Sequence record: MW822008.1
Direction: 5' to 3' (one strand)
DNA from: Escherichia phage BF17
DNA length: 64,000 nucleotides
Below are positions 1 through 64,000 of the stretch, piece by piece. The notes beneath the pieces were generated by a model that worked only from the letters and a program-made list of their open reading frames with translations, was not told the origin of the DNA and did not search any database. Position 1 is the stretch's first letter, and each line of letters starts with the position of its first letter. Made by a program: the position numbers and the translations under genes.

Positions 1-1
1 A

Positions 2-400
2 GAGCTTGATGTTGGTGAAAGGTATCAGGTGTGGAATAATTCATTTTTTAATAAAGAACATTCTTCGACGGCATTTTATATTTTAGCATTTAATCCCACC
101 AATTGTTACCCAGAGAAGCATGAACGTTATCCGAATGACGACATGTGGTTTGAGTACAAAGAAGATTCTTATATGTCGTCAATTGTAGTTCCTGATGATT
201 TTAATGCACAAGATTTAACAGAAGAGTGGTGGTTCCAGCAGAATTTAGTACATGATGATATTGATTTATTTTTCTATATTGCATTTAAAATGCTTTATCA
301 CAACAATATAGTTAAAGAAAGTGTATCGTTTTCATGTCTATATATTGATGATTTGTACAATGAAATTCAAATAAACATGCCCAGAACGCCTGTATCGTAA
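2..400 (+). CDS. hypothetical protein, FQ-motif paralog family (5' partial, continues upstream of window)
   Basis: Open frame from window edge; motif EEWWFQQNLVHDD. Confidence 0.5.
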   Translation, partial: ELDVGERYQVWNNSFFNKEHSSTAFYILAFNPTNCYPEKHERYPNDDMWFEYKEDSYMSSIVVPDDFNAQDLTEEWWFQQNLVHDDIDLFFYIAFKMLYHNNIVKESVSFSCLYIDDLYNEIQINMPRTPVS

Positions 401-416
401 GATATGGGCTTTTTTC
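379..416 (+). terminator. possible intrinsic terminator
   Basis: gccca/tgggc stem with long loop followed by TTTTTT; weak. Confidence 0.25.
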
Positions 417-425
417 GTTTTGGTA

Positions 426-454
426 TTGACATAGAAGACCAAAGCTGTTATCAT
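426..454 (+). promoter_or_regulatory. sigma70-like early promoter
   Basis: TTGACA (426-431), 17 nt spacer, TGtTATCAT extended -10 (449-454). Confidence 0.4.
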
Positions 455-482
455 GTGTAATCATTTTAAAGGAGAACATATA

Positions 483-995
483 GTGAGTTTCATAATCCCA
501 AGTACATACGAAGATGCATCAAGTGCAGTTCATAAGATTCATTATATTTTTAATTTAATTATTAGATCTGCAAAAATTAAAATGTATGCACCTCTTGTGA
601 CAAATAATCGAAATGAAGAAATTTTTATTAGCACAGACAAAATTATTTTTCCATCTTTCCATGAAGATAGATTGTGGTTCATGCATTTAGCTGCATTACA
701 AAAATATAAAATGTCAATTCGTAATAATTTGGATATACCGTTATATCATCCTGATATTGGAGAGGATGAATATTTTCAGTACAGTACAGTACACCGCCAT
801 GAAGATATCTTTGTTGCTATGCTTATTGCTAAATTGAATACCGTTGATTTGGAGCAGCACAAATATAATAATACATCATGTAAGATCATAATCCCTGCAT
901 TCATAGCTCTTTATGATTATGTGGTGCATAACATAAAAGATGATACATATGCTTTCAATGAAGAGTATTTGGATTTTTTTAAGGAGAACATATGA
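483..995 (+). CDS. hypothetical protein, FQ-motif paralog family
   Basis: Track ORF 453..995; GTG at 483 follows AGGAG RBS and lies downstream of the promoter; motif DEYFQYSTVH. Confidence 0.55.
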   Translation: MSFIIPSTYEDASSAVHKIHYIFNLIIRSAKIKMYAPLVTNNRNEEIFISTDKIIFPSFHEDRLWFMHLAALQKYKMSIRNNLDIPLYHPDIGEDEYFQYSTVHRHEDIFVAMLIAKLNTVDLEQHKYNNTSCKIIIPAFIALYDYVVHNIKDDTYAFNEEYLDFFKENI

Positions 996-1522
996 GCAGT
1001 ACAACAGTACAGAAAGCAATGTCATTCAATGAAATTGGTACATTTAAAGATAAGATCATTGATTGCCTTGAATACATGATTTGTAGTAATATCGAAAGTA
1101 TCGAGATATTTAACAAGACAAATCGCTCTTACCATATGATGTACATTGCAAACAATAATGGTATCATTCCATTTATTTCGGATAGTACAATATGGTACGC
1201 ATGTGATACGAAAAAAACCACAATAGGTTTACATTTATTTGAGACACATTATGATCTAATTATTCCTGAACATTGTATGCAAGAAGAAGAATATTTTCAA
1301 ATGCAATGTATACATTCACCATTAGTGTTGTTTAGTTTATATATTATACCTTATATCACCAAATGTGTTCATGAGAATAAAGCTCCGTGGAATCATGAAT
1401 TTGTATCGTTGAAGTTATTGTATAATGTATTAGTAGAATATTATGATTACAGGCACAATGGTACAATCAGTGATGTATGGGATTTTGAATCGCTAAGGGT
1501 GAAAACATACACAGGTGAATGA
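992..1522 (+). CDS. hypothetical protein, FQ-motif paralog family
   Basis: ATGA overlap with upstream gene; motif EEYFQMQCIH. Confidence 0.6.
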   Translation: MSSTTVQKAMSFNEIGTFKDKIIDCLEYMICSNIESIEIFNKTNRSYHMMYIANNNGIIPFISDSTIWYACDTKKTTIGLHLFETHYDLIIPEHCMQEEEYFQMQCIHSPLVLFSLYIIPYITKCVHENKAPWNHEFVSLKLLYNVLVEYYDYRHNGTISDVWDFESLRVKTYTGE

Positions 1523-2138
1523 TATGACCAGAATTAAAATGTATGATTTGATGCAGTACAGTAAAATTGCCATTCCAGTGCTTAATAAAGTGCTGGATGC
1601 ATTCATTGCCAAATACCCTGAGAATTCAGTGTTATGTATTCCATTTAGCGTTCCAGATAAAGATGATATATTCCAAGTGAATGTCAGTACACGTGGTATT
1701 ACATTACAGCAGAAATACATGGATACGGAATATTATGGAATAAAGTTGGATTCAGTACAGGGTTCAAAATCAGCCTATGATTTTTTTGTTCCTAATAATA
1801 TAGAGTCATGGGAAACAAACATTTCAAAGAAAGATGAAAATGATGTTCCTATTAGTGGTGTGTTCAACAATAAAGTTTTTTATTATTACGAAACCGACAA
1901 ATTCCCTGAAGAGTTATATTACAATTCAGAAATGAATGAAGATGTAGATGCATTCATGTTTCAATTATCTTTAGTACATGATATCATTGATGTTCAAGAG
2001 TTAAGAGCAGAAATCAATTTAGCTAAAGAGTTATCGGACATGCTGCCACCGTTTAGTATGCTTTTTTGTGAAGGTGGTTATTTTTCAAAAGAAGTGTTTG
2101 AACATTTCGTAGATGTTGTAAAAGGGTTGGATATATAG
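1515..2138 (+). CDS. hypothetical protein, FQ-motif paralog family
   Basis: Track ORF; motif AFMFQLSLVHD. Confidence 0.6.
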   Translation: MNDMTRIKMYDLMQYSKIAIPVLNKVLDAFIAKYPENSVLCIPFSVPDKDDIFQVNVSTRGITLQQKYMDTEYYGIKLDSVQGSKSAYDFFVPNNIESWETNISKKDENDVPISGVFNNKVFYYYETDKFPEELYYNSEMNEDVDAFMFQLSLVHDIIDVQELRAEINLAKELSDMLPPFSMLFCEGGYFSKEVFEHFVDVVKGLDI

Positions 2139-2139
2139 T

Positions 2140-2334
2140 ATGCTTACAGTTGATGTTAAACAAAAATACCGTAAGTTTGATTGGTTCACCGATAGTTTCC
2201 AGCTTGAATTATTACATATGAATATCAGTGAAACATTATGTGCAGAAACACAAGATGAATTTGATGATAGAGTGATGAACATAGTAATGCTTTCTTGCTT
2301 TAAACATTTTGGTTATTTTTTCGGACAGAATTGA
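2140..2334 (+). CDS. hypothetical small protein
   Basis: 64 aa ORF abutting neighbours. Confidence 0.4.
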   Translation: MLTVDVKQKYRKFDWFTDSFQLELLHMNISETLCAETQDEFDDRVMNIVMLSCFKHFGYFFGQN

Positions 2335-2342
2335 GGTAAAAA

Positions 2343-2858
2343 ATGCATCAACACAAGCATCATTCATATGATTTTGCAATTAACATTATGAAGTTCATTC
2401 GAGCGTTGGAGGATGGGAAGCTTAGTCATAAGTACAGGAAAGAGGGTAACAATTGGTTCAGAAATGATTCCGAGTTCAGTTGTCATAAAATCGTGTATAG
2501 TAATCAGTACAGTGCCAATTACCTACAAGATGTAGTGATGTGTTTTGAATACGTGTTGCAGTTCAGGGGTTCAATCCAAGATGAGTTGATGGAGAACATG
2601 TACATCCGATACCTTCCAATGCTCAAAGATGAAAATGTATTATTAAATTCAATATACCAACGAGTTCGTGAAATTGAGTGCAGGGATATATTAGATACAG
2701 AAGAATCGTATTTCCAGCAATCCCTGATTTATTCACCTGATTTATTACAGGTACATAATTTGTTTAATACATTACGTCAGAACATCAGTACAGACATATT
2801 TTTGTCATTATCGGATTATGATACATTTGTCAAAGATTTAGAGGAAATAGGATTATGA
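2343..2858 (+). CDS. hypothetical protein, FQ-motif paralog family
   Basis: Motif ESYFQQSLIY. Confidence 0.6.
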   Translation: MHQHKHHSYDFAINIMKFIRALEDGKLSHKYRKEGNNWFRNDSEFSCHKIVYSNQYSANYLQDVVMCFEYVLQFRGSIQDELMENMYIRYLPMLKDENVLLNSIYQRVREIECRDILDTEESYFQQSLIYSPDLLQVHNLFNTLRQNISTDIFLSLSDYDTFVKDLEEIGL

Positions 2859-3196
2859 GTAGATTTTCGGTTTGTGTGGTAAACATAAAAAGTGATGGTA
2901 GTTTAATTGAATTAGATGTATATGATGATGATAATGCATATGGTATTAAAGTACAGGACAATGATGTGCAGTTCAGTTCAAGAACAAATTTTGAAAATCC
3001 AGTCCAAGTTCCTAATTTCATAGAAGATGAAGCAGCACGTTTCCAATACGAAACGGCATATGACAATGTACATATGCATATTATTATGCAACAAAGTTTA
3101 GTTCAATTAGTTCCTTTGTTCAGACAAAATATATATGTACATGAATTGTCGATCAATGACGTTCGCAGTTCCGTATTGTTCGATACAAATATGTAA
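2855..3196 (+). CDS. hypothetical protein, FQ-motif paralog family (divergent)
   Basis: ATGA overlap; motif ARFQYETAYD. Confidence 0.5.
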   Translation: MSRFSVCVVNIKSDGSLIELDVYDDDNAYGIKVQDNDVQFSSRTNFENPVQVPNFIEDEAARFQYETAYDNVHMHIIMQQSLVQLVPLFRQNIYVHELSINDVRSSVLFDTNM

Positions 3197-3206
3197 GGAA
3201 AGTACA

Positions 3207-3749
3207 ATGAGTTTATTAGATACATTAGAAAAAGACAGAAGTGCAATTAAGCGTTTAAAAGAGCAAGTACAAAAGATTGTATACAACGTTGATAAGTTTG
3301 AGGTTCCCGGAAGATTTGGTGATATTTCCCATACGGAGATCAAATCCCTTAAGTCAGATTTGTTGATTAAAAATAAAAATGGGTTGATTTTAGTTTTGAG
3401 TTCAGATATGATGGGGGCAACACATAGTTATAATGCAGTATCGGTGCGTTCAGAGTGTGAAGGTATATATCTATCACAGGGTTTCAATAGCGAGACACAG
3501 GTTTGTTTTTGTGATGCAGTACATGACCCTATGAAGTTCACGAGAAGTGAAGCCCAAGCGTTATTAGAGCTATCAGACGAGAGTTTGTTTCAGTACAGTA
3601 CAATGTATGACAATGATAAGCTTCGTTGTATGTACGCTGTAAAGCATTATACACAGGAGTTCTCTGGATTTGCATACCTTTTAGTTAGAACCAATACCAG
3701 ATATATTGATATGTTAGAAGATTACATCGATAAAGTTGTTAATGTATGA
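3207..3749 (+). CDS. hypothetical protein, FQ-motif paralog family
   Basis: Track ORF 3135..3749; in-frame ATG 3207 after AAGGA; motif ESLFQYSTMYD. Confidence 0.55.
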   Translation: MSLLDTLEKDRSAIKRLKEQVQKIVYNVDKFEVPGRFGDISHTEIKSLKSDLLIKNKNGLILVLSSDMMGATHSYNAVSVRSECEGIYLSQGFNSETQVCFCDAVHDPMKFTRSEAQALLELSDESLFQYSTMYDNDKLRCMYAVKHYTQEFSGFAYLLVRTNTRYIDMLEDYIDKVVNV

Positions 3750-3770
3750 TTTTGTGATGGGATGATGCTA

Positions 3771-3941
3771 ATGAAAGAGTTATTTGAAGATCAGTTCAAT
3801 ACATATGTGGATAATATTCTTTATTCCAGTCGTGCCAGTCAACGAGGAAATCGTGCTTACAATATTGATTACCTATTGGTGGTGCTGAGTTCACAGTACA
3901 CCAATGCGGTACAAAGGGTTTATTATGAAAAGTGCAAGTAA
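3771..3941 (+). CDS. hypothetical small protein (56 aa)
   Basis: Untracked small ORF; overlaps next ORF in another frame. Confidence 0.25.
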   Translation: MKELFEDQFNTYVDNILYSSRASQRGNRAYNIDYLLVVLSSQYTNAVQRVYYEKCK

Positions 3942-4134
3942 TAGTGATATTGCAAAGGAGAAGTTTAAGTGCAGTTTAGATTACGGTTTAAATGATTTTC
4001 TTACATGCACAATGTACAGGGATGATGATTATGAACAATCCGTAATTTCGTTGCACAGATATTTAGAAATAATTTACGCAAGATATCTTAGAAGGTTAGA
4101 GGGAATAGGGGATTGGTATAATGATTACGTTTGA
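3925..4134 (+). CDS. hypothetical protein
   Basis: Track ORF 3904..4134; internal ATG 3925. Confidence 0.35.
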   Translation: MKSASNSDIAKEKFKCSLDYGLNDFLTCTMYRDDDYEQSVISLHRYLEIIYARYLRRLEGIGDWYNDYV

Positions 4135-4357
4135 AGAACCAGAAACAATGAGTCCATATACGATGAAAGGTTTTGAATTCATGATGGATTCGATTTTGAA
4201 GAGTTCGTGTTTAGTACACAATCCTGAGCGTGCAACAGTGAGGGAATATCAGGACAATGCATTACAGCGTGTAATGAATATGTACAGGAATACGAGTCGC
4301 AAGCTTTGTGCGTTGAAAAGGATTGAAGAAATCAAGGTTTCTAGGCTGAATAAATAG
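4121..4357 (+). CDS. hypothetical protein
   Basis: 78 aa track ORF. Confidence 0.45.
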   Translation: MITFEEPETMSPYTMKGFEFMMDSILKSSCLVHNPERATVREYQDNALQRVMNMYRNTSRKLCALKRIEEIKVSRLNK

Positions 4358-4556
4358 AGACGTTTCATTTTGACAGGCCGCTGGAGGGGGTCAAAAAAAT
4401 TTCCGCTGAAAAACATGCTAAGGTATATGTTTAATATAAAGTTTTATATTGTGTTTTTTCAGAGTACAGTTCATGTTTCTTGAAACAAAAAATACCCCGC
4501 CGCCGAACGTTCTCCTTATATTGGAGTTTACCTTATTAATTATAGTAGAGATTAAG

Positions 4557-4934
4557 ATGGAAATAAAATATAATGAATTTTGTGCAAGGACATGGATGTA
4601 CACTGGTGAGTTAGTTACGCACTCTAACTTATACAAGGGTGATTTAAACTACGCTAGGGACAAGATTTTAAAGTACTGGAATGCTGACTTTTATTTGATG
4701 GATTTTAGTACTGGGTTTAGGGGTAAAGCAACCGAGATGTTGGACTATACAGTACTTGATGATTCTGCACTGTTTCAGGCGGCATTAGTATTTGATAAGA
4801 AGTACATCTGTACATTAGAAGAGATGATTGAATTACAGCGTAGAATTAAATGTATTCACAGGGAATGTATAGATATCTGGTGCAGTACTGGTGAAGATGA
4901 TTTTTGTAATCATTTCAATCTAGGGGAAGTGTGA
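4557..4934 (+). CDS. hypothetical protein, FQ-motif paralog family
   Basis: Track ORF 4449..4934; in-frame ATG 4557 after GC-rich leader; motif ALFQAALVFDKKY. Confidence 0.5.
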   Translation: MEIKYNEFCARTWMYTGELVTHSNLYKGDLNYARDKILKYWNADFYLMDFSTGFRGKATEMLDYTVLDDSALFQAALVFDKKYICTLEEMIELQRRIKCIHRECIDIWCSTGEDDFCNHFNLGEV

Positions 4935-5095
4935 TGGAATTTGATTTTTTAATATCAGTACATTCTTTTAAGCACAGTTATCAGTACTTTTGTAATTTAA
5001 ACAAAGGTGATTTGATTATGGATACAGATACAGAGGCTGTATACAGTTCTAATATTCTGTACAAATTCAGTACTAATCTGAAGGAGATTTTATGA
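4934..5095 (+). CDS. truncated paralog (N-terminal duplicate of the 5463 gene), 53 aa
   Basis: Untracked ORF; first ~27 aa near-identical to start of 5463..5819; stop overlaps next ATG. Confidence 0.4.
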   Translation: MEFDFLISVHSFKHSYQYFCNLNKGDLIMDTDTEAVYSSNILYKFSTNLKEIL

Positions 5096-5463
5096 AAAAA
5101 GAAATTAGAATTCAATTCGGTATGAGGAAAAGAGAGGTCATCTGTACACTGAATCATGCGGTCGTGGAAAGCCTTGGTGGTGCATTACAAAAATTCTCCC
5201 ATTTTGTTCTTGTACTATATGAAAATGGGTCTTTTAAAATCTTCACATATGATGATTCAAAAAATTACCGTAATGATTTTGTAAATCTGACAGTACTGTC
5301 AGAAGAGGAATTCTTTCAGGAAAGTACTGTCTGGAATTTACCAGGAGCACCAATTGAATACGTCCGTGCTACACAGGCAGAAATGATCAAAGTAATGCAG
5401 AACTATCCAGAAGATTATATGACTAAGTTTCCTGAATCTATTTATGTAGAGGTTGAGTACTGA
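5092..5463 (+). CDS. hypothetical protein, FQ-motif paralog family
   Basis: Motif EEFFQESTVWN. Confidence 0.6.
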   Translation: MKKEIRIQFGMRKREVICTLNHAVVESLGGALQKFSHFVLVLYENGSFKIFTYDDSKNYRNDFVNLTVLSEEEFFQESTVWNLPGAPIEYVRATQAEMIKVMQNYPEDYMTKFPESIYVEVEY

Positions 5464-5819
5464 TGGAATTTGATTTTTTAATATCAGTACATACTTTCAA
5501 GCACAGTTATCAGTACTTTTGTAATTTAAACAAAGGTGATTTAATGCACAGTGCAAATGAGTATATTCATTACACTCAGGGTAAATTTACATTCATTGAT
5601 TACAGTTCATTACAGTATCCACACCAAGATATGCCGGACTATACATTAATGGATACCGCAGAACTATTCCAAGAATCATTAGTATTTGATAAGAAGTACT
5701 TGTGTACATTTGAAGAAGTTATTGCAATACAAAATGAAATGAAAGAGTATGCTGCTTTGCATAAACCCAATGCAAGTATTAATCAAGAATACAAATTCAA
5801 TTTAGGAATTCAAGAATGA
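5463..5819 (+). CDS. hypothetical protein, FQ-motif paralog family
   Basis: Motif ELFQESLVFDKKY. Confidence 0.65.
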   Translation: MEFDFLISVHTFKHSYQYFCNLNKGDLMHSANEYIHYTQGKFTFIDYSSLQYPHQDMPDYTLMDTAELFQESLVFDKKYLCTFEEVIAIQNEMKEYAALHKPNASINQEYKFNLGIQE

Positions 5820-6175
5820 CATATGATTATTCTATGTACTATTATAAGTTACCTAAAGGATGGGACTTGTGCTGTAATCTTATTAAGGGCGACTCGGAAC
5901 ATGAGTTGAGTTTATATATGCATTACAAAGATTCTTGTTTTAAATTTATTCATGTATCACATGACGACTATGACTATGAATCTGAGAGTCTTATAGATTA
6001 TACAGTACTGGACGATGGTGAACTATTTCAGGCTGCATTAGTGTTTGATAAGAATAAGTACTCCTGTACATTTGAAGAAATGGTTTCTTTGCAAAATGAA
6101 ATGAAGAGATTTGAAAAAGAAAACGTATTTAATCCATCCCCATCAAGAACGAATAATTATTATTTCAATATATGA
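5816..6175 (+). CDS. hypothetical protein, FQ-motif paralog family
   Basis: Motif ELFQAALVFDKNKY. Confidence 0.65.
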   Translation: MTYDYSMYYYKLPKGWDLCCNLIKGDSEHELSLYMHYKDSCFKFIHVSHDDYDYESESLIDYTVLDDGELFQAALVFDKNKYSCTFEEMVSLQNEMKRFEKENVFNPSPSRTNNYYFNI

Positions 6176-6184
6176 GATTATAAA

Positions 6185-6676
6185 ATGACATTACAGAGTT
6201 CATTGGAAAAAGCAAAGAAGATTCATGAGTACATGAATATGGCAAAAGAAGGTTCAGTTTACGGTGTTTTCAAAGACACAAGTACTCAATATTATGTACC
6301 GGATAACCTCCTTTATAATGACTGCTCAGATACAGAAACGTGCGTACTGGATACAGAAACGTGCATACTAGATACCGACCCTAATGATTATGAATGCTTC
6401 ATTAATATGCATAATGAGTACATGGTCTATATTAATGATACAGATACCATCAACAGTACTGACAGCGATTCCAATGACATTATAATTCCGAGTGAAGTAC
6501 TGGAAGGTCCGTGGGATAGTGAAGAGTATTACTTCCAACAAAGTACTGTATATGATAATGAAGTACTTGATGTTATTATAATTATGTGGTACTTTAAAAG
6601 TATTGGTTCTGGGAACTTCTATTTCGATTACAAATACGTAAAGAAAACTGTAGATAACGGTATTAACAGGGGTTGA
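6185..6676 (+). CDS. hypothetical protein, FQ-motif paralog family
   Basis: Motif EEYYFQQSTVYDNEVLDVIIIMWYF. Confidence 0.7.
   Translation: MTLQSSLEKAKKIHEYMNMAKEGSVYGVFKDTSTQYYVPDNLLYNDCSDTETCVLDTETCILDTDPNDYECFINMHNEYMVYINDTDTINSTDSDSNDIIIPSEVLEGPWDSEEYYFQQSTVYDNEVLDVIIIMWYFKSIGSGNFYFDYKYVKKTVDNGINRG
6329..6379 (+). repeat. 21-bp tandem repeat inside CDS
   Basis: gatacagaaacgtgcgtactg x2.4, encodes DTETCVLDTETCILDTD. Confidence 0.6.
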
Positions 6677-6677
6677 A

Positions 6678-7148
6678 ATGAGTTTAGAAAGAGCATTAGA
6701 GATTGCGAAGTTAATTGATTTATGCAGCAAAGAAATTGTAGCAAATTGTCTTAATGGATATCTATTCAAGGAAGGTAAATCATATTGTCGAATGAGATAC
6801 GATGACAGTAGTGAGTACATTCACATGTATGAAGAAAACTTAGATTCTTCTGAAACAACACTCAATGGGTGTGATGTTAATTTGGAAGATAATTACATGT
6901 ACTTCTGTCGTGATGCTGATATTTTAATACAAGATTCTGACATTATATCTGGTGCAGCAGAGAAACATCTTCCGTATTCAGTACTGGATAATGACTGGGG
7001 AAGTGAAGAGTACTACTTCCAGCAGAATACTATCTACGAGGAAGATGTACTTGACAAGCTTGTCATTCTGTGGTACTTTAATAATACAGATTGTCCTAGC
7101 TTCTATTTGGACTTGGATCTACTACGAGTTATTAAAGAGGATATATGA
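6678..7148 (+). CDS. hypothetical protein, FQ-motif paralog family
   Basis: Motif EEYYFQQNTIYEEDVL. Confidence 0.7.
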   Translation: MSLERALEIAKLIDLCSKEIVANCLNGYLFKEGKSYCRMRYDDSSEYIHMYEENLDSSETTLNGCDVNLEDNYMYFCRDADILIQDSDIISGAAEKHLPYSVLDNDWGSEEYYFQQNTIYEEDVLDKLVILWYFNNTDCPSFYLDLDLLRVIKEDI

Positions 7149-7588
7149 GTTTAGCAAGTGCACTTGAACTAGCACACAGAATACATCACTTCCACGATAA
7201 CATAAAAAGTGGGTTCTATGGTGATAAAGTAAGTGCATTTGGTGATGAGTATTATCTATCAGGTATAAAGACATACTCTGATGATATTTTACTTATGGGA
7301 CAGGATAAAGACAATACTATACAGTACTCTTCATGTAGTCAATATACTAATTTTTTTGTATATATTCCAGGTACTAAGATTACTTTTGACACAACAAATA
7401 CACCTGTTGACTTCGGGGTACTTGATGGCCAGTGGGGTACTGAAGAGTATTACTTCCAACAGAGTCTCATTTTTAACCAAGAAATTCTTGATTCCTTGGT
7501 TGTGTTGTGGTACTTTAAGGAATTGAATTTTGAACCATTCTTTCTTGACTGGGGAGCATGTGAATATTTAAGTACAGGGGATTTGTAA
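7145..7588 (+). CDS. hypothetical protein, FQ-motif paralog family
   Basis: Motif EEYYFQQSLIFNQEIL. Confidence 0.7.
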   Translation: MSLASALELAHRIHHFHDNIKSGFYGDKVSAFGDEYYLSGIKTYSDDILLMGQDKDNTIQYSSCSQYTNFFVYIPGTKITFDTTNTPVDFGVLDGQWGTEEYYFQQSLIFNQEILDSLVVLWYFKELNFEPFFLDWGACEYLSTGDL

Positions 7589-8076
7589 TGTCATTACAAA
7601 GTGCATTGAAAGAAGCAAAGAAGATTCATGAGTACATGATTATGGTACAGGAAGGTTCAGTACCAGGTGTATATAAAACATCTGATACTGAATTTTTTGT
7701 AAAAGACCGTGACGATTATGACGAGTCCGAGATATGTGCAGAAACATTAGTACTGCACACTGATACTGGTGACAGTGATAACTGTGAATATCATATGTAC
7801 AATCAGTACATTAGTTATTGTCGTAATGAAGATATTACCATCTACAACACAGATAGTGATGCTGATGACACTATCATTCCTTATTCAGTACTGGAAGGAC
7901 CGTGGGATAGTGAAGAATATTACTTCCAGAATAGTACGTTGTACAATGAAGAAGAATTAGATGTTATTGTAATTATGTGGTATTTCAAAAGTATTGACTC
8001 CAGTAGTTTCTATTTTGATTATGAATATGTAGAGAATACTGTAGGAGAAGGTAATGTCATTACAAAGTGCTCTTGA
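7588..8076 (+). CDS. hypothetical protein, FQ-motif paralog family
   Basis: Motif EEYYFQNSTLYNEEEL. Confidence 0.7.
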   Translation: MSLQSALKEAKKIHEYMIMVQEGSVPGVYKTSDTEFFVKDRDDYDESEICAETLVLHTDTGDSDNCEYHMYNQYISYCRNEDITIYNTDSDADDTIIPYSVLEGPWDSEEYYFQNSTLYNEEELDVIVIMWYFKSIDSSSFYFDYEYVENTVGEGNVITKCS

Positions 8077-8506
8077 AAAAGCAAAAGAACTACATGGATA
8101 CTTTGACGATATAAAGGCAGGAAAGTTCAAAGAAGTGTACAAAGCCGAGAACGGCAACTACTACAAGGATGAAATGTATAATAACTCCGTTGGTGTAAGG
8201 GTTATTCTTGGGTTGAATTCCAATAGTCCTATATCGTTTTCTGAATACAATAGAGATGCAGAATTTATTAGTTATGTTGAAAATGGTAGCATTCGTTTTA
8301 TTAATCGCAAAAAACCATTAATTTTGAATTATGAAGTACTGGAAGGTCCGTGGGATAGTGAAGAGTATTACTTCCAAAACAGTACTGTTTACGATGATGA
8401 AGTACTTGAAGCATTAGTTATTATGTGGTACTTAAAGAGTGTTAACTGTCCTCGATTTTATTTGGATTTCGAAGAACTTCGTAAAGATCCAGAAGGTATA
8501 GAATGA
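8054..8506 (+). CDS. hypothetical protein, FQ-motif paralog family
   Basis: GGAG RBS; motif EEYYFQNSTVYDDEVL. Confidence 0.7.
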   Translation: MSLQSALEKAKELHGYFDDIKAGKFKEVYKAENGNYYKDEMYNNSVGVRVILGLNSNSPISFSEYNRDAEFISYVENGSIRFINRKKPLILNYEVLEGPWDSEEYYFQNSTVYDDEVLEALVIMWYLKSVNCPRFYLDFEELRKDPEGIE

Positions 8507-8817
8507 AAAACTTATTCAGTGTTCAGTACGTCCCTGGTGAAATTAGTTTATTGTATCTGTTTGATCATGATAATTCATTATTACTAGTAGTAAAGAAATG
8601 CCAAGCTAGTTCATTTGTTGAATACATTCACGATAGTGAATATATACCTGATTTTTTAGAGTGTGATTATTACGATGAACATGAATCATTTATTTTCCAG
8701 GAATCGCTCGTGTGGGATAAATCGATCAACTTCTTTACGTTAATTGAATTACAAAAGCAGGTGAAGTATCATTGGAATTACTTAATCACACAGGATTACA
8801 TTGAGATAGAAATATAA
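8503..8817 (+). CDS. hypothetical protein, FQ-motif paralog family
   Basis: Motif ESFIFQESLVWDKS. Confidence 0.6.
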   Translation: MKNLFSVQYVPGEISLLYLFDHDNSLLLVVKKCQASSFVEYIHDSEYIPDFLECDYYDEHESFIFQESLVWDKSINFFTLIELQKQVKYHWNYLITQDYIEIEI

Positions 8818-9125
8818 TGACTAAAAATGAATTTGATTCACTTTGTACGGTTTATAATTCATTAACAGAAATACCTGACTTTATTAATTACATTTCAGCT
8901 TTAAATCAAATTATGCATAGTTTTGAACAATCGTTTGAAGAGAAATATGCTGGTAGAAAAGTTCTATGTCATATGTCAATGTACTTAGGAGATGGTGAGC
9001 CTTACACTACAAGTACTACATGTGAAATAAAAAAATATAATATATTATTGGGGACAATAGAATTCACAGTATCCAATGGTGGTAGTTATATGTACTTTAG
9101 AGATGGAGTGGTTGAATTATTATGA
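8817..9125 (+). CDS. hypothetical protein
   Basis: 102 aa track ORF, no family motif. Confidence 0.5.
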   Translation: MTKNEFDSLCTVYNSLTEIPDFINYISALNQIMHSFEQSFEEKYAGRKVLCHMSMYLGDGEPYTTSTTCEIKKYNILLGTIEFTVSNGGSYMYFRDGVVELL

Positions 9126-9571
9126 GTTACGAAAGTGCAATCAAGAAAGCAAATGATATTCTACGCGTCGTTAAATTCTTCAAAGAAAATCCTGAATACT
9201 TAGCTGATGAAAACCATGATCACGATGAGAGATTGAGACGAAAAATTGTCGCTTTATTTGACACTAATGCGGATAATTATAGTCTAATTGAGTTAGCATA
9301 CGATTATATTTCATTGAACCGAAACGGCAATATAGTTAATATAGAAAGACATGCAACTGAAGAATCTTTTAAAATTTCAGATATTTTATCCCTGAGTACT
9401 GAAGAAGGGTACTTCCAGGGTAGTACTGTTTATGAACAAGGGACACTTGACAATCTATGCACATTCAGTGTAATATATCAGAAATCTGTACTAGATGTAT
9501 TTTATCTTGACACTGCTGAACTGGATACACTAACCAATTTTGTTACTACTGAAGAGGCTACATTCGAGTGA
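9122..9571 (+). CDS. hypothetical protein, FQ-motif paralog family
   Basis: Motif EEGYFQGSTVYEQGTL. Confidence 0.65.
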   Translation: MSYESAIKKANDILRVVKFFKENPEYLADENHDHDERLRRKIVALFDTNADNYSLIELAYDYISLNRNGNIVNIERHATEESFKISDILSLSTEEGYFQGSTVYEQGTLDNLCTFSVIYQKSVLDVFYLDTAELDTLTNFVTTEEATFE

Positions 9572-10104
9572 TGAAAGTTAACATCAATGACTTTGATGCA
9601 TTACAAGATTTATCAAAAAAGATTCGCACCATTGTACCAGTACTCAAAAAATGCAGTACTGGTTTAATCGATCCTAGTACTGTTGTTAATGAGAAGTACA
9701 ATTTTCATTATGTATTACAGGGTACTGGGGCATTCCAGAAGTGTGAGGTGCGTGAGACACACGTAATTGATACATCATTGTTTTCTATTGGTGCACCTGT
9801 GTCGAATAATACTATTTTCCTAGACAACGCTGGAAATATTCAACAATTAACATTTAAGAAAAGGAAAAAGAACAATAACATTGGTGTGTATGCGATGAAG
9901 TGGGGGCAACCTGATTTGAAGCGTGAAATTCACATCCCTAAGTACAATTACAATGCATTTGACGAACAGTGTTTTCAACTATCGTGTACTGACCCTGACT
10001 ATGCTATCATTCAGTTCTATATGGAATTGCAGATTGCATTTAACAGTAATTTGTATATTAACTTATTGGCGATGAACATCGATGAAGTATTCAAAAACAT
10101 TTAA
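9568..10104 (+). CDS. hypothetical protein, FQ-motif paralog family (divergent)
   Basis: Motif EQCFQLSCTDPDY. Confidence 0.5.
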   Translation: MMKVNINDFDALQDLSKKIRTIVPVLKKCSTGLIDPSTVVNEKYNFHYVLQGTGAFQKCEVRETHVIDTSLFSIGAPVSNNTIFLDNAGNIQQLTFKKRKKNNNIGVYAMKWGQPDLKREIHIPKYNYNAFDEQCFQLSCTDPDYAIIQFYMELQIAFNSNLYINLLAMNIDEVFKNI

Positions 10105-10300
10105 TCGAATTGAATACATGAGAACTGTGAGTGCAGTGTGGGACATATGGTTCACTACTAAACCAAAAATGGATTACCATGACTTTAAGCTCTTGTTCTT
10201 CGTTGGCTCTAACAAACAGGATGTTGCAATGAAGGGTTATATTCAGCACTTACAGGAACTAATCCAGAAGAGAATATATGAAAATAATAGACCAAAATGA
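10082..10300 (+). CDS. hypothetical protein
   Basis: 72 aa track ORF. Confidence 0.4.
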   Translation: MKYSKTFNRIEYMRTVSAVWDIWFTTKPKMDYHDFKLLFFVGSNKQDVAMKGYIQHLQELIQKRIYENNRPK

Positions 10301-10469
10301 CATTGCTAAACTATTCAATATATATTCTACTAGAATGATGCAAACAGACTCATATAGTACTGAATTCAAAGAGTTGAAAGTACTGATGTACTTAGGAACC
10401 CAATACCAAGAACAAGTTATTTTAGAATATATTAATTCGTTGAAGAAGGATATCCGTTATGTACGATGA
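10278..10469 (+). CDS. hypothetical protein
   Basis: 63 aa track ORF. Confidence 0.4.
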   Translation: MKIIDQNDIAKLFNIYSTRMMQTDSYSTEFKELKVLMYLGTQYQEQVILEYINSLKKDIRYVR

Positions 10470-11019
10470 TTTAGATCTTGCGTTTGAACGTATGGTAATT
10501 TTAATGCAATGTGCAGAAATGCATGAAACAATCCGTCGCACCAAAGGGATTGAATATACAAGTAAACTATTCTCATACGAAAGTCGTCGAGGGATGGATC
10601 ATTTTTACTGCACTGATTGTTCAAAGTTTTCAGTACTGAAATATTATCATCCTACTGTTTCCAATAATAGTTTAATATCCACATATGACGGTGTTCTGTT
10701 TAGTGTAATGTATGACACATTACATCCATCAATTTCAATCTATAAAGATTGCGATAGTAGTTTATCGTATATAATTGAAGATTACTTATCTCCTAATACT
10801 GAAGAGAATATTTTTCAGAACAGTGTGTTGCATGATGAATTAAGCATAAAATGCATCTATATGTTCAATAAGTTAAAAGAGTACGCCGATAATAATTACT
10901 TAATTGATAAGTTAGCAGTATTGTCTGTTTCCGTTTTTAATACAAATGACATTGATATGAAATACTATAATGAGATTTGTAAAGTACATCATATGTATAA
11001 GGAACTATTATGTCAATAA
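10459..11019 (+). CDS. hypothetical protein, FQ-motif paralog family
   Basis: Motif EENIFQNSVLHDE. Confidence 0.6.
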   Translation: MYDDLDLAFERMVILMQCAEMHETIRRTKGIEYTSKLFSYESRRGMDHFYCTDCSKFSVLKYYHPTVSNNSLISTYDGVLFSVMYDTLHPSISIYKDCDSSLSYIIEDYLSPNTEENIFQNSVLHDELSIKCIYMFNKLKEYADNNYLIDKLAVLSVSVFNTNDIDMKYYNEICKVHHMYKELLCQ

Positions 11020-11612
11020 ATGCAAATAAATGTTGTAGTGCAGATGTGCATTTGTTTTTTAAGAAATTAGCAAATGATATTATATATATGCAGGAAATGA
11101 TTTATCACAAACGAGCGGATTTAGAAAAAGCATTAGTACAGTTCTCATTTATGCTTGATGGTGATATATTTCTAGAGAGTGATGCATTGCGAATAGTATT
11201 AGACAAAAATGCTAAAAGATTTTTATTTCATATAGATAATAAATTATGTTCCTCCGTATGTCGTACTTTTTATAATCGTGATTCGGACTTATATCAATTC
11301 CTTTATTCTAAAGGTGCAGTAGAAGCATCATATGGTGATGGTTATGCCCTAGGAAAGAGTATTCCATTTATGAAATCATTTAAAATAGAACACATCAGTA
11401 CTGATGAAGATGCAATGTTCACAAATGATATAACTATGGGACGTGAAGATGCAATGCGATATATTACAAATTCTATGCATACATTCTTTCAACGAACAGA
11501 ATTTGATAATGTATATATATCAAATGTAAATATTTTCAATGACCTGTGTCAGTACTTGAGAAGTGTTTGTGATTTTGATGAAAGCTATTGTAAGCTTTAT
11601 ACTGAGGTATAA
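11010..11612 (+). CDS. hypothetical protein
   Basis: 200 aa track ORF; family motif not clear. Confidence 0.5.
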   Translation: MSINANKCCSADVHLFFKKLANDIIYMQEMIYHKRADLEKALVQFSFMLDGDIFLESDALRIVLDKNAKRFLFHIDNKLCSSVCRTFYNRDSDLYQFLYSKGAVEASYGDGYALGKSIPFMKSFKIEHISTDEDAMFTNDITMGREDAMRYITNSMHTFFQRTEFDNVYISNVNIFNDLCQYLRSVCDFDESYCKLYTEV

Positions 11613-11617
11613 AACAA

Positions 11618-11980
11618 ATGAACACATTAAGTATTACATACTATACAACTAAAAAATTAGTTACTTGTTTAATATCATTGAAGACAAATCATGATGATAT
11701 GTTTGATATGGCTGCATATGAATTAGAATTATCAGAAGATGGCTTCAAGAGCTATGAAGTATATAGCTATGTTCGTGAAGATGTAATTGACACTACACTA
11801 ATGCAAGAGGATGAGTTATTCCAAGAAAGTTTAGTATGGGATAATAAGTACGATTGTAACTTTGATTTCTTATGTTTAATCCAGAAAGAAATGAAAAGAA
11901 TCTTTGATAATTATCCAGTGAAGAGATTGAGTACTGGACCGGAGCAGTACAGGAGAATTTTATTCCGTTATGAAGACTGA
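11618..11980 (+). CDS. hypothetical protein, FQ-motif paralog family
   Basis: Motif DELFQESLVWDNKY. Confidence 0.6.
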   Translation: MNTLSITYYTTKKLVTCLISLKTNHDDMFDMAAYELELSEDGFKSYEVYSYVREDVIDTTLMQEDELFQESLVWDNKYDCNFDFLCLIQKEMKRIFDNYPVKRLSTGPEQYRRILFRYED

Positions 11981-12305
11981 ATTAGTGAAAGTAATGTACG
12001 CTACTCATATTAAACTACTACTTGTGAAATTTGATTATAATAAAAAACATAATGATTTCTATACTTTAATTCGTGATGAAAATACATTCTCCTTGCGATG
12101 CAACAATATACCGTTGAAGATAAATGATTTTACTTCACTTGACGAGGGTGAATTATTTCAAGAATCATTAGTTTTTAATAGTAATATAAAAATTGATATA
12201 GAAGTTATTAAAAAATACCAGATTTTATTGAACAAAATTATGAATTGTTATCCATGTGAAATAGGTGGTCATATGCAGTTCAAATCAAAAATGTATGAAT
12301 TATGA
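11970..12305 (+). CDS. hypothetical protein, FQ-motif paralog family
   Basis: Motif GELFQESLVFNSN. Confidence 0.6.
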   Translation: MKTELVKVMYATHIKLLLVKFDYNKKHNDFYTLIRDENTFSLRCNNIPLKINDFTSLDEGELFQESLVFNSNIKIDIEVIKKYQILLNKIMNCYPCEIGGHMQFKSKMYEL

Positions 12306-12312
12306 GGTTTAT

Positions 12313-12849
12313 ATGTTAGATGAAAAAATGAACAATGGAACACAATATAATCATCTTAAGTTAGATACATTCGAATCAGCTATCAGTACTGCACAAGATA
12401 TAATTGATATTATCAAGTTCATTAAAGAAAATAAGTTCAAATGTTTGAAAATACTAAATCGTTCAATGTACCGTGATAACAATATTCATGTATCAGTACG
12501 TAGACCGAAAGATAAAGAAAGTGGGAGAGATTTCTATAACAACAGTGAGCAGTTCGAATGTGAATATGATCCAGAATTCAGAGGCGGTTTCATGTGTTAC
12601 TGTATAAAGGATACCTCACACATTGAGATACGTTCATCGAAAGGTGGCATACGTACATTAGAGTTCATTGATATAGTTTTAAATCAGGAATACTACTTTC
12701 AACTATCATTGTTGTTTCCTGCATACGATTTAGGAGTTCTATTCATGTATAAGTACTTTTATGAGCACTGGAATGAAGACTTCTATCTGGACTTAGAAGA
12801 TTACCAATTAGTTTGGAAAGAAATGGTAGAACTTCGCAACCCATCTTGA
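12313..12849 (+). CDS. hypothetical protein, FQ-motif paralog family
   Basis: Track ORF 12265..12849; in-frame ATG 12313 after GAGG; motif QEYYFQLSLLFPAYD. Confidence 0.55.
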   Translation: MLDEKMNNGTQYNHLKLDTFESAISTAQDIIDIIKFIKENKFKCLKILNRSMYRDNNIHVSVRRPKDKESGRDFYNNSEQFECEYDPEFRGGFMCYCIKDTSHIEIRSSKGGIRTLEFIDIVLNQEYYFQLSLLFPAYDLGVLFMYKYFYEHWNEDFYLDLEDYQLVWKEMVELRNPS

Positions 12850-12875
12850 CACCCTCCGATTCTTTGTGATATAAT
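12846..12875 (+). promoter_or_regulatory. sigma70-like early promoter
   Basis: TTGACA (12846-12851), 18 nt spacer, TGaTATAAT (-10 at 12870-12875). Confidence 0.55.
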
Positions 12876-12908
12876 CTCTTTATATTAATTGTAAAGGGTT
12901 ATATCACA

Positions 12909-13385
12909 ATGTCCAAAGACCTATCATTTAGCAATGCACAAAAAATAGCAAAAGACATTATCAGGGTTTATAAATTCCTTGCGAATGTTACTGAAGATTT
13001 TTTCGTGGGGGAACATAAAGTTATTAAACGAAATGGATACCTTTCCTTTATGGATGGGTTACTCTATAGTTCAGATGAATCAACTTGTAGCATTAGAGTA
13101 CTTGATGAAGTACCAAGTGGTGATTTTATTTCATACCATTTTCCAAGTTCAGATAATTTCAAATACTACAATCATCTTCTTATAAATGAAGCATTTGATA
13201 CGATTGTAATTAACACTGAAGAAGAGTTCTTCCAGTACAGTACTGTGTATCCAGAGAGGATTGTTTTCAGTTCAGTGATTTACACTGCCCTTAAAAATGA
13301 ACTAAATTCCGATAGTGATCATTACTACTTGGACCTGAACAATGTCGATTGTATTATTGAGTACATGGAGAAAAATGGTTTATGA
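12909..13385 (+). CDS. hypothetical protein, FQ-motif paralog family
   Basis: Motif EEEFFQYSTVYPERI. Confidence 0.65.
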   Translation: MSKDLSFSNAQKIAKDIIRVYKFLANVTEDFFVGEHKVIKRNGYLSFMDGLLYSSDESTCSIRVLDEVPSGDFISYHFPSSDNFKYYNHLLINEAFDTIVINTEEEFFQYSTVYPERIVFSSVIYTALKNELNSDSDHYYLDLNNVDCIIEYMEKNGL

Positions 13386-13876
13386 TTACTACAGAATATG
13401 ATTACTATGGTGTTTTAGAATTTACAGAAAATATCTATCGCATTGCAAAGGAGTTCAGAAGTCCTAAGCCTTTTGGTGGTATGTTTCAATACGATGAGTT
13501 CAGTTCATCTAAAGGAAGACTAGCATTTACTAATGTTAGAGGTAATCAAATCTACGCGGAGTACTTTGATGATAATGACTTTCATTACAAAGCCGAATAC
13601 ATTTCATATTGCCCTGGGTCTGATTTGAAGATTAATATTGATACCTTTAGAGATTCAGTGCTTGTCCCTTATAGTGAGTTAGTTTTCATGACAGAAGAAA
13701 TGTACTTTCAAGAGTCTTGTATTCATGATGTAAAAGTACTTAATGCTATGTTATTTTATGGTGCACTACTTCATCATTACAAATACAAACAACGATTCTT
13801 TTTAGATTTAGTAGTATACTATAAATGCGTGGATTATTTGAATGCAAAATACGACAACAATTCAGTACATGACTGA
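13382..13876 (+). CDS. hypothetical protein, FQ-motif paralog family
   Basis: Motif EEMYFQESCIHDVKVL. Confidence 0.65.
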   Translation: MITTEYDYYGVLEFTENIYRIAKEFRSPKPFGGMFQYDEFSSSKGRLAFTNVRGNQIYAEYFDDNDFHYKAEYISYCPGSDLKINIDTFRDSVLVPYSELVFMTEEMYFQESCIHDVKVLNAMLFYGALLHHYKYKQRFFLDLVVYYKCVDYLNAKYDNNSVHD

Positions 13877-14204
13877 TGGTACTGAATACTTTGTTTCAAG
13901 ATATGTAATCAACCACAACCATTATGTAACCTATATTCCAGAGTACAATCAATTTTATATCCAGATTTATCAAAATAATGGAAAGATAAATGATATATAT
14001 TCAGAAATAAAAATCCCTGATTATAGTACTTTATCAGAAGAGGAATTATTTCAGGAGAGCACTATCAGTACTGAAGATGTGTACGAAATAATGGAATACC
14101 AGAAGGTACTTAAACATTTTCATGAAGCAAATGATATACAAATCGATATTGTTAAACCGTGGTGTTACAATACATATGAGGTAAATTATGTTAGAAATGA
14201 TTAA
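13842..14204 (+). CDS. hypothetical protein, FQ-motif paralog family
   Basis: Motif EELFQESTISTEDV; alternative ATG at 13869. Confidence 0.55.
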   Translation: MQNTTTIQYMTDGTEYFVSRYVINHNHYVTYIPEYNQFYIQIYQNNGKINDIYSEIKIPDYSTLSEEELFQESTISTEDVYEIMEYQKVLKHFHEANDIQIDIVKPWCYNTYEVNYVRND

Positions 14205-14601
14205 AATTATGCAACGCTGTCTTGTTGATCAACACGGGGTATATGGATATCGTTTAAGTGCTCCTATTGACAAAAATAAAACAACCTATGTAAGCTATAA
14301 TGCTGTACAAGGATTTGATATATTCATTAGTACTAATTATCAAATCAAACAAGCGAAAGATGTGTCTATAATGACCCCTGATGAGTTATTTCAGTACAGC
14401 TTAGTCTTTCCTACATGTATCGATTTACAACGTCTAGGAGCGATACAGAAGGTTTTACGCGAACATAAAGTACAACCCAATAAAGTCACACACATTCCAG
14501 AAACAATCTTCAAAACCATAGAAGTAGAAACTCCTGATTATATGTTAAGTGATGATGAGTACTACGAGAAACACTTCCCTGGTAAAGTTTGGAGAGACTA
14601 A
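14188..14601 (+). CDS. hypothetical protein, FQ-motif paralog family
   Basis: Motif DELFQYSLVFPTC. Confidence 0.6.
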   Translation: MLEMIKIMQRCLVDQHGVYGYRLSAPIDKNKTTYVSYNAVQGFDIFISTNYQIKQAKDVSIMTPDELFQYSLVFPTCIDLQRLGAIQKVLREHKVQPNKVTHIPETIFKTIEVETPDYMLSDDEYYEKHFPGKVWRD

Positions 14602-15083
14602 TGAACCGAAAGTACAGAGAAACTATGAAGTTCGCTAAGGAGTGTTTAGAGACAGTTGATTTCATTTTCGATAACAAAGACTCACTGGGTCATCACTTCG
14701 TAATTACAAAGAAAGAAGATAAGAGATACAAGTGTGAAAGATTAGGATACAGTATTGAGTTCTCCTTAATGATTGATGGAATGATAAACTCCTTATATGA
14801 ATGTGGTAAGACTGATTACCTTTCATTTAGATCATGGAGTGAAGGTATCATGTTCTTGAGAACAAATGGAGTTTTATATCCGTTTCTTGATGATTTATCA
14901 GAAGAAAGTTACTTTCAAAATAGTTTAATTTACACAGAAAAAGAACTCAAAATGCTATTCATTATGTCGTACTTTAAAAAGTACTGCAAATTTAATACAT
15001 TATCTTTTGAGATTTCTGCAATGAAAGTATTCATTAAAAATGTAAAAGAATTAAAGAGGGCTTTTAATGTACATAGAAAATGA
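14589..15083 (+). CDS. hypothetical protein, FQ-motif paralog family
   Basis: Motif EESYFQNSLIYTEKEL. Confidence 0.65.
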   Translation: MERLMNRKYRETMKFAKECLETVDFIFDNKDSLGHHFVITKKEDKRYKCERLGYSIEFSLMIDGMINSLYECGKTDYLSFRSWSEGIMFLRTNGVLYPFLDDLSEESYFQNSLIYTEKELKMLFIMSYFKKYCKFNTLSFEISAMKVFIKNVKELKRAFNVHRK

Positions 15084-15609
15084 GAATGTAAAATGCATTA
15101 CTGACATTTGTATAAAATTAATGAAAATTTTCATTAACCCAAAATACAAGACTCGTTCTTTACGTCATAATATTGATGAGCATTGTACCATTAATATACT
15201 AGGTAGTATTCTTGATGTAAAATATGATGGTAAAATGTTATTCGGTATAAGAGAAGAGAAGATAGATGATGCATTCTTTTCTTCTAAAGATAAATTTGAA
15301 CCTTCTGATTATAAAGTGATTATTCGTGATGATAGCATCTATATTAGTAGTGATTATTCAAATTACTTCGATAAAATATACACTGAAAACGTTGACTACC
15401 ATTATGAAATGATAGATTTACCAGTAACAGACATTGATATGGAGAGAATCAAATTTTCATTATCAGATAATGAGTACTTAGGTATACAAACATATTATTC
15501 ACTACAAGGAAAGATTCCACCTGCTATGTATATAAGGATTGAGATTGGTAATGTATTCAATGATAAGGTTATATCAATTGCTGATAAAATATTGGGGGTT
15601 GAATTATGA
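15067..15609 (+). CDS. hypothetical protein
   Basis: 180 aa track ORF within array; motif not clear. Confidence 0.5.
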   Translation: MYIENENVKCITDICIKLMKIFINPKYKTRSLRHNIDEHCTINILGSILDVKYDGKMLFGIREEKIDDAFFSSKDKFEPSDYKVIIRDDSIYISSDYSNYFDKIYTENVDYHYEMIDLPVTDIDMERIKFSLSDNEYLGIQTYYSLQGKIPPAMYIRIEIGNVFNDKVISIADKILGVEL

Positions 15610-16169
15610 ATATCAATGATTACCAATTTCATAGGCTTGAATTTCGTCATTGTGTTGCATTTGCAAAAACATTGATGTGCATCATTGACACTCTTTCATC
15701 CAAACAATTTCGTAAGGATAATGATTTATTTCTGAAAAAAGGTCGTGTAACATCAACCGATATCGGTATTGAACTATTTGTTGATATCAGTGTTGATACC
15801 GGAGACAGTACAAGGGTTGGTTGTATAGGTCATATTGGTACACATTGCTTCACATGGAATCCAAATACAAGTCAAGTACGAATTGATTATAGAAATTCAC
15901 GTTGGGTTGATCTTAGTACTGAATCAGATTTAGAATCAGCTATGTTCCAGCTAAGTTTAATTCACAATCCTAATGAACTTCTTTACATTATTACTTTCAG
16001 TTATCTGTTACAAAACTACAATAAACCATCAGGTTTTTTTATAGAATCAGATATAGATGAAATTATGGAAGAGATTCCCAGTTTAAAGGATATTCTGGAA
16101 GAAAAAGATTTCTATGAAGACTTAAGAGATTTATACGACATGCACTTGGAGTTATTTAAGAATGGATAA
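15606..16169 (+). CDS. hypothetical protein, FQ-motif paralog family
   Basis: Motif ESAMFQLSLIHNPNEL. Confidence 0.6.
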   Translation: MNINDYQFHRLEFRHCVAFAKTLMCIIDTLSSKQFRKDNDLFLKKGRVTSTDIGIELFVDISVDTGDSTRVGCIGHIGTHCFTWNPNTSQVRIDYRNSRWVDLSTESDLESAMFQLSLIHNPNELLYIITFSYLLQNYNKPSGFFIESDIDEIMEEIPSLKDILEEKDFYEDLRDLYDMHLELFKNG

Positions 16170-16680
16170 AGATGATATTCTAATTAGACTAATTAATAGT
16201 TTAATAAAGTTCTCAAATAATGATGTCGATACATACAAAGTAGGGGATATTGAATACAAATCATTTGGTATGTACGGTGAGGATAAAACATATTATGCGT
16301 CAATGAAATTTCAAGATTTTCACGAGATGTTAATATCGTTATCATATGAAGATGTTGATCCAAGATGGAGTTCCAGTATTTCACTATCGAGAATGGTAAT
16401 TCGTAGTAAGCATCGTTATATTTCGTCAAAGAATACTCCTAACTTGATTAATATTGTGTTGAATGAAAATACAAATCCCCTATCTAAACATGATATCGTA
16501 CCGTTAACCGATGAAGTTCTTTTTCAATTGAGTACCATTTGTGATGAAGATGTGATATCATGTATGAAAATTTATGAGAAGGTTGGGAGTGATATTCCTA
16601 TGAACTATTACCTAACTATAGATGGAACGTACCTTCGAGATGATGTTTTAGCGTACATTGACAGTGTTTTACCAAAATAA
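16162..16680 (+). CDS. hypothetical protein, FQ-motif paralog family
   Basis: Motif DEVLFQLSTICDEDV. Confidence 0.6.
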   Translation: MDKDDILIRLINSLIKFSNNDVDTYKVGDIEYKSFGMYGEDKTYYASMKFQDFHEMLISLSYEDVDPRWSSSISLSRMVIRSKHRYISSKNTPNLINIVLNENTNPLSKHDIVPLTDEVLFQLSTICDEDVISCMKIYEKVGSDIPMNYYLTIDGTYLRDDVLAYIDSVLPK

Positions 16681-16702
16681 AGACCCGTATGGGTCTTTTT
16701 GT
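16681..16702 (+). terminator. intrinsic terminator
   Basis: agaccc-gtat-gggtct hairpin followed by TTTTT. Confidence 0.6.
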
Positions 16703-16711
16703 GTTTATGGC

Positions 16712-16740
16712 TTTACAAGAGCATTCAGGTGTGTTATACT
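16712..16740 (+). promoter_or_regulatory. sigma70-like early promoter
   Basis: TTTACA (16712-16717), 17 nt spacer, TATACT (16735-16740). Confidence 0.5.
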
Positions 16741-16767
16741 TGATTTTAACTAGAGTTGGAGGAATCT

Positions 16768-17334
16768 ATGAGTACTGAATTAATTAAAGAAGTCACATTA
16801 CTTCTGAAGCATTGTTTTAAGTTCATTCCTGATACTGGCTCACGCCAGTACATTAAAGTTAATGAGAAATATAACATCAATATCCTTGTATCTGAAACTG
16901 CGAGCAGTTATGCAAACATTGAGTTGGATTCTGAAGAAAAATATACAGTATTACAAATCATAGCAGATGTACAACGTAAACAAGATTATCGTTCTTCATT
17001 TTACAACGATCATCTGTGTGTTTGCTCAAACTTCAGTGAGAATAAAATTGTGTATAAGAATTTATACACACATGAAGTGATTGATACATATAATTATAAA
17101 ATTTCATCTGATGAATACAATGTTCTAATGTTCAACGCAAACCTTTTGTATGATGCCAGTACTGTACGCTGTTTAGAGTTAGCATATAAAATTCCAAAGA
17201 TCATGGAAAGAAAAGATTTGATTCACTTTAAAACTATTTTAAAATACAGTACAAAAGAATTAGAGGATTTAGTACAGGCTCTTAAGAATTTCATTAATGA
17301 ACATGTACCTGTTAAATTCGAGGATGCACAATGA
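16768..17334 (+). CDS. hypothetical protein, FQ-motif paralog family (degenerate motif)
   Basis: Track ORF 16756..17334; ATG 16768 after GGAGG. Confidence 0.5.
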   Translation: MSTELIKEVTLLLKHCFKFIPDTGSRQYIKVNEKYNINILVSETASSYANIELDSEEKYTVLQIIADVQRKQDYRSSFYNDHLCVCSNFSENKIVYKNLYTHEVIDTYNYKISSDEYNVLMFNANLLYDASTVRCLELAYKIPKIMERKDLIHFKTILKYSTKELEDLVQALKNFINEHVPVKFEDAQ

Positions 17335-17915
17335 ACCATATCAGAACTAAAATTTTGAGACTCATGCATGACATTGCAGAACTTTCAGAGATTCATGACA
17401 TTACAGAAATTGTTGAATTTGATAATTATCGACTGAAAATTGAAAACAAATCCAAACATCGTTTTGGTTCAGTTCAGTTGGATGTATATAAAACTTATGA
17501 ATTTTCTAAAAAAATTAAAAGTTCATGGGATACGATTACTATGTACATTCGCACATCCAGAAATCGTGAACGTATTGGTTCTATTTCTTCTAATATGGTA
17601 TTTGCGAATGCATTACATGAAAAAATGAATAAAATTGTAGAATCTGATTTCAGTGAAGATGATGGTTTTATTGGGTTGGATGTTCCACCAGAATTAGACC
17701 AAAGTGAAGATATTCGAGATGCATTCATTTTCCAGAAATCATTGTTGGACAATTACAAAGAATTCGAGTACTTAATGCTTTGTTACGATACTGCAAAAGT
17801 TCTTGATTGTGGTGAACTAGTTATGTACAATGATTTTATCAATTACAAGACTGATGTTCTGAATACACTACTTCAAAATATAGAATCGGTTAAGGAAAAA
17901 TATGAACGCTTATAG
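17331..17915 (+). CDS. hypothetical protein, FQ-motif paralog family
   Basis: Motif DAFIFQKSLLDNY. Confidence 0.6.
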   Translation: MNHIRTKILRLMHDIAELSEIHDITEIVEFDNYRLKIENKSKHRFGSVQLDVYKTYEFSKKIKSSWDTITMYIRTSRNRERIGSISSNMVFANALHEKMNKIVESDFSEDDGFIGLDVPPELDQSEDIRDAFIFQKSLLDNYKEFEYLMLCYDTAKVLDCGELVMYNDFINYKTDVLNTLLQNIESVKEKYERL

Positions 17916-18483
17916 TTATATGACAGAACGCCATCAGTTATTATATGATATCAGTAAAAAAATGCTATCAATTGTTGGTAGTGCGAAAGAAATTGAAAAA
18001 CAATATCTCATCCGTGATGTATCAATTTCATCCAAATGTTGGTCAAATGAATATTACGACCACGGTATTCTTACTATTTCTGGGGCCAGAAATATTTGTA
18101 TTGTAAAAAATAAAAGTAAAAGTAATGAAGAGTGTGAGATTAGAACCGATATACAAATTAAGGATGATGGAAGTTTTTCACATCACCCATTCCATATTAG
18201 TACTATTGGTGTTTTATATAATATTAAAGTACTATTCGGTGATGAAGAGTATGTGTTAAAAGCTATCAATCCAGATTCAAGTACAGTTGAAGAAGAACTG
18301 TTCCAGATGAGCACTGTTATACCTGAAGAGGTTCTTAGTACTGTTGTTTTTTGTAGTTTAATTTATCATACATACAAAAAGAACCAATTCGATTTCCACA
18401 TTTTAGGAACGTACATCTTCAATACTTTGAATGTTGATCGTTTAAAAGCATTAAATGCAGCAATGGATAAGGTGCTACAATGA
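17902..18483 (+). CDS. hypothetical protein, FQ-motif paralog family
   Basis: Motif EEELFQMSTVIPEEVL. Confidence 0.6.
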   Translation: MNAYSYMTERHQLLYDISKKMLSIVGSAKEIEKQYLIRDVSISSKCWSNEYYDHGILTISGARNICIVKNKSKSNEECEIRTDIQIKDDGSFSHHPFHISTIGVLYNIKVLFGDEEYVLKAINPDSSTVEEELFQMSTVIPEEVLSTVVFCSLIYHTYKKNQFDFHILGTYIFNTLNVDRLKALNAAMDKVLQ

Positions 18484-18908
18484 CAAGAGATGATTGTTTG
18501 TACATATGGGATATAATTGAAACTACACTTTCAAATCCAGAAAATTATAAAACAAAAAAAAGACAACGACACAAAATATGGATAGATTTGTTCGTTGAGG
18601 GCATACACGCAGTGACTATTTGGGATTCACCGAGGGCATCAGCATCTACTCTATTGGACAATGAATGCATTGATTGCATTAATTCCACTTTTCATCTCTA
18701 CGGTACTACATTTTTCGGTACATTTCTGGATATTGAAAGTAAAGATGATATTGATTCACTTGCGTTACAATACCAAGTACTGTATAATACTAAATTAATT
18801 TACGATTTAGTACTAGCTTCTTATGTGTATAAATTAATGATGAAATATAATCATATTTCTGTTTCAGTTTATACTAAGGATATTCTTTCATTAAGAGACA
18901 AAACATGA
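18480..18908 (+). CDS. hypothetical protein, FQ-motif paralog family (degenerate)
   Basis: Track ORF; weak motif LQYQVLYNTK. Confidence 0.45.
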   Translation: MTRDDCLYIWDIIETTLSNPENYKTKKRQRHKIWIDLFVEGIHAVTIWDSPRASASTLLDNECIDCINSTFHLYGTTFFGTFLDIESKDDIDSLALQYQVLYNTKLIYDLVLASYVYKLMMKYNHISVSVYTKDILSLRDKT

Positions 18909-19414
18909 GTTTATTAAATGCACGCGAATTAGTTGAGATGTATGAGATTTTGTCTTCATATAAAAATTCTCATGGAGATGTGATTCTCGACAAAAAGTTC
19001 CATGTCAGTGTTGAACATATATCAAATATAGATATGATTTCTTTGGTGGAAAGTGATAAGTCAGGTCTTGAACGCGATATCATGCGTTTGATTTATATTC
19101 CCAAACCATCATATACTAATGATAGTTCAATTAGTAATGAGACATTCATGTATAGTCCTGGTACGGATTCTACTATAGTATCGCTGTCCAATAAATCAAT
19201 GGGTACTTTCCAATTCATCTATACCAGTACTGATAACATTGAAGAAATTGAATTTCAAAACAATACATTAAGTCCATGTAGTAGTGTTATAACCTTTATG
19301 TCATATCTATGGTCAACTAAAACAAGTGCTGTTGTATATAGTTCAAATTATACACAAGATAGTATTGTTGAATCATATAAAGTTCTAAAGGAATACTATG
19401 AAAATAACAAATGA
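18905..19414 (+). CDS. hypothetical protein, FQ-motif paralog family
   Basis: Motif EEIEFQNNTLS. Confidence 0.55.
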   Translation: MSLLNARELVEMYEILSSYKNSHGDVILDKKFHVSVEHISNIDMISLVESDKSGLERDIMRLIYIPKPSYTNDSSISNETFMYSPGTDSTIVSLSNKSMGTFQFIYTSTDNIEEIEFQNNTLSPCSSVITFMSYLWSTKTSAVVYSSNYTQDSIVESYKVLKEYYENNK

Positions 19415-19979
19415 TTTTATTAAAAGTGTAGTACACCCTATGCTTAGTATTATGAAAAAAATACAGAATCTACCGGAAGATAACGATTACAAGTTTAATC
19501 GTTTTGATTCAGATGTGTTTTGTATTGAAATTGAAATTAATAACAATCGCAATTTACATTTAAAATTCAAAGAATCGTCAAGTCCGTACTACAACTTTGA
19601 TATGAATTTTAAAATAGATACTGACATTGAAGAAAACGTAATATCAAATCATACTAGCAAAAATGGTTTTATGCATAGAACTACTATGTACAATAATAAA
19701 AATAGTATTATATCTAAATGGAATCATCAATTCACTAAAATTTGTGAAATTGAATATAGTGATTTTGGTGAAGAGAATTACTTTCAGTTAAGTACAATTC
19801 ATGAACTTCCACCGTATGATTATGTTAAAACATGGTTTGATATTCATAATATAATTGATGATGCAATCAAACTTCCATTTGGTGTGTCAATATCATATAC
19901 TGCTCCTAAAACATTTGTTTTTACTGAAGATATGATTATGAAAAAGATATGGGCAATTATCCCACTTATGATGGATTAA
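19398..19979 (+). CDS. hypothetical protein, FQ-motif paralog family
   Basis: Motif EENYFQLSTIHEL. Confidence 0.6.
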   Translation: MKITNDFIKSVVHPMLSIMKKIQNLPEDNDYKFNRFDSDVFCIEIEINNNRNLHLKFKESSSPYYNFDMNFKIDTDIEENVISNHTSKNGFMHRTTMYNNKNSIISKWNHQFTKICEIEYSDFGEENYFQLSTIHELPPYDYVKTWFDIHNIIDDAIKLPFGVSISYTAPKTFVFTEDMIMKKIWAIIPLMMD

Positions 19980-19993
19980 ATTCGTACCAGGGG

Positions 19994-20022
19994 TTGACTC
20001 TGGTATTTTTGTATGATACATT
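19994..20022 (+). promoter_or_regulatory. sigma70-like early promoter
   Basis: TTGACT (19994-19999), 17 nt spacer, TGaTACATT; AAAGGAG RBS follows. Confidence 0.45.
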
Positions 20023-20040
20023 GTCCTAAAGGAGAATTTT

Positions 20041-20592
20041 ATGAACTACAATCATGATCTTTTTACATTATGTGCATCCAAATGTGTTGATGGATGGACA
20101 GATAAAATCAATACCATAATTCATCGATATCTGGTCTTTAGTTCTCGTGCACGAAGTGAGGGGGCTATGGATTTCAAATATACACTATCTATTGATGGTG
20201 TAACTATCCATGCAGACGAAGAACGTCTGAGCATTAATTTGTATGATTCCTGTGTATTTGCTATTCACCAAAAGATGGGGAAAGGATGGGGTTGTAATAA
20301 CATTAACTCAAAAGCTATCTTTTGGGTTGGTCACCACCAGACAGTACTTGATCCTTCAATCAAATCTAATCTTTTATCCGATAATATGGTTTATGATTTA
20401 TTGTACTCCGAAGAACAACATTTTCAGTTAAGTACATTACATGATCTGGCACAGTACGAGGATTGTTACAAAACATTAGAACTATGCCATTCCCTTGAAC
20501 TTAAAGATAAATTGATACAAGTTTACCCTTCATTCTTTCATGAAGAAGTACAAAGTACACTAGATCATATTTTATATGGATACGATAAATGA
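20041..20592 (+). CDS. hypothetical protein, FQ-motif paralog family
   Basis: Motif EEQHFQLSTLHDL. Confidence 0.6.
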   Translation: MNYNHDLFTLCASKCVDGWTDKINTIIHRYLVFSSRARSEGAMDFKYTLSIDGVTIHADEERLSINLYDSCVFAIHQKMGKGWGCNNINSKAIFWVGHHQTVLDPSIKSNLLSDNMVYDLLYSEEQHFQLSTLHDLAQYEDCYKTLELCHSLELKDKLIQVYPSFFHEEVQSTLDHILYGYDK

Positions 20593-21191
20593 GAAAAAGT
20601 TATCAAGAAGCTATTGACTTAATTCGTGAAGTTATCAAGGTGGCTCCTGCTGCTATTGAGTTCAAGAAGTCCATATACAAGAAGTATGGTTCAATGTCGA
20701 GTATGTGCTTTCAAAAGAAACGTAGAGCATTCACTACCCAGTACTGGAATGATTCTATCATCCTGAGCAATGAGACTCAGCGTATTTTAACACTAGAATC
20801 TGAACCTAATGAGTACGGGGAAGGGAACATTTGTGTACCTGATTATGATGAAATTAACTTCAACTGCGGTGATTTTGAAACAACATTATTACTTCATGAG
20901 GGTTATCCAGAAGGTGATGTATTAGCTGAGTACAATCCAAAAACTAAAATTCTCAAAAGAGGAATCCAGTTCACTATTAATAACAAAGATGATGTTCAAG
21001 CAGCACTGATGCAACTGAGTACAAGTGAACCTATCACTATTAGTGTAGAAGAGTTATGGGGAATTATTTCAGTACTCAATGAGTGCTACAAAGTAAAATC
21101 ATTGCGTAAACACAGCATTATATTACATACCAATATGGCAAATATAAAATGTAAGCACATTCAAGAAATGGTGGTTCCAGATGGACTTTAA
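20589..21191 (+). CDS. hypothetical protein, FQ-motif paralog family (degenerate)
   Basis: Motif QAALMQLSTSEP. Confidence 0.5.
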   Translation: MRKSYQEAIDLIREVIKVAPAAIEFKKSIYKKYGSMSSMCFQKKRRAFTTQYWNDSIILSNETQRILTLESEPNEYGEGNICVPDYDEINFNCGDFETTLLLHEGYPEGDVLAEYNPKTKILKRGIQFTINNKDDVQAALMQLSTSEPITISVEELWGIISVLNECYKVKSLRKHSIILHTNMANIKCKHIQEMVVPDGL

Positions 21192-21765
21192 AGAAATTGA
21201 AAGTAAATTAAAGTACTTCAAAGATATCAAACTTCTTTGGAAAAAGTATAAAGTTGATTACAATTTCAGTGATGATGAGACAATAAAATACATTGAGATT
21301 AATATCAAAATCAAGTTCAAGAATAATAATTATGGTGAAGTAACCTTAAATCATACTGGTATATCACTCAAGGACTATGATGGTACAACACTCGCATATT
21401 TTGACTTCACACCAGAACCAGGTGAAACACTACTTAGTGAGATAAATTCCTATGACATGGAAGTGTTCGGCGGGAATCCGTTACTGTTCCGACTTTCTGA
21501 AGAGTGGAGTGAAGAGTACTACACTTACAAAGATGGTGTAGTACTTGATATTCATGGAGAAGTTGTGAATGACTTGGAAGAACGTTTGTTCCAAGAATTG
21601 TGTGTTTCAAATACTTCATATGCATACAATCATATCCTTGACATGTTTGATTTATATAGTAAAATAGATGCTGAAATGAAGGCACATGGTATTCATTACC
21701 TTACAATTAACGACTATGCTCAACTCGAAACCGCTGTGAAAGCATTGACTAAAGTACTGAAATAG
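21181..21765 (+). CDS. hypothetical protein, FQ-motif paralog family
   Basis: Motif EERLFQELCVSN. Confidence 0.55.
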   Translation: MDFKEIESKLKYFKDIKLLWKKYKVDYNFSDDETIKYIEINIKIKFKNNNYGEVTLNHTGISLKDYDGTTLAYFDFTPEPGETLLSEINSYDMEVFGGNPLLFRLSEEWSEEYYTYKDGVVLDIHGEVVNDLEERLFQELCVSNTSYAYNHILDMFDLYSKIDAEMKAHGIHYLTINDYAQLETAVKALTKVLK

Positions 21766-21774
21766 GAATGAAAT

Positions 21775-22188
21775 ATGAAACTGTATCATGCGAGTACTGT
21801 AAAAATTGATAACTTTTATATCCCGTATGGTGGTCTTCATATGGGAGGTAAACACAGTGCTTTGGAAGCTGCATTACGCAAGCTGAGAAGCCCACTGAAC
21901 GTAGTAGACGCATGTACAGTATACTTGCATACCTTAGAAGTTGATGTTGATAACGTGCTTCTGTGTGAAGATTTAGGCAGTGATGATGAGTGGCGTTCAC
22001 TTATTGAGAATTGCACTGCTCAAGGTTATGATGCTGTTCAGTACAAAAATGATTACGAGCCAGACAATGTTCCTAGCTTTATGATTTGGGATGCATCTAA
22101 AGTTCGCATCATTGAAGTTGATGCTATGCATATGGATGAAGCTGAAATGATTATCGAAGATTTTCTTGATGAATATGAAGGTGTATAA
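21775..22188 (+). CDS. hypothetical protein (non-family, GC-richer insert in array)
   Basis: 137 aa ORF, locally higher GC than neighbours, no FQ motif. Confidence 0.5.
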   Translation: MKLYHASTVKIDNFYIPYGGLHMGGKHSALEAALRKLRSPLNVVDACTVYLHTLEVDVDNVLLCEDLGSDDEWRSLIENCTAQGYDAVQYKNDYEPDNVPSFMIWDASKVRIIEVDAMHMDEAEMIIEDFLDEYEGV

Positions 22189-22724
22189 TGTCTGAACCGA
22201 TGGTAGCACTGGCACGTACAAAATTACTATTAAAGATTGGTGAGATTTTTACGGTTCTTCTGTCCAATAATATTGATATCACTGAGCTAGATATTAAGCA
22301 ACCGTGGGAAGTGACTATGTTCTCGGCGTTCCACCGATTGTCATATAAAGGTGAAAGTGTTCTTGATTTTAACCCTAAAGCAAAATTCATAGATTATGCT
22401 GCGTTGTACAGAGAGTTGCACAGAAATATTTATTCCGGTTGTATAACCAATAACTTCAAAGAAATTAAAGTTCAAACTGCATCACATGAGTTCAATGATT
22501 TACTTTATCCAGAATTTAATCTAACGGAAGAATTACTCTTTCAGTACTCGTTAATTCTCACAAATCTCGAAACACTAGAGTTCTACAAAGAGTTAGTAGA
22601 TATTTTTATGAATACACGACTTTCAAAAGATATTGTGATATTCTGGTATACAGAGCATGTTACGGAGGAATTGCTTACTGAATTTCTTCTAAATATGACA
22701 GCTATAAAGGAGAAGTTATGTTAG
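22188..22724 (+). CDS. hypothetical protein, FQ-motif paralog family
   Basis: Motif EELLFQYSLILTN. Confidence 0.6.
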   Translation: MSEPMVALARTKLLLKIGEIFTVLLSNNIDITELDIKQPWEVTMFSAFHRLSYKGESVLDFNPKAKFIDYAALYRELHRNIYSGCITNNFKEIKVQTASHEFNDLLYPEFNLTEELLFQYSLILTNLETLEFYKELVDIFMNTRLSKDIVIFWYTEHVTEELLTEFLLNMTAIKEKLC

Positions 22725-23191
22725 ATATTTTAGGAAACATCGATACTGCAAATTATTTTATCCAGGACGCACTGTTCAATACAGTTCAACAAGGATTAGA
22801 AGTTCGTCATAACGTTTACCAAGGTGATGGTTATTTCGTTGATATTGTTGAGGCACGAAAGAATACGTTTAATGTTAACATTACAACACTGGGTAGACAG
22901 AACATTGCACGAATTTTAGTAAGTAAAGATGAAATTGTATTGAGATACAGTGCTAAGTTTATGTTGACTTATAAGAAAAAAACTGATATGTTCAGTACTA
23001 ATTTATTTGATGAGCCATTTGACCTTGAAGATATTGAAGCTACTTTCTTTACTCAAAGTACTATGGTAAAATACACTGATGTTCAATTTTCTGCTGATGT
23101 AATGTCAGAAACATTACAAATGATCAAGGTATTATTTTATGCATTTGAGCAATTTAGAGAAGAAAGAAACAAGGTTAACAACCACAGATGA
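22718..23191 (+). CDS. hypothetical protein, FQ-motif paralog family (divergent)
   Basis: Motif EATFFTQSTMVKY. Confidence 0.55.
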   Translation: MLDILGNIDTANYFIQDALFNTVQQGLEVRHNVYQGDGYFVDIVEARKNTFNVNITTLGRQNIARILVSKDEIVLRYSAKFMLTYKKKTDMFSTNLFDEPFDLEDIEATFFTQSTMVKYTDVQFSADVMSETLQMIKVLFYAFEQFREERNKVNNHR

Positions 23192-23204
23192 ACTAATAGA
23201 GGCG

Positions 23205-23552
23205 ATGACTAAGGAGTCAAAATACCACAAAGGGATTCGTCTATATTTTATAGATATTGGTTCAATGGAAGGCATATACATTTATGGTTCACAATCTTTA
23301 TCTTATGATGTAATGCCAAAAAAACATGTAAAAATCTTTTTAGGTTCAAATAAAAAAACTTTCTTGACAATTAATGATAAAAACGTTATTATGAATTCGT
23401 TGGGTCATGATAAGGTGGAAATTGATCTAAACACACTGGAGGATATTGATTTTTTTCAATACGAGTGTTTAGGTGTTGACTTACATGGCATTAGTAGCGA
23501 TATGATAAAATCATTAATCAAATATTTCGAAGGTGTTCATAAATGTATCTAA
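23205..23552 (+). CDS. hypothetical protein, FQ-motif paralog family (divergent)
   Basis: Track ORF 23139..23552; in-frame ATG 23205 after previous stop; motif IDFFQYECLGVD. Confidence 0.5.
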   Translation: MTKESKYHKGIRLYFIDIGSMEGIYIYGSQSLSYDVMPKKHVKIFLGSNKKTFLTINDKNVIMNSLGHDKVEIDLNTLEDIDFFQYECLGVDLHGISSDMIKSLIKYFEGVHKCI

Positions 23553-24040
23553 CTAAATCAATGAAAAATTCATTTGATAAAATCAAGAGTTGTCTTGATG
23601 GGGAAAATATTACAAGTGTTACACAAACTGCTGACCAAATTCAAAGCAGTTCAAGTGATTGTACTGTTATTTTAGGTTTACATAGTCTACGTTTATCAAT
23701 AGTAAATAATATTGACAACACTGCTATTGTAATCACACCATGCCATATTCAAAATGAGAATGGTGTATATCTTCATCACATGGGAACAGTATTTCATATT
23801 TTCAATACAAACGAAAACATTGTTAAGGAATACAATACTCTTAATATTGATTCAGGTGAATTATTTCAAATGAGTACTTTGTACTCATGTAATTTTACAG
23901 ATACTTCATGTATTTTGCCATTTTTCTTGGAAATTATTAAGAAAATGGAAAATTTAAAACGTGAATACAATAAAGAAATGGTTCCTGAAGCTATATTAAA
24001 TATTACTAATGCTATAGAGAAGTATAATGCAGTGACTTAA
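23543..24040 (+). CDS. hypothetical protein, FQ-motif paralog family
   Basis: Motif GELFQMSTLYSCNF. Confidence 0.6.
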   Translation: MYLTKSMKNSFDKIKSCLDGENITSVTQTADQIQSSSSDCTVILGLHSLRLSIVNNIDNTAIVITPCHIQNENGVYLHHMGTVFHIFNTNENIVKEYNTLNIDSGELFQMSTLYSCNFTDTSCILPFFLEIIKKMENLKREYNKEMVPEAILNITNAIEKYNAVT

Positions 24041-24082
24041 TAAAAACGCACATGGAGTGCATTAGAAGATCAAGGATAGATC

Positions 24083-24556
24083 ATGGAGATTAAAACTGTT
24101 GAAAATGGGAAAATTGATGACATTTTAGAGTTGGACGCATTCAAAGTTCATGATATAATGTTTAATGTGAAGGACATTATTCAATGTCTATTTTTGTGTA
24201 GCAAGACAATGCATGATTTTTTTCACAACCCAAATACTAACGTTTTTATACTAACAATCAGTACTGAAAACTCGTTTATCATGGGTATGCCTATGAGTAC
24301 AAATGAACAATATATTGATTGTGTTATTCGTAATAACGATAGTATTACGCCACAATCTGAAGTACGTAAAAAGAAAAACACCTACACAATCAAAGATGAT
24401 AAAATTATGATGTGCTGTAGTAAAGGGTTTATATTAGATAATTTTATCGTAAAAGACAGTTATCACGACTTTAAAGTATCTGAAAATCAATCCAATGTAG
24501 TTCTTTATGCGAGTGACATAGAAAGTCTAACAGTTAAAGATCCTAGTTTGGAGTAA
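24083..24556 (+). CDS. hypothetical protein
   Basis: 157 aa track ORF. Confidence 0.5.
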   Translation: MEIKTVENGKIDDILELDAFKVHDIMFNVKDIIQCLFLCSKTMHDFFHNPNTNVFILTISTENSFIMGMPMSTNEQYIDCVIRNNDSITPQSEVRKKKNTYTIKDDKIMMCCSKGFILDNFIVKDSYHDFKVSENQSNVVLYASDIESLTVKDPSLE

Positions 24557-24558
24557 TT

Positions 24559-24690
24559 ATGTCGAAGAAAGTTAACAATTTCGTACAGAAACACATGAAT
24601 GAGTTTAATAAACCTCAGACACATGTGGATCGTAAAAAAGAAATGAAAAATGGTAAAGTAAAACACAAGTCGAGATTTATTCTCGACTAA
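24559..24690 (+). CDS. small basic protein (43 aa)
   Basis: Untracked ORF; GGAG RBS 6 nt upstream; Lys-rich; terminator overlaps its end. Confidence 0.4.
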   Translation: MSKKVNNFVQKHMNEFNKPQTHVDRKKEMKNGKVKHKSRFILD

Positions 24691-24697
24691 TTTTTTG
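24669..24697 (+). terminator. intrinsic terminator
   Basis: gtcgag-atttatt-ctcgac hairpin followed by TTTTTT. Confidence 0.55.
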
Positions 24698-24713
24698 TCT
24701 AAATTTATGAGGA

Positions 24714-25568
24714 TTGTATATGTTAGACATTTCAGATTTTCTTAATTTTAAAAAGTATTCAGTACTTGAACATATCAACGAATTTCTGAATTCTACTACA
24801 CCATTTGGTATCAGTACATCAGATGCATACGATGGATATACAATCTTCCCATACAATGACTTTCAAATTTCCGTCAAAAAAGGTATTACAAAAGAAGTTG
24901 CAATTCGTGATGTAGTAATGTATAGCGATTCTTCTATTTCTTACTGTCATGATGTGAACAAGTTTGAATCTCTTGCAACACCTAATTGTTCATACTACAA
25001 ATCCCATGACACGATGATGTATAAAGAACAACATATCAATGGTGTTTCGTTCTATAAAACTAGCAGTGATAAATCATATACATCTAGAGATGATTTTGGA
25101 AAATACACATGTACTATGCACACGGATAATGAAAAAACAAATTACACTCATTCATTCGAGTCCAAATTCCAAGAGAGTGAAGTTTCAAATATCACTATAC
25201 AAGAACAGGTTTCAGAAGGCATTGTATATCGTAGCACTGCATTCTTTCGCATGAAAGATATTGCCACAGGCAGACCAATGATGTACAATATTGATATATA
25301 CATGAAAGGTGATATATCCGAAGTAGTGATTAGTACTGGTTATCGTGAAAAATATACAGTTACAATGGAATCACCAGATGCATCATTAGTTCACCTCTTT
25401 AACAATTTATATACATTCCAATTCGAACTTAGTTTCGATCCAAATGAATATCAAATATTTGATATATTAAAAAGTAATATTATTAATAAGTTAGAATATT
25501 ACTACAAGTTAGGTGGTAAGATGTGCATAGTTAATACTATGTTACATAACATAAAAGAAACATTATAA
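24714..25568 (+). CDS. hypothetical protein
   Basis: 284 aa track ORF. Confidence 0.55.
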   Translation: MYMLDISDFLNFKKYSVLEHINEFLNSTTPFGISTSDAYDGYTIFPYNDFQISVKKGITKEVAIRDVVMYSDSSISYCHDVNKFESLATPNCSYYKSHDTMMYKEQHINGVSFYKTSSDKSYTSRDDFGKYTCTMHTDNEKTNYTHSFESKFQESEVSNITIQEQVSEGIVYRSTAFFRMKDIATGRPMMYNIDIYMKGDISEVVISTGYREKYTVTMESPDASLVHLFNNLYTFQFELSFDPNEYQIFDILKSNIINKLEYYYKLGGKMCIVNTMLHNIKETL

Positions 25569-25584
25569 ATCTGGAGGATTTGGT

Positions 25585-25878
25585 ATGGATACTAAATTCA
25601 AAATTATTTTTAAAACTAAGCCGTATATTCCACATACAGCAGAACGTTTTATACCACATGGTGCTGAGGAAATTATTCACCAAGATGGTACTAAGTTATA
25701 CCTTGTTCCTTGTTCTTATGAACGTGCAGTAGAAATGTTACTAATGAATGCTAGACTATGCAAAAACAAGTACATTAGTTACCTATACAATGAACATATT
25801 TTAGATTTCAATGATGAAAATATGTTCATTCTAGCAATCGAGGATTTTGATAACTGGTACAATATTATTAAAATCTAA
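25585..25878 (+). CDS. hypothetical protein
   Basis: 97 aa track ORF with GGAGG RBS. Confidence 0.5.
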   Translation: MDTKFKIIFKTKPYIPHTAERFIPHGAEEIIHQDGTKLYLVPCSYERAVEMLLMNARLCKNKYISYLYNEHILDFNDENMFILAIEDFDNWYNIIKI

Positions 25879-25886
25879 TGAAAATA

Positions 25887-25925
25887 ATGTGAACATATTA
25901 GATTCTTGTGATATAATGTTCACAT
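25887..25925 (+). promoter_or_regulatory. early promoter -10 embedded in 10-bp inverted repeat
   Basis: atgtgaacat (25887-25896) and atgttcacat (25916-25925) flank TGaTATAAT (-10 at 25912-25917). Confidence 0.45.
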
Positions 25926-25949
25926 CTTTTTTTGATAACGGAGATATAG

Positions 25950-26336
25950 ATGAATACAAGTTCAATCCTAAAAGCAATTGGTGGTGTTTTACTCATTGAA
26001 GTAAAAGGTGAGCCAAAGCTATGCTGTTTAGAAGATATGAAGAATACAAAACACTTCAGTACTGGTCAGATTTTCAATGCCATTCGTATTCTAAATGACA
26101 AATCCATTGCTGATTATGGAAAAGTTTGGCCTGTATATCAAAATGCTGATGGTGATATCAGTACTGATTGGAAAACAATTGAGGCGGTACGACAAAGTTG
26201 TGAGAGTGATTGGGACTTCATTGTTGAAGTTTGTGATCAACTACAAGAAGATGTTCCAGAAATTGTCGAACGAAAAGAAGTCCTAGCACGACTTGAAAAA
26301 TTCCGTCACGGAACACTACAGTATAACACAATCTAA
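25950..26336 (+). CDS. hypothetical protein
   Basis: 128 aa track ORF; GGAG RBS. Confidence 0.5.
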   Translation: MNTSSILKAIGGVLLIEVKGEPKLCCLEDMKNTKHFSTGQIFNAIRILNDKSIADYGKVWPVYQNADGDISTDWKTIEAVRQSCESDWDFIVEVCDQLQEDVPEIVERKEVLARLEKFRHGTLQYNTI

Positions 26337-26385
26337 TCTGCTTATTAAAAATATCTAATTAACATTATATAAAAGGAATTTAAAA

Positions 26386-26691
26386 ATGGAAGACAATGGA
26401 ATGAAATTTGATATGTTTGAAGGTGTACCAGAGTTCGATTTCAACAAACTTGAAGAAGGTGAGGAATCAGAACTAGTCAGTGTTACACTTAAAGCAGATT
26501 CTAAGAAGAAATATTCATCAGCAGTACGTTCACGTTCACAAGAAGAATACGAAACATTTATTGAAAGTATTCATTATGAAACATTCCATCATGCAGATGG
26601 AACTCCATATGAAGTACGTGTAACAGTACTGAAGCCTGAAGTAAATCCAATGGAAAATCTACGTCCTGTTTACTGCTGGGCAAGTCACTAA
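26386..26691 (+). CDS. hypothetical protein
   Basis: 101 aa track ORF; AAGGA RBS. Confidence 0.5.
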   Translation: MEDNGMKFDMFEGVPEFDFNKLEEGEESELVSVTLKADSKKKYSSAVRSRSQEEYETFIESIHYETFHHADGTPYEVRVTVLKPEVNPMENLRPVYCWASH

Positions 26692-26698
26692 TAAACCA

Positions 26699-26731
26699 AA
26701 GGACGGGATTTGTTATCTCGTCCTTTTTTTG
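26699..26731 (+). terminator. intrinsic terminator
   Basis: aggacg...cgtcct hairpin followed by TTTTTTT. Confidence 0.55.
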
Positions 26732-26742
26732 TCTGGAGATGT

Positions 26743-27597
26743 ATGAAACTTTATCTAATCGTTGACTACAATAAGGATTATGCTGGTAACTTCACCGAAG
26801 ATTCGGATGGATATTGCACATCGACTAATGTCAATGTACGTAGCAGTAGTGCTCATGAACATGAATCTTGTAAAAATCTAAAAGATTTTATCGCATACCG
26901 AGCATTTGAAAAGAACTTCTGCCGCAGTAGATATTCGAAGTTTGAGTACCCGTTAATTGATGTTCCTGATGATTTAATGTTCCAGTTAATGCTAACTGGA
27001 GTTCAAGATTATGATTACATAGCATATAATCATATTACTAAGAAAATTTATATTGGTACATCATCACATGACACTTCTATGTATGCATCATGCCCAGATG
27101 ATCGAATGAATGATAGAAAATCATACTATAGTGGATCAGTTGGTTTAAATGATTCATTAAATGAAAATTTATTCTTTGAGTATGTTTATGATTACCATCA
27201 TGAGAAAAAAGAACGTGAAGATTACTGTATAGCAATTGATAGTACTAATGGGTATGAAGACGTGAAAGAAGCACTTATGCCGTACATTATTGAAAAGTAC
27301 TACAAAGATTTTCAGTACTGTAGTAATTTTCTAATCAGAAATTCTATTATAATCGGTCGCCAATCTAGTGCATACTCTCAGTACTATAATGATTCACCAG
27401 TAGCATCGGCAAATGAAATGTGTGATATTTTACAAATTCCACGTGAAGATATGGCATTCATTTTTACATCTTTTATTGAAGATGATGAGTTGTATATTAA
27501 AAATAAACACCGTTTCATGCCAAGCAAGATTGAGGTTATTCGAAGTTTTAGTGTTGATATACTAACAAATTTCACAGAAAAAACCGAATATAACTGA
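26743..27597 (+). CDS. hypothetical protein, FQ-motif paralog family
   Basis: Track ORF 26710..27597; ATG 26743 after GGAG and downstream of terminator; motif DDLMFQLMLTGV. Confidence 0.55.
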   Translation: MKLYLIVDYNKDYAGNFTEDSDGYCTSTNVNVRSSSAHEHESCKNLKDFIAYRAFEKNFCRSRYSKFEYPLIDVPDDLMFQLMLTGVQDYDYIAYNHITKKIYIGTSSHDTSMYASCPDDRMNDRKSYYSGSVGLNDSLNENLFFEYVYDYHHEKKEREDYCIAIDSTNGYEDVKEALMPYIIEKYYKDFQYCSNFLIRNSIIIGRQSSAYSQYYNDSPVASANEMCDILQIPREDMAFIFTSFIEDDELYIKNKHRFMPSKIEVIRSFSVDILTNFTEKTEYN

Positions 27598-27625
27598 GAC
27601 AAATGATAAGTTAATGATATAATAT

Positions 27626-27660
27626 AAGGTGACAACATAATATGTTAGTCACCTTTTTTT
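27626..27660 (+). terminator. intrinsic terminator
   Basis: ggtgacaacat / atgttagtcacc stem (one bulge) followed by TTTTTTT; TGATATAAT sits just upstream. Confidence 0.6.
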
Positions 27661-28200
27661 AATCCTGAAAGGTTCCCATAAGGAAATGATTAAAAGCCTA
27701 ATCCACTCGAAAATGTAGAGGGTAGATGAGTAGTCCTTTCAGTACGAACAGCAGATGAAACCCGTTAGATGATGGCATAGTTTGAACCACTCACGGCAAT
27801 GCGGCTGTATAAAGAACTCCAATAGGATAAAGAGAGTTCCTCGATAGACATATAAGGATCGCACCTTACCAATTATCTAAGGGAGATTTCATAAGAAATA
27901 TGCGGTCGGAATTATACAATATAGTTGCGTCCAAATTTTGTGAAATCAAATACAAGTACTGGTCATATGGTATTTGTATTATGTGTCGGGATGTTTAAGA
28001 CCGACGACCGTTGCTACAAGAACCGCGATAGAGAGAAACAGAGCAACCCGCTTTCGTCTCGTAAGAGAATTCGTGATATGAACTATGTGAAGGCCACCAG
28101 CGTCAAACTTTTTTGTTCTTTCCCCTGCGGGGGGGATGAAATATGCTCAAGCAAACCCCGTCAATATTAATTAAAAGAAAATAGTACTTGTAGAATTAGA
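27661..28200. other. ORF-poor, GC-richer region; candidate structured non-coding RNA or decayed insert
   Basis: No ORF of 60 aa or more except one implausible Cys/Arg-rich TTG-start frame; local GC well above flanks; several short stems; no tRNA T-loop or group I P7 found. Confidence 0.25.
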
Positions 28201-28201
28201 C

Positions 28202-28822
28202 ATGCGTAGCATGGTAATTCTACTGATGTTGATGAAATCAACGTCACGTATATTCATTGATGTTTCCATAGGAATAATGATGGCATTTATTAGAAAAGAA
28301 AAAACTGTTACTTATAAAACTTTGAATTTTGATGATTGCATTAATCAATCACAAGACGAAGATATCTTTACTGGATATGTGGTTATTAAAGAAAAAGGAT
28401 GCATTTCTTATATAAAGGAATTGCAAAATGGAATTGAAGTGACTTCAGTTAAATTACTTCCTACTCAAAAACCAACAATATCAAAAGCCCAGTATGGTAA
28501 TTATTTTGAAGAAAGATATAGTAATAATTCAATAAGTGTTAAGGCTCATATTATTAAAGGAGAACTAGAAGGAGAATATAGAAAATACAACCCACAAGGA
28601 AAATGTGTTTGGGTTAAATACTTCAATTCAGGATATGATGTAACATCTGAAATTATAGAGTTCTTAGGTTTAAAATGTACCCCTGAGACTATTCACGATT
28701 ATAAGTTCAATACTGAAGAAGAGTTTAATCTGATGATGCGTTACGGTTCACATTTTAAATTTTTATATGAATATAACATTGACAGTAGTACTTTTGATAA
28801 GATAGTACACAACTGTCTCTAA
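28202..28822 (+). CDS. hypothetical protein with MORN/YwqK-like repeat
   Basis: Track ORF; segment GEYRKYNPQGKCVWVKYFNSG resembles MORN-type repeat; no clear RBS, start uncertain. Confidence 0.45.
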   Translation: MRSMVILLMLMKSTSRIFIDVSIGIMMAFIRKEKTVTYKTLNFDDCINQSQDEDIFTGYVVIKEKGCISYIKELQNGIEVTSVKLLPTQKPTISKAQYGNYFEERYSNNSISVKAHIIKGELEGEYRKYNPQGKCVWVKYFNSGYDVTSEIIEFLGLKCTPETIHDYKFNTEEEFNLMMRYGSHFKFLYEYNIDSSTFDKIVHNCL

Positions 28823-28838
28823 CAAAAGGAATTATATA

Positions 28839-29360
28839 ATGTCGAAGAAGGATGCTTCGAAAAAACATTCAGTACATTTTAGTACTGGAAAAGATAACTG
28901 GACAACTCCAAAGGATTTCTTTGAAGATTTGGATGAACTCTGGGAATTTACACTAGATGCAGCATGTGTCAAAGAAACTGCATTGTGTGATAATTTTTTC
29001 ACTCCAGAAGATGATTCACTGTCACAGGATTGGGGAAATAATATAGTTTGGTTGAATCCACCATATAGTGACTTGAAAACTTGGTTATCTAAAGCAGTAG
29101 ATGCATATAATAACGGGGCAACTGTAGTTATTCTTGTACCCTCAAGAACCGATACAATTGCTTTTCAGGATTATGCTGCTAAAATATGTGATTGTATTTG
29201 TTTTATTAAGGGAAGATTGAGATTTGGTATACCAGAAGAACCCGATAAGAAAACAGATTCAGCACCATTTCCTTCGTGTCTGATAGTACTGGATAAGTAC
29301 TTAACCACTGCTAAAATCAATTATCTTAAATCTCTTGGGTTGGTGATGAAGAATTTATGA
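28839..29360 (+). CDS. DNA N6-adenine methyltransferase (phage Dam family)
   Basis: NPPY catalytic motif (WLNPPYSD); size and layout typical of phage N6A MTases. Confidence 0.8.
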   Translation: MSKKDASKKHSVHFSTGKDNWTTPKDFFEDLDELWEFTLDAACVKETALCDNFFTPEDDSLSQDWGNNIVWLNPPYSDLKTWLSKAVDAYNNGATVVILVPSRTDTIAFQDYAAKICDCICFIKGRLRFGIPEEPDKKTDSAPFPSCLIVLDKYLTTAKINYLKSLGLVMKNL

Positions 29361-29890
29361 AAGAAACATGCGTATTAACTTTTGGACGTGTTAATCCCGT
29401 ACATCGTGGACATGGTTTAGTTTTTGAAAAGGCCAAAACATTACAAGAACAGTACAATGCTGATTTAAAAATATATCTAAGCACCAGTACTGACAATATA
29501 AAAAACCCACTCCCACCTGAACTAAAAATGTATTATACAGAGGGATTCTATCCTTCAGTGCAAGAGAACATCTACACAGAAGACAATCTATTTGATATAA
29601 TGAGAGAACTGGATGGAAAGTACTTAGATGTTCTTTTCATATGTGGTTCTGACCGTATTGATTCTTTTCAAAAAACTCTTGACATGTACAATGGTAAGTT
29701 GTATAATTTTTGTAGTATAAAAGCAATTCAAGCAGGTATTGACCGTAATGTAAGTCAATATAGCTCAACACAAATGCGTAACTTCGCAAAAAATGAAGAT
29801 TTTGATAGTTTTCGTGAGTTTTTACCTGGAAATGACGAGGACTTAAAAATACAATTATTTGAAGACGTTATAAAATACATGAGGAAATAA
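29357..29890 (+). CDS. nucleotidyltransferase, NMN/NaMN adenylyltransferase-like
   Basis: GxFxPxHxGH motif (FGRVNPVHRGHG) and SSTxxR motif; ATGA-coupled to the MTase gene. Confidence 0.65.
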   Translation: MKETCVLTFGRVNPVHRGHGLVFEKAKTLQEQYNADLKIYLSTSTDNIKNPLPPELKMYYTEGFYPSVQENIYTEDNLFDIMRELDGKYLDVLFICGSDRIDSFQKTLDMYNGKLYNFCSIKAIQAGIDRNVSQYSSTQMRNFAKNEDFDSFREFLPGNDEDLKIQLFEDVIKYMRK

Positions 29891-29892
29891 TT

Positions 29893-30186
29893 ATGTCAGT
29901 ACTGTTCAAAACCAATCCAGTACTTTGGGATCAAAATGAGCAATCAGGATTTCGTTCCATCCATGTTGAATACAAAGGTAATACTGTAGTTGCAATTATT
30001 GCTAACAAAACTCTAGGAAACTGGACTGCACAGGTTGTTCCTATGGGATATTCTTACACATCTGATGAGGTTCAATTCCTGGCTGAACTATATCGTCAAG
30101 TGCCGTTTATCATTAATGTACTAGAAGGTAATGATACATTATCACATGCAGATGTGATTAATTTTCTTGGAAACTTGCATGTGTGA
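29893..30186 (+). CDS. hypothetical protein
   Basis: 97 aa track ORF. Confidence 0.5.
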   Translation: MSVLFKTNPVLWDQNEQSGFRSIHVEYKGNTVVAIIANKTLGNWTAQVVPMGYSYTSDEVQFLAELYRQVPFIINVLEGNDTLSHADVINFLGNLHV

Positions 30187-30466
30187 TGAAATAAATCTTA
30201 CAGGATATTTTTTACAAGAATCAATGATTAAATTTAGTGATAAATTTTCAGTACTGGATGGTATCGAAATGTGGCATGTCAAACCACTGTTCCACACTTT
30301 CAGTAAAGAGCACAAAATGTTATTGACTGAAGCCAGTAAATCAAATAACATATGTGAAATCAAAATTGGTGTAAATGTCTATAAAGGGATGGTTATCTTT
30401 TTTGACAATAACAGCAACTACTTTTATATTGTTAAGGAGCATTACGTTGACAAATACAAATACTAA
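30179..30466 (+). CDS. hypothetical protein
   Basis: Track ORF 30167..30466; ATG 30179. Confidence 0.45.
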   Translation: MCDEINLTGYFLQESMIKFSDKFSVLDGIEMWHVKPLFHTFSKEHKMLLTEASKSNNICEIKIGVNVYKGMVIFFDNNSNYFYIVKEHYVDKYKY

Positions 30467-31067
30467 TACATATTTCCGTTATCTTCGATTAGGTCTTTCC
30501 CTACGTCCGATCCGTGGAAAGTGCGATTCACTCGCTGACCTTGACTATGCATATGCATTACATCATGAAGGTGTACAGTATGTATTGGGTGATTATGGTG
30601 AATTTGAAGAAACAAATGACAGTACTGGAATTAATGCTGGTGTAGAAAATCTTAACAACATTGCTAACAGTTCTCGCCATGACATTGTGTTACAGATTCA
30701 AAACTTTATTGAGCAACACACAGGCAAACGTGTTTGGTGCTATGTCGGTACTGATGCACAAATGTCAATTTCATTCGGTAACGATGAAGGATATGTTGCA
30801 CAGCTTATTATGGATTTTGAATCTGAAGAGAAGTTTTTAGAATTCAAAGAAAAGATTATTCAGTCACTTGTTGATATGGGTATCCCCGAAGATAAAATGC
30901 CAGAAGTTCAAAACATTGATGAATTTGTTTTGATTCCATCTGATGAGAAATATGATGCAATGTTTACTGCTCTTAATATTCCAGGAGTTATTGTGGAGTA
31001 CTTTGATGATGGTGATGATAGTATCTATATCGATCTAGATGACGATGACGATGACGACGATGAATAA
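30447..31067 (+). CDS. acidic protein with poly-Asp C-terminal tail
   Basis: Track ORF 30375..31067; TTG 30447 seven nt after AAGGAG; ends DLDDDDDDDDE. Confidence 0.5.
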   Translation: MTNTNTNTYFRYLRLGLSLRPIRGKCDSLADLDYAYALHHEGVQYVLGDYGEFEETNDSTGINAGVENLNNIANSSRHDIVLQIQNFIEQHTGKRVWCYVGTDAQMSISFGNDEGYVAQLIMDFESEEKFLEFKEKIIQSLVDMGIPEDKMPEVQNIDEFVLIPSDEKYDAMFTALNIPGVIVEYFDDGDDSIYIDLDDDDDDDDE

Positions 31068-31074
31068 TGTACAT

Positions 31075-31102
31075 AGCCCGACATAAGTTCGGGCTATTTT
31101 TG
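31075..31102 (+). terminator. intrinsic terminator
   Basis: agcccg-acataagt-tcgggct hairpin followed by ATTTTTG. Confidence 0.6.
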
Positions 31103-31113
31103 TAAGGGGATAT

Positions 31114-31389
31114 ATGAATTATAAAGTTCTACAATATACATACAGTGTTTTGTTTGATTTACATCACAATGGAAGATATCTCAATACAATACGAGAAAAC
31201 ACATTCACTCATACTATCTGGATTAATCACTTAATAATGATACGTGAATATTTTGTTAATAGTGAGATAATCATTCGTGGTAAAAAACAGAAGATAGAAC
31301 AAGTTAATAGTTTTGGTGGTAAATTAGTACTATCATTTATAGATAGTAATACTAATGAAAGATATAGTATAGATTTGGTGGACATATGA
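31114..31389 (+). CDS. hypothetical small protein, family B
   Basis: 91 aa; N-terminal YxYxxLFDL pattern shared with following ORFs. Confidence 0.55.
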   Translation: MNYKVLQYTYSVLFDLHHNGRYLNTIRENTFTHTIWINHLIMIREYFVNSEIIIRGKKQKIEQVNSFGGKLVLSFIDSNTNERYSIDLVDI

Positions 31390-31652
31390 ATTATAAAGAT
31401 TTCCTACTAACATACAAGATTATTCGAGATTTAGCACACGACAATGATAGCCCTAGTCTAGAAGACACATGCACTGAAATGATTCATACGATTCGTGGTA
31501 AGATTAAAAAAAAATTCAGTACTGTTATTATTGGTGATGACCATGCAGAATTTTCTGATATAATCATTAGACGTGATGGTAAAGTTGAGGTTCAGTACTA
31601 CACTGATTTTGGATTTACCAGTATTCCGTTGGAGATATTCCCTTGGGATTAA
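31386..31652 (+). CDS. hypothetical small protein, family B
   Basis: ATGA overlap; paralog of neighbours. Confidence 0.55.
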   Translation: MNYKDFLLTYKIIRDLAHDNDSPSLEDTCTEMIHTIRGKIKKKFSTVIIGDDHAEFSDIIIRRDGKVEVQYYTDFGFTSIPLEIFPWD

Positions 31653-31954
31653 ATTTAAATGATATACAATTCACTTATAAGATCCTATATGATTTGTATG
31701 ATGTATACCTTGTTAGTAACAACATAGGTTCACATAACCGATCCAAAGAACAACCATTTATTGATTTATATATTGAGTACTTAGATTCAGTAGGTGAATA
31801 TATAAAAAAGAATTACAGTACTTTTATCGATGGAAATGATAAATTCGATTTCTATGGTGTACAATCATATAATGGTATAATCCATGTTCAATTTCAGGAA
31901 ATAACCGATAGGGGATTTATCGAGATTAAAGTTGTGAAGTTGGTGAATTTATAA
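31643..31954 (+). CDS. hypothetical small protein, family B
   Basis: No in-frame ATG; TTG start 8 nt after GGAG; LNDIQFTYKILYDLY. Confidence 0.5.
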   Translation: MGLNLNDIQFTYKILYDLYDVYLVSNNIGSHNRSKEQPFIDLYIEYLDSVGEYIKKNYSTFIDGNDKFDFYGVQSYNGIIHVQFQEITDRGFIEIKVVKLVNL

Positions 31955-31964
31955 GAGGTTACAT

Positions 31965-32276
31965 ATGTTATTAAATGATATACAATTCACATACAAATTT
32001 TTGTATATCCAATACGCTACGGTTGATGCTGGAGAATATCTCTACAGTGAAATCTATCGTTCGGTATGGATAAAGTTTTTGGATGAATTACATGAATATT
32101 ACCATGATTTGTGCATAGTTCGTGATAATAAAATATACAAATTCCGCGATATTGTTAGTCATAGCGGTAAGCTACGATTGGAATTAAGTACTGATAGTGA
32201 TGTTGATTGGATTGGTGTAAATTTACTGGAGTTGGAGAATGAAAAACAACTTAAAGGAAATACAAGTATTTTATAA
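31965..32276 (+). CDS. hypothetical small protein, family B
   Basis: LLNDIQFTYKFLY near-identical N-terminus to previous. Confidence 0.55.
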   Translation: MLLNDIQFTYKFLYIQYATVDAGEYLYSEIYRSVWIKFLDELHEYYHDLCIVRDNKIYKFRDIVSHSGKLRLELSTDSDVDWIGVNLLELENEKQLKGNTSIL

Positions 32277-32523
32277 ATTCTTATACTTGTCATATGTAAA
32301 AGATGAGTACTATGAAAGTGTGTATTATTTTTTATGGCAACATTACCGTACTATAGTAAGAGATTTATATATAGGAAAATCTATCATATCCAATGGTGAA
32401 AAATGTATATGTACGGATGTAGTTAGTTTTAATGGTTCTTTAACACTGTGTTTCAGATGCGATAATAATAGTGGGTCATTTTCATTAAACGTATATCAGT
32501 TAGAAGGAATAAATTTTGAATAA
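32239..32523 (+). CDS. hypothetical small protein, family B
   Basis: KEIQVFYKFLYLSY; GGAG RBS. Confidence 0.55.
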   Translation: MKNNLKEIQVFYKFLYLSYVKDEYYESVYYFLWQHYRTIVRDLYIGKSIISNGEKCICTDVVSFNGSLTLCFRCDNNSGSFSLNVYQLEGINFE

Positions 32524-32716
32524 ATGTCCATATTGTAACAGTACTCAATTAGCTCGTTTCCGTTTAGATTCAGACTGGGCGACTGGTGCTGGTGATTTCT
32601 TCCCTATTAATGATGATGCGGAATACACCGAAGAACAGCACAAAGATTTTGATAAATCATGGCGACCTGACATTGAGTGCATTTATTGCCTTAATTGTGA
32701 GCGTGTTCATGACTAA
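32516..32716 (+). CDS. zinc-ribbon small protein
   Basis: CPYC ... CIYCLNC four-Cys arrangement. Confidence 0.5.
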   Translation: MNKCPYCNSTQLARFRLDSDWATGAGDFFPINDDAEYTEEQHKDFDKSWRPDIECIYCLNCERVHD

Positions 32717-32972
32717 AGCTGAACTAATAGTTCATACATATAAAATGATATCAAGTACTGAGTTATCATATAGTGCAGATAATCCAGTACTGGATTATTT
32801 TGTTGAATTATTGAAAGAGCATTATATTGGTAAATCACTGATTCTTAATAATATTAATTTCACGGTAAAGGATGTAGCACCTGGAAAAAACGTACTAATA
32901 GTATGTGTTACTTCATCTGATAACCCAGTATACCCAATATCAATAATTTTTGAGATATTAGGAGATTTATGA
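32709..32972 (+). CDS. hypothetical small protein, family B
   Basis: Track ORF 32586..32972; ATG 32709 overlaps previous stop. Confidence 0.5.
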   Translation: MTKAELIVHTYKMISSTELSYSADNPVLDYFVELLKEHYIGKSLILNNINFTVKDVAPGKNVLIVCVTSSDNPVYPISIIFEILGDL

Positions 32973-33259
32973 ATATCATTTTAATGCAGAAAACATATGC
33001 TATATTGGTGAAAGATTATTCCATTACTTTCGATTCACAAGAAAGTGCTCTACATAACCTATACAAAAACGTAACACAAGAATACAGAAATATGTTTTCT
33101 GACTTAGTAGTAGGAAGGTATTTCAGTACTAGAAAATACCCAAAACTTCAAATAGTTGATGTTTCTTTTTATTTCAATGGTCATATTACTATTCATAGTT
33201 TAGACCAAGATTCAACAACGTACTTAAACTTTTCATTTGATGAGGTAACATTTTTATGA
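32969..33259 (+). CDS. hypothetical small protein, family B
   Basis: 96 aa; ATGA overlap. Confidence 0.5.
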   Translation: MNIILMQKTYAILVKDYSITFDSQESALHNLYKNVTQEYRNMFSDLVVGRYFSTRKYPKLQIVDVSFYFNGHITIHSLDQDSTTYLNFSFDEVTFL

Positions 33260-33432
33260 GAACAGTATTTTTTATCTGGAGTCTTTTTTCATTGGCAGTA
33301 CTGACAGTATGTGGGATTTGTTTCCTTTCATCAATTAATACTTGGTATATCAATTTACTATTTCCATTTGTCGGTGTTGGTTTAGGGTTTACTTTGCATA
33401 GTGTATGTAAGGATTACAATGAGAACAAATGA
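33256..33432 (+). CDS. small hydrophobic membrane protein (58 aa)
   Basis: Untracked ORF; ATGA overlap with upstream stop; two hydrophobic segments. Confidence 0.4.
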   Translation: MRTVFFIWSLFSLAVLTVCGICFLSSINTWYINLLFPFVGVGLGFTLHSVCKDYNENK

Positions 33433-33697
33433 AGTACTTATTGCTGAAACAATGAAGATGATTTACAATATCACGTCAGCACAGAATATGCCCTATCCAA
33501 CTAAGTCTTTATTGAGGACTGTGTATCTGGGGATAGTACAGGAGTACTACAAATCCAAGCACCGAAGCATTATTAGTGTTTATCGTGATTATGAAAGGAT
33601 TCGTATTTTATTCTGGAACAAGAATCGAGTACGTTCTGAATGTGACCTAGTGGACTTTAAATTAGAGAATCTTTATTGCTATAAACAGGGACAATAG
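33419..33697 (+). CDS. hypothetical protein
   Basis: Track ORF 33401..33697; ATG 33419 after AAGGA. Confidence 0.45.
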   Translation: MRTNEVLIAETMKMIYNITSAQNMPYPTKSLLRTVYLGIVQEYYKSKHRSIISVYRDYERIRILFWNKNRVRSECDLVDFKLENLYCYKQGQ

Positions 33698-33715
33698 TTT
33701 AATTCATGATATAAT
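33688..33715 (+). promoter_or_regulatory. sigma70-like early promoter
   Basis: GGGACA -35-like, 16 nt spacer, TGaTATAAT (-10 at 33710-33715). Confidence 0.4.
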
Positions 33716-33755
33716 AATGGGTAAGGAACAATAATTAACACAAGGAGTGTGTGAA

Positions 33756-34484
33756 ATGCTTGACCGTATCCGTTTCGCTACAGAGATGGCGAATGAATTA
33801 AACATGGCAAATTTCCAAATGTTAACATCAGTAATGGCTGAACATGCATGTGCTTATTCTGTAAGTGGTGTGCAGTGTGGTCAGGAGAATATGTTAGCAG
33901 ATGTTTATAGTGAAGTGCAAAGTAAGCAATATAGTGTGAAGACATATAAGGATAAGTTTGTTAGTCTTTATATGAACGAAGATATTGCCGAAGACCGCAA
34001 ATTCACTGATTTTATTATTGAACGCCGAGTATCAGGTGTATCTAATCCTAATGCATCAAGCGAGGAAGTTTTTGCAGAAGTACTGAAAGATATATACGAA
34101 AATGAATTAAAAAGTAAGAATCATTACAATGTACGTGAAACTAACACAGTGCTCTTGGGATATGATGAAGACGAAGAATACTATTATTTTCGTATGACTG
34201 AAGTTCCTTTTGAATACAAATCTCCATATACAACTACAGTGAAAGAATTTACTGAAAAAAGTAAAAACTTCATGAAGCATGAAGGAAATCGTTGTAGTAT
34301 AAATGGTTATGACGAAAATGGCATTCACATTTATGAGTGGGTTCACCCAAATTGTCAGACATACACTCGTTGCTTGAAAAAACGTTATAATTTAGAAGAG
34401 CATGAATCATTCTATTTTAAAGTTAAGAAGCAAGGTTATACTCGCCCCGCTGATTCTGAATTGTTGGGTATGATATATTTCTAA
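33756..34484 (+). CDS. hypothetical protein
   Basis: Track ORF 33747..34484; ATG 33756 seven nt after AAGGAG. Confidence 0.55.
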   Translation: MLDRIRFATEMANELNMANFQMLTSVMAEHACAYSVSGVQCGQENMLADVYSEVQSKQYSVKTYKDKFVSLYMNEDIAEDRKFTDFIIERRVSGVSNPNASSEEVFAEVLKDIYENELKSKNHYNVRETNTVLLGYDEDEEYYYFRMTEVPFEYKSPYTTTVKEFTEKSKNFMKHEGNRCSINGYDENGIHIYEWVHPNCQTYTRCLKKRYNLEEHESFYFKVKKQGYTRPADSELLGMIYF

Positions 34485-34494
34485 GGAAACGGCT

Positions 34495-34776
34495 ATGGAT
34501 TTTTATCTACACACATGGACATACGAACAATATATTACATTATATCTTGAAATTATTAACACAGAACCTAGGTGTGGTTGTTGGTTCGCAGATATCATAA
34601 AAGAGTATGCTGACGAGTTCGAGTTTGTGTATCTTGGGTCTGATATATTTGTAAAAAGTGTAGGTAAAACCGGACGAATCACTGATATAGATTACGACAC
34701 TGTTAGTGTTAATTTCTATGTTGATTTTCCTGATACTGGCGTTGATGGTGTATATTGTCTTTATGAAATAATTTAA
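34495..34776 (+). CDS. hypothetical protein
   Basis: 93 aa track ORF. Confidence 0.5.
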   Translation: MDFYLHTWTYEQYITLYLEIINTEPRCGCWFADIIKEYADEFEFVYLGSDIFVKSVGKTGRITDIDYDTVSVNFYVDFPDTGVDGVYCLYEII

Positions 34777-34783
34777 ATTCTTA

Positions 34784-34808
34784 GGCCAGCGTTTGCTGGT
34801 CTTTTTTC
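34784..34808 (+). terminator. intrinsic terminator
   Basis: gccagc-gttt-gctggt hairpin followed by CTTTTTT. Confidence 0.55.
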
Positions 34809-34820
34809 GCAGGTACAAAG

Positions 34821-35123
34821 ATGTTCAGTATAGATTTAATTAACAGTACTATCAAAATGTTGGCTGATTTGGTGAGACAATCCAATGGAACTTTATATCC
34901 ATCAATGTATAAAATGTTTGACCGATACATCAAGGATTGTAACATATCATTATATGGACTTACTGTTGATATAGACGATTACTATGGAATTAATACTTCA
35001 TATAAAACAGGAATTTTAATTGGTATTAATATAAAGATGGGGTATTTCCCTTATTACTGTATAGGATTACCAGATAATACTTTGGTAGAATATCCAGCCA
35101 GTACTATTAAATTAAGAGGATAA
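34821..35123 (+). CDS. hypothetical protein
   Basis: 100 aa track ORF. Confidence 0.5.
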   Translation: MFSIDLINSTIKMLADLVRQSNGTLYPSMYKMFDRYIKDCNISLYGLTVDIDDYYGINTSYKTGILIGINIKMGYFPYYCIGLPDNTLVEYPASTIKLRG

Positions 35124-35130
35124 AACTAAA

Positions 35131-35709
35131 ATGAATGTATTAGAATTAAGTACTAAGCTGATTAGTATGCGTAATGAGTGGTACGATTGGTTTTATAATG
35201 GTACTGATATGAATTTTTCAAAATATCCATTTATGGAATCAGGATGTGATTCAAGATACCGCTGGTTGAGCAAAAGTGATTCTGGTTTACATATTAGAAT
35301 CGATGATAGTGGTCGAGGAATTATACACGATTTACTTCAAGTTGATCAATTCGTCCATGACAATTGGTGTGATAACGATCCATACCTTGGAAATATGATT
35401 TATATAAGTGAAGATGATTGCGTATTCGTTATCCAGCGACATGGTAATTCTATGTTTTATGTAGCAGACAGCAGTACACCAGAAGGTGCAGCAGCCGATG
35501 GACTTATGCCTAAGATTGATATATTGGAATTTGGATTACCTGAGCACTTCCAGATTAGTACTTTATACGATATTCCACCACTTGAGTTCTTTGAAGAATT
35601 TAAATTGTACTTCAATGATCTTCAAAAATTGAGTACTGATAGACGCATTGAAATAACTGTTAAGTACATGGACGGAACGAAATTAACCGATACGGGGATA
35701 GAATTTTGA
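35131..35709 (+). CDS. hypothetical protein, FQ-motif paralog family
   Basis: Motif PEHFQISTLYDIPPLEF. Confidence 0.6.
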   Translation: MNVLELSTKLISMRNEWYDWFYNGTDMNFSKYPFMESGCDSRYRWLSKSDSGLHIRIDDSGRGIIHDLLQVDQFVHDNWCDNDPYLGNMIYISEDDCVFVIQRHGNSMFYVADSSTPEGAAADGLMPKIDILEFGLPEHFQISTLYDIPPLEFFEEFKLYFNDLQKLSTDRRIEITVKYMDGTKLTDTGIEF

Positions 35710-36395
35710 TTAAAGATTTAGATAGAATTTTATATGTACTAAGGGGTGTAATTACATTACATCCACAAATCAATCGAATTGAAAGTACATTTCAGTTGGA
35801 GTCAAGAGAAACTCCATATTCACATATATCAAATGTAGTTGGTTCACTCAGTACTGAAGACTCGTCTTACGATATTTGTGTATGTGAAGTACAACCAAGT
35901 TCGGATCTTGGATTTGCTATTTTTGATAAAAATCAAAATCTCATTAGTATGTTTCAGTGCAATAATCCTTTTTGGAAAACATGCCTGTATCCAGAGTGGG
36001 CTATGCTTGATCCAACCAAGAGTACCATTAAAGTTTATGACTCTAAAAATGATGAAGTCGTTATTGATTTAGATGAGTCAATGTCAGAGGAAGAACACTT
36101 TCAGCTAATGATGATGCGTGCTATGCCTGAATACAATGCAATGATTAACACAGTGCAATACATTAAGGATACCATGCCAGCGTTGCGTACACATGAGTTT
36201 TGTCATCCGGTATTGTATGAACATCTAGATTTAGACTTCAGTACTATTAAATTTAAAGATAGTGTTAAAAAATATATTCAAGAGAATGTTAAATTTGATT
36301 TTATTAGTACTATGAACAATAATCCAAAAACTAATTTTAGGCATCAGTACAATGAATCTTTGTCTAATGGACGTGATACCAGTTGGTGGAAATAA
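35706..36395 (+). CDS. hypothetical protein, FQ-motif paralog family (divergent)
   Basis: Motif EEEHFQLMMMRAMPEY. Confidence 0.55.
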   Translation: MIKDLDRILYVLRGVITLHPQINRIESTFQLESRETPYSHISNVVGSLSTEDSSYDICVCEVQPSSDLGFAIFDKNQNLISMFQCNNPFWKTCLYPEWAMLDPTKSTIKVYDSKNDEVVIDLDESMSEEEHFQLMMMRAMPEYNAMINTVQYIKDTMPALRTHEFCHPVLYEHLDLDFSTIKFKDSVKKYIQENVKFDFISTMNNNPKTNFRHQYNESLSNGRDTSWWK

Positions 36396-36396
36396 T

Positions 36397-36660
36397 ATGA
36401 ATATTCAAGATAGATTACAATTACTGTACACACTTGAACAGGCTGCTTATGATCTTGTTCGAAAAATCTCAGATGAACTACCTAAAGGAACTAAAGTTCG
36501 TGTACGTGAGATGAATTATTTTTCTGGAGTAATTGAAGAACAAGTACTAACAGTGAATAAAGTAACATACTATGAATCTGAGTTGTCTATTCAGTGTGAA
36601 TCTGATGATGGATTAATATCATATTATGGAACTGATGTAGATATAGAGGTAATAAAATGA
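36397..36660 (+). CDS. hypothetical small protein, family C
   Basis: Track ORF 36352..36660; ATG 36397; LPKGTKVRVREM core. Confidence 0.5.
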   Translation: MNIQDRLQLLYTLEQAAYDLVRKISDELPKGTKVRVREMNYFSGVIEEQVLTVNKVTYYESELSIQCESDDGLISYYGTDVDIEVIK

Positions 36661-37799
36661 CCCTTTTGCAAATATATGAAGATTTAATGCACTTATGTAA
36701 TACAAACGATGCATTCTTTTATGTGGATCATAAAAGTCCTGCTGGTGGCACGTATCGTGTATTCAGTTATCGTCTAGCATCATACACTGATTTCATGCAA
36801 CCAAATGCGTTGGAAACCCGTGGCTCTATGTGGGAAATTGATGAAGAAGGTGACATGATACGTTGTGCAGCACGTACAATGAAAAAGTTCTTCAATGCTT
36901 ACGAGAATCCTGCTACAATGTTCCCTGCTAACACCACATGCGATGACATTGCGGTAGTGATGCCTAAGTTGGATGGCTCGATCATCAGTACTTATCGTGA
37001 TAATGATGGTGAGATTCGTTGTAAATCACATACTGCATTGTATTCTGACCATGCGATTAACAGCACTCGACTTATTAACGAGAACCAGAATTTGTATCAG
37101 TACATCGACGAAGCGGAACGTTTAGGTTACACAGTTAATATGGAGTATACAAGCCCAGAGTACCGAATTGTATTACCATATCAGGTAGAACAACTGTTTG
37201 TACTGAACGTTCGTCATCGTGTGAGTGGTGAGTTGCTTTGTGGTAAAGCACTACGTGATAAGTTTCCATGTCTTGCACAGTACAGTACTAATATGACTGG
37301 AAAAGATATTCATCACACTTTTCCGGTACGAAATACCTTCCGTGAAAGCGTGGAGGAAGTTCATAAAATGCTTGATATTGAGGGTTTTGTGTGCATCCTA
37401 AATAATGGGACAATGTGTAAAATAAAGACTGACTGGTACAGTTCATTACATCTTACAAAAGATAGTATTATTATTGATTCTCATTTATATGAAGCAGTAT
37501 TAAATGGTTCAAGTGATGATTTAAAACAATTGTTCAGTACTGATGAATATGCTATGCAAAAGATATTAAGAATGGAACAATTGGTATTTTCGTGCTATAA
37601 TGCATTACAAGATGAAGTAGAAAGCTTCGTCAAGGAACACAAGCACTTGGAGCGAAAGGAATTCGCAATGAAGGTTCAGGAGTGTTTAACTAATGAACTG
37701 AATCGTCAGGGCTTGGCCTTTGCAATGTATAACAATAAGAAAGTTGATTACAAAGAGACTCTTATAAAATACATGAAAATTGTACTAAAGGATTTTTAG
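36657..37799 (+). CDS. rnlA: RNA ligase 1
   Basis: N-terminus aligns with T4 RnlA (FFYVDHKSPAGGTYRVFSYRLASYTDF vs [27 protein letters not shown]); KxDG adenylation motif VMPKLDGS. Confidence 0.92.
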   Translation: MTLLQIYEDLMHLCNTNDAFFYVDHKSPAGGTYRVFSYRLASYTDFMQPNALETRGSMWEIDEEGDMIRCAARTMKKFFNAYENPATMFPANTTCDDIAVVMPKLDGSIISTYRDNDGEIRCKSHTALYSDHAINSTRLINENQNLYQYIDEAERLGYTVNMEYTSPEYRIVLPYQVEQLFVLNVRHRVSGELLCGKALRDKFPCLAQYSTNMTGKDIHHTFPVRNTFRESVEEVHKMLDIEGFVCILNNGTMCKIKTDWYSSLHLTKDSIIIDSHLYEAVLNGSSDDLKQLFSTDEYAMQKILRMEQLVFSCYNALQDEVESFVKEHKHLERKEFAMKVQECLTNELNRQGLAFAMYNNKKVDYKETLIKYMKIVLKDF

Positions 37800-37829
37800 T
37801 ACTATCTAGCCTAAGCACAAGGAGAAGTG

Positions 37830-38084
37830 ATGGCTAAACCTAAGTATAAAAATGACGGTTCCCTTTCTCCGACTGAGTTCAGGAAAATACAAGAAGAAAT
37901 CGATGAATTACAGCACAAACGCTCAATGAAAGGTGTGAAGATAAGTAAGAAACGAATCGAGAATACCTTCGGATGTAGTAGTACTGAATACAAGAAGAAA
38001 AGGAAACCAAAAGGTGTTAAGCCGAGAATACATGATGTAACTCGCTATACATCGAAACGTGAAAATAAATTTGATCCACTATAA
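37830..38084 (+). CDS. small basic protein
   Basis: Track ORF 37827..38084; ATG 37830 five nt after AAGGAG; Lys/Arg-rich. Confidence 0.5.
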   Translation: MAKPKYKNDGSLSPTEFRKIQEEIDELQHKRSMKGVKISKKRIENTFGCSSTEYKKKRKPKGVKPRIHDVTRYTSKRENKFDPL

Positions 38085-38093
38085 GGAGTTCAT

Positions 38094-38330
38094 ATGAAAG
38101 TTGAAGTTCAGCATAGTATTGTTCAGGATATGTCAGTAGTTAAATTTCTTTCTCTGAAAGATTACTTCAGATGTATCAAGTTCCTAGAAGAATCTCAATT
38201 ACAGTGGACCCCATTAAAGTACAGTTCATCCAATGATACTGCTAGTATTCGTTGTGATGAATCTGTACTTGTGAAAATCTCCAAGCGATTTGGAGTTGGG
38301 AAATATAATGATAAACAATGCACAAAGTAA
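38094..38330 (+). CDS. hypothetical protein
   Basis: 78 aa track ORF. Confidence 0.45.
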   Translation: MKVEVQHSIVQDMSVVKFLSLKDYFRCIKFLEESQLQWTPLKYSSSNDTASIRCDESVLVKISKRFGVGKYNDKQCTK

Positions 38331-38619
38331 TTTACTATATATAAAGTCAGTAGAAGCTGAAATTAAAAATTCAGTACAAACTATCGTCGATGAAATGATT
38401 GACAAATACAAGAGCAATCTTATTGGGAAGAAAGTCAGATGTTGGGATTACACATTCAAACACTGGTACGATTCCGAGATTGTGAAAGTTGATGTGAATA
38501 CTGATAGTAATGGTCTAATTAATGGTATTGCGTATATTGGTGTTTTAATACGCAAGGGAACACCACAGGAATGGCTAACTTATCATAATATAGAGCATGT
38601 TAAATTTTTAGAGGATTAA
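38308..38619 (+). CDS. hypothetical small protein, family C
   Basis: Track ORF 38290..38619; ATG 38308; KYKSNLIGKKVRCWDY core. Confidence 0.5.
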   Translation: MINNAQSNLLYIKSVEAEIKNSVQTIVDEMIDKYKSNLIGKKVRCWDYTFKHWYDSEIVKVDVNTDSNGLINGIAYIGVLIRKGTPQEWLTYHNIEHVKFLED

Positions 38620-38622
38620 AGG

Positions 38623-39555
38623 ATGCCAACTATCACACTAACAGTTGGATTGCCTGGGTGTGGTAAAACTACATGGGCAGTGCAAGAGATTAAAAACGCC
38701 AAATCCAAGACTATCAACATCAACCGTGATGATATTCGTGAATCTATGGCTGGGTCACATGATGCTTACAAATTCAACGATGCTAATGAGCAGTACGTAA
38801 CTAATTTACAGTTCAGTGCAGCAAATTCAGCAGCAGAGAATGGTTGGAACATCATCATATCCGATACAAACCTTAAACAACATTTCCGTAATCTCTGGAA
38901 AGTATGGGCTAAAGATAATGGTTATGATTACAAAGAAAAGAACTTCTATGATGATTTTGTACCTAATGAAGACCGTGGTGCAGATGTTCATGAATTCTTT
39001 AAGATTAAAGAGTTCGTAAAACTTTGTAAGAAATATAACCTCCAGCGTGAGCGTTCAGTACAAGATGATATCATTGACACAATGGCAGATACGTACTATT
39101 ATAGTAAGGCATTACACATTGGTTACTATGGTAATTCACGCGAAGCTGCTATCATCGTTGATATCGATGGAACTCTTGCTCATAAATGGGGTCGTAATCC
39201 TTACGATGAAAGTACTGTTCTTCAGGATACACCTGATGAAGAAGTTATTTTGTCTATTATCGCTGAAGCAGTTTTTCATAAACGCAAGATTATCGTCATG
39301 AGTGGGCGTACTGAAGGGTGTCGTGCTGATACCGAACAGTGGCTTAAGAATTGGGGTGTTCCTTACGATGCATTGTTTATGCGAGATATCGATGATAAAC
39401 GTCCTGATGATGTTGTAAAATTCGACCTGTACATGAAAAATGTGGTTGATCATTACGATGTTAAAAAGGTATATGATGACCGCGATCAAGTTGTATTCAT
39501 GTGGCGTAAGCTACTTGGGTTGAAAGTTTTCCAAGTGGCTGAAGGAAATTTCTAA
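38623..39555 (+). CDS. pseT: polynucleotide 5'-kinase / 3'-phosphatase
   Basis: Walker A GLPGCGKTT; NINRDD; phosphatase DxDGT (IVDIDGTLA); aligns along its length with T4 Pnk. Confidence 0.93.
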   Translation: MPTITLTVGLPGCGKTTWAVQEIKNAKSKTININRDDIRESMAGSHDAYKFNDANEQYVTNLQFSAANSAAENGWNIIISDTNLKQHFRNLWKVWAKDNGYDYKEKNFYDDFVPNEDRGADVHEFFKIKEFVKLCKKYNLQRERSVQDDIIDTMADTYYYSKALHIGYYGNSREAAIIVDIDGTLAHKWGRNPYDESTVLQDTPDEEVILSIIAEAVFHKRKIIVMSGRTEGCRADTEQWLKNWGVPYDALFMRDIDDKRPDDVVKFDLYMKNVVDHYDVKKVYDDRDQVVFMWRKLLGLKVFQVAEGNF

Positions 39556-39560
39556 TACAA

Positions 39561-39591
39561 AAGGGATCATATATTGGTCCCTTTTTCTTTT
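39561..39591 (+). terminator. intrinsic terminator
   Basis: aagggatca...tggtccctt hairpin followed by TTTTTCTTTT. Confidence 0.6.
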
Positions 39592-39622
39592 AAGGTACAT
39601 TATAGTGAATGTAACAACACAG

Positions 39623-39781
39623 ATGTTATTACAAAAAGACTACTTAGAAAATATAGAACGATACTATAGATTGTCTTTGTATGAAAATAAGCATAAAAAT
39701 TATAGTTTTGATAAACTACTAAATTCCAGTACTGATGATTATCTATTTTCATCAATGTTTTATGTGAGAGGTTTATTATAA
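39623..39781 (+). CDS. hypothetical small protein (52 aa)
   Basis: Untracked ORF; stop overlaps next ATG; no clear RBS. Confidence 0.25.
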   Translation: MLLQKDYLENIERYYRLSLYENKHKNYSFDKLLNSSTDDYLFSSMFYVRGLL

Positions 39782-40041
39782 TGGATAAATTTCACACAGA
39801 TATAACACAGATAGGTAATCTTATCAATAGTCTAATTACTGATTTAGAAGAAAAGTACTTAGGTCGAAATGTATACGTAGAAATGTATGAAACATATGGT
39901 GTTATTGATATGATTTATTACAGTGCATTGAAGTGTGAAATACGTTTAACAGTATGTTTGTTTGAAAAAAATACATTCAACAGAAGTACTGCAATTCGCC
40001 AAGTTGGAGTTGATGATATAGAATTATACGAGGAACAATGA
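39781..40041 (+). CDS. hypothetical small protein, family C
   Basis: DLEEKYLGRNVYVEMY core. Confidence 0.5.
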   Translation: MDKFHTDITQIGNLINSLITDLEEKYLGRNVYVEMYETYGVIDMIYYSALKCEIRLTVCLFEKNTFNRSTAIRQVGVDDIELYEEQ

Positions 40042-40292
40042 TGTTTGAGCAGGACTTAGAGATATTCAAAAGTCATATTGATTACTTGACTATATTAGAA
40101 AATGATTTAACTACAAAGTACAAAGGCATTCGTGTTCTGTGCTGGTATGATGATTGGGATTATAAACGTGAACTCACGATTGATCGAATTTATTTCAGTG
40201 ACGGTGTACTAAATGTACATGGTGTAAATGATTTTGGTCATTCATATACATATTCTAATAATGCTAAATTTAAAAGGATCTACAATGAATGA
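40038..40292 (+). CDS. hypothetical small protein, family C
   Basis: DLTTKYKGIRVLCWYDDW core; ATGA overlap. Confidence 0.5.
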   Translation: MMFEQDLEIFKSHIDYLTILENDLTTKYKGIRVLCWYDDWDYKRELTIDRIYFSDGVLNVHGVNDFGHSYTYSNNAKFKRIYNE

Positions 40293-40587
40293 ATATTATC
40301 ATAATTTATTCGATTACATAAAACTAATAGATGATCTTTCTTTTGAATTTCTCAGTACTGAAAAAGTTCTTGAACCTCTCTATTATGATTGTATTAGTTC
40401 ACTATGTTTAGATGAAAAAGAGATATTAGCAAACAACTTACCATCCACGGTCTGTACAATCAATGGTTCCAAGGCATTAGTGTGCGAGGTTAATTTTCAT
40501 AAATCACTTAATACAATTGTTTACAAGTTCGATAACACTTGGGTAAATCATGTAACCAGTAATATTAAATCTGTGAGATTTTTATGA
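40285..40587 (+). CDS. hypothetical protein
   Basis: Track ORF 40228..40587; ATG 40285 six nt after AAGGA. Confidence 0.5.
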   Translation: MNEYYHNLFDYIKLIDDLSFEFLSTEKVLEPLYYDCISSLCLDEKEILANNLPSTVCTINGSKALVCEVNFHKSLNTIVYKFDNTWVNHVTSNIKSVRFL

Positions 40588-40880
40588 ATATAAAAAAATT
40601 ATTTGAACAAGTAAATTTATTGTACTGGTGTTCAGACGGTTCAGATAAGGAATATAGTGAAGTTTATTTAGAACTGTTTAGAACTGAAATTCATCAAATT
40701 CGAAGATACCTAATTGATAACAAAACTAAAGTACAAGTAAGATACCATAACGGTACTTTAAAGAATGGTGTAATTATTGGATTGATAGTTACACGAATGT
40801 CTAATAATATTAAAGTTGCAGTTAGATTAATGACTGATGATGGTGTCTACACAATAGAAGCTAGTGAGATTATATATTAA
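40584..40880 (+). CDS. hypothetical small protein, family C
   Basis: 98 aa; ATGA overlap. Confidence 0.5.
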   Translation: MNIKKLFEQVNLLYWCSDGSDKEYSEVYLELFRTEIHQIRRYLIDNKTKVQVRYHNGTLKNGVIIGLIVTRMSNNIKVAVRLMTDDGVYTIEASEIIY

Positions 40881-41186
40881 ATGGATATACAAACATTCAA
40901 TAAACTTAAGTACTATGATGATGGTTTTGCATTAATAATTAACGAACTTGATGGAATACCATACGAATATCATAATCAAGTAATGAAGATAATAAAATGT
41001 ATATGTGAAGAATTAAAAAGTATATTTAAAAATGAATATGTTTATGATTTAGGTAATAATAGCAAAAAACTATACATAAAGAAATTCTGGGGAACGCATT
41101 GCGGTTTGATGGTCGATTTAGGTTTAAGTTTAGACGATAATTCTGAATCATGTTCATTATATATAGATGAAATGCGAATATCATGA
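40881..41186 (+). CDS. hypothetical protein
   Basis: 101 aa track ORF. Confidence 0.5.
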   Translation: MDIQTFNKLKYYDDGFALIINELDGIPYEYHNQVMKIIKCICEELKSIFKNEYVYDLGNNSKKLYIKKFWGTHCGLMVDLGLSLDDNSESCSLYIDEMRIS

Positions 41187-41226
41187 GACGTATCAGAATT
41201 CGGTGATATAATTTGATTACATCACC
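41184..41226 (+). promoter_or_regulatory. early promoter -10 embedded in inverted repeat
   Basis: TGaTATAAT (-10 at 41207-41212) between ggtgat (41202-41207) and atcacc (41221-41226). Confidence 0.4.
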
Positions 41227-41243
41227 AATAGGGAGAAGTTGAA

Positions 41244-41570
41244 GTGAATGGTTCGTTTTTAACAATATTAGAAAAGACAACCGAGATGCTTTCTAGCTCG
41301 TTAATGCAGATTTTCAGTACTAATAATTTATACAATACCCAGGTGTTAGATTCAATTAATAATAACTATGTGGTAAGTATATCTGATGAAATATGTCCAT
41401 TTAATGCGTATTCAATTTATAGTGTAGAAGAGTTTCATATATCCGAGATTCGATGTGGTTTTGGTGCTTGGTTAGTTCTAAATGAACGTTCAGGGTTGTC
41501 TTTATACATCGAAGAAGTTAGTAAATTTATATACAAAGGAGTAGAATATGTTAACCCCAATTATTCTTAG
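41244..41570 (+). CDS. hypothetical protein
   Basis: GTG start 8 nt after GGGAG. Confidence 0.45.
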   Translation: MNGSFLTILEKTTEMLSSSLMQIFSTNNLYNTQVLDSINNNYVVSISDEICPFNAYSIYSVEEFHISEIRCGFGAWLVLNERSGLSLYIEEVSKFIYKGVEYVNPNYS

Positions 41571-42201
41571 CAGTGCATATGTAATCGGTATTATTATTTC
41601 TGGTATGCTTGCATATAACTATAACCGAAGTGTTCTAGGTTATGTAGTACTTGGTACAGTACTAAGTCCAGTGATTGCCATTGGTCTTCTTGTTATGCTA
41701 GGTGAGAAAAATACAAGCTTCTTTATTACTAAAGAACTTGATAAAATCACTCCAGCACCAGAAACAGTTATTCCAGAAGTTAAAGAAGAAGTTAAAGAAG
41801 AAGTTAAAGAAGAAGTTAAAGAAGTTGAAGTTCAAATGCAAGTTAAAGTGTATAATACACTTGAAGAAACTGATCCTAAAGTTGTAGTGAATGTAGTTCC
41901 AGTCGTTGAAGATGTGAAACCAAAAGCTCCTAAAGTACAGAAAAATACTAAAACTGCAAAGAAAGCTCGTTACACTAAAGGTAAGAACAAAGGTAAATCT
42001 AAGGATGAACCACAACTAGGTGTTCATGACCATACTGCACAAATTGCAACGGCAGCGACCGCAGCAGCAATCGTAACATCACCAATCTACAACAATGATG
42101 ATTACAGTGATTATAGCCGTCACAGCAGTTCTTCCTCTGATTCTTGTTCCTATGATAGCTCTAGTTCTGATTCAAGTTCATCGTCTGGAAGTTGTGATTA
42201 A
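41548..42201 (+). CDS. membrane protein with (EVKE)x4 repeat and Ser-rich C-terminus
   Basis: Two N-terminal hydrophobic helices; EVKE repeats; C-terminal SSSSSDSCSYDSSSSDSSSSSGSCD. Confidence 0.55.
   Translation: MLTPIILSSAYVIGIIISGMLAYNYNRSVLGYVVLGTVLSPVIAIGLLVMLGEKNTSFFITKELDKITPAPETVIPEVKEEVKEEVKEEVKEVEVQMQVKVYNTLEETDPKVVVNVVPVVEDVKPKAPKVQKNTKTAKKARYTKGKNKGKSKDEPQLGVHDHTAQIATAATAAAIVTSPIYNNDDYSDYSRHSSSSSDSCSYDSSSSDSSSSSGSCD
41776..41823 (+). repeat. 12-bp tandem repeat x4 inside CDS
   Basis: gaagttaaagaa x4 in frame, encodes (EVKE)4. Confidence 0.8.
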
Positions 42202-42530
42202 TGTCAATGAAACCACTAATTCAACATAATATTTTTTATAGGTCATTATTCAAAATTCAAGATGATTTTTATCAGACGTTGAGTAATGATCTTATAGGTA
42301 AAACTGTACGATATTCGGAACAATACATCAAACGTATGACAAGTGAGTATATTGACCCTGAATACGAATACGACATTGAACACATTAATCCCAATACTAG
42401 AATGAAAATCATTGAGATATTTAAGAATGGGAGAACTATAGGTGCTGAAATTGAGTACTTGAATTGTGATTGTTACATAGATACCGAGTTAAGTTTGGAT
42501 TATCTTGTTTTAGTGGATGATGAGGAATAA
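42201..42530 (+). CDS. hypothetical small protein, family C
   Basis: LSNDLIGKTVRYSEQY core. Confidence 0.5.
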   Translation: MSMKPLIQHNIFYRSLFKIQDDFYQTLSNDLIGKTVRYSEQYIKRMTSEYIDPEYEYDIEHINPNTRMKIIEIFKNGRTIGAEIEYLNCDCYIDTELSLDYLVLVDDEE

Positions 42531-42532
42531 TT

Positions 42533-42748
42533 ATGATAACATTTTTTGCAATATATGGTTTTGTAGCATTTGTTACATTTATAACCAACTTTCTAGTACT
42601 TAATTGGGGTTGTTTTAAAGATGAAATCATGATTATCATGAATCTCCAAACAGCAGCACTGATGGCTATTATTTGGCCTGTAACATTAGTATATATTTTT
42701 ATTTCACTTACCCAAGATATTATTAACAAATATAAGAGAAAGAAATAA
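42533..42748 (+). CDS. small membrane protein
   Basis: 71 aa, two hydrophobic helices, KRKK tail. Confidence 0.5.
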   Translation: MITFFAIYGFVAFVTFITNFLVLNWGCFKDEIMIIMNLQTAALMAIIWPVTLVYIFISLTQDIINKYKRKK

Positions 42749-42999
42749 TGTTCAACACTGACTTATCACATTTGCGATATCTTATGTCTTTGGCTGATGA
42801 TTTTATAAATGATCTGAAGCCAAAATATATTGGTCAAGAAGTACGATTAATAAACTCCAGAGGGTATGGAAAGTATATTATTACTGATATGTATATTAGT
42901 GGTGGTGAATGGCGTTTTAAAATTAATACTTATCTTAAAGATGGTTCTTTTGCTGGAACACAAGTTACTAAACACACTAATATTATATGGTTGGAGTAA
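42748..42999 (+). CDS. hypothetical small protein, family C
   Basis: DLKPKYIGQEVRLINS core. Confidence 0.5.
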   Translation: MFNTDLSHLRYLMSLADDFINDLKPKYIGQEVRLINSRGYGKYIITDMYISGGEWRFKINTYLKDGSFAGTQVTKHTNIIWLE

Positions 43000-43001
43000 T
43001 A

Positions 43002-43745
43002 ATGAAACACTTCTTAGAAGTAACTGTACCTGATGATAAAGATTTATACATTGTAGGTGATTTGCATGGTAATGGTAAACTATGGGATGCTACAGTGAAA
43101 GAATTTGGTATTACACACAATGATTATGTTTTCAGTGTAGGTGATATTATCGACCGTGGAGAACAAAATTCAAAGCTCCTTTTTGAATTTTTGTTCGGAG
43201 AAAATCGTTACATGATTGCGGGTAATCATGAGATGATGTGCGTTGATTCGGAAACACTTCGAGATTGGTATCATTGTTGGATAAGTAATGGTGGTGATAA
43301 ATTCCTTGATGAAGTTGGAGGAACAGGCATTCAATTCTTTCGTCAGTACTTAAAGGATCTCCCTATGATTATCCAAATCAATCACCGAGGATTGAAGATT
43401 GGGTTAGTTCATGCTGGAGTTCCGTTGGAATATACAACATGGGAACGATTTGTTAATGGGACAAAATCACTTAGTGCTGATATAATTGATAAGTGCTTGT
43501 GGGATAGAAAAACATTCGATTATTGTAGAACTAATAATACATATTATGCACCTAAGTTAGATGGAGTGCATTGTGTCTTTAGTGGACATACAGCAGTTAC
43601 AGACCCACTCATTTACGGTAATCGCATTTGGATTGATAGTCAGTTCTTGACGGGTGACTTAACTCTCGCTACTCCACAAAGTGGTGGGATGAGATACTTA
43701 CGTAAAGAAAAAGATGAGTACTCATTCAATCGTTTCAAAAGGTAA
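43002..43745 (+). CDS. Ser/Thr protein phosphatase (PPP-family metallophosphatase)
   Basis: Track ORF 42987..43745; ATG 43002 after GGAG; motifs GDLHG, GDIIDRG, GNHE. Confidence 0.85.
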   Translation: MKHFLEVTVPDDKDLYIVGDLHGNGKLWDATVKEFGITHNDYVFSVGDIIDRGEQNSKLLFEFLFGENRYMIAGNHEMMCVDSETLRDWYHCWISNGGDKFLDEVGGTGIQFFRQYLKDLPMIIQINHRGLKIGLVHAGVPLEYTTWERFVNGTKSLSADIIDKCLWDRKTFDYCRTNNTYYAPKLDGVHCVFSGHTAVTDPLIYGNRIWIDSQFLTGDLTLATPQSGGMRYLRKEKDEYSFNRFKR

Positions 43746-43750
43746 TAATT

Positions 43751-44020
43751 ATGCATGATGTAGTTAAAAAATATTTGAATGATAGATATATTATGAAAAA
43801 ATCTATTAATTCTATCCTAAAAGACCATGCAAATCAAATACGTGAGATTCTATCAAATAAACTTATTGGTTGTTCAGTTGAGTTCAACTACAAAAAGAAT
43901 GTCGTGAAGGTTGGAGTTATTAAACGTGTAGTTGCTGTTTATGACCAAGATGTATATGTTGAAATAGAATATGATGGTAAATTATCACAATTAAGTACTG
44001 AAGATTTAACATTTTTATAA
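43751..44020 (+). CDS. hypothetical small protein, family C
   Basis: LSNKLIGCSVEFNY core. Confidence 0.5.
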   Translation: MHDVVKKYLNDRYIMKKSINSILKDHANQIREILSNKLIGCSVEFNYKKNVVKVGVIKRVVAVYDQDVYVEIEYDGKLSQLSTEDLTFL

Positions 44021-44030
44021 GGAAATAGAA

Positions 44031-44258
44031 ATGAAAGTAATTCAAGTTATGGTAGAAAAATACCAAACTGAAGATGGTCGTATTTTTGATTCAGCTAAAC
44101 AAGCTGAACACCATGAACGTATTATTTCTGGTGCACGTAAAGTATGTCCTACATGTAATGGAACACAACAAGTACCGTCAGAAGATTACCGCAGCTTTTA
44201 TGCTTGTCCACACTGTGATGGGAAAGGCTACGTAGAAAAACAAGAGGTATGGAAATGA
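44031..44258 (+). CDS. zinc-ribbon small protein
   Basis: CPTCNG ... CPHCDG. Confidence 0.5.
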   Translation: MKVIQVMVEKYQTEDGRIFDSAKQAEHHERIISGARKVCPTCNGTQQVPSEDYRSFYACPHCDGKGYVEKQEVWK

Positions 44259-44668
44259 AATTGTATTGCTTAACTAATATGTACTGCCAAGGTGTCCAAG
44301 CTGGTATTCAAGCATTCCATGCTGGTGTTAAACTAATTAAAGAATATGAAGGTACTGCTTTCAGTACTATTATTGATGAATGGTACTATGAACACGAAAC
44401 TATTGTAGTACTAAATGCTGGTGGACATGATAAGTTAAATTCTTATTATAACAACCTTAGCAAACAGGGAAAAGTTCCGTTTGCCAAATTCAATGAAGCT
44501 GGATTGAATGATGCTATTACCTGTGTAGCAGTACTGTGTACGTCTGAAATGATTGAAGACATGGCTGTTATGCGTATGAATCTTCCTGCTGGTGATCAAC
44601 TAATGCAAGTAAAATATGGTGCATTGTTTGACACATTAAAAGCAATCAGCACAATGAGGACAATTTGA
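44249..44668 (+). CDS. hypothetical protein
   Basis: 139 aa track ORF. Confidence 0.5.
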   Translation: MEMKLYCLTNMYCQGVQAGIQAFHAGVKLIKEYEGTAFSTIIDEWYYEHETIVVLNAGGHDKLNSYYNNLSKQGKVPFAKFNEAGLNDAITCVAVLCTSEMIEDMAVMRMNLPAGDQLMQVKYGALFDTLKAISTMRTI

Positions 44669-45867
44669 TGGATTTTCCAGAGAAGTTATTTGTTGCACGT
44701 TCCTATGTAAACCACAACCAAGTTGATGGTTTTATTATCGATGCAACAAAATCACATACAAAAGCGTTTGAAACAAAGAAAGAGAGAGCAGAGTACTGGG
44801 CAAAGAAGAACAATCTTCCATCGTTATATATTGACAACGTTCCAACTACGGGATTTTGTGTAGTTGATAAATTAACAACTCATGCACGAGAAACATATTT
44901 CACGATCCGTCACCCAGAAGGATTTGAATTTATGATTAGTGCAAAAAACATGAATGATTTAATTATCAATAACGATATAATCAAAGGTGTTTTTGTAGAC
45001 CCAATGTTTTTCAACAATAACTTAGAATTAATTAATGGTAAAACAAAAACGTTTGCTAAGTTAGTTGAAAAAGAAAATAAAAAAGAACAACAAAAAGAAA
45101 CTGTAGCAGGTCTTAAAGTTGGTGATGGTTTCACTTATCTTAAAGAAGATTACTATTACTGCGGTAAAGTACATGCAATTTGTATAAAGAAAACTAAAGA
45201 ATTTGCATATCCCGACAAAAGTTCAGTTTATCATTTACTTTTTAACAGTACTCGTGGAACTTATGCATTGAATCAACGTTTGGATAATTACAATCTTGAA
45301 CCTCGTGCACTCTTGAATAAGAAGACTACGGCAGATGAAGAAATTAAACTTGCTAATGAATTTTGGCAAAGCTATAGAACAAACAGACATAACCCATTAG
45401 GTGAATCTAACATTCCAGTACTGGTACACAATAAATCATTTAAAGCAAAAGACCTTAAAATTAAATACGAAGAAATAAATGTTGATGATCTTATGAATAA
45501 TGGACGTTTCAACGAGAACGTACCATTTATGACTAAAGATAATGAACAAACATATCGCGTATTTTTTGGTGTAAGTAATAATACAACGCGTAGTTATTAT
45601 GGGCGTAGTGGAGATTATAATATCCATTATAATGATAAATTTGAACGCTTTAGTGCATATCCAGTTCAAATTGATGATAATGGGATTATGGTAATGGATG
45701 TTGATATTAATGAACACTCATCATTTAGTACATGGAATGGCTATCGTTCCCCATTCTTCCCACCAAATGAACGCAAAACATCAAGCACTCGTTACTACCA
45801 AGACAAACCATGTCACGTTCAACTATCAATTAGTAATCCACTTTATATTGGAAAGTATTATCTATAA
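44665..45867 (+). CDS. hypothetical protein (400 aa)
   Basis: Long ORF directly upstream of DNA ligase; no motif recognised. Confidence 0.6.
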   Translation: MMDFPEKLFVARSYVNHNQVDGFIIDATKSHTKAFETKKERAEYWAKKNNLPSLYIDNVPTTGFCVVDKLTTHARETYFTIRHPEGFEFMISAKNMNDLIINNDIIKGVFVDPMFFNNNLELINGKTKTFAKLVEKENKKEQQKETVAGLKVGDGFTYLKEDYYYCGKVHAICIKKTKEFAYPDKSSVYHLLFNSTRGTYALNQRLDNYNLEPRALLNKKTTADEEIKLANEFWQSYRTNRHNPLGESNIPVLVHNKSFKAKDLKIKYEEINVDDLMNNGRFNENVPFMTKDNEQTYRVFFGVSNNTTRSYYGRSGDYNIHYNDKFERFSAYPVQIDDNGIMVMDVDINEHSSFSTWNGYRSPFFPPNERKTSSTRYYQDKPCHVQLSISNPLYIGKYYL

Positions 45868-45878
45868 AGGAATATACA

Positions 45879-47297
45879 ATGAGCATTTTAGCAATTCTTG
45901 AAAGCATTAAAAATACTAGCAGTACTCTGGGCAAAAAGGCTATTCTTGAACAAAATAAAGATAATGTAACTTTACAAAAAGTACTGAAATATACTCTAGA
46001 CCCTTCTATCGTTAGTGGCTATAAGAAGCTCCCTGCCGCTGATGACGTATATCAACATATGACGTTAGATGAAGCAATTGATAAGCTAGAATGCATTTAC
46101 AAGCGTGATGTGACAGGAAATGCGGGGCGTGATTTCATTGCTTCAGTACTGGGTTCTGTATCTGAAGATGATCAGGAAGTTCTACGTAGAATGCTCACTA
46201 AGAACCTTGATTGTGGTATTCAGGAGAAGAACTGCAATGATGTGTTTGGTAAAGGATTCATCAAAGACGAACCATATATGCGTTGTTCTTTGATTGACAA
46301 AAAGACTGCAAAGAACATCAACTTCAAAGATTATGGTTACGCTATATCAGAAGTGAAAATGGATGGTCAGTACTTAAACCACGTTGTCATTAATGGTTCA
46401 TTAACTTCTACATCCCGTAATGGTAAACTATACGACTTCCTGGGTTGTCGTGATGGTGAGATGGCAGGTCTTGCTCACATCATCCAAAGTAAAGATGAAC
46501 GTTTTAGTAGTGGTGTAGTCTTTATGGGGGAAGGTGTAGTACTGGACAATGATGGAGAAACCATTCTCCCACGCACTACTGGCAACGGTATAATTCAGAA
46601 AGCTGGTAAAGATAGCATCAGTCAGAATGAAGCAATGCGTACTGTATTCGTTCTATGGGATGTTGTTCCATATGATGCATTTTGTGAAGGTGTATGGGAT
46701 GTAAAACGTAAAGAACGTCGCGAGATCTTAGTAGATGCAATTAACGAACTCAATAGTGATTTTGTTCGTATGGTTGGATTCCGTAAAGTTCTAAACATCA
46801 AAGAAGCATTTGAGTACAATAGTGAACTAATGAACGAAGGTGAAGAGGGTTCAGTACTGAAATGTGAAGATGGTATCTGGAAATCTCATACTTCACCTAA
46901 GCAGTTGAAAATGAAATTGAAAATGCAACTGGACTTACGTATTGTTGGTTTCAATGAAGGTGAAGGTAAACGTAAAGGAAGCCTAGGTTCTTTACAACTG
47001 GAAAGTGCTTGTGGTTCATTGAAAGTTAATGTGGGTACTGGTATCAAAGAGAAAGATGCTGAATGGACATTTAAAACCATTTGGGAAAGAATGCAAGAAC
47101 TTATTGGTAAAGTGGTTACAGTTGAGTGTAATGACATTGTATTCGACAAGCGTACTGGTGAGCCATCACTGTTCTTACCAGTGTTTATTGAATTTAGATT
47201 TGACAAAAACACTTGTGATGATTATACTCGTATCTTAGAAATTCGTGAGAGTGCTGTTGAAGTGTTCTCAAACAGTATTATTGACGCATTAGGTTAA
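45879..47297 (+). CDS. ATP-dependent DNA ligase (T4 gp30-like)
   Basis: Aligns with T4 DNA ligase: KKAILEQNKDN N-terminus, adenylation Lys in KMDG, C-terminal LFLPVFIEFRFDK. Confidence 0.95.
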   Translation: MSILAILESIKNTSSTLGKKAILEQNKDNVTLQKVLKYTLDPSIVSGYKKLPAADDVYQHMTLDEAIDKLECIYKRDVTGNAGRDFIASVLGSVSEDDQEVLRRMLTKNLDCGIQEKNCNDVFGKGFIKDEPYMRCSLIDKKTAKNINFKDYGYAISEVKMDGQYLNHVVINGSLTSTSRNGKLYDFLGCRDGEMAGLAHIIQSKDERFSSGVVFMGEGVVLDNDGETILPRTTGNGIIQKAGKDSISQNEAMRTVFVLWDVVPYDAFCEGVWDVKRKERREILVDAINELNSDFVRMVGFRKVLNIKEAFEYNSELMNEGEEGSVLKCEDGIWKSHTSPKQLKMKLKMQLDLRIVGFNEGEGKRKGSLGSLQLESACGSLKVNVGTGIKEKDAEWTFKTIWERMQELIGKVVTVECNDIVFDKRTGEPSLFLPVFIEFRFDKNTCDDYTRILEIRESAVEVFSNSIIDALG

Positions 47298-47316
47298 CCA
47301 TTTATTGGAGGTGATT

Positions 47317-48108
47317 ATGAAATTTGTTGTAACATCTGATGTACACGGTGGGACTGATTACCTCCATAGTGGTGATTACAGTGATACAGTACTGATTATT
47401 GCTGGGGACTTCGATGAAGTTAAACGCAGTCGTTACCGTACTGGTATAGAATCACTATGTAAGCAGTTTAAGAATGTAGTACTGGTTCCAGGCAATCATG
47501 AATATTATGGTTCCAATATCCACAAAACGCATAAAGTACTGTCCGATATGCAAGATGAGATTCCAAATTTCATCTTTTTGCAAAACAAATTTGTATGGCT
47601 GGACGGAGTACTGCTTGTTGGTAGTACTCTGTGGACAGACTTCGATAAAGGTAATTCTTTGACGAAGTTTGATGCTCGTCTGAAGATGAACGATTACAAA
47701 CATATCCGTCATGGAACAACATCAGAGCCTTGGCGTAAGAAACTGACACCAGATGATACTGAGTTTATGCATCACAAAGATAAACAATTTATCAAAAATT
47801 CTATTGACACAGTTCGCTTTATGCATGATAATGATTTCAAGGTCATCGTGGTTACCCATCACGCACCAAGTTATCAAAGTGTTTCACCAAAATATAAAAA
47901 TGATTCACTGAATGGTTGTTACTGTTCCGATATGGATCAGTACATTGAAGATTTGGGTGCTGATGTTTGGATTCATGGTCATGTTCATAGTAGTTTTGAC
48001 TACCACATTGGTAAGACACGTATCATTTGTAATCCACGAGGCTATGAATCATACAGTGGAGCTTGTGAGAATTTTGATTACAATCCTAAATTTGTATTTG
48101 AAATTTAA
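47317..48108 (+). CDS. calcineurin-like metallophosphoesterase
   Basis: Track ORF 47305..48108; ATG 47317 after GGAGG; motifs DVHGG, GDFDE, GNHEY, GHVH. Confidence 0.8.
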   Translation: MKFVVTSDVHGGTDYLHSGDYSDTVLIIAGDFDEVKRSRYRTGIESLCKQFKNVVLVPGNHEYYGSNIHKTHKVLSDMQDEIPNFIFLQNKFVWLDGVLLVGSTLWTDFDKGNSLTKFDARLKMNDYKHIRHGTTSEPWRKKLTPDDTEFMHHKDKQFIKNSIDTVRFMHDNDFKVIVVTHHAPSYQSVSPKYKNDSLNGCYCSDMDQYIEDLGADVWIHGHVHSSFDYHIGKTRIICNPRGYESYSGACENFDYNPKFVFEI

Positions 48109-48120
48109 TGAGAGGATATT

Positions 48121-48504
48121 GTGTCATTAATTTATTTTGAACTGCCAGAATATACCAATTATCCAAGCCGAGTTATTTGCTCAGTTTATAGTAATGCATA
48201 TCATCACTTGTTAGTGAATAGTAATAAAGCTGTGCATTATTATCGAAATAAAGAACCACGTACATTAAAGAATCGTTATGGGTTTGACCCAACTAACACT
48301 GAAGTTGAACTCTGTGATCTGTTCGGGGAAGTAATGGTGGTATTGAAACGAGATATTCATCTTTTCCATACATACAAACTTAATCAGTACTTTATGGAAA
48401 CACTGTCTATACGTTCCCATGCTCCGATGATTAAAGTTGATTTGAATTATGTTGATGATAAATTGAAATATGATTTCATTAATTCACTTGTTTATTTGGA
48501 GTAA
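48121..48504 (+). CDS. hypothetical protein
   Basis: GTG start after GAGAGGA. Confidence 0.5.
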   Translation: MSLIYFELPEYTNYPSRVICSVYSNAYHHLLVNSNKAVHYYRNKEPRTLKNRYGFDPTNTEVELCDLFGEVMVVLKRDIHLFHTYKLNQYFMETLSIRSHAPMIKVDLNYVDDKLKYDFINSLVYLE

Positions 48505-48505
48505 T

Positions 48506-48910
48506 ATGAATATACGTTCAGTACGAATATTTTCATTTGTTGATATGAATAAAAAACACTCTTATGTGTTTGAAAATGTCAATAAGTTAAATCCTCATAC
48601 GGCAAAAATGATTGAAACCATGAAGAACTTGAGTTTACATATAGAAGTTTACTATCTTCATGACGATTCTGTTTATGTATATGATGATGGATGGTATGAC
48701 GGTGTGTTTTATGATGACATTAGCACTACTGCTGATTACTACTTTCTAGTGAGTAATCCACTATTCAGTACTAAAACTTTGTTTGACATTACCGATACAA
48801 GCGTGTATGATACAAGTCATGTTGAGTTACTTAAGTTTGATCCAGTATTATTCAACAAAGAGACGGCGTATTGGATGACTGATTTCTTTTCAAATATTCC
48901 AGTAAAATAG
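48506..48910 (+). CDS. hypothetical protein
   Basis: Track ORF 48470..48910; ATG 48506 after TGGAG. Confidence 0.5.
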   Translation: MNIRSVRIFSFVDMNKKHSYVFENVNKLNPHTAKMIETMKNLSLHIEVYYLHDDSVYVYDDGWYDGVFYDDISTTADYYFLVSNPLFSTKTLFDITDTSVYDTSHVELLKFDPVLFNKETAYWMTDFFSNIPVK

Positions 48911-48911
48911 T

Positions 48912-48940
48912 TTGGACATTTTAAATCTTAGTGATATAAT
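48912..48940 (+). promoter_or_regulatory. sigma70-like early promoter upstream of clpP
   Basis: TTGGAC (48912-48917), 17 nt spacer, TGaTATAAT (-10 at 48935-48940). Confidence 0.5.
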
Positions 48941-48974
48941 ACTCACAACAACGAAATAATAGAGGAAATTAATA

Positions 48975-49670
48975 ATGGTTGAACAATTCATGTTTGGTGG
49001 TTATGCTAATGGCGAAGTACGTAACATTTCTATTCCTTACGTAGTTGAGAAAGTTAATGGTTCAGAACGTACATATGATCTAGCATCTCGTATGATGCAA
49101 GACCGTATCATTTTCCTTGATACTGATTTCAATGATCAAATGGCACATATCATCAAACAACAATTGGTATGGTTAGACTCACAAGGTGATTCCCCTATTA
49201 CATTCTACATTAGTTCACCGGGTGGTTCAGTACACGCAGGTTTGGGTATTGCAGATGTTGCTAAGTCTTGTATTTCGCCAATTCGCACTGTAGTAATGGG
49301 CTATGCAGCATCAATGGGTTGCTATACACAATCTGTTATTGGGACTAAAGGTTTCCGTTTAGGTGGTAAACGCTCATACTTCATGTGTCACCAAGTAAGT
49401 TCTGGTACACAAGGTCTAATTACAGACCAGAAGATTTCCCTACAACATTCTGATGCACTGAATACATTGTTGACCAAAGAAATTGCAGAAGCTGTAGGTG
49501 TATCACATGAACAATTACTAAAAGATGCTGACCGCGATTTGTGGTTAAATGCAGAAGAAGCACTTGAATATGGTGAACATGGTTTCATTGATGGTATTAT
49601 TCTTGGTCCACGTAACGAAGAAGGCAAGTACTTAGTTAAGCGTCGCGGTGGTGTAGAAGAGTGGGTGTAA
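48975..49670 (+). CDS. clpP: ATP-dependent Clp protease proteolytic subunit homolog
   Basis: Aligns with bacterial ClpP: SPGG, Ser in AASMG, His in CHQ, Asp in DADRD. Confidence 0.9.
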   Translation: MVEQFMFGGYANGEVRNISIPYVVEKVNGSERTYDLASRMMQDRIIFLDTDFNDQMAHIIKQQLVWLDSQGDSPITFYISSPGGSVHAGLGIADVAKSCISPIRTVVMGYAASMGCYTQSVIGTKGFRLGGKRSYFMCHQVSSGTQGLITDQKISLQHSDALNTLLTKEIAEAVGVSHEQLLKDADRDLWLNAEEALEYGEHGFIDGIILGPRNEEGKYLVKRRGGVEEWV

Positions 49671-49718
49671 GATAGATTTTGATGCCTCAATATGGGGCAT
49701 CATCTTTGTGGAGATTAT

Positions 49719-50009
49719 ATGAAAGTACTAGTACGTAATAATACGGAAGTAGCAAATGTATTAGAAGATTCCGATTTTATTAATGTTGCGTTCGATCAAA
49801 TTAGTGCAGTAGCACTTGAATTAAAAAATGTAGATGAATCTGAGCGTGTGCTGAATGGTTTTGCAATTGTACTTGAATTAATGAATGAAGTACTAATTAA
49901 AAAGAACATTAATCCAGTTGATGCGGTTCAACATGCAGAAGCTGTGCGTAAAGAACACGGTACATTCTCTGACAAAAAATACATTCAAACTGATGAGGTA
50001 AAAGAATAA
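49719..50009 (+). CDS. hypothetical protein
   Basis: Track ORF 49692..50009; ATG 49719 five nt after GGAG. Confidence 0.5.
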   Translation: MKVLVRNNTEVANVLEDSDFINVAFDQISAVALELKNVDESERVLNGFAIVLELMNEVLIKKNINPVDAVQHAEAVRKEHGTFSDKKYIQTDEVKE

Positions 50010-50010
50010 T

Positions 50011-50457
50011 ATGTCCAATGCACAATATAAAGATGGTTATGACGCATACAAAGCAAAAGTAGTTCTAAGTGCTGAACAGCTAAAAATGCAGCATCCATTA
50101 TATCGTCAGGGCTATCGTGCAGCACAAGCAGAAGCAATGAAGAAAAATAATGTAACTTTCCCTACTACACTATATGATATTCCAAAACGTCCACACATTT
50201 TTAAAGCTGAATGGACTGATATTATGGCAGCGACAAAGCGTCCACGCTTTGCTAAATTACACACCGATGAAGGTCGCTGGTTGCTAATGGGGATTATGAA
50301 AGCAGTTGAGAATCAATCTCATAAGATTGTTCGTTATAAAGATGTTGTTGCTATGGTTGATAAAGCATTTGACCTTGTACTTCAATATGGTTATGATGAA
50401 GGTGTTCTAACTGTTTCTGATTGTGAAAAATATCAGTACACCCCATATCAAAAATAA
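50011..50457 (+). CDS. hypothetical protein
   Basis: 148 aa track ORF. Confidence 0.55.
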   Translation: MSNAQYKDGYDAYKAKVVLSAEQLKMQHPLYRQGYRAAQAEAMKKNNVTFPTTLYDIPKRPHIFKAEWTDIMAATKRPRFAKLHTDEGRWLLMGIMKAVENQSHKIVRYKDVVAMVDKAFDLVLQYGYDEGVLTVSDCEKYQYTPYQK

Positions 50458-50465
50458 TATTGTGA

Positions 50466-50499
50466 AAAGGAATCCTATCATGGGATTCCTATTTTTATT
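50466..50499 (+). terminator. intrinsic terminator
   Basis: aggaatcc-tatcatg-ggattcct hairpin followed by ATTTTTATT. Confidence 0.6.
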
Positions 50500-50583
50500 G
50501 CTGTATATCAATTTTCCATTGATCATATTTTGATCTATATGAGCTAAATACCCAAGGAATCATTGTTACTAGGGTAGGTGAAT

Positions 50584-51132
50584 ATGCAGCAATATAATTT
50601 AACTGAAGAACAAAGTGATATTTTTTACCATCATATGTTTTTAATTGATGAATTTGCTTTAAAAATTAATTCTGAAGCAATTGATATATTGAAGAAATGG
50701 TATAGTTGTTATAATAAAAACAAAAAGTGGTATTGGTTTAATAGAAATATAAAATCATTTCTAAAAACAATCACATACACTGATAGTATTGAGTTAATAC
50801 ATAGTTCTATTGGATATAGTTACTTAACTAAACACAACAGTACTATGATGTTATCAGGGTTTAAAGTTGAAAGAATTTCCAAGTTAACAGGTTTGTCATT
50901 AGAAACAATTCTATATGATATTGAGAAAATTTGGAAAACTATAGAATTAATGCATAAAAATATGTCATTCATATATAGAAATTATGATATATTCACTGAT
51001 GTACGACAATATCATAATAAACCGTATGTATTGGATGAAAAGTACTATAATCATATGGAAGTTTGTTCTAAACTCGTTGATGATTGGAATCTAGAGGGAC
51101 ATAATGAAATACACACACCTAAGTATAGATGA
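50584..51132 (+). CDS. hypothetical protein
   Basis: Track ORF 50578..51132; ATG 50584. Confidence 0.5.
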   Translation: MQQYNLTEEQSDIFYHHMFLIDEFALKINSEAIDILKKWYSCYNKNKKWYWFNRNIKSFLKTITYTDSIELIHSSIGYSYLTKHNSTMMLSGFKVERISKLTGLSLETILYDIEKIWKTIELMHKNMSFIYRNYDIFTDVRQYHNKPYVLDEKYYNHMEVCSKLVDDWNLEGHNEIHTPKYR

Positions 51133-51628
51133 TACTAATATCTGGTTAGATAACATAATCAAGACATTAGAATTAATTAAACTTACATTACAAAAAACTA
51201 CTGATATTGAAATTAATATTAAACAAGAAATATTAAACTATTATCATAGAAACAAATATAGCACGTTTATCTCTAAATTAATTTATGGATTATATGATAT
51301 TGAAGATATTTGCATCGGTTACAGTACTGGTATTTGCTTCACAGTTAATGGTTTAAAAAATGATTTAAATTTCAGACTTTCCGATGAAGAGCAAGATTTT
51401 CGTAGATTTTGTGATAATATTATGGATACAGATAAAATTACATTTGTTATTGAATTAAATCAAACGTGGTCTACATATGCAGATAAACCATTTGAAATTA
51501 ATGAAACAGATGTGTTAAACTATATTCGAGTTATGAAAATTCATGATTTGTGTAAAAACGCATTGTTAAGTATTGGAGCTTATAATGAAACATACGACTT
51601 GGTTGAAGATAGCAGAAGTAGTTGCTGA
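51104..51628 (+). CDS. hypothetical protein
   Basis: 174 aa track ORF; overlaps cd start by ~44 nt, 3' end uncertain. Confidence 0.45.
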   Translation: MKYTHLSIDDTNIWLDNIIKTLELIKLTLQKTTDIEINIKQEILNYYHRNKYSTFISKLIYGLYDIEDICIGYSTGICFTVNGLKNDLNFRLSDEEQDFRRFCDNIMDTDKITFVIELNQTWSTYADKPFEINETDVLNYIRVMKIHDLCKNALLSIGAYNETYDLVEDSRSSC

Positions 51629-52064
51629 GGAAAGTAAATGTATTTCACAAAAAGTTGGTTGTGTTATTGTTAAAAATAACCGAGTATTGAGTACTGGATA
51701 CAATGGTACTCCATCAAAACAACCAAATTGTTGTGATGTGAATCAACACTTAGTCAATGATGGACGTTTTCAAGACTGGGTTAGTGATGAAGCAAAGCAT
51801 GAACATCATGAGTGGAGTAATATTCATGAAATCCATGCTGAAATGAACGCTTTACTCTATAGTTCTCCTACTGAACGTCAAGGTGCTACTCTTTACACAA
51901 CACTACAACCATGTTATACTTGTTCTAAGTTGATCGCAGGTAGTGGAATTTCACGTGTAATTTATCTCAAAAATTATCCTCGTACACCACCAGAAGCTAT
52001 TAAAGTACTGGAAGATGCTGGAATTATTGTTAATTGCATTTATGATAAGGGTCTTGATAAATGA
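51585..52064 (+). CDS. cd: dCMP deaminase
   Basis: Track ORF 51573..52064; ATG 51585 after GGAG; zinc motifs HAEMNA and PCYTC; N-terminus aligns with T4 Cd. Confidence 0.9.
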   Translation: MKHTTWLKIAEVVAEESKCISQKVGCVIVKNNRVLSTGYNGTPSKQPNCCDVNQHLVNDGRFQDWVSDEAKHEHHEWSNIHEIHAEMNALLYSSPTERQGATLYTTLQPCYTCSKLIAGSGISRVIYLKNYPRTPPEAIKVLEDAGIIVNCIYDKGLDK

Positions 52065-52318
52065 CAGTAATAATTATTATTGCTTTTCTAATAACAGTGT
52101 TTTTCATTTTTATGTTATATATAGTTGCTATGGATGAACCTAATACTTCTTTTCGAAATTATGAAGTTCGTTTTTCTGCACAAAATAATAAGTACTATAT
52201 TGTAAACTGTATACACCGTAGTGAGAAAAGGGTAACAAGTAGATTTGGATTTACCATTTATTATAAAGACCGAGTAGAAGCTGATATGATTTGTCAGAAG
52301 CTTAATACTGTAGAATAA
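52061..52318 (+). CDS. small membrane protein
   Basis: 85 aa, N-terminal hydrophobic helix; ATGA overlap with cd. Confidence 0.5.
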   Translation: MTVIIIIAFLITVFFIFMLYIVAMDEPNTSFRNYEVRFSAQNNKYYIVNCIHRSEKRVTSRFGFTIYYKDRVEADMICQKLNTVE

Positions 52319-52347
52319 AAAAAAGGAGCCGTATGGCTCCTTTTTTT
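52317..52347. terminator. bidirectional intrinsic terminator
   Basis: A-run, ggagcc-gtat-ggctcc hairpin, T-run; lies between convergent genes. Confidence 0.65.
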
Positions 52348-52348
52348 G

Positions 52349-52726
52349 TTAACCAGGGAGGTTACAATAATACAAATCCCAAGGGTGATATTTCATCGCA
52401 CCAGTACTCAATTTAATTTTATGAAACTGGAATGATTCGGCAAATGCACTATCGTCAATCTTAATACAAAAAGTGTTTTTGGCTAGAGTTGGTGCAATTT
52501 CCAATGCTGTTTTAGATGCATCTAATCTAATTTTATCTTTATCATAACTAGTGATAGTTACAAAACGATAAACATTAAAATCAGTATCAATGAGATCGTA
52601 AACACAACTAGAACGTTGATTAAAGATGTTCAAGTTATATTTCAATTCACCGTTTATATTAGCTGCGGTTACACAAAACCCGCCGATATTGAATGGTAGT
52701 TTACCTTGTGCTGCGATAGCTTTCAT
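52349..52726 (-). CDS. hypothetical protein (only convincing minus-strand gene)
   Basis: 125 aa; AAGGA RBS upstream of start on minus strand; intergenic space both sides. Confidence 0.55.
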   Translation of the reverse strand: MKAIAAQGKLPFNIGGFCVTAANINGELKYNLNIFNQRSSCVYDLIDTDFNVYRFVTITSYDKDKIRLDASKTALEIAPTLAKNTFCIKIDDSAFAESFQFHKIKLSTGAMKYHPWDLYYCNLPG

Positions 52727-52795
52727 ATTTTATTTCCTTTTTAAATATAAGTATGAAATATATTTGTTTTTTACATCAGATGCACCATGAACTAG

Positions 52796-52824
52796 TTGAC
52801 AAAACATCAGTGGTATGATATGAT
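52796..52824 (+). promoter_or_regulatory. sigma70-like early promoter
   Basis: TTGACA (52796-52801), 17 nt spacer, TATGAT (52819-52824). Confidence 0.5.
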
Positions 52825-52886
52825 CTGTTATAAACTGTACACCTTAAGTTTTATTTTTAAAAATTTGAGTTAAGTACAGAAAAAGT

Positions 52887-52915
52887 TTGACTTAAGTGTT
52901 TAAGTACTATATTAT
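52887..52915 (+). promoter_or_regulatory. sigma70-like promoter
   Basis: TTGACT (52887-52892), 17 nt spacer, TATTAT (52910-52915). Confidence 0.4.
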
Positions 52916-52950
52916 TTATATCTTCCTAAACAAAATTGAGGACTTGTTAT

Positions 52951-53559
52951 ATGAAAAGACTATGGCTTGAAGTGATACAAGCAGCAATGTTTCTATTGTT
53001 AATAAATTTTCCAGCCAGTGCTGGTATTGAAAGTAAAAATGTGATAAAGTATAATCCTGAAACCCGAAATGTATATTTCATATCAGATATTACAGATGGG
53101 TCACTCAAGAGAATGATAGAGTTGTATGATAAAGAACACTATGATACCATCACAATTACATCTCCTGGTGGTGATTTTGATGCAGGTATTCGAATGGCAA
53201 ACTTTGTTAGAGACAATGGGATAAATTTAATTGTTTCTAGGTATTGCAATTCAGCATGTACTGTGGTATTCTTTAGTGTATCTCCCGAAAAGCGATATAT
53301 GACAAATCGCTCAGTACTGGGTCTTCATAACATTTCGATTAAAAGTAATGTTACTGATGGTGATAATTCATTTGTGTCTGTAAGACAGTTATCAACTTTT
53401 ACCGAAGAAATGGCAACAAAGGTAGGTTTCCTTTTTTCACTATATGCAGCAAATGGAATCCCACCAGAAGTTCTATTTAGAGTTAGTCGTTCTCGTGGTG
53501 AAGATGTTGTAATATTAACAAAACCAGAACTGGTTTTTTACGGTTCAGTCAAACAATAA
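52951..53559 (+). CDS. secreted ClpP-fold serine peptidase-like protein
   Basis: Track ORF 52936..53559; ATG 52951; signal peptide MKRLWLEVIQAAMFLLLINFPASA; SPGGDFDAG motif, candidate Ser (CNSAC) and His (GLHN). Confidence 0.55.
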   Translation: MKRLWLEVIQAAMFLLLINFPASAGIESKNVIKYNPETRNVYFISDITDGSLKRMIELYDKEHYDTITITSPGGDFDAGIRMANFVRDNGINLIVSRYCNSACTVVFFSVSPEKRYMTNRSVLGLHNISIKSNVTDGDNSFVSVRQLSTFTEEMATKVGFLFSLYAANGIPPEVLFRVSRSRGEDVVILTKPELVFYGSVKQ

Positions 53560-53629
53560 AAATAATTAAAATAACAGGATGATTATGATGTACTTCCTTT
53601 GTTATTAATTATATTGAGATTATATAACT

Positions 53630-53890
53630 ATGACAAACATCCAAAACTTGACATCTATTATTTTTTATGCTACTGTAGTAATGTATGCTACAGTTATTTT
53701 TCTAACAGTTTTCATTTACAAAGATTATCGTAATGGCTTTATTGATTCAACTACAATGAAGTTCAATTCAAAATTCGAAGCAATAATTTATTATGTACTA
53801 TCAACTTCATACTTGGTGTGCCTAATGTTGTTAGGAGCACTAATTTATATCTTATACACAACATTATTTGCAATTGGAGCTATTTTATGA
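53630..53890 (+). CDS. small membrane protein
   Basis: 86 aa, two hydrophobic helices. Confidence 0.5.
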   Translation: MTNIQNLTSIIFYATVVMYATVIFLTVFIYKDYRNGFIDSTTMKFNSKFEAIIYYVLSTSYLVCLMLLGALIYILYTTLFAIGAIL

Positions 53891-54480
53891 CCTGTATTAT
53901 TGCACACACTAACGGAGTAAGTTCTTTTATTGCTGGGGATAAGTTAGGAAGCAATGGATTTACAAAAACTGTTCAAACTGAACCAAAGGTATTCGAGAAA
54001 GAATTTATCAAGTTACATGATGATGGACTAACTAGAACTAAAGAAGTAATGGCATTGGGTTATACTACATCATTTCGTATGGGTCAGTTGTTAAATTATA
54101 ACCTTAATTTACCTGAACAAGATGCTAGTCAAACATTTTCACAATATTTGGTTCTTAAAGTTATTCCAATTATTCGTCAAATGTTTAAAGAAGAATGGGG
54201 TGCACGAGATGCATCACAAGATGTAGGTGGTGGACAATTTATCATTCTCCACAATCATACAATCTATGAAGTTCAAGAAGACTTTTCAGTACTACAACCT
54301 AAAACAAGAATTACCGCAGTAGGTAGTGGGACATATCATGCAATTGCAGCAATGCAAGCATATATTGAAGTTGAGAACGAATCTAAAAAACCACTACACG
54401 AACGTATCAAATCAATTTTTAAAATTGTTAGTGATAATGTAACAAGCGTAAGCGAAGAGTTTGATGTTTTAAAATATTAA
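53887..54480 (+). CDS. HslV/proteasome beta-like Ntn-hydrolase peptidase
   Basis: Track ORF 53818..54480; ATG 53887 overlaps upstream stop; Thr2 after Met; IAGD and AVGSGTYHAIAAMQAY align with HslV. Confidence 0.6.
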   Translation: MTCIIAHTNGVSSFIAGDKLGSNGFTKTVQTEPKVFEKEFIKLHDDGLTRTKEVMALGYTTSFRMGQLLNYNLNLPEQDASQTFSQYLVLKVIPIIRQMFKEEWGARDASQDVGGGQFIILHNHTIYEVQEDFSVLQPKTRITAVGSGTYHAIAAMQAYIEVENESKKPLHERIKSIFKIVSDNVTSVSEEFDVLKY

Positions 54481-54507
54481 AAGTACTAATATTATAAGAG
54501 AGAATAG

Positions 54508-54702
54508 ATGATGGCATACACAATTTATGAATGGGTTTTGAGTTTTTTTATAGTTTTTTCTATTGTTGTAATTTATAACAATACTAAATGCTTATATAGG
54601 GACTTGAAATCCAATGGTTATCACAAAGATAATAATTTTATGTATGCCTATCATATTGGAATCATTCTGTTATTATCAATATATTTAATTGGTTTTTTAT
54701 AA
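54508..54702 (+). CDS. small membrane protein
   Basis: 64 aa, two hydrophobic helices. Confidence 0.45.
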   Translation: MMAYTIYEWVLSFFIVFSIVVIYNNTKCLYRDLKSNGYHKDNNFMYAYHIGIILLLSIYLIGFL

Positions 54703-54711
54703 GGATTGAAT

Positions 54712-55464
54712 ATGATATCAGAAAAATTTATAAGCAATGAAGGTAAAAAGCGATTACTGATTATATCAGGTGCAGGACTTTCTGTTGAAAGTGGTATGGA
54801 ACCTTTTCGATTTGATGATGGTTTGTGGGATACATTTAAAATTAATGATGTATGTAACATTGCTAGTTTAACTACAAAATATCATGTTGTTCATTCTTTC
54901 TATAATACATTACGTGTAAAATTGGGACAATGCGAACCGAATGCAATGCATTATTTTATAAAATCGTTAGAAGATCAATATGGTGATTGCTTCCTTCATA
55001 TGACTTCTAACATGGACGATCTTTATACTCGTATTGGTGGTCATGAGCTTAAACTTCATGGAAACTTGTGCGAAGTTATTGAAAATTATAGTATCAATTC
55101 CGATGATTATAATGTTATTAACTGCGGATACGAACCATACATACCAAAACATGATGTTTTTGCTAAACCAAATGTAGTAATGATTGGAGAATATCATCGT
55201 TATGTTGATGGTATTCGCTTACCAATTTACGAAGAACGAAATAATGTGTTGAAATCTCTTAATGAAAATGATACAGTTATTGTAATTGGTAGTAGCGATA
55301 CAGTACTGGTATGGTCGAGATTAGCAGCAGCATTACCATGTTATAGTGTTAATGTTAACATTCGTAAAAATGATAATGATTTTTTGTTTAATGAAAAAGT
55401 TATCAAGCCAGCAACCAAAGCAATACCGCATCTAGAGACTATAATTAAGGAACGTATGAAATGA
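54712..55464 (+). CDS. Sir2/CobB-family sirtuin-like protein
   Basis: Track ORF 54706..55464; ATG 54712 after AAGGA; GAGLSVESGMEPFR, catalytic His LHGN, VIVIGSS; aligns with CobB. Confidence 0.8.
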   Translation: MISEKFISNEGKKRLLIISGAGLSVESGMEPFRFDDGLWDTFKINDVCNIASLTTKYHVVHSFYNTLRVKLGQCEPNAMHYFIKSLEDQYGDCFLHMTSNMDDLYTRIGGHELKLHGNLCEVIENYSINSDDYNVINCGYEPYIPKHDVFAKPNVVMIGEYHRYVDGIRLPIYEERNNVLKSLNENDTVIVIGSSDTVLVWSRLAAALPCYSVNVNIRKNDNDFLFNEKVIKPATKAIPHLETIIKERMK

Positions 55465-56012
55465 GTGTTAAAGAAGTTCCCTTTGGTGAATATGGCACAC
55501 GTGCAAATTTTGTATTTTGTTATTTCTTTGCAAGAAAATGCAACCCTTACAAAAACTATGAGTTGAATGATATACCAGAAGTAAATTTAGTATTACTGCA
55601 ATTACGATGGGATGGTCTTCTTGGTGGATGTGGTGGAACCGTAGAAAGTACTGATATCTCACTAGAAGATGCGTTGCGTCGTGAAGTTCAAGAAGAAATG
55701 GATTACAATATTTTTGTTTCCCATCTTCGACCACTCAAAACTTTTGAAATTTACCCAGGTGCAAACAGTCACAGTTTTAGCTATGAAGTAACCTATGACG
55801 AGTTGAAACACATTAGAGATGGATACACTAATGCTAAACATGCAAGTGCAGAAGTTGCTGGTGTAAATTTATGTCATATTTCTCGTTATTCTAAGGGACA
55901 AAATCGAGAAGCGGGATATAATAATCTTATGACACAGAACTTCATCGGTACAGCAAAACAAGAATTGGAGTATCTGGTTCAAAAAGAAAACTTACTAATT
56001 AGTTATCTATAG
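55461..56012 (+). CDS. Nudix hydrolase
   Basis: ATGA-coupled to the sirtuin gene; Nudix box GGTVESTDISLEDALRREVQEE. Confidence 0.7.
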   Translation: MSVKEVPFGEYGTRANFVFCYFFARKCNPYKNYELNDIPEVNLVLLQLRWDGLLGGCGGTVESTDISLEDALRREVQEEMDYNIFVSHLRPLKTFEIYPGANSHSFSYEVTYDELKHIRDGYTNAKHASAEVAGVNLCHISRYSKGQNREAGYNNLMTQNFIGTAKQELEYLVQKENLLISYL

Positions 56013-56021
56013 GAGTTTAAC

Positions 56022-56342
56022 ATGTCTTACTCAATGTTTTTGGATGATATTCGTGATGCAAATCTATATTATCCAAACCAAGATATGGTGGTATGTCGTG
56101 ACTTTAAAAGTGCATGTGAATATGTTATTGAAAATGGAATTCCAGCATTTGTATCATTCGACCATGACTTGGGTGATGTGAGCGAAGACGAAAAGACTGG
56201 ATATTCTTTTGCTAAGTTTCTTATTGATTATATGTTTGATAATAATATTAAAGAACCGTTTGAGTACTTTGTTCACAGTAGTAATCCTGTTGGTAAAATT
56301 AATATTGAAACATACTTAAACAATGGATTTAACGCATTATGA
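56022..56342 (+). CDS. hypothetical protein
   Basis: 106 aa track ORF. Confidence 0.5.
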   Translation: MSYSMFLDDIRDANLYYPNQDMVVCRDFKSACEYVIENGIPAFVSFDHDLGDVSEDEKTGYSFAKFLIDYMFDNNIKEPFEYFVHSSNPVGKINIETYLNNGFNAL

Positions 56343-56641
56343 TTCAAACACACATCAAAAGTCTTATTTGTACTGTTCTGTTAGGTGCAGGAGTTCTTTG
56401 GTTCGGACAGTATCACGAGAACACTAAGCGTACCAACATTCACTACAATACCGCAGAAGTTGTTAGTTTAGGACAATGTAGCGAGTCCAAATGTTCATTT
56501 ATGTATAAAACCCAAAGTGGTGAAGTACGTAATGGACTATCAAGAGAACCAGTTTCAATTGGTCAACTTGTTTACCAGGAGTGCTGGGAAGAAAAGGTTC
56601 GAGGTTCACGTTGCTATGTTGAATACGAACCAAATATGTAA
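56339..56641 (+). CDS. membrane-anchored Cys-containing protein
   Basis: N-terminal hydrophobic segment; four Cys. Confidence 0.5.
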   Translation: MIQTHIKSLICTVLLGAGVLWFGQYHENTKRTNIHYNTAEVVSLGQCSESKCSFMYKTQSGEVRNGLSREPVSIGQLVYQECWEEKVRGSRCYVEYEPNM

Positions 56642-56701
56642 TAATCCGAGTCAATAACATTAGTCGAGTACAAGGATGTACTCATAACTCAAGGATGTTT
56701 T

Positions 56702-58141
56702 ATGAAAAAATATACAATTGACACAAACGTACTACTATCTGACCCGAATGCATCTATTGCTTTTGATGGTGCTGCAATCATTCTACCATTTACAGTACTG
56801 GAAGAATTGGATTCAATTAAGAGTCGTAATGTAGATGTTTCACGCGATGCTCGTGTTGCTATTCGTAACATTGAAGCAATTATTGCAGATGCATCACATG
56901 ATGAGATTAGTAGTACTGGTGTTAATATTGCTGATGTTCATACCAATATGAATCCTGATAGCAAATTGTTTGTTATTACAAACGAAGAAGCTGAAGCACT
57001 AATTCGTACTAAAGGTTCAGAAGAGAAAGTTCAAACCCTTCTCAAAAGCACAGTACCTGATGATAAAATCATTCTGGTAGCTTTAGCAACAGAATCAGTA
57101 CTGGTAACTCGTGATATCAACATGCGTATCAAAGCACTAAGTTATGGTGTCGAGGTACAAGATTATCGCCATGATATTGTTATTGGTGATAGTGATTTGA
57201 TTCACATTGGTCAACACCATTTGGAAATTAATTTTTGGGAAGTATATAGCAACTTATCCAATACTAATATTCAATCCGAACAAGTTGGTCGTCGTTTGTA
57301 TCATTACATTTCTAAAAGCTTGATTGAACATTTGCTTCCACAAAATCTATGCATCGGTGATTATCTATATGATGATGCAGACGTATTATTTGTGTACGAA
57401 GGTCAATCAGCAATTGAGGAAGATGATGGAACACTAACACCAGAAGATATTTTGGTATTCCAAGATATTGGACAATCAGTAGCTTTACGTGCTAAAGTAT
57501 GGGATATTAAAGCAAAGAATATCCAACAAGCACTCGCCATCAACAGTATTCTCGATCCTGATGTACATCTAACAGTACTGCTAGGTTCTGCTGGTACTGG
57601 TAAAACACTAATTACGATTGCTACTGCATTAGAATTAGTACTGGAAAAACGTAAATACGACCGAATCATCTTCTCTAAAACTCAAGACTCACAGTTTGAA
57701 GATATTGGTTTCTTGCCAGGTTCAGAAGCAGAAAAAGTGATTCCATTCTGTGGAGCCGCAATTGACGCGTTAGAGTTTCTTCATAAAGATGATGCTAACC
57801 CACAAGGTAGTATTGAAGAGATTATGAAACGTAATGTTATTCAATTTAAAGCACTAAACTTTGTACGTGGACGTTCATTCACCAACACTATTCTAGTAGT
57901 TGATGAATTCCAAAACATTACACCTGCACAAGCCAAAACAATCTTGACACGAGCAGGATTAAACTGTAAAGTAGTAATTATGGGTAACTTGAGTCAGATT
58001 GACAGTAAGTTTATTAGTCCTGTTAACAGTGGTTTGACATATGTAACTGAGAAGTTTAAAGATTGGGCAGGTTGTCGTGTCATCGAACTTGAAGGTGTTG
58101 TTCGCTCACCACTAGCTGAATTTGCTGAAGAAAATATGTAA
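56702..58141 (+). CDS. phoH: PIN-domain PhoH-like ATPase (PhoH2 type)
   Basis: N-terminal PIN-like region (DTNVLL, LEELD); Walker A GSAGTGKT; Walker B VVDEFQN. Confidence 0.88.
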   Translation: MKKYTIDTNVLLSDPNASIAFDGAAIILPFTVLEELDSIKSRNVDVSRDARVAIRNIEAIIADASHDEISSTGVNIADVHTNMNPDSKLFVITNEEAEALIRTKGSEEKVQTLLKSTVPDDKIILVALATESVLVTRDINMRIKALSYGVEVQDYRHDIVIGDSDLIHIGQHHLEINFWEVYSNLSNTNIQSEQVGRRLYHYISKSLIEHLLPQNLCIGDYLYDDADVLFVYEGQSAIEEDDGTLTPEDILVFQDIGQSVALRAKVWDIKAKNIQQALAINSILDPDVHLTVLLGSAGTGKTLITIATALELVLEKRKYDRIIFSKTQDSQFEDIGFLPGSEAEKVIPFCGAAIDALEFLHKDDANPQGSIEEIMKRNVIQFKALNFVRGRSFTNTILVVDEFQNITPAQAKTILTRAGLNCKVVIMGNLSQIDSKFISPVNSGLTYVTEKFKDWAGCRVIELEGVVRSPLAEFAEENM

Positions 58142-58144
58142 TAT

Positions 58145-58178
58145 TGTATGGGACATTATGTCCCATACATGATATAAT
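58145..58178 (+). promoter_or_regulatory. 25-bp perfect palindrome abutting TGaTATAAT -10
   Basis: 11-bp stem tgtatgggaca / tgtcccataca with 3-nt loop (58145-58169), then TGATATAAT (-10 at 58173-58178). Confidence 0.45.
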
Positions 58179-58209
58179 GTTGTTATCATACTACAGAAGG
58201 AGATATAAA

Positions 58210-58398
58210 ATGGCTAAACAACCTAAGAAAAAAGAACCAGTAGCAAAAGTTAAGAAAGAGAAAGTTATTCAATCTAAAGAACAACGTATGTACGAACAAC
58301 GTAAGAGTGAAACCCTATCCGGTCTACAAGCTCTACGCAAACAAGGTGTACTAACTCGTGCACAGTACCGTGAACTAGTAGCTCAGAAAGGTTTTTGA
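58210..58398 (+). CDS. small basic protein
   Basis: Track ORF 58144..58398; ATG 58210 seven nt after AAGGAG; Lys-rich N-terminus. Confidence 0.5.
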   Translation: MAKQPKKKEPVAKVKKEKVIQSKEQRMYEQRKSETLSGLQALRKQGVLTRAQYRELVAQKGF

Positions 58399-58502
58399 TT
58401 CATTTGAAGACATATTGTGGAGTTCTTAATAAATACTTTTATAAGAATAATAATACTTTTTATTAAATTAAAAAGAACTCCATGTGTTATTTCAGTTTTT
58501 CG

Positions 58503-58529
58503 TCCCTGTCTTTTGGCAGGGATTTTTTA
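58503..58529 (+). terminator. intrinsic terminator
   Basis: ccctg...caggg hairpin followed by ATTTTTT. Confidence 0.5.
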
Positions 58530-58624
58530 TATCTATATCTTGACAAAAGGAACAAATCATGAGAACATGTATTAAAGGAAGAATGACTTTCCATTAGGTT
58601 ATTTTAACTTAAAGGAGATTTCAT

Positions 58625-59182
58625 ATGTTTTTTGACCAAACATTTACGTTGTATCACGATTCTGGTAAAGTTGAGATTATTGATAATCTGTTAGAGTACA
58701 TTGCGGAACATGACGGTATAGACCGTTTCCACAGTAAGATGAAATTCGATTTAGCTGAATTCAACAAAAAGAATCGTGAAACATTTTGGAAGAACCGTTT
58801 CTATTACGAAATGTATCCAGAAAAGTTCGTAGGTTATTATCTTTGTACTGAAAAAGGATTACTTGTATCTCCTGATTTACTTATGGGTGAATACATGATA
58901 CTCTATAATGAGTACTGGGAACATAAACGTAAAGCTCGTGATAAGGAATGGCGACATAAGCGTTCGTATATGTACAAACATAACCACTCCCGATACAAGC
59001 GTCCTAAGACTCAGCAAGAGCGTCGTATGGCTTGTGCAGTACTGAAGGATGAGGGGGAACCTGAAATACGTGGAAGACGTAAGATGCGTTCATTACCATC
59101 GTATTGGGACGATATCAGAACAAGACACAGTACTGGCTGGAAATACAGTACTAAACGTAAACATCAATACAAAGGGAGCTAA
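58625..59182 (+). CDS. basic protein, Lys/Arg-rich C-terminal half
   Basis: AAAGGAG RBS; 185 aa. Confidence 0.55.
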   Translation: MFFDQTFTLYHDSGKVEIIDNLLEYIAEHDGIDRFHSKMKFDLAEFNKKNRETFWKNRFYYEMYPEKFVGYYLCTEKGLLVSPDLLMGEYMILYNEYWEHKRKARDKEWRHKRSYMYKHNHSRYKRPKTQQERRMACAVLKDEGEPEIRGRRKMRSLPSYWDDIRTRHSTGWKYSTKRKHQYKGS

Positions 59183-59209
59183 TGCTCCCTAATTTTATAG
59201 GTGAACTTT

Positions 59210-59539
59210 ATGAACAAAATTGACGTTACTGTAGTGATTGGTTATATTGAAATTGAACCGTGTGGCATTGATACCTTTATTGACACTCTTAATAAGTATC
59301 GTGCTGAATATAACGGTCCCATTAGTCTTTCACCCGACGGTGGTTACGGCGGTTTTCATGGATACAATGTAATTTGGACCAGAGAAGAAACTGACGAAGA
59401 ATATAATACACGAATTGAAGCTGAATCTAAAAAATGTGAAGAAATTGAACGTCAAGAAATGAAACACTTAATGAACAAGAAATCATTAAGTACCGAAGAG
59501 AAATCTAAACTGCTAAAATATATCAAGGATTACATGTAA
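59210..59539 (+). CDS. hypothetical protein
   Basis: Track ORF 59201..59539; ATG 59210. Confidence 0.5.
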   Translation: MNKIDVTVVIGYIEIEPCGIDTFIDTLNKYRAEYNGPISLSPDGGYGGFHGYNVIWTREETDEEYNTRIEAESKKCEEIERQEMKHLMNKKSLSTEEKSKLLKYIKDYM

Positions 59540-60189
59540 TGAAAAATGTAACTCAAGAAAAGATTCTGTACCTTGCAAAGTACAATGGTGGTTTCAATAT
59601 CATTAGCCGTGAGTACAGTGGTAATTTGGCTAAGTTGATTGACAGTTTGTTAGAATTTGATTTCATTAAATGGGAAACTAATGAACTTTGGTACGAATAT
59701 GCTGGTCAGAAATGGGAAAGTGATTATGATAATGCAATACATTCATACACTATCACCAAAGCAGGTGAAGTTCGATTAGCCATTATGCGTTGTGCATATA
59801 CTTACAAAAATCATAAAGGTGAAGAAAAACATATTCGCAGAAATGAAGAGCTATTACTTCTCATGGAAGCAGCAAAAGTTACAATGCATGATTTGTTCCA
59901 CCACCCACGTTGGTATGAAAATCTAACAAAAGCAGAGTACAAAGCTTTACGTTACATTGATGAACAAAACAACACCCCAGTTGAAGTTGATGATGTTAGT
60001 GATGATGAACTAAGCCTCAAAAATGTATTTGAAAGTACCAGTACTGAAAGTATTACAGACATTTCTGTACAGATGGCCCTAAAAGCAATGGAACTTTTCA
60101 AGACACAATATGAAGGACACAGTGCTGAAGAAGTAGAGCGTGAGTTCATCACACGCGTACAGATTGCATTGTTCCAATCGAAAAAGTAG
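59539..60189 (+). CDS. hypothetical protein
   Basis: 216 aa; ATGA overlap. Confidence 0.55.
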   Translation: MKNVTQEKILYLAKYNGGFNIISREYSGNLAKLIDSLLEFDFIKWETNELWYEYAGQKWESDYDNAIHSYTITKAGEVRLAIMRCAYTYKNHKGEEKHIRRNEELLLLMEAAKVTMHDLFHHPRWYENLTKAEYKALRYIDEQNNTPVEVDDVSDDELSLKNVFESTSTESITDISVQMALKAMELFKTQYEGHSAEEVEREFITRVQIALFQSKK

Positions 60190-60287
60190 GATGATATGAA
60201 ATATGAACATCCGTGATGGGTTATCATATAAAGAAGCAGGTAAAGATGGTGTCAAAGGTGAAGCTGTAGATCTTTGCATTTGTGCAC

Positions 60288-60316
60288 TTGACATGTTCGC
60301 TTTGTAATGCGATAAT
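60288..60316 (+). promoter_or_regulatory. sigma70-like promoter
   Basis: TTGACA (60288-60293), 17 nt spacer, GATAAT (60311-60316). Confidence 0.45.
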
Positions 60317-60397
60317 ATGAGTTCAGAAGAGATGGAACGTGAGTTCCTTACTTACATGAATGTTAAACTAGCCAAATGGCGTAAATCAATTCAATAG
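60317..60397 (+). pseudogene. remnant duplicate of the 3' end of the 59539..60189 gene
   Basis: 26-codon frame SSEEMEREFLTYMNVKLAKWRKSIQ parallels upstream C-terminus SAEEVEREFITRVQIALFQSKK; starts at promoter -10 so unlikely translated. Confidence 0.35.
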
Positions 60398-60406
60398 GTA
60401 TTTTAA

Positions 60407-61378
60407 ATGAAAACTAAAATTATTTCTGAACAAAAAATTGGCAATACTACAGTACTGAATCTTGAAGTTCAAGGTCTTAGTAATGTTCGTTCTCTTACGG
60501 TTTGTACTCAGAGAGATGATTTGACTGATTTCTATAGCTCAGAATACATGTCAGAAGAACCTTGGGATATGGGATGGTTGGACGGTAGTAGTTATATCAG
60601 TTCACGTTATAGTTTTGGTTCTCATGAAAATATTGAACAATTAAAAAATGAGTATATTAAACTCAGTGATACTATTGAAATGAAAGAAGAAGATTGTGTA
60701 GAACTTTTCATTTTTGAATTCGATGCCGGAAATGGTAATTCATTACTAGTAAGTAATATTGAAGAACATTTAATGTATCATGAAATTGAAGATGTAGATT
60801 TTGAAAGTATTAAAAATGTTGTTCATATGGTTGGTGGTAGTATTACTGATGATTCAGATATCGGTCATAATATTTCACTGTGCTTAATTTCTCATCCAAA
60901 AACTCGTGGTTTTAAAGTTCCACAAGATGAAACTTACGTGTCTGAAACTGCTGATGAAGGAATTTATCCTTGGAATGATTATGTAGAATACTATGGTCAT
61001 TTCTGTTCTGATACAAAAGAACTGAAAAAAGGCGAACAATATTTTGATATGTTCCGTGCTGCACAGCGTTTAGTACTGAATAATACTGAACTATTTCCTG
61101 ATCGCGGCGAAGAAAATATGATTGATATTATCTTCAAGAACTATGATTATGTACAGAACATTCCTGATAATGTACATTTGGAATATGTTCACAGTTCTTC
61201 AAACAAATTCTATAATATTGAATTGAATGCTCCAGTGTGTGAAGTAATTATTGAGTACGGTGCTATTGGTAAAACCAGTACTACTGATGGTGAAGAATTC
61301 GAAACTATTGAAGAAGCACGTAAGTTCTTCGAGAAGAAAGTAATTTCCAAAATTAAAAGTGGTTATAGCCCAAAATGA
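60407..61378 (+). CDS. hypothetical protein (323 aa)
   Basis: Track ORF. Confidence 0.6.
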   Translation: MKTKIISEQKIGNTTVLNLEVQGLSNVRSLTVCTQRDDLTDFYSSEYMSEEPWDMGWLDGSSYISSRYSFGSHENIEQLKNEYIKLSDTIEMKEEDCVELFIFEFDAGNGNSLLVSNIEEHLMYHEIEDVDFESIKNVVHMVGGSITDDSDIGHNISLCLISHPKTRGFKVPQDETYVSETADEGIYPWNDYVEYYGHFCSDTKELKKGEQYFDMFRAAQRLVLNNTELFPDRGEENMIDIIFKNYDYVQNIPDNVHLEYVHSSSNKFYNIELNAPVCEVIIEYGAIGKTSTTDGEEFETIEEARKFFEKKVISKIKSGYSPK

Positions 61379-61755
61379 AAATCACACGCTTTGGTAAAAC
61401 CTTTGAACTAAACATTGTTTCTGTTTATAAAAAAGGAAAATCAGGAAAGTTAAGCACTGATAATATTAGATTTGTTATTAGTGATTATTATGATATGTTT
61501 AATCAGGCATTTGAAGAAAATAAATTTGGTTTGATTTTATGTAAACCACAAAAACCGGAATTAGGTATTTTGGATTTAAGAACTGATAAGTCTGATTTTA
61601 TTGGTAATCTTGATATTATTGAATTTAAAGTTGATATATCAAAAGAACATTTTAGAGTTAAAAACTATAATTATTACAAAGTTGATATTAATTCTATCGA
61701 AGTACAAAACGTACTTGATGAACTTATCAGTAATAATTCGTGTTTTACTAAATGA
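61375..61755 (+). CDS. hypothetical protein
   Basis: 126 aa; ATGA overlap. Confidence 0.55.
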   Translation: MKITRFGKTFELNIVSVYKKGKSGKLSTDNIRFVISDYYDMFNQAFEENKFGLILCKPQKPELGILDLRTDKSDFIGNLDIIEFKVDISKEHFRVKNYNYYKVDINSIEVQNVLDELISNNSCFTK

Positions 61756-61767
61756 GAAAAAAATATC

Positions 61768-62001
61768 ATGAAAAATATATTCATTACATTAACAATATTT
61801 GTATCCATTATTCTCTGTGGTTGTGCTCCTAAAGTTGATGAGATGGATGCTGAAATCATCCGTCAAGGTTTAACAAAACTAAATCACCAAGGAACACTAT
61901 ACGCATGTCATACTATGCGTCATGGGCAAGATCTTAATCTCATGTGCAGGAAGATTGTGAATCGCAAACGTCTTAATACTGTTCCGAAGGATGCACAATG
62001 A
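61768..62001 (+). CDS. small putative lipoprotein
   Basis: Signal peptide MKNIFITLTIFVSIILCGC with lipobox-like LCGC. Confidence 0.5.
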   Translation: MKNIFITLTIFVSIILCGCAPKVDEMDAEIIRQGLTKLNHQGTLYACHTMRHGQDLNLMCRKIVNRKRLNTVPKDAQ

Positions 62002-62168
62002 AAGAAGTAATTGACTACAAATGTAAAAATTGTGGCAAAGATAAGGGTAAGCATTCAGTACAAGGGATGGCTTGCCCGAATCCAGGTCGTGGTAATTTCA
62101 GCGGGTTCAGTACTGAAAAGTCTTACGAACCGGATCATACCAAACCTGTAATGGGTTATAAATTATGA
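61998..62168 (+). CDS. small Cys-containing protein (56 aa)
   Basis: Untracked ORF; ATGA overlaps at both ends; CKNCGK motif. Confidence 0.4.
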   Translation: MKEVIDYKCKNCGKDKGKHSVQGMACPNPGRGNFSGFSTEKSYEPDHTKPVMGYKL

Positions 62169-62524
62169 GTGATTATGTAGCATTTCTTCATCGCTTTGGA
62201 GAAGCTAAAGAAAAACATATTATCCGTATGCCATTATATGGTGAAAAAGACTGGTACAAAAGTACTATAAGTGTAGGTGCATTTCGTGACCGTGAAGCTG
62301 GATTCTTTCTGGGTAAGCAACATGAACGAGAGGTACTTTGCTCACTGTGGCGTTTGGATGAATGGGATAGTGAGAACGTAAGAACTGCTGAATCAATGCT
62401 GGCTATTGTTGGTATTGCGAACTATCAGCACCCATATGACCTATTACCTACATTTGAACATGCTTCTTTGTTTGATTTTTACAAAGCAGTAGGGTATGAT
62501 TATAAAAAGAAACGTTACATTTAA
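62165..62524 (+). CDS. hypothetical protein
   Basis: 119 aa track ORF. Confidence 0.5.
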   Translation: MSDYVAFLHRFGEAKEKHIIRMPLYGEKDWYKSTISVGAFRDREAGFFLGKQHEREVLCSLWRLDEWDSENVRTAESMLAIVGIANYQHPYDLLPTFEHASLFDFYKAVGYDYKKKRYI

Positions 62525-62526
62525 TA

Positions 62527-62557
62527 TCAGTACTACCACAGTGGGCAGTACTTTTTA
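62527..62557 (+). terminator. possible intrinsic terminator
   Basis: Two AGTACT hexamers around accacagtgggc, then CTTTTT; weak. Confidence 0.25.
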
Positions 62558-62570
62558 ATTGGAGATTACT

Positions 62571-63185
62571 ATGACTACATCTGAAAAGTACTGGTGGATT
62601 TTGGCTCATCCTAAATTCATAAACAAAGATATGGTTCCAGCTAGGATTGATATAGAACCTCATGATGTGTGTCCAATGACAAATCGAATTGAAGATTTCA
62701 AAGCATTGAATACAAAGACTCAATTTTGGGTAGAATTTCTTTCACCAATGTATATTGAGCAAGACGACGAATGGGTACAAGCACATGATTATCAATTGGA
62801 TTGTGGTGGTGATACGTATGAAGAGGCGATTGATAAATTATACAAAAATGTGCTAAACACATATGGTGATTACACCCAACAAGAAGCAGATAACACATTT
62901 AATAAGATCCATGCATTCAAATCTACTCCATCAATTTTTAATCCTACTAAAACTGTTTGGGAGGAACGACACAGTTGGAGTTCATGTGTAATCGATGAAG
63001 AAACCAAAGAAAAAATCATCGATGATATAAAAAATTTAAAAAATACGATAGAAGCCTTGCGTGAATTCATAATGTCTTGTACAATAGAACAACAGAAAGA
63101 GGCAAAGATACATTTGGAGAGTGAAGAATGTAAACTTTGGGTTCTAGAGAAATCTATTGAAAAGGGTATAGACTTAGACTTATGA
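62571..63185 (+). CDS. hypothetical protein
   Basis: Track ORF 62559..63185; ATG 62571 six nt after GGAG. Confidence 0.55.
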   Translation: MTTSEKYWWILAHPKFINKDMVPARIDIEPHDVCPMTNRIEDFKALNTKTQFWVEFLSPMYIEQDDEWVQAHDYQLDCGGDTYEEAIDKLYKNVLNTYGDYTQQEADNTFNKIHAFKSTPSIFNPTKTVWEERHSWSSCVIDEETKEKIIDDIKNLKNTIEALREFIMSCTIEQQKEAKIHLESEECKLWVLEKSIEKGIDLDL

Positions 63186-63550
63186 ATAGTAAATTGGAGA
63201 AACTAATCGAAGAATTACGCCAGATGCCACCTATTGAACAAGTAGGAAATTACAAACGGTATCGTGTTATTGCTCGTGCACTTGATAAAAAAGGTAGAGT
63301 ACTGGCAACTCGCACAAATTCTTATACACAGACTCACCCAGTACAGAAGGGTTTCGCCATTCGTGCTGGGCGACCGCAAGGTGAGTTTCTTCATGCTGAA
63401 ATTTCATGTTTACTGGCTGCTCGTGCTGATGTTCATACTTTACTGATTGCACGGATAAGTAAAGATGGAATTCCTGTTCCGGCTAAACCATGTGAAATTT
63501 GCTCATTAGCAATAAAAGAATATGGGGTGAAAGAGATTATCCACACATGA
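63182..63550 (+). CDS. cytidine/deoxycytidylate deaminase-fold protein (small)
   Basis: Zinc motifs HAE (FLHAEISCL) and PCxxC (PCEICS); 122 aa. Confidence 0.65.
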   Translation: MNSKLEKLIEELRQMPPIEQVGNYKRYRVIARALDKKGRVLATRTNSYTQTHPVQKGFAIRAGRPQGEFLHAEISCLLAARADVHTLLIARISKDGIPVPAKPCEICSLAIKEYGVKEIIHT

Positions 63551-63768
63551 AAATTGAAAGATATGCTAAGCATACTGTTGGGTGTGTAAATGATATATTC
63601 TATTATTATATTTTTGCACCTGAACTACGTTTTCAAATCACAACATACAATGATGGCAGATTTAAAGATACAAACTTCCTCATAACCGACTTAGCAAAGT
63701 ATGCGAATACAGAACATTTTAATCATTTAGTATTTGTGTACTGTATACCAAACCCAAATAAAAAGTAG
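63547..63768 (+). CDS. hypothetical protein
   Basis: Track ORF 63499..63768; ATG 63547 overlaps upstream stop. Confidence 0.45.
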   Translation: MKIERYAKHTVGCVNDIFYYYIFAPELRFQITTYNDGRFKDTNFLITDLAKYANTEHFNHLVFVYCIPNPNKK

Positions 63769-63778
63769 GAGATTAAAA

Positions 63779-64000
63779 ATGGCTAAAACAATTTCTTTAA
63801 AAAATGAAAATGTAGGACAACGCAAAGATGGTTTCTTTGGTTTTTCTTGGACAACATTATTCTTTGGACCGTTCCCTGCATTGTTTCGTGGTGACTTTAT
63901 TACGTTCATCGGTGCATTCGTAATTTACTTCATCCTCAACGCAGTGTCATTTTGGATTGTGGGTACAATTGCAATGGTTGTATGGGCATTTCTTTATAAT
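63779..64000 (+). CDS. membrane protein (3' partial, runs off window)
   Basis: Untracked open frame to window end; AGGAG RBS 7 nt upstream; hydrophobic FITFIGAFVIYFILNAVSFWIVGTIAMVVWAFL. Confidence 0.5.
   Translation, partial: MAKTISLKNENVGQRKDGFFGFSWTTLFFGPFPALFRGDFITFIGAFVIYFILNAVSFWIVGTIAMVVWAFLYN

Follow-up and report, generated by a model that had tools for sequence, protein, structure and literature searches.

A second, minimal zinc deaminase of Escherichia phage BF17 belongs to a large family of phage mini-deaminases

Why would a phage that already encodes a dCMP deaminase carry a second, smaller protein with the same zinc-ligand motifs, and what might that protein act on? The question is raised by a short open reading frame (ORF) in a 64,000-nucleotide stretch of DNA from the jumbo phage Escherichia phage BF17 (MW822008.1), hereafter called the window. 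A sequence-only reading of the window had described this ORF as a second, minimal deaminase-fold protein in addition to the dCMP deaminase Cd. We examined the gene, its predicted fold, its relatives and its neighbourhood.

A conserved gene with an intact catalytic motif

The 122-aa ORF was found exactly where the sequence-only reading had placed it, and both the HAE and the PCxxC motifs can be read directly off its sequence. The gene used there for comparison, cd, is equally real: its 159-aa product contains STGYNGTP, HAE and PCYTC and matches PF00383 with 78 bits. To call the ORF much shorter than Cd is fair, yet the difference is modest. The 122-aa protein itself matched PF00383 with 29 bits (E 1e-6; gathering cut-off 25 bits) and PHROG 174, 'dCMP deaminase', with an E value of 3e-13. 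Its gene has a dN/dS of 0.03 against the 121Q orthologue and of 0.13–0.33 against more distant Rak2-like orthologues. Orthologues include 121Q gp490, CBB_135 and E9.1 CDS0250. The features discussed below are listed in Table 1.

Table 1. Positions of the deaminase gene, its sequence elements, its neighbours and the cd gene in the window
Feature	Position	Strand	Basis
Upstream 204-aa gene, phrog_16370, function not assigned	62571..63185	+	stop overlaps deaminase start (ATGA)
122-aa minimal zinc deaminase gene	63182..63550	+	ATG start, ORF and stop
N46 codon, within T-R-T-N-S-Y; aligns with T4 dCMP deaminase Asn40	63317..63319	+	alignment
Family-specific insert T51-H52-P53-x-Q55 and extra helix 53-61, from strand 2 to the HAE helix	63332..63364	+	AF2, alignment A2
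H71-A72-E73 codons: zinc ligand His and catalytic proton-shuttle Glu, start of helix 2	63392..63400	+	sequence
Arg91 at the end of strand 3 and 10-residue hairpin-like loop SKDGIPVPAK just before PCxxC	63452..63487	+	hhalign, alignment A2
P103-C104-E-I-C107 codons: PCxxC zinc-ligand motif, start of helix 3	63488..63502	+	sequence
Strand 4 (E-I-I-H-T) and C-terminus; no helix 4, no strand 5	63533..63547	+	AF2 E118-121
Downstream 73-aa gene, 121Q gp491 orthologue, function not assigned	63547..63768	+	start overlaps deaminase stop (ATGA)
Canonical T4-type dCMP deaminase gene cd, 159 aa	51585..52064	+	GYNG allosteric motif, helix 4/strand 5 region present

Existing annotations of the gene differ. 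Several relatives' records label the orthologue 'dCMP deaminase', and the published count of two CMP/dCMP deaminases for phage CBB includes it. Three relatives are called TadA by automatic JGI annotation. We considered whether the protein that the Sharanji paper calls 'tRNA-specific adenosine deaminase' is an orthologue and rejected this; the Sharanji orthologue is WNN14749.1, a 'hypothetical protein'. A literature search on 121Q/PBECO4, phiKZ gp260 and phage or minimal/compact deaminases returned annotations only and no characterised member of the family.

The spacing from His71 to Pro103 is 32 residues, within the roughly 25–35 expected in the superfamily between [HC]-x-E and P-C-x-x-C. Conservation was read from two alignments, A1 with 27 sequences, mostly orthologues from Rak2-like jumbo phages, and A2 with 149 top representatives of the family. 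HAE and PCxxC are invariant in A1. In A2, a single sequence departs from H-[AS]-E (148 of 149), with RAE in its place, and a single one from PCxxC, with LCxCC. The asparagine N46 is invariant in A1 and kept in 146/149 sequences of A2. The THPxQ insert, which stands where T4-type dCMP deaminases have their second-zinc insert, is also well conserved in A2 (H52 141/149, P53 140/149 and Q55 131/149). Arg91 is kept in 147/149 sequences, and the pattern around it in the family is [IV]x[IV]xR-x3-G-x4-[AS]K-PCxxC; its SKDGIPVPAK loop is a 10-residue insertion relative to the window's own Cd in the hhalign alignment. Further basic positions are conserved in A2 beside R91 (K/R36, K/R37, R/K81 and K/R102), and such residues would be compatible with a phosphorylated substrate. 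The only cysteines of the protein are C76, C104 and C107.

The AF2 model of the 122-aa protein (pLDDT 93) has the deaminase topology, with the elements H3-14, E28-34, E40-45, H53-61, H72-80, E86-92, H105-114 and E118-121. These form the three-layer alpha/beta/alpha deaminase fold, in which helices 2 and 3 each begin with one of the zinc motifs. The gene is thus real and conserved, and its product has a deaminase fold with an intact catalytic motif. The view of the protein as a second, minimal member of the cytidine deaminase zinc superfamily besides Cd therefore holds.

Relation to dCMP deaminases, CDAs and TadA

A search of PDB sequences with the single 122-aa sequence gave nothing above noise, the matches being to styrene monooxygenase and ribosomal protein S18 at E > 0.3, so profiles were needed. 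Structure comparison alone did not tell dCMP deaminase, cytidine deaminase (CDA), TadA, blasticidin-S deaminase and guanine deaminase apart; the best Foldseek matches of the model were mycobacterial tetrameric CDAs (4wif, E 2.9e-4). The profile comparison against deaminase families, which the sequence-only reading had proposed as a check, placed dCMP deaminases nearest by sequence. Among solved dCMP deaminases, the family profile matched 4p9c with an E value of 4e-11, 2hvv with 5e-8, and 1vq2 and 2w4l with about 1e-6. Ranks 2 and 3 were taken by chains of the Mycoplasma capricolum tRNA-specific deaminase (6l2m, E 4.2e-9; 6l2l, E 1.4e-8), above 2hvv. The TadA entry 2nx8 (2e-5) and CDA (9e-5) followed, CDAs thus being weaker than dCMP deaminases in profile similarity. 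By eye in the HMMER alignments, the insert that separates strand 2 from HAE is about equally long in 4p9c, which aligns there nearly without gaps, unlike the TadA-like 6l2l, which is gapped in this region.

The window's own Cd gave a consistent result. Cd shares about 41% identity with T4-like cd genes and matches PHROG 174 with an E value of 9e-62, and hhalign aligned the mini-deaminase with it at a probability of 96.9% (E 1.9e-10). The alignment halts at the RVIY strand and leaves about 30 residues of Cd beyond it unmatched. The dC moiety is contacted in T4 dCMP deaminase by Val24, Asn40, Ala105, Glu106 and Pro131 (PMC12697855). These align with Ile30, Asn46, Ala72, Glu73 and Pro103 of the 122-aa protein, all of which are conserved; within the family, N46, A72, E73 and P103 vary little or not at all, and such residues also occur outside dCMP deaminases. 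The solved dCMP deaminases of phage T4 (Cd, 1VQ2), cyanophage S-TIM5 (4P9C, 138 aa), Streptococcus mutans (ComEB-type, 2HVV) and human (DCTD, 2W4L) also share HAE, PCxxC and a DKKGR-type beta1-beta2 turn with the protein. However, dCMP deaminases are 138–193 aa long against 122 aa, and they lack the 10-residue Arg91 insertion before PCxxC.

Other differences from dCMP deaminases (EC 3.5.4.12) concern their defining features. Their allosteric motif is defined as G(Y/W)N(A/G) (PMC12088426). This motif was absent from the 122-aa protein, which has T-R-T-N-S-Y where Cd has S-T-G-Y-N-G; the family consensus at this position is G-x-N-S, with x variable. Both the AF2 model and the alignment with Cd lack helix 4 and the parallel strand 5, so the protein has no canonical hexamer or allosteric interface. 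In dCMP deaminases this segment also contributes to the nucleotide site. Long members of the mini-deaminase family end in an antiparallel hairpin, whereas dCMP deaminases have helix 4. The second zinc of T4-type enzymes is bound by Cys19, Cys49, His94 and Glu102 (PMC12697855). No Cys or His ligands for this site, which is not universal among dCMP deaminases, align in the 122-aa protein. The NCBIfam model TIGR02571 (ComEB) gave no match to it at E <= 1, and no NCBIfam equivalog model was reached. The 122-aa protein is therefore not a canonical dCMP deaminase.

CDAs resemble the protein in other respects. CDAs and blasticidin-S deaminase (4WIF, 3DMO, 1UX1, 3OJ6 and 2Z3G) are of similar size, and in CDAs, as in the mini-deaminases, a loop separates strand 3 from PCxxC. 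Tetrameric CDAs have CAE, with Cys as the first zinc ligand, an N-x-E-N ribose motif and a C-terminal segment that closes the active site of the neighbouring subunit. The 122-aa protein has HAE rather than CAE and N-S-Y rather than N-x-E-N, and it lacks the C-terminal lid. The homotetrameric CDA model TIGR01354 reached only 13.7 bits with it, against a cut-off of 113.65. The antiparallel beta4-beta5 hairpin of CDAs is shared by long-tail mini-deaminases only, for example the relative P0046 (E107-112 and E115-120), and was absent from the model of the 122-aa protein, which has no strand 5. TadA is recognised by the curated model NF008113 and by C-terminal helices that bind the anticodon arm; the NCBIfam TadA model gave no match to the protein, and its chain stops at strand 4. 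Within A2, sub-threshold NCBIfam matches were spread over dCTP/dCMP-type models (91 members, and 44 for ComEB), tetrameric CDA (56), TadA (17) and RibD (11). The protein thus lies outside the canonical dCMP deaminase, CDA and TadA families, and since it lacks defining marks of each, its substrate must be inferred. This agrees with the sequence-only reading, which had held that the substrate cannot be read from the sequence.

Phage enzymes of this superfamily are diverse in substrate. Enzymes labelled dCMP deaminase have been found to deaminate single-stranded DNA (ssDNA) besides mononucleotides (bioRxiv 10.1101/2024.12.05.627091). One of them, mSCD-B5 (154 aa), is selective for 5mC and 5hmC and acts on both dNTPs and ssDNA, and zinc-dependent dCTP deaminases are encoded by phages PBS1, DSS3_VP1 and phiR1-37. 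The label 'dCMP deaminase' therefore fixes neither the phosphorylation state nor the C5 modification of the substrate, nor whether it is a mono- or a polynucleotide (bioRxiv 10.1101/2024.12.05.627091; PMC12697855). These phage-encoded enzymes belong to the same superfamily but have full-size dCMP-deaminase folds, and many such enzymes adjoin a thymidylate synthase homologue, in contrast to the truncated mini-deaminase, which shows no such linkage in the viral loci compared below.

The mini-deaminase family and its genomic setting

An exhaustive profile search revealed 1020 family representatives at E <= 1e-10, which come from phage and metagenome sequences; lengths are 96–166 aa throughout the best 150 of them. 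The family signature consists of N-S-Y, [TS]-H-P-x-Q, [YF]-L-H-[AS]-E, Arg-x3-G-x4-[AS]-K-P-C-x-x-C and a terminal [YHF]-[TS] at or near strand 4, and every one of these positions is present in the 122-aa protein. All 149 members of A2 match PF00383. The tail beyond PCxxC is bimodal across the family, with either 15–17 or 25–29 aa, and many members lack even helix 1 or have an extra strand 5. A scan of genome contigs with a third alignment, A3, found two MAG contigs only, which supports a restriction to phages, with the caveat that a stringent pattern was used. The 122-aa protein is thus a member of a large, uncharacterised family of mini-deaminases that is apparently phage-restricted.

The family includes gp260 (PHIKZ260) of the model phage phiKZ, which is 32% identical to the 122-aa protein over 118 residues (E 6e-24). 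It has the same THPxQ insert, the same order of Arg, hairpin and PCxxC, and the same end at strand 4. It differs in having HSE instead of HAE and in being encoded by a stand-alone gene. A study of early infection mapped a separate primary transcription start site for this gene (PMC8244752).

The deaminase gene lies within a co-directional block of early/accessory genes, and in relatives NrdD/NrdG are encoded about 2 kb downstream. Given the ATGA overlap of stop and start, the 204-aa gene and the deaminase gene are probably translationally coupled. No informative Pfam, PHROG, PADLOC or PDB match was obtained for the neighbours (204 and 73 aa, and 119, 56 and 77 aa further upstream). A promoter and terminator scan did not rise above the shuffled expectation, with 19 promoter-like sites against 16.8 and 0 terminators.

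We then compared 80 IMG/VR viral loci that carry the family, 12 Rak2-like and 68 non-Rak2. The 204-aa gene adjoins the deaminase gene in 12/12 Rak2-like loci and is not beside family members elsewhere. No partner gene is conserved among the 68 non-Rak2 loci, where the largest cluster, helicase-like, occurs in 14/68. ThyA, Cd and Dcd were not detectable within 6 kb of the family gene in any of the 80 loci (ThyX was outside this test). Ribonucleotide reductase genes, identified from the sequences by eye, lie near family members in 7 other loci. The GC content of the 68 non-Rak2 loci is 30–48%, and that of the window is 32.9%. The phiKZ genome has 37% GC and its host 66%. The phiKZ-like phages with a family member also have a Dcd-type dCTP deaminase and ThyA. 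In the phage studied here, the T4-type route is complete as well, with Cd in the window and with thymidylate synthase and dNMP kinase as reported for phAPEC6. Because carriers in both groups already possess a complete route, a purely redundant role is unattractive.

Proposed function and competing explanations

The reading we favour, tentatively and with a probability of roughly 45%, is that the 122-aa protein deaminates cytosine (deoxy)nucleotides without regulation and thereby adds to what Cd provides in this AT-rich phage. The profile ranking of dCMP deaminases, the hhalign alignment with Cd, the match to PHROG 174 and the dC-contact residues lean towards a cytosine nucleotide; we infer from these the substrate class, and the missing regulation and physiological role are likewise inferred. 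The conserved basic residues, the ribonucleotide reductase genes near the gene in relatives and at other loci, and the GC content of the carrier loci also fit this reading. Against it stand the missing defining features of dCMP deaminases, the complete T4-type route of the phage, the lack of ThyA, Cd and Dcd within 6 kb in the 80 loci and the failure of structure comparison to separate the candidate classes. On this view the protein would be a working member of the zinc-dependent hydrolytic deaminases in the cytidine/deoxycytidylate superfamily, pared down to a minimal core of helix 1, strands 1-2, the family helix, the HAE helix, strand 3 with the Arg hairpin, the helix of PCxxC and strand 4. 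The zinc-bound water would be positioned by His71, Cys104 and Cys107, with Glu73 as the proton shuttle, and the cytosine (deoxy)ribose moiety would be bound, as in the T4 enzyme, by Asn46, Ala72 and Pro103. The likeliest substrates are free cytosine (deoxy)nucleotides, namely dCMP and perhaps dCDP/dCTP or CMP, which would yield uracil nucleotides; unlike in the canonical Cd of the phage, the reaction would proceed free of allosteric control by dCTP/dTTP. Such an enzyme may provide extra C-to-U/T flux into the precursor pool of a phage with 33% GC in a host with 51% GC.

Other substrates have to be weighed against this reading. The protein could be a CDA-type nucleoside deaminase, a small homo-oligomer that salvages (deoxy)cytidine from host nucleic-acid breakdown as (deoxy)uridine. 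Its size, the Foldseek ranking, the loop before PCxxC and the sub-threshold TIGR01354 matches in 56/149 members agree with this. However, the His ligand, the missing N-x-E-N motif and lid segment, the distance from the TIGR01354 cut-off and the lead of dCMP deaminases in sequence profiles (4e-11 vs 9e-5) make it unlikely, and the conserved basic residues suggest a ligand that bears phosphate. An editor of polynucleotides, acting on C or A in tRNA, other RNA or ssDNA, for example in TadA-like maturation of phage or host tRNA or in an attack on host nucleic acids, is a very doubtful candidate. The TadA calls by JGI, the sub-threshold TadA matches in 17/149 members and the ssDNA activity of phage 'dCMP deaminases' (bioRxiv 10.1101/2024.12.05.627091) point this way, and DNA-acting toxin deaminases of similarly small size were among the lower-ranked structural matches. 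The protein, however, has no C-terminal helix or extension for binding RNA or DNA and no match to the TadA model. The ssDNA-active phage enzymes are full-size and lie beside thymidylate synthase, the family occurs in phages both with and without tRNA genes as far as an unsystematic look reaches, and a DNA mutator would threaten the phage's own genome of 33% GC.

It is also quite unlikely that the substrate is a non-canonical small molecule outside dTMP synthesis, such as 5-methyl- or 5-hydroxymethyl-dCMP, a cytosine or adenine immune signalling nucleotide, a nucleoside antibiotic or another aminated heterocycle, with a role in pool sanitation or counter-defence. Rak2-like and phiKZ-like carriers always have a full canonical route as well, so that the protein is their second enzyme of the C-to-U type, which argues for a non-redundant job. 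The neighbours of the gene are small accessory or early genes with no assigned function, and the separate transcription start of phiKZ gp260 fits with this. Blasticidin-S, guanine, ammeline and riboflavin-intermediate deaminases score equally well structurally, and the nearly invariant, family-specific residues H52, P53, Q55 and R91 are without counterpart in characterised enzymes. On the other hand, the residues for the dC moiety in T4 are retained, partner genes are conserved only in the Rak2-like group, and defence-related models gave no match, including PADLOC for the deaminase. That the fold is a non-catalytic remnant, retained as a subunit for binding or regulation such as a partner of the 204-aa protein, is extremely improbable. 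Helix 4 and strand 5, which normally complete the active site, are missing, the two genes overlap in Rak2-like phages, and one representative has RAE; but 148/149 sequences keep all zinc ligands and the catalytic Glu, which are invariant in A1, the gene is under strong purifying selection, and the 204-aa partner is missing outside Rak2-like phages. We also think it doubtful that the apparently phage-restricted clade comprises the smallest zinc deaminases known (a core of about 96–125 aa) with a job distinct from dTMP synthesis; modified or signalling nucleotides or polynucleotides are possible substrates, and counter-defence or host takeover possible roles, of such a clade.

At face value, the 122-aa gene is an ordinary accessory gene of nucleotide metabolism whose existence was already on record as 'dCMP deaminase'. 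This label is unsupported by the defining features of that enzyme, and the gene represents an apparently phage-only family, very large and uncharacterised, to which the model phage phiKZ also contributes a member. The family is relevant to protein engineering in that it marks a lower size limit for a functional deaminase fold, and if its members act on nucleic acids they would provide an ultra-compact scaffold for base editing. The Rak2-like and phiKZ-like carriers already own a complete C-to-U route. If the protein is an unregulated minimal cytosine-nucleotide deaminase, it would bear on how AT-rich phages rebalance their pyrimidine pools; otherwise, the mini-deaminases may represent a new substrate class.

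A second deaminase gene in BF17

Besides Cd, its canonical dCMP deaminase, Escherichia phage BF17 encodes a 122-aa protein, here called the mini-deaminase. A sequence-only reading had described a minimal ORF with HAE and PCxxC motifs, much shorter than Cd, and both motifs were confirmed by direct reading of the DNA. The signal goes beyond chance, since the protein matched PF00383 with 29 bits (E 1e-6; Pfam cut-off 25) and PHROG 174 "dCMP deaminase" at E 3e-13, and since purifying selection acts strongly on the gene, with a dN/dS of 0.03 at dS 0.54 relative to the 121Q orthologue and of 0.13-0.33 relative to more distant orthologues. The second deaminase gene in BF17 is genuine.

Coordinates of the mini-deaminase, its structural elements and related genes (window positions unless residues, a locus or an accession are named)
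Feature	Position	Strand	Remarks
Mini-deaminase ORF	63182..63550	+	ATG start, 122 codons plus stop
H71-A72-E73	63392..63400	+	direct sequence reading
P103-C104-E-I-C107	63488..63502	+	direct sequence reading
ATGA overlap	63182..63185		204-aa gene stop/mini-deaminase start
ATGA overlap	63547..63550		mini-deaminase stop/73-aa gene start
Cd	51585..52064	+	159-aa T4-type dCMP deaminase; STGYNGTP, HAE, PCYTC
56-aa ORF	61998..62168	+	phrog_10623
Helix	residues 3-14		AlphaFold2
Strands	residues 28-34, 40-45		AlphaFold2
Extra helix	residues 53-61		AlphaFold2
HAE helix	residues 72-80		AlphaFold2
Strand	residues 86-92		AlphaFold2
PCxxC helix	residues 105-114		AlphaFold2
Strand	residues 118-121		AlphaFold2; chain end
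PHIKZ260	L004:4998-5357 = phiKZ NC_004629.1 246758-247117		member of mini-deaminase family
C-to-U/dTMP route genes, phiKZ-like phage OP310984.1	L087:17594-18163, L087:4821-6287	-	

SHEFM2K and phAPEC6, both Escherichia phages, share 99.8% identity with the region; for PBECO4, 121Q, Sharanji and others the figure is 92-99%. All belong to the Asteriusvirus jumbo phages within the Rak2-like group. Naming of the orthologues is inconsistent: "dCMP deaminase" in 121Q (gp490), E9.1, JP4, A4, GAP32, BF and CBB (CBB_135), "cytidine deaminase" in Munch, "deoxycytidylate deaminase" in Muenster, "TadA" in the JGI pipeline, and "hypothetical protein" in PBECO4, phAPEC6, RaK2 and Sharanji. Through these records a second deaminase-fold gene in Rak2-like phages was already public, and both its existence and its superfamily assignment were known. 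In Sharanji (OR545507.1), a deaminase called tRNA-specific adenosine deaminase lies 23 genes from WNN14749.1, the mini-deaminase orthologue, the same offset as that of Cd in phage E9.1; judging from gene numbering, it is probably a canonical T4-type dCMP deaminase and hence misannotated.

The mini-deaminase gene is one of a long run of co-directional small early/accessory genes; in relatives, NrdD/NrdG follow about 2 kb downstream. Its ATGA stop/start overlaps suggest translational coupling with the flanking 204-aa and 73-aa genes, neither of which has detectable homology to anything with known function. The upstream 204-aa gene (phrog_16370) adjoins the mini-deaminase in 12 of 12 Rak2-like loci and never elsewhere, and is thus not a general partner of the family. 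Promoter and terminator signals around the gene did not exceed shuffled expectation. The nearby 56-aa protein, kept in relatives as 121Q gp487, has a C-x-x-C motif and later a single Cys-Pro, and its sequence is possibly that of a small zinc-ribbon-like protein. In the 121Q and E9.1 regions that match window ~56000-64000 and beyond, Sir2-like, Nudix and PhoH-like genes lie upstream of the deaminase block, and NrdD, a small ORF and NrdG lie downstream, past the window end; such a mixed NAD/nucleotide-metabolism neighbourhood is typical of large-myophage early regions. About 6-12 non-Rak2 viral loci carry, a few kb from the mini-deaminase, amidoligase-like, class-I glutamine amidotransferase-like and class-II (Ntn) amidotransferase-like genes, spotted by eye (e.g., L018:4085-5140, L018:1576-2208, L018:5142-6371 and L025:5353-6135), a trio known from phage "peptide/metabolite modification" cassettes.

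Fold and departures from dCMP deaminase

The AlphaFold2 model, built with a 27-sequence alignment, had a pLDDT of 93 and a pTM of 0.85. Foldseek ranked mycobacterial tetrameric CDAs and human dCMP deaminase highest, with weak scores (E ~3e-4, TM ~0.5); guanine deaminase, RibD and CDA were named in the structure comparison. The deaminase fold proposed from sequence, which best matches outside the superfamily would have contradicted, therefore stands. The model indicates a deaminase fold but does not by itself fix the clade.

All reported dCMP deaminases are hexamers of ~20-kDa protomers, and their allosteric dCTP/dTTP site, with its G(Y/W)N(A/G) motif, lies at the protomer interface involving helix 4 (PMC12088426). 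Cd has the motif and the helix 4 features, whereas the mini-deaminase has T-R-T-N-S-Y where the motif stands and lacks helix 4 and strand 5. It also lacks the second zinc site of T4 dCMP deaminase (Zn2 ligands in PMC12697855), its only cysteines being C76, C104 and C107. Alignment to Cd with hhalign (probability 96.9%, E 1.9e-10) revealed an insertion of 10 residues (SKDGIPVPAK) after strand 3 and ahead of PCxxC, absent from canonical dCMP deaminases. No NCBIfam equivalog cut-off was reached by the mini-deaminase, the sole match being tetrameric CDA (13.7 bits; cut-off 113.65). The protein is no canonical dCMP deaminase, and the defining tests for that enzyme, for CDA and for TadA all turned out negative.

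A family of minimal deaminases

A word-index search brought up 49 relatives, almost exclusively from Rak2-like jumbo phages. An exhaustive profile search covering 1.84 billion representatives gave 4253 hits with E <= 1e-3, of which 1020 had E <= 1e-10; the top 150 all span 96-166 aa (median 125). Among 50,697 phage records searched by tblastn, 196 genomes carry the family: Rak2-like phages of Escherichia, Klebsiella, Salmonella, Cronobacter, Pectobacterium, Erwinia, Serratia, Yersinia and Xanthomonas, phiKZ-like Pseudomonas phages including phiKZ, Aeromonas myophages of ~115 kb and T4-like cyanophages. When genomes of 185,579 prokaryotic species, one per species, were scanned with a stringent pattern, just two MAG contigs matched, suggesting, for so stringent a pattern, that the family is essentially phage-borne. 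The phiKZ member, gp260 (32% identity, E 6e-24), is an H-S-E variant with 20 bits, under the Pfam cut-off; a primary transcription start site has been reported for it in dRNA-seq of the early infection phase.

The family signature comprises D-[KR]-[KR]-G, N46-S-Y, [TS]-H52-P53-x-Q55, [YF]-L-H-[AS]-E, R91 (147 of the 149 top representatives), G96 and [AS]-K-P-C-x-[IV]-C, with [YHF]-[TS] at the end. H-[AS]-E is kept in 148/149, the exception having RAE. Two representatives, P0147 and P0182, have R-A-E for H-A-E in one and L-C-x-C-C for P-C-x-x-C in the other; they may be inactive copies or reflect sequencing errors; H-S-E occurs in seven representatives besides gp260.

The tail after PCxxC is bimodal in length. 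Tails of 15-17 residues, as in BF17, stop at strand 4; in P0046, a member with the longer tail of 25-29 residues (AF2, pLDDT 93), the additional residues form an antiparallel beta4-beta5 hairpin. The deaminase fold has two divisions, and this hairpin is that of CDA and blasticidin-S deaminase, whereas dCMP deaminase, TadA and RibD have helix 4/parallel strand 5 instead. Many members of 96-108 aa start at strand 1 and thus lack helix 1 too. Given these features, the family joins a core whose sequence is dCMP-deaminase-like to a C-terminus that is either CDA-like or absent. It is a very large, apparently phage-restricted set of minimal deaminases of hybrid architecture, including phiKZ gp260 and, to our knowledge, the smallest deaminase-fold proteins.

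Probable activity and substrate

Because its catalytic machinery is intact and conserved, the mini-deaminase is by default predicted to be a zinc-dependent hydrolytic deaminase, and a non-catalytic remnant is highly improbable. Against solved structures, the family profiles favoured the dCMP deaminases 4p9c (E 4e-11), 2hvv (5e-8), and 1vq2 and 2w4l (~1e-6), with the TadA entry 2nx8 (2e-5) and CDA (9e-5) behind. Ranks two and three, between 4p9c and 2hvv, were the M. capricolum tRNA-specific deaminase chains 6l2m (4.2e-9) and 6l2l (1.4e-8). We consider a polynucleotide editor improbable. Sub-threshold NCBIfam matches of the 149 members leaned to dCTP/dCMP-type and CDA models (91, 44 and 56 members) rather than TadA (17) and RibD (11). 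The dC-moiety contacts of the T4 enzyme, Val24, Asn40, Ala105, Glu106 and Pro131 (PMC12697855), align with Ile30, Asn46, Ala72, Glu73 and Pro103. Basic positions kept in the family (K/R36, K/R37, R/K81, R91 and K/R102) hint at a phosphate-bearing ligand; a CDA-like nucleoside deaminase, to which the Foldseek ranking might point, appears unlikely. The 68 non-Rak2 loci carrying the family are all AT-rich (30-48% GC, median 39%; window 32.9%), and the well-known carriers are far more AT-rich than their hosts (phiKZ versus P. aeruginosa; coliphages with 33-35% versus 51%); this composition and the gene neighbourhood with NrdD/NrdG lend weak support to a cytosine nucleotide.

The sequence evidence thus leans towards a cytosine (deoxy)nucleotide, and profile ranking, NCBIfam tallies, dC contacts, basic residues and the weak context together make a cytosine-nucleotide deaminase the best model. 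The mini-deaminase would then be a minimal enzyme without regulation, supplementing the allosterically controlled Cd with further C-to-U/T flux, a tentative reading to which we assign a probability of about 0.45. However, carriers already own a full C-to-U route, and no ThyA, Cd or Dcd was detectable within 6 kb of the mini-deaminase in 80 viral loci. In Rak2-like phages the complete route besides the mini-deaminase includes Cd, and thymidylate synthase and dNMP kinase have been reported for phAPEC6. Phage OP310984.1 carries, with its gp260 homologue, a Dcd-type, dUTPase-fold dCTP deaminase (PF22769, 117 bits), ThyA and thymidylate kinase, so there too the mini zinc deaminase is a second C-to-U-type enzyme. 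That it has repeatedly been kept as a second enzyme suggests a task that is not redundant. We rate a role in counter-defence or on a non-canonical small molecule as unlikely.

The sequence-only reading held that the substrate cannot be inferred from sequence, a cautious view that the analysis supports. The "dCMP deaminases" of PBS1, DSS3_VP1 and phiR1-37 are actually dCTP deaminases (PMC12697855), and some phage deaminases of Yang et al. act on 5mC/5hmC in dNTPs and ssDNA (bioRxiv 10.1101/2024.12.05.627091), so the label "dCMP deaminase" does not reveal the substrate. Those modification-linked enzymes have full folds of 154 aa and in 70% of cases lie beside a thymidylate-synthase homologue (same source), a linkage not detected for the mini-deaminase in the 80 viral loci.

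Added here to what was known are the failed dCMP deaminase, CDA and TadA tests, the large family of hybrid architecture and the membership of phiKZ gp260, through which the model phage phiKZ could be used to study the family. The mini-deaminase might instead have a distinct substrate or be an ultra-compact nucleic-acid deaminase, an outcome we regard as unlikely.
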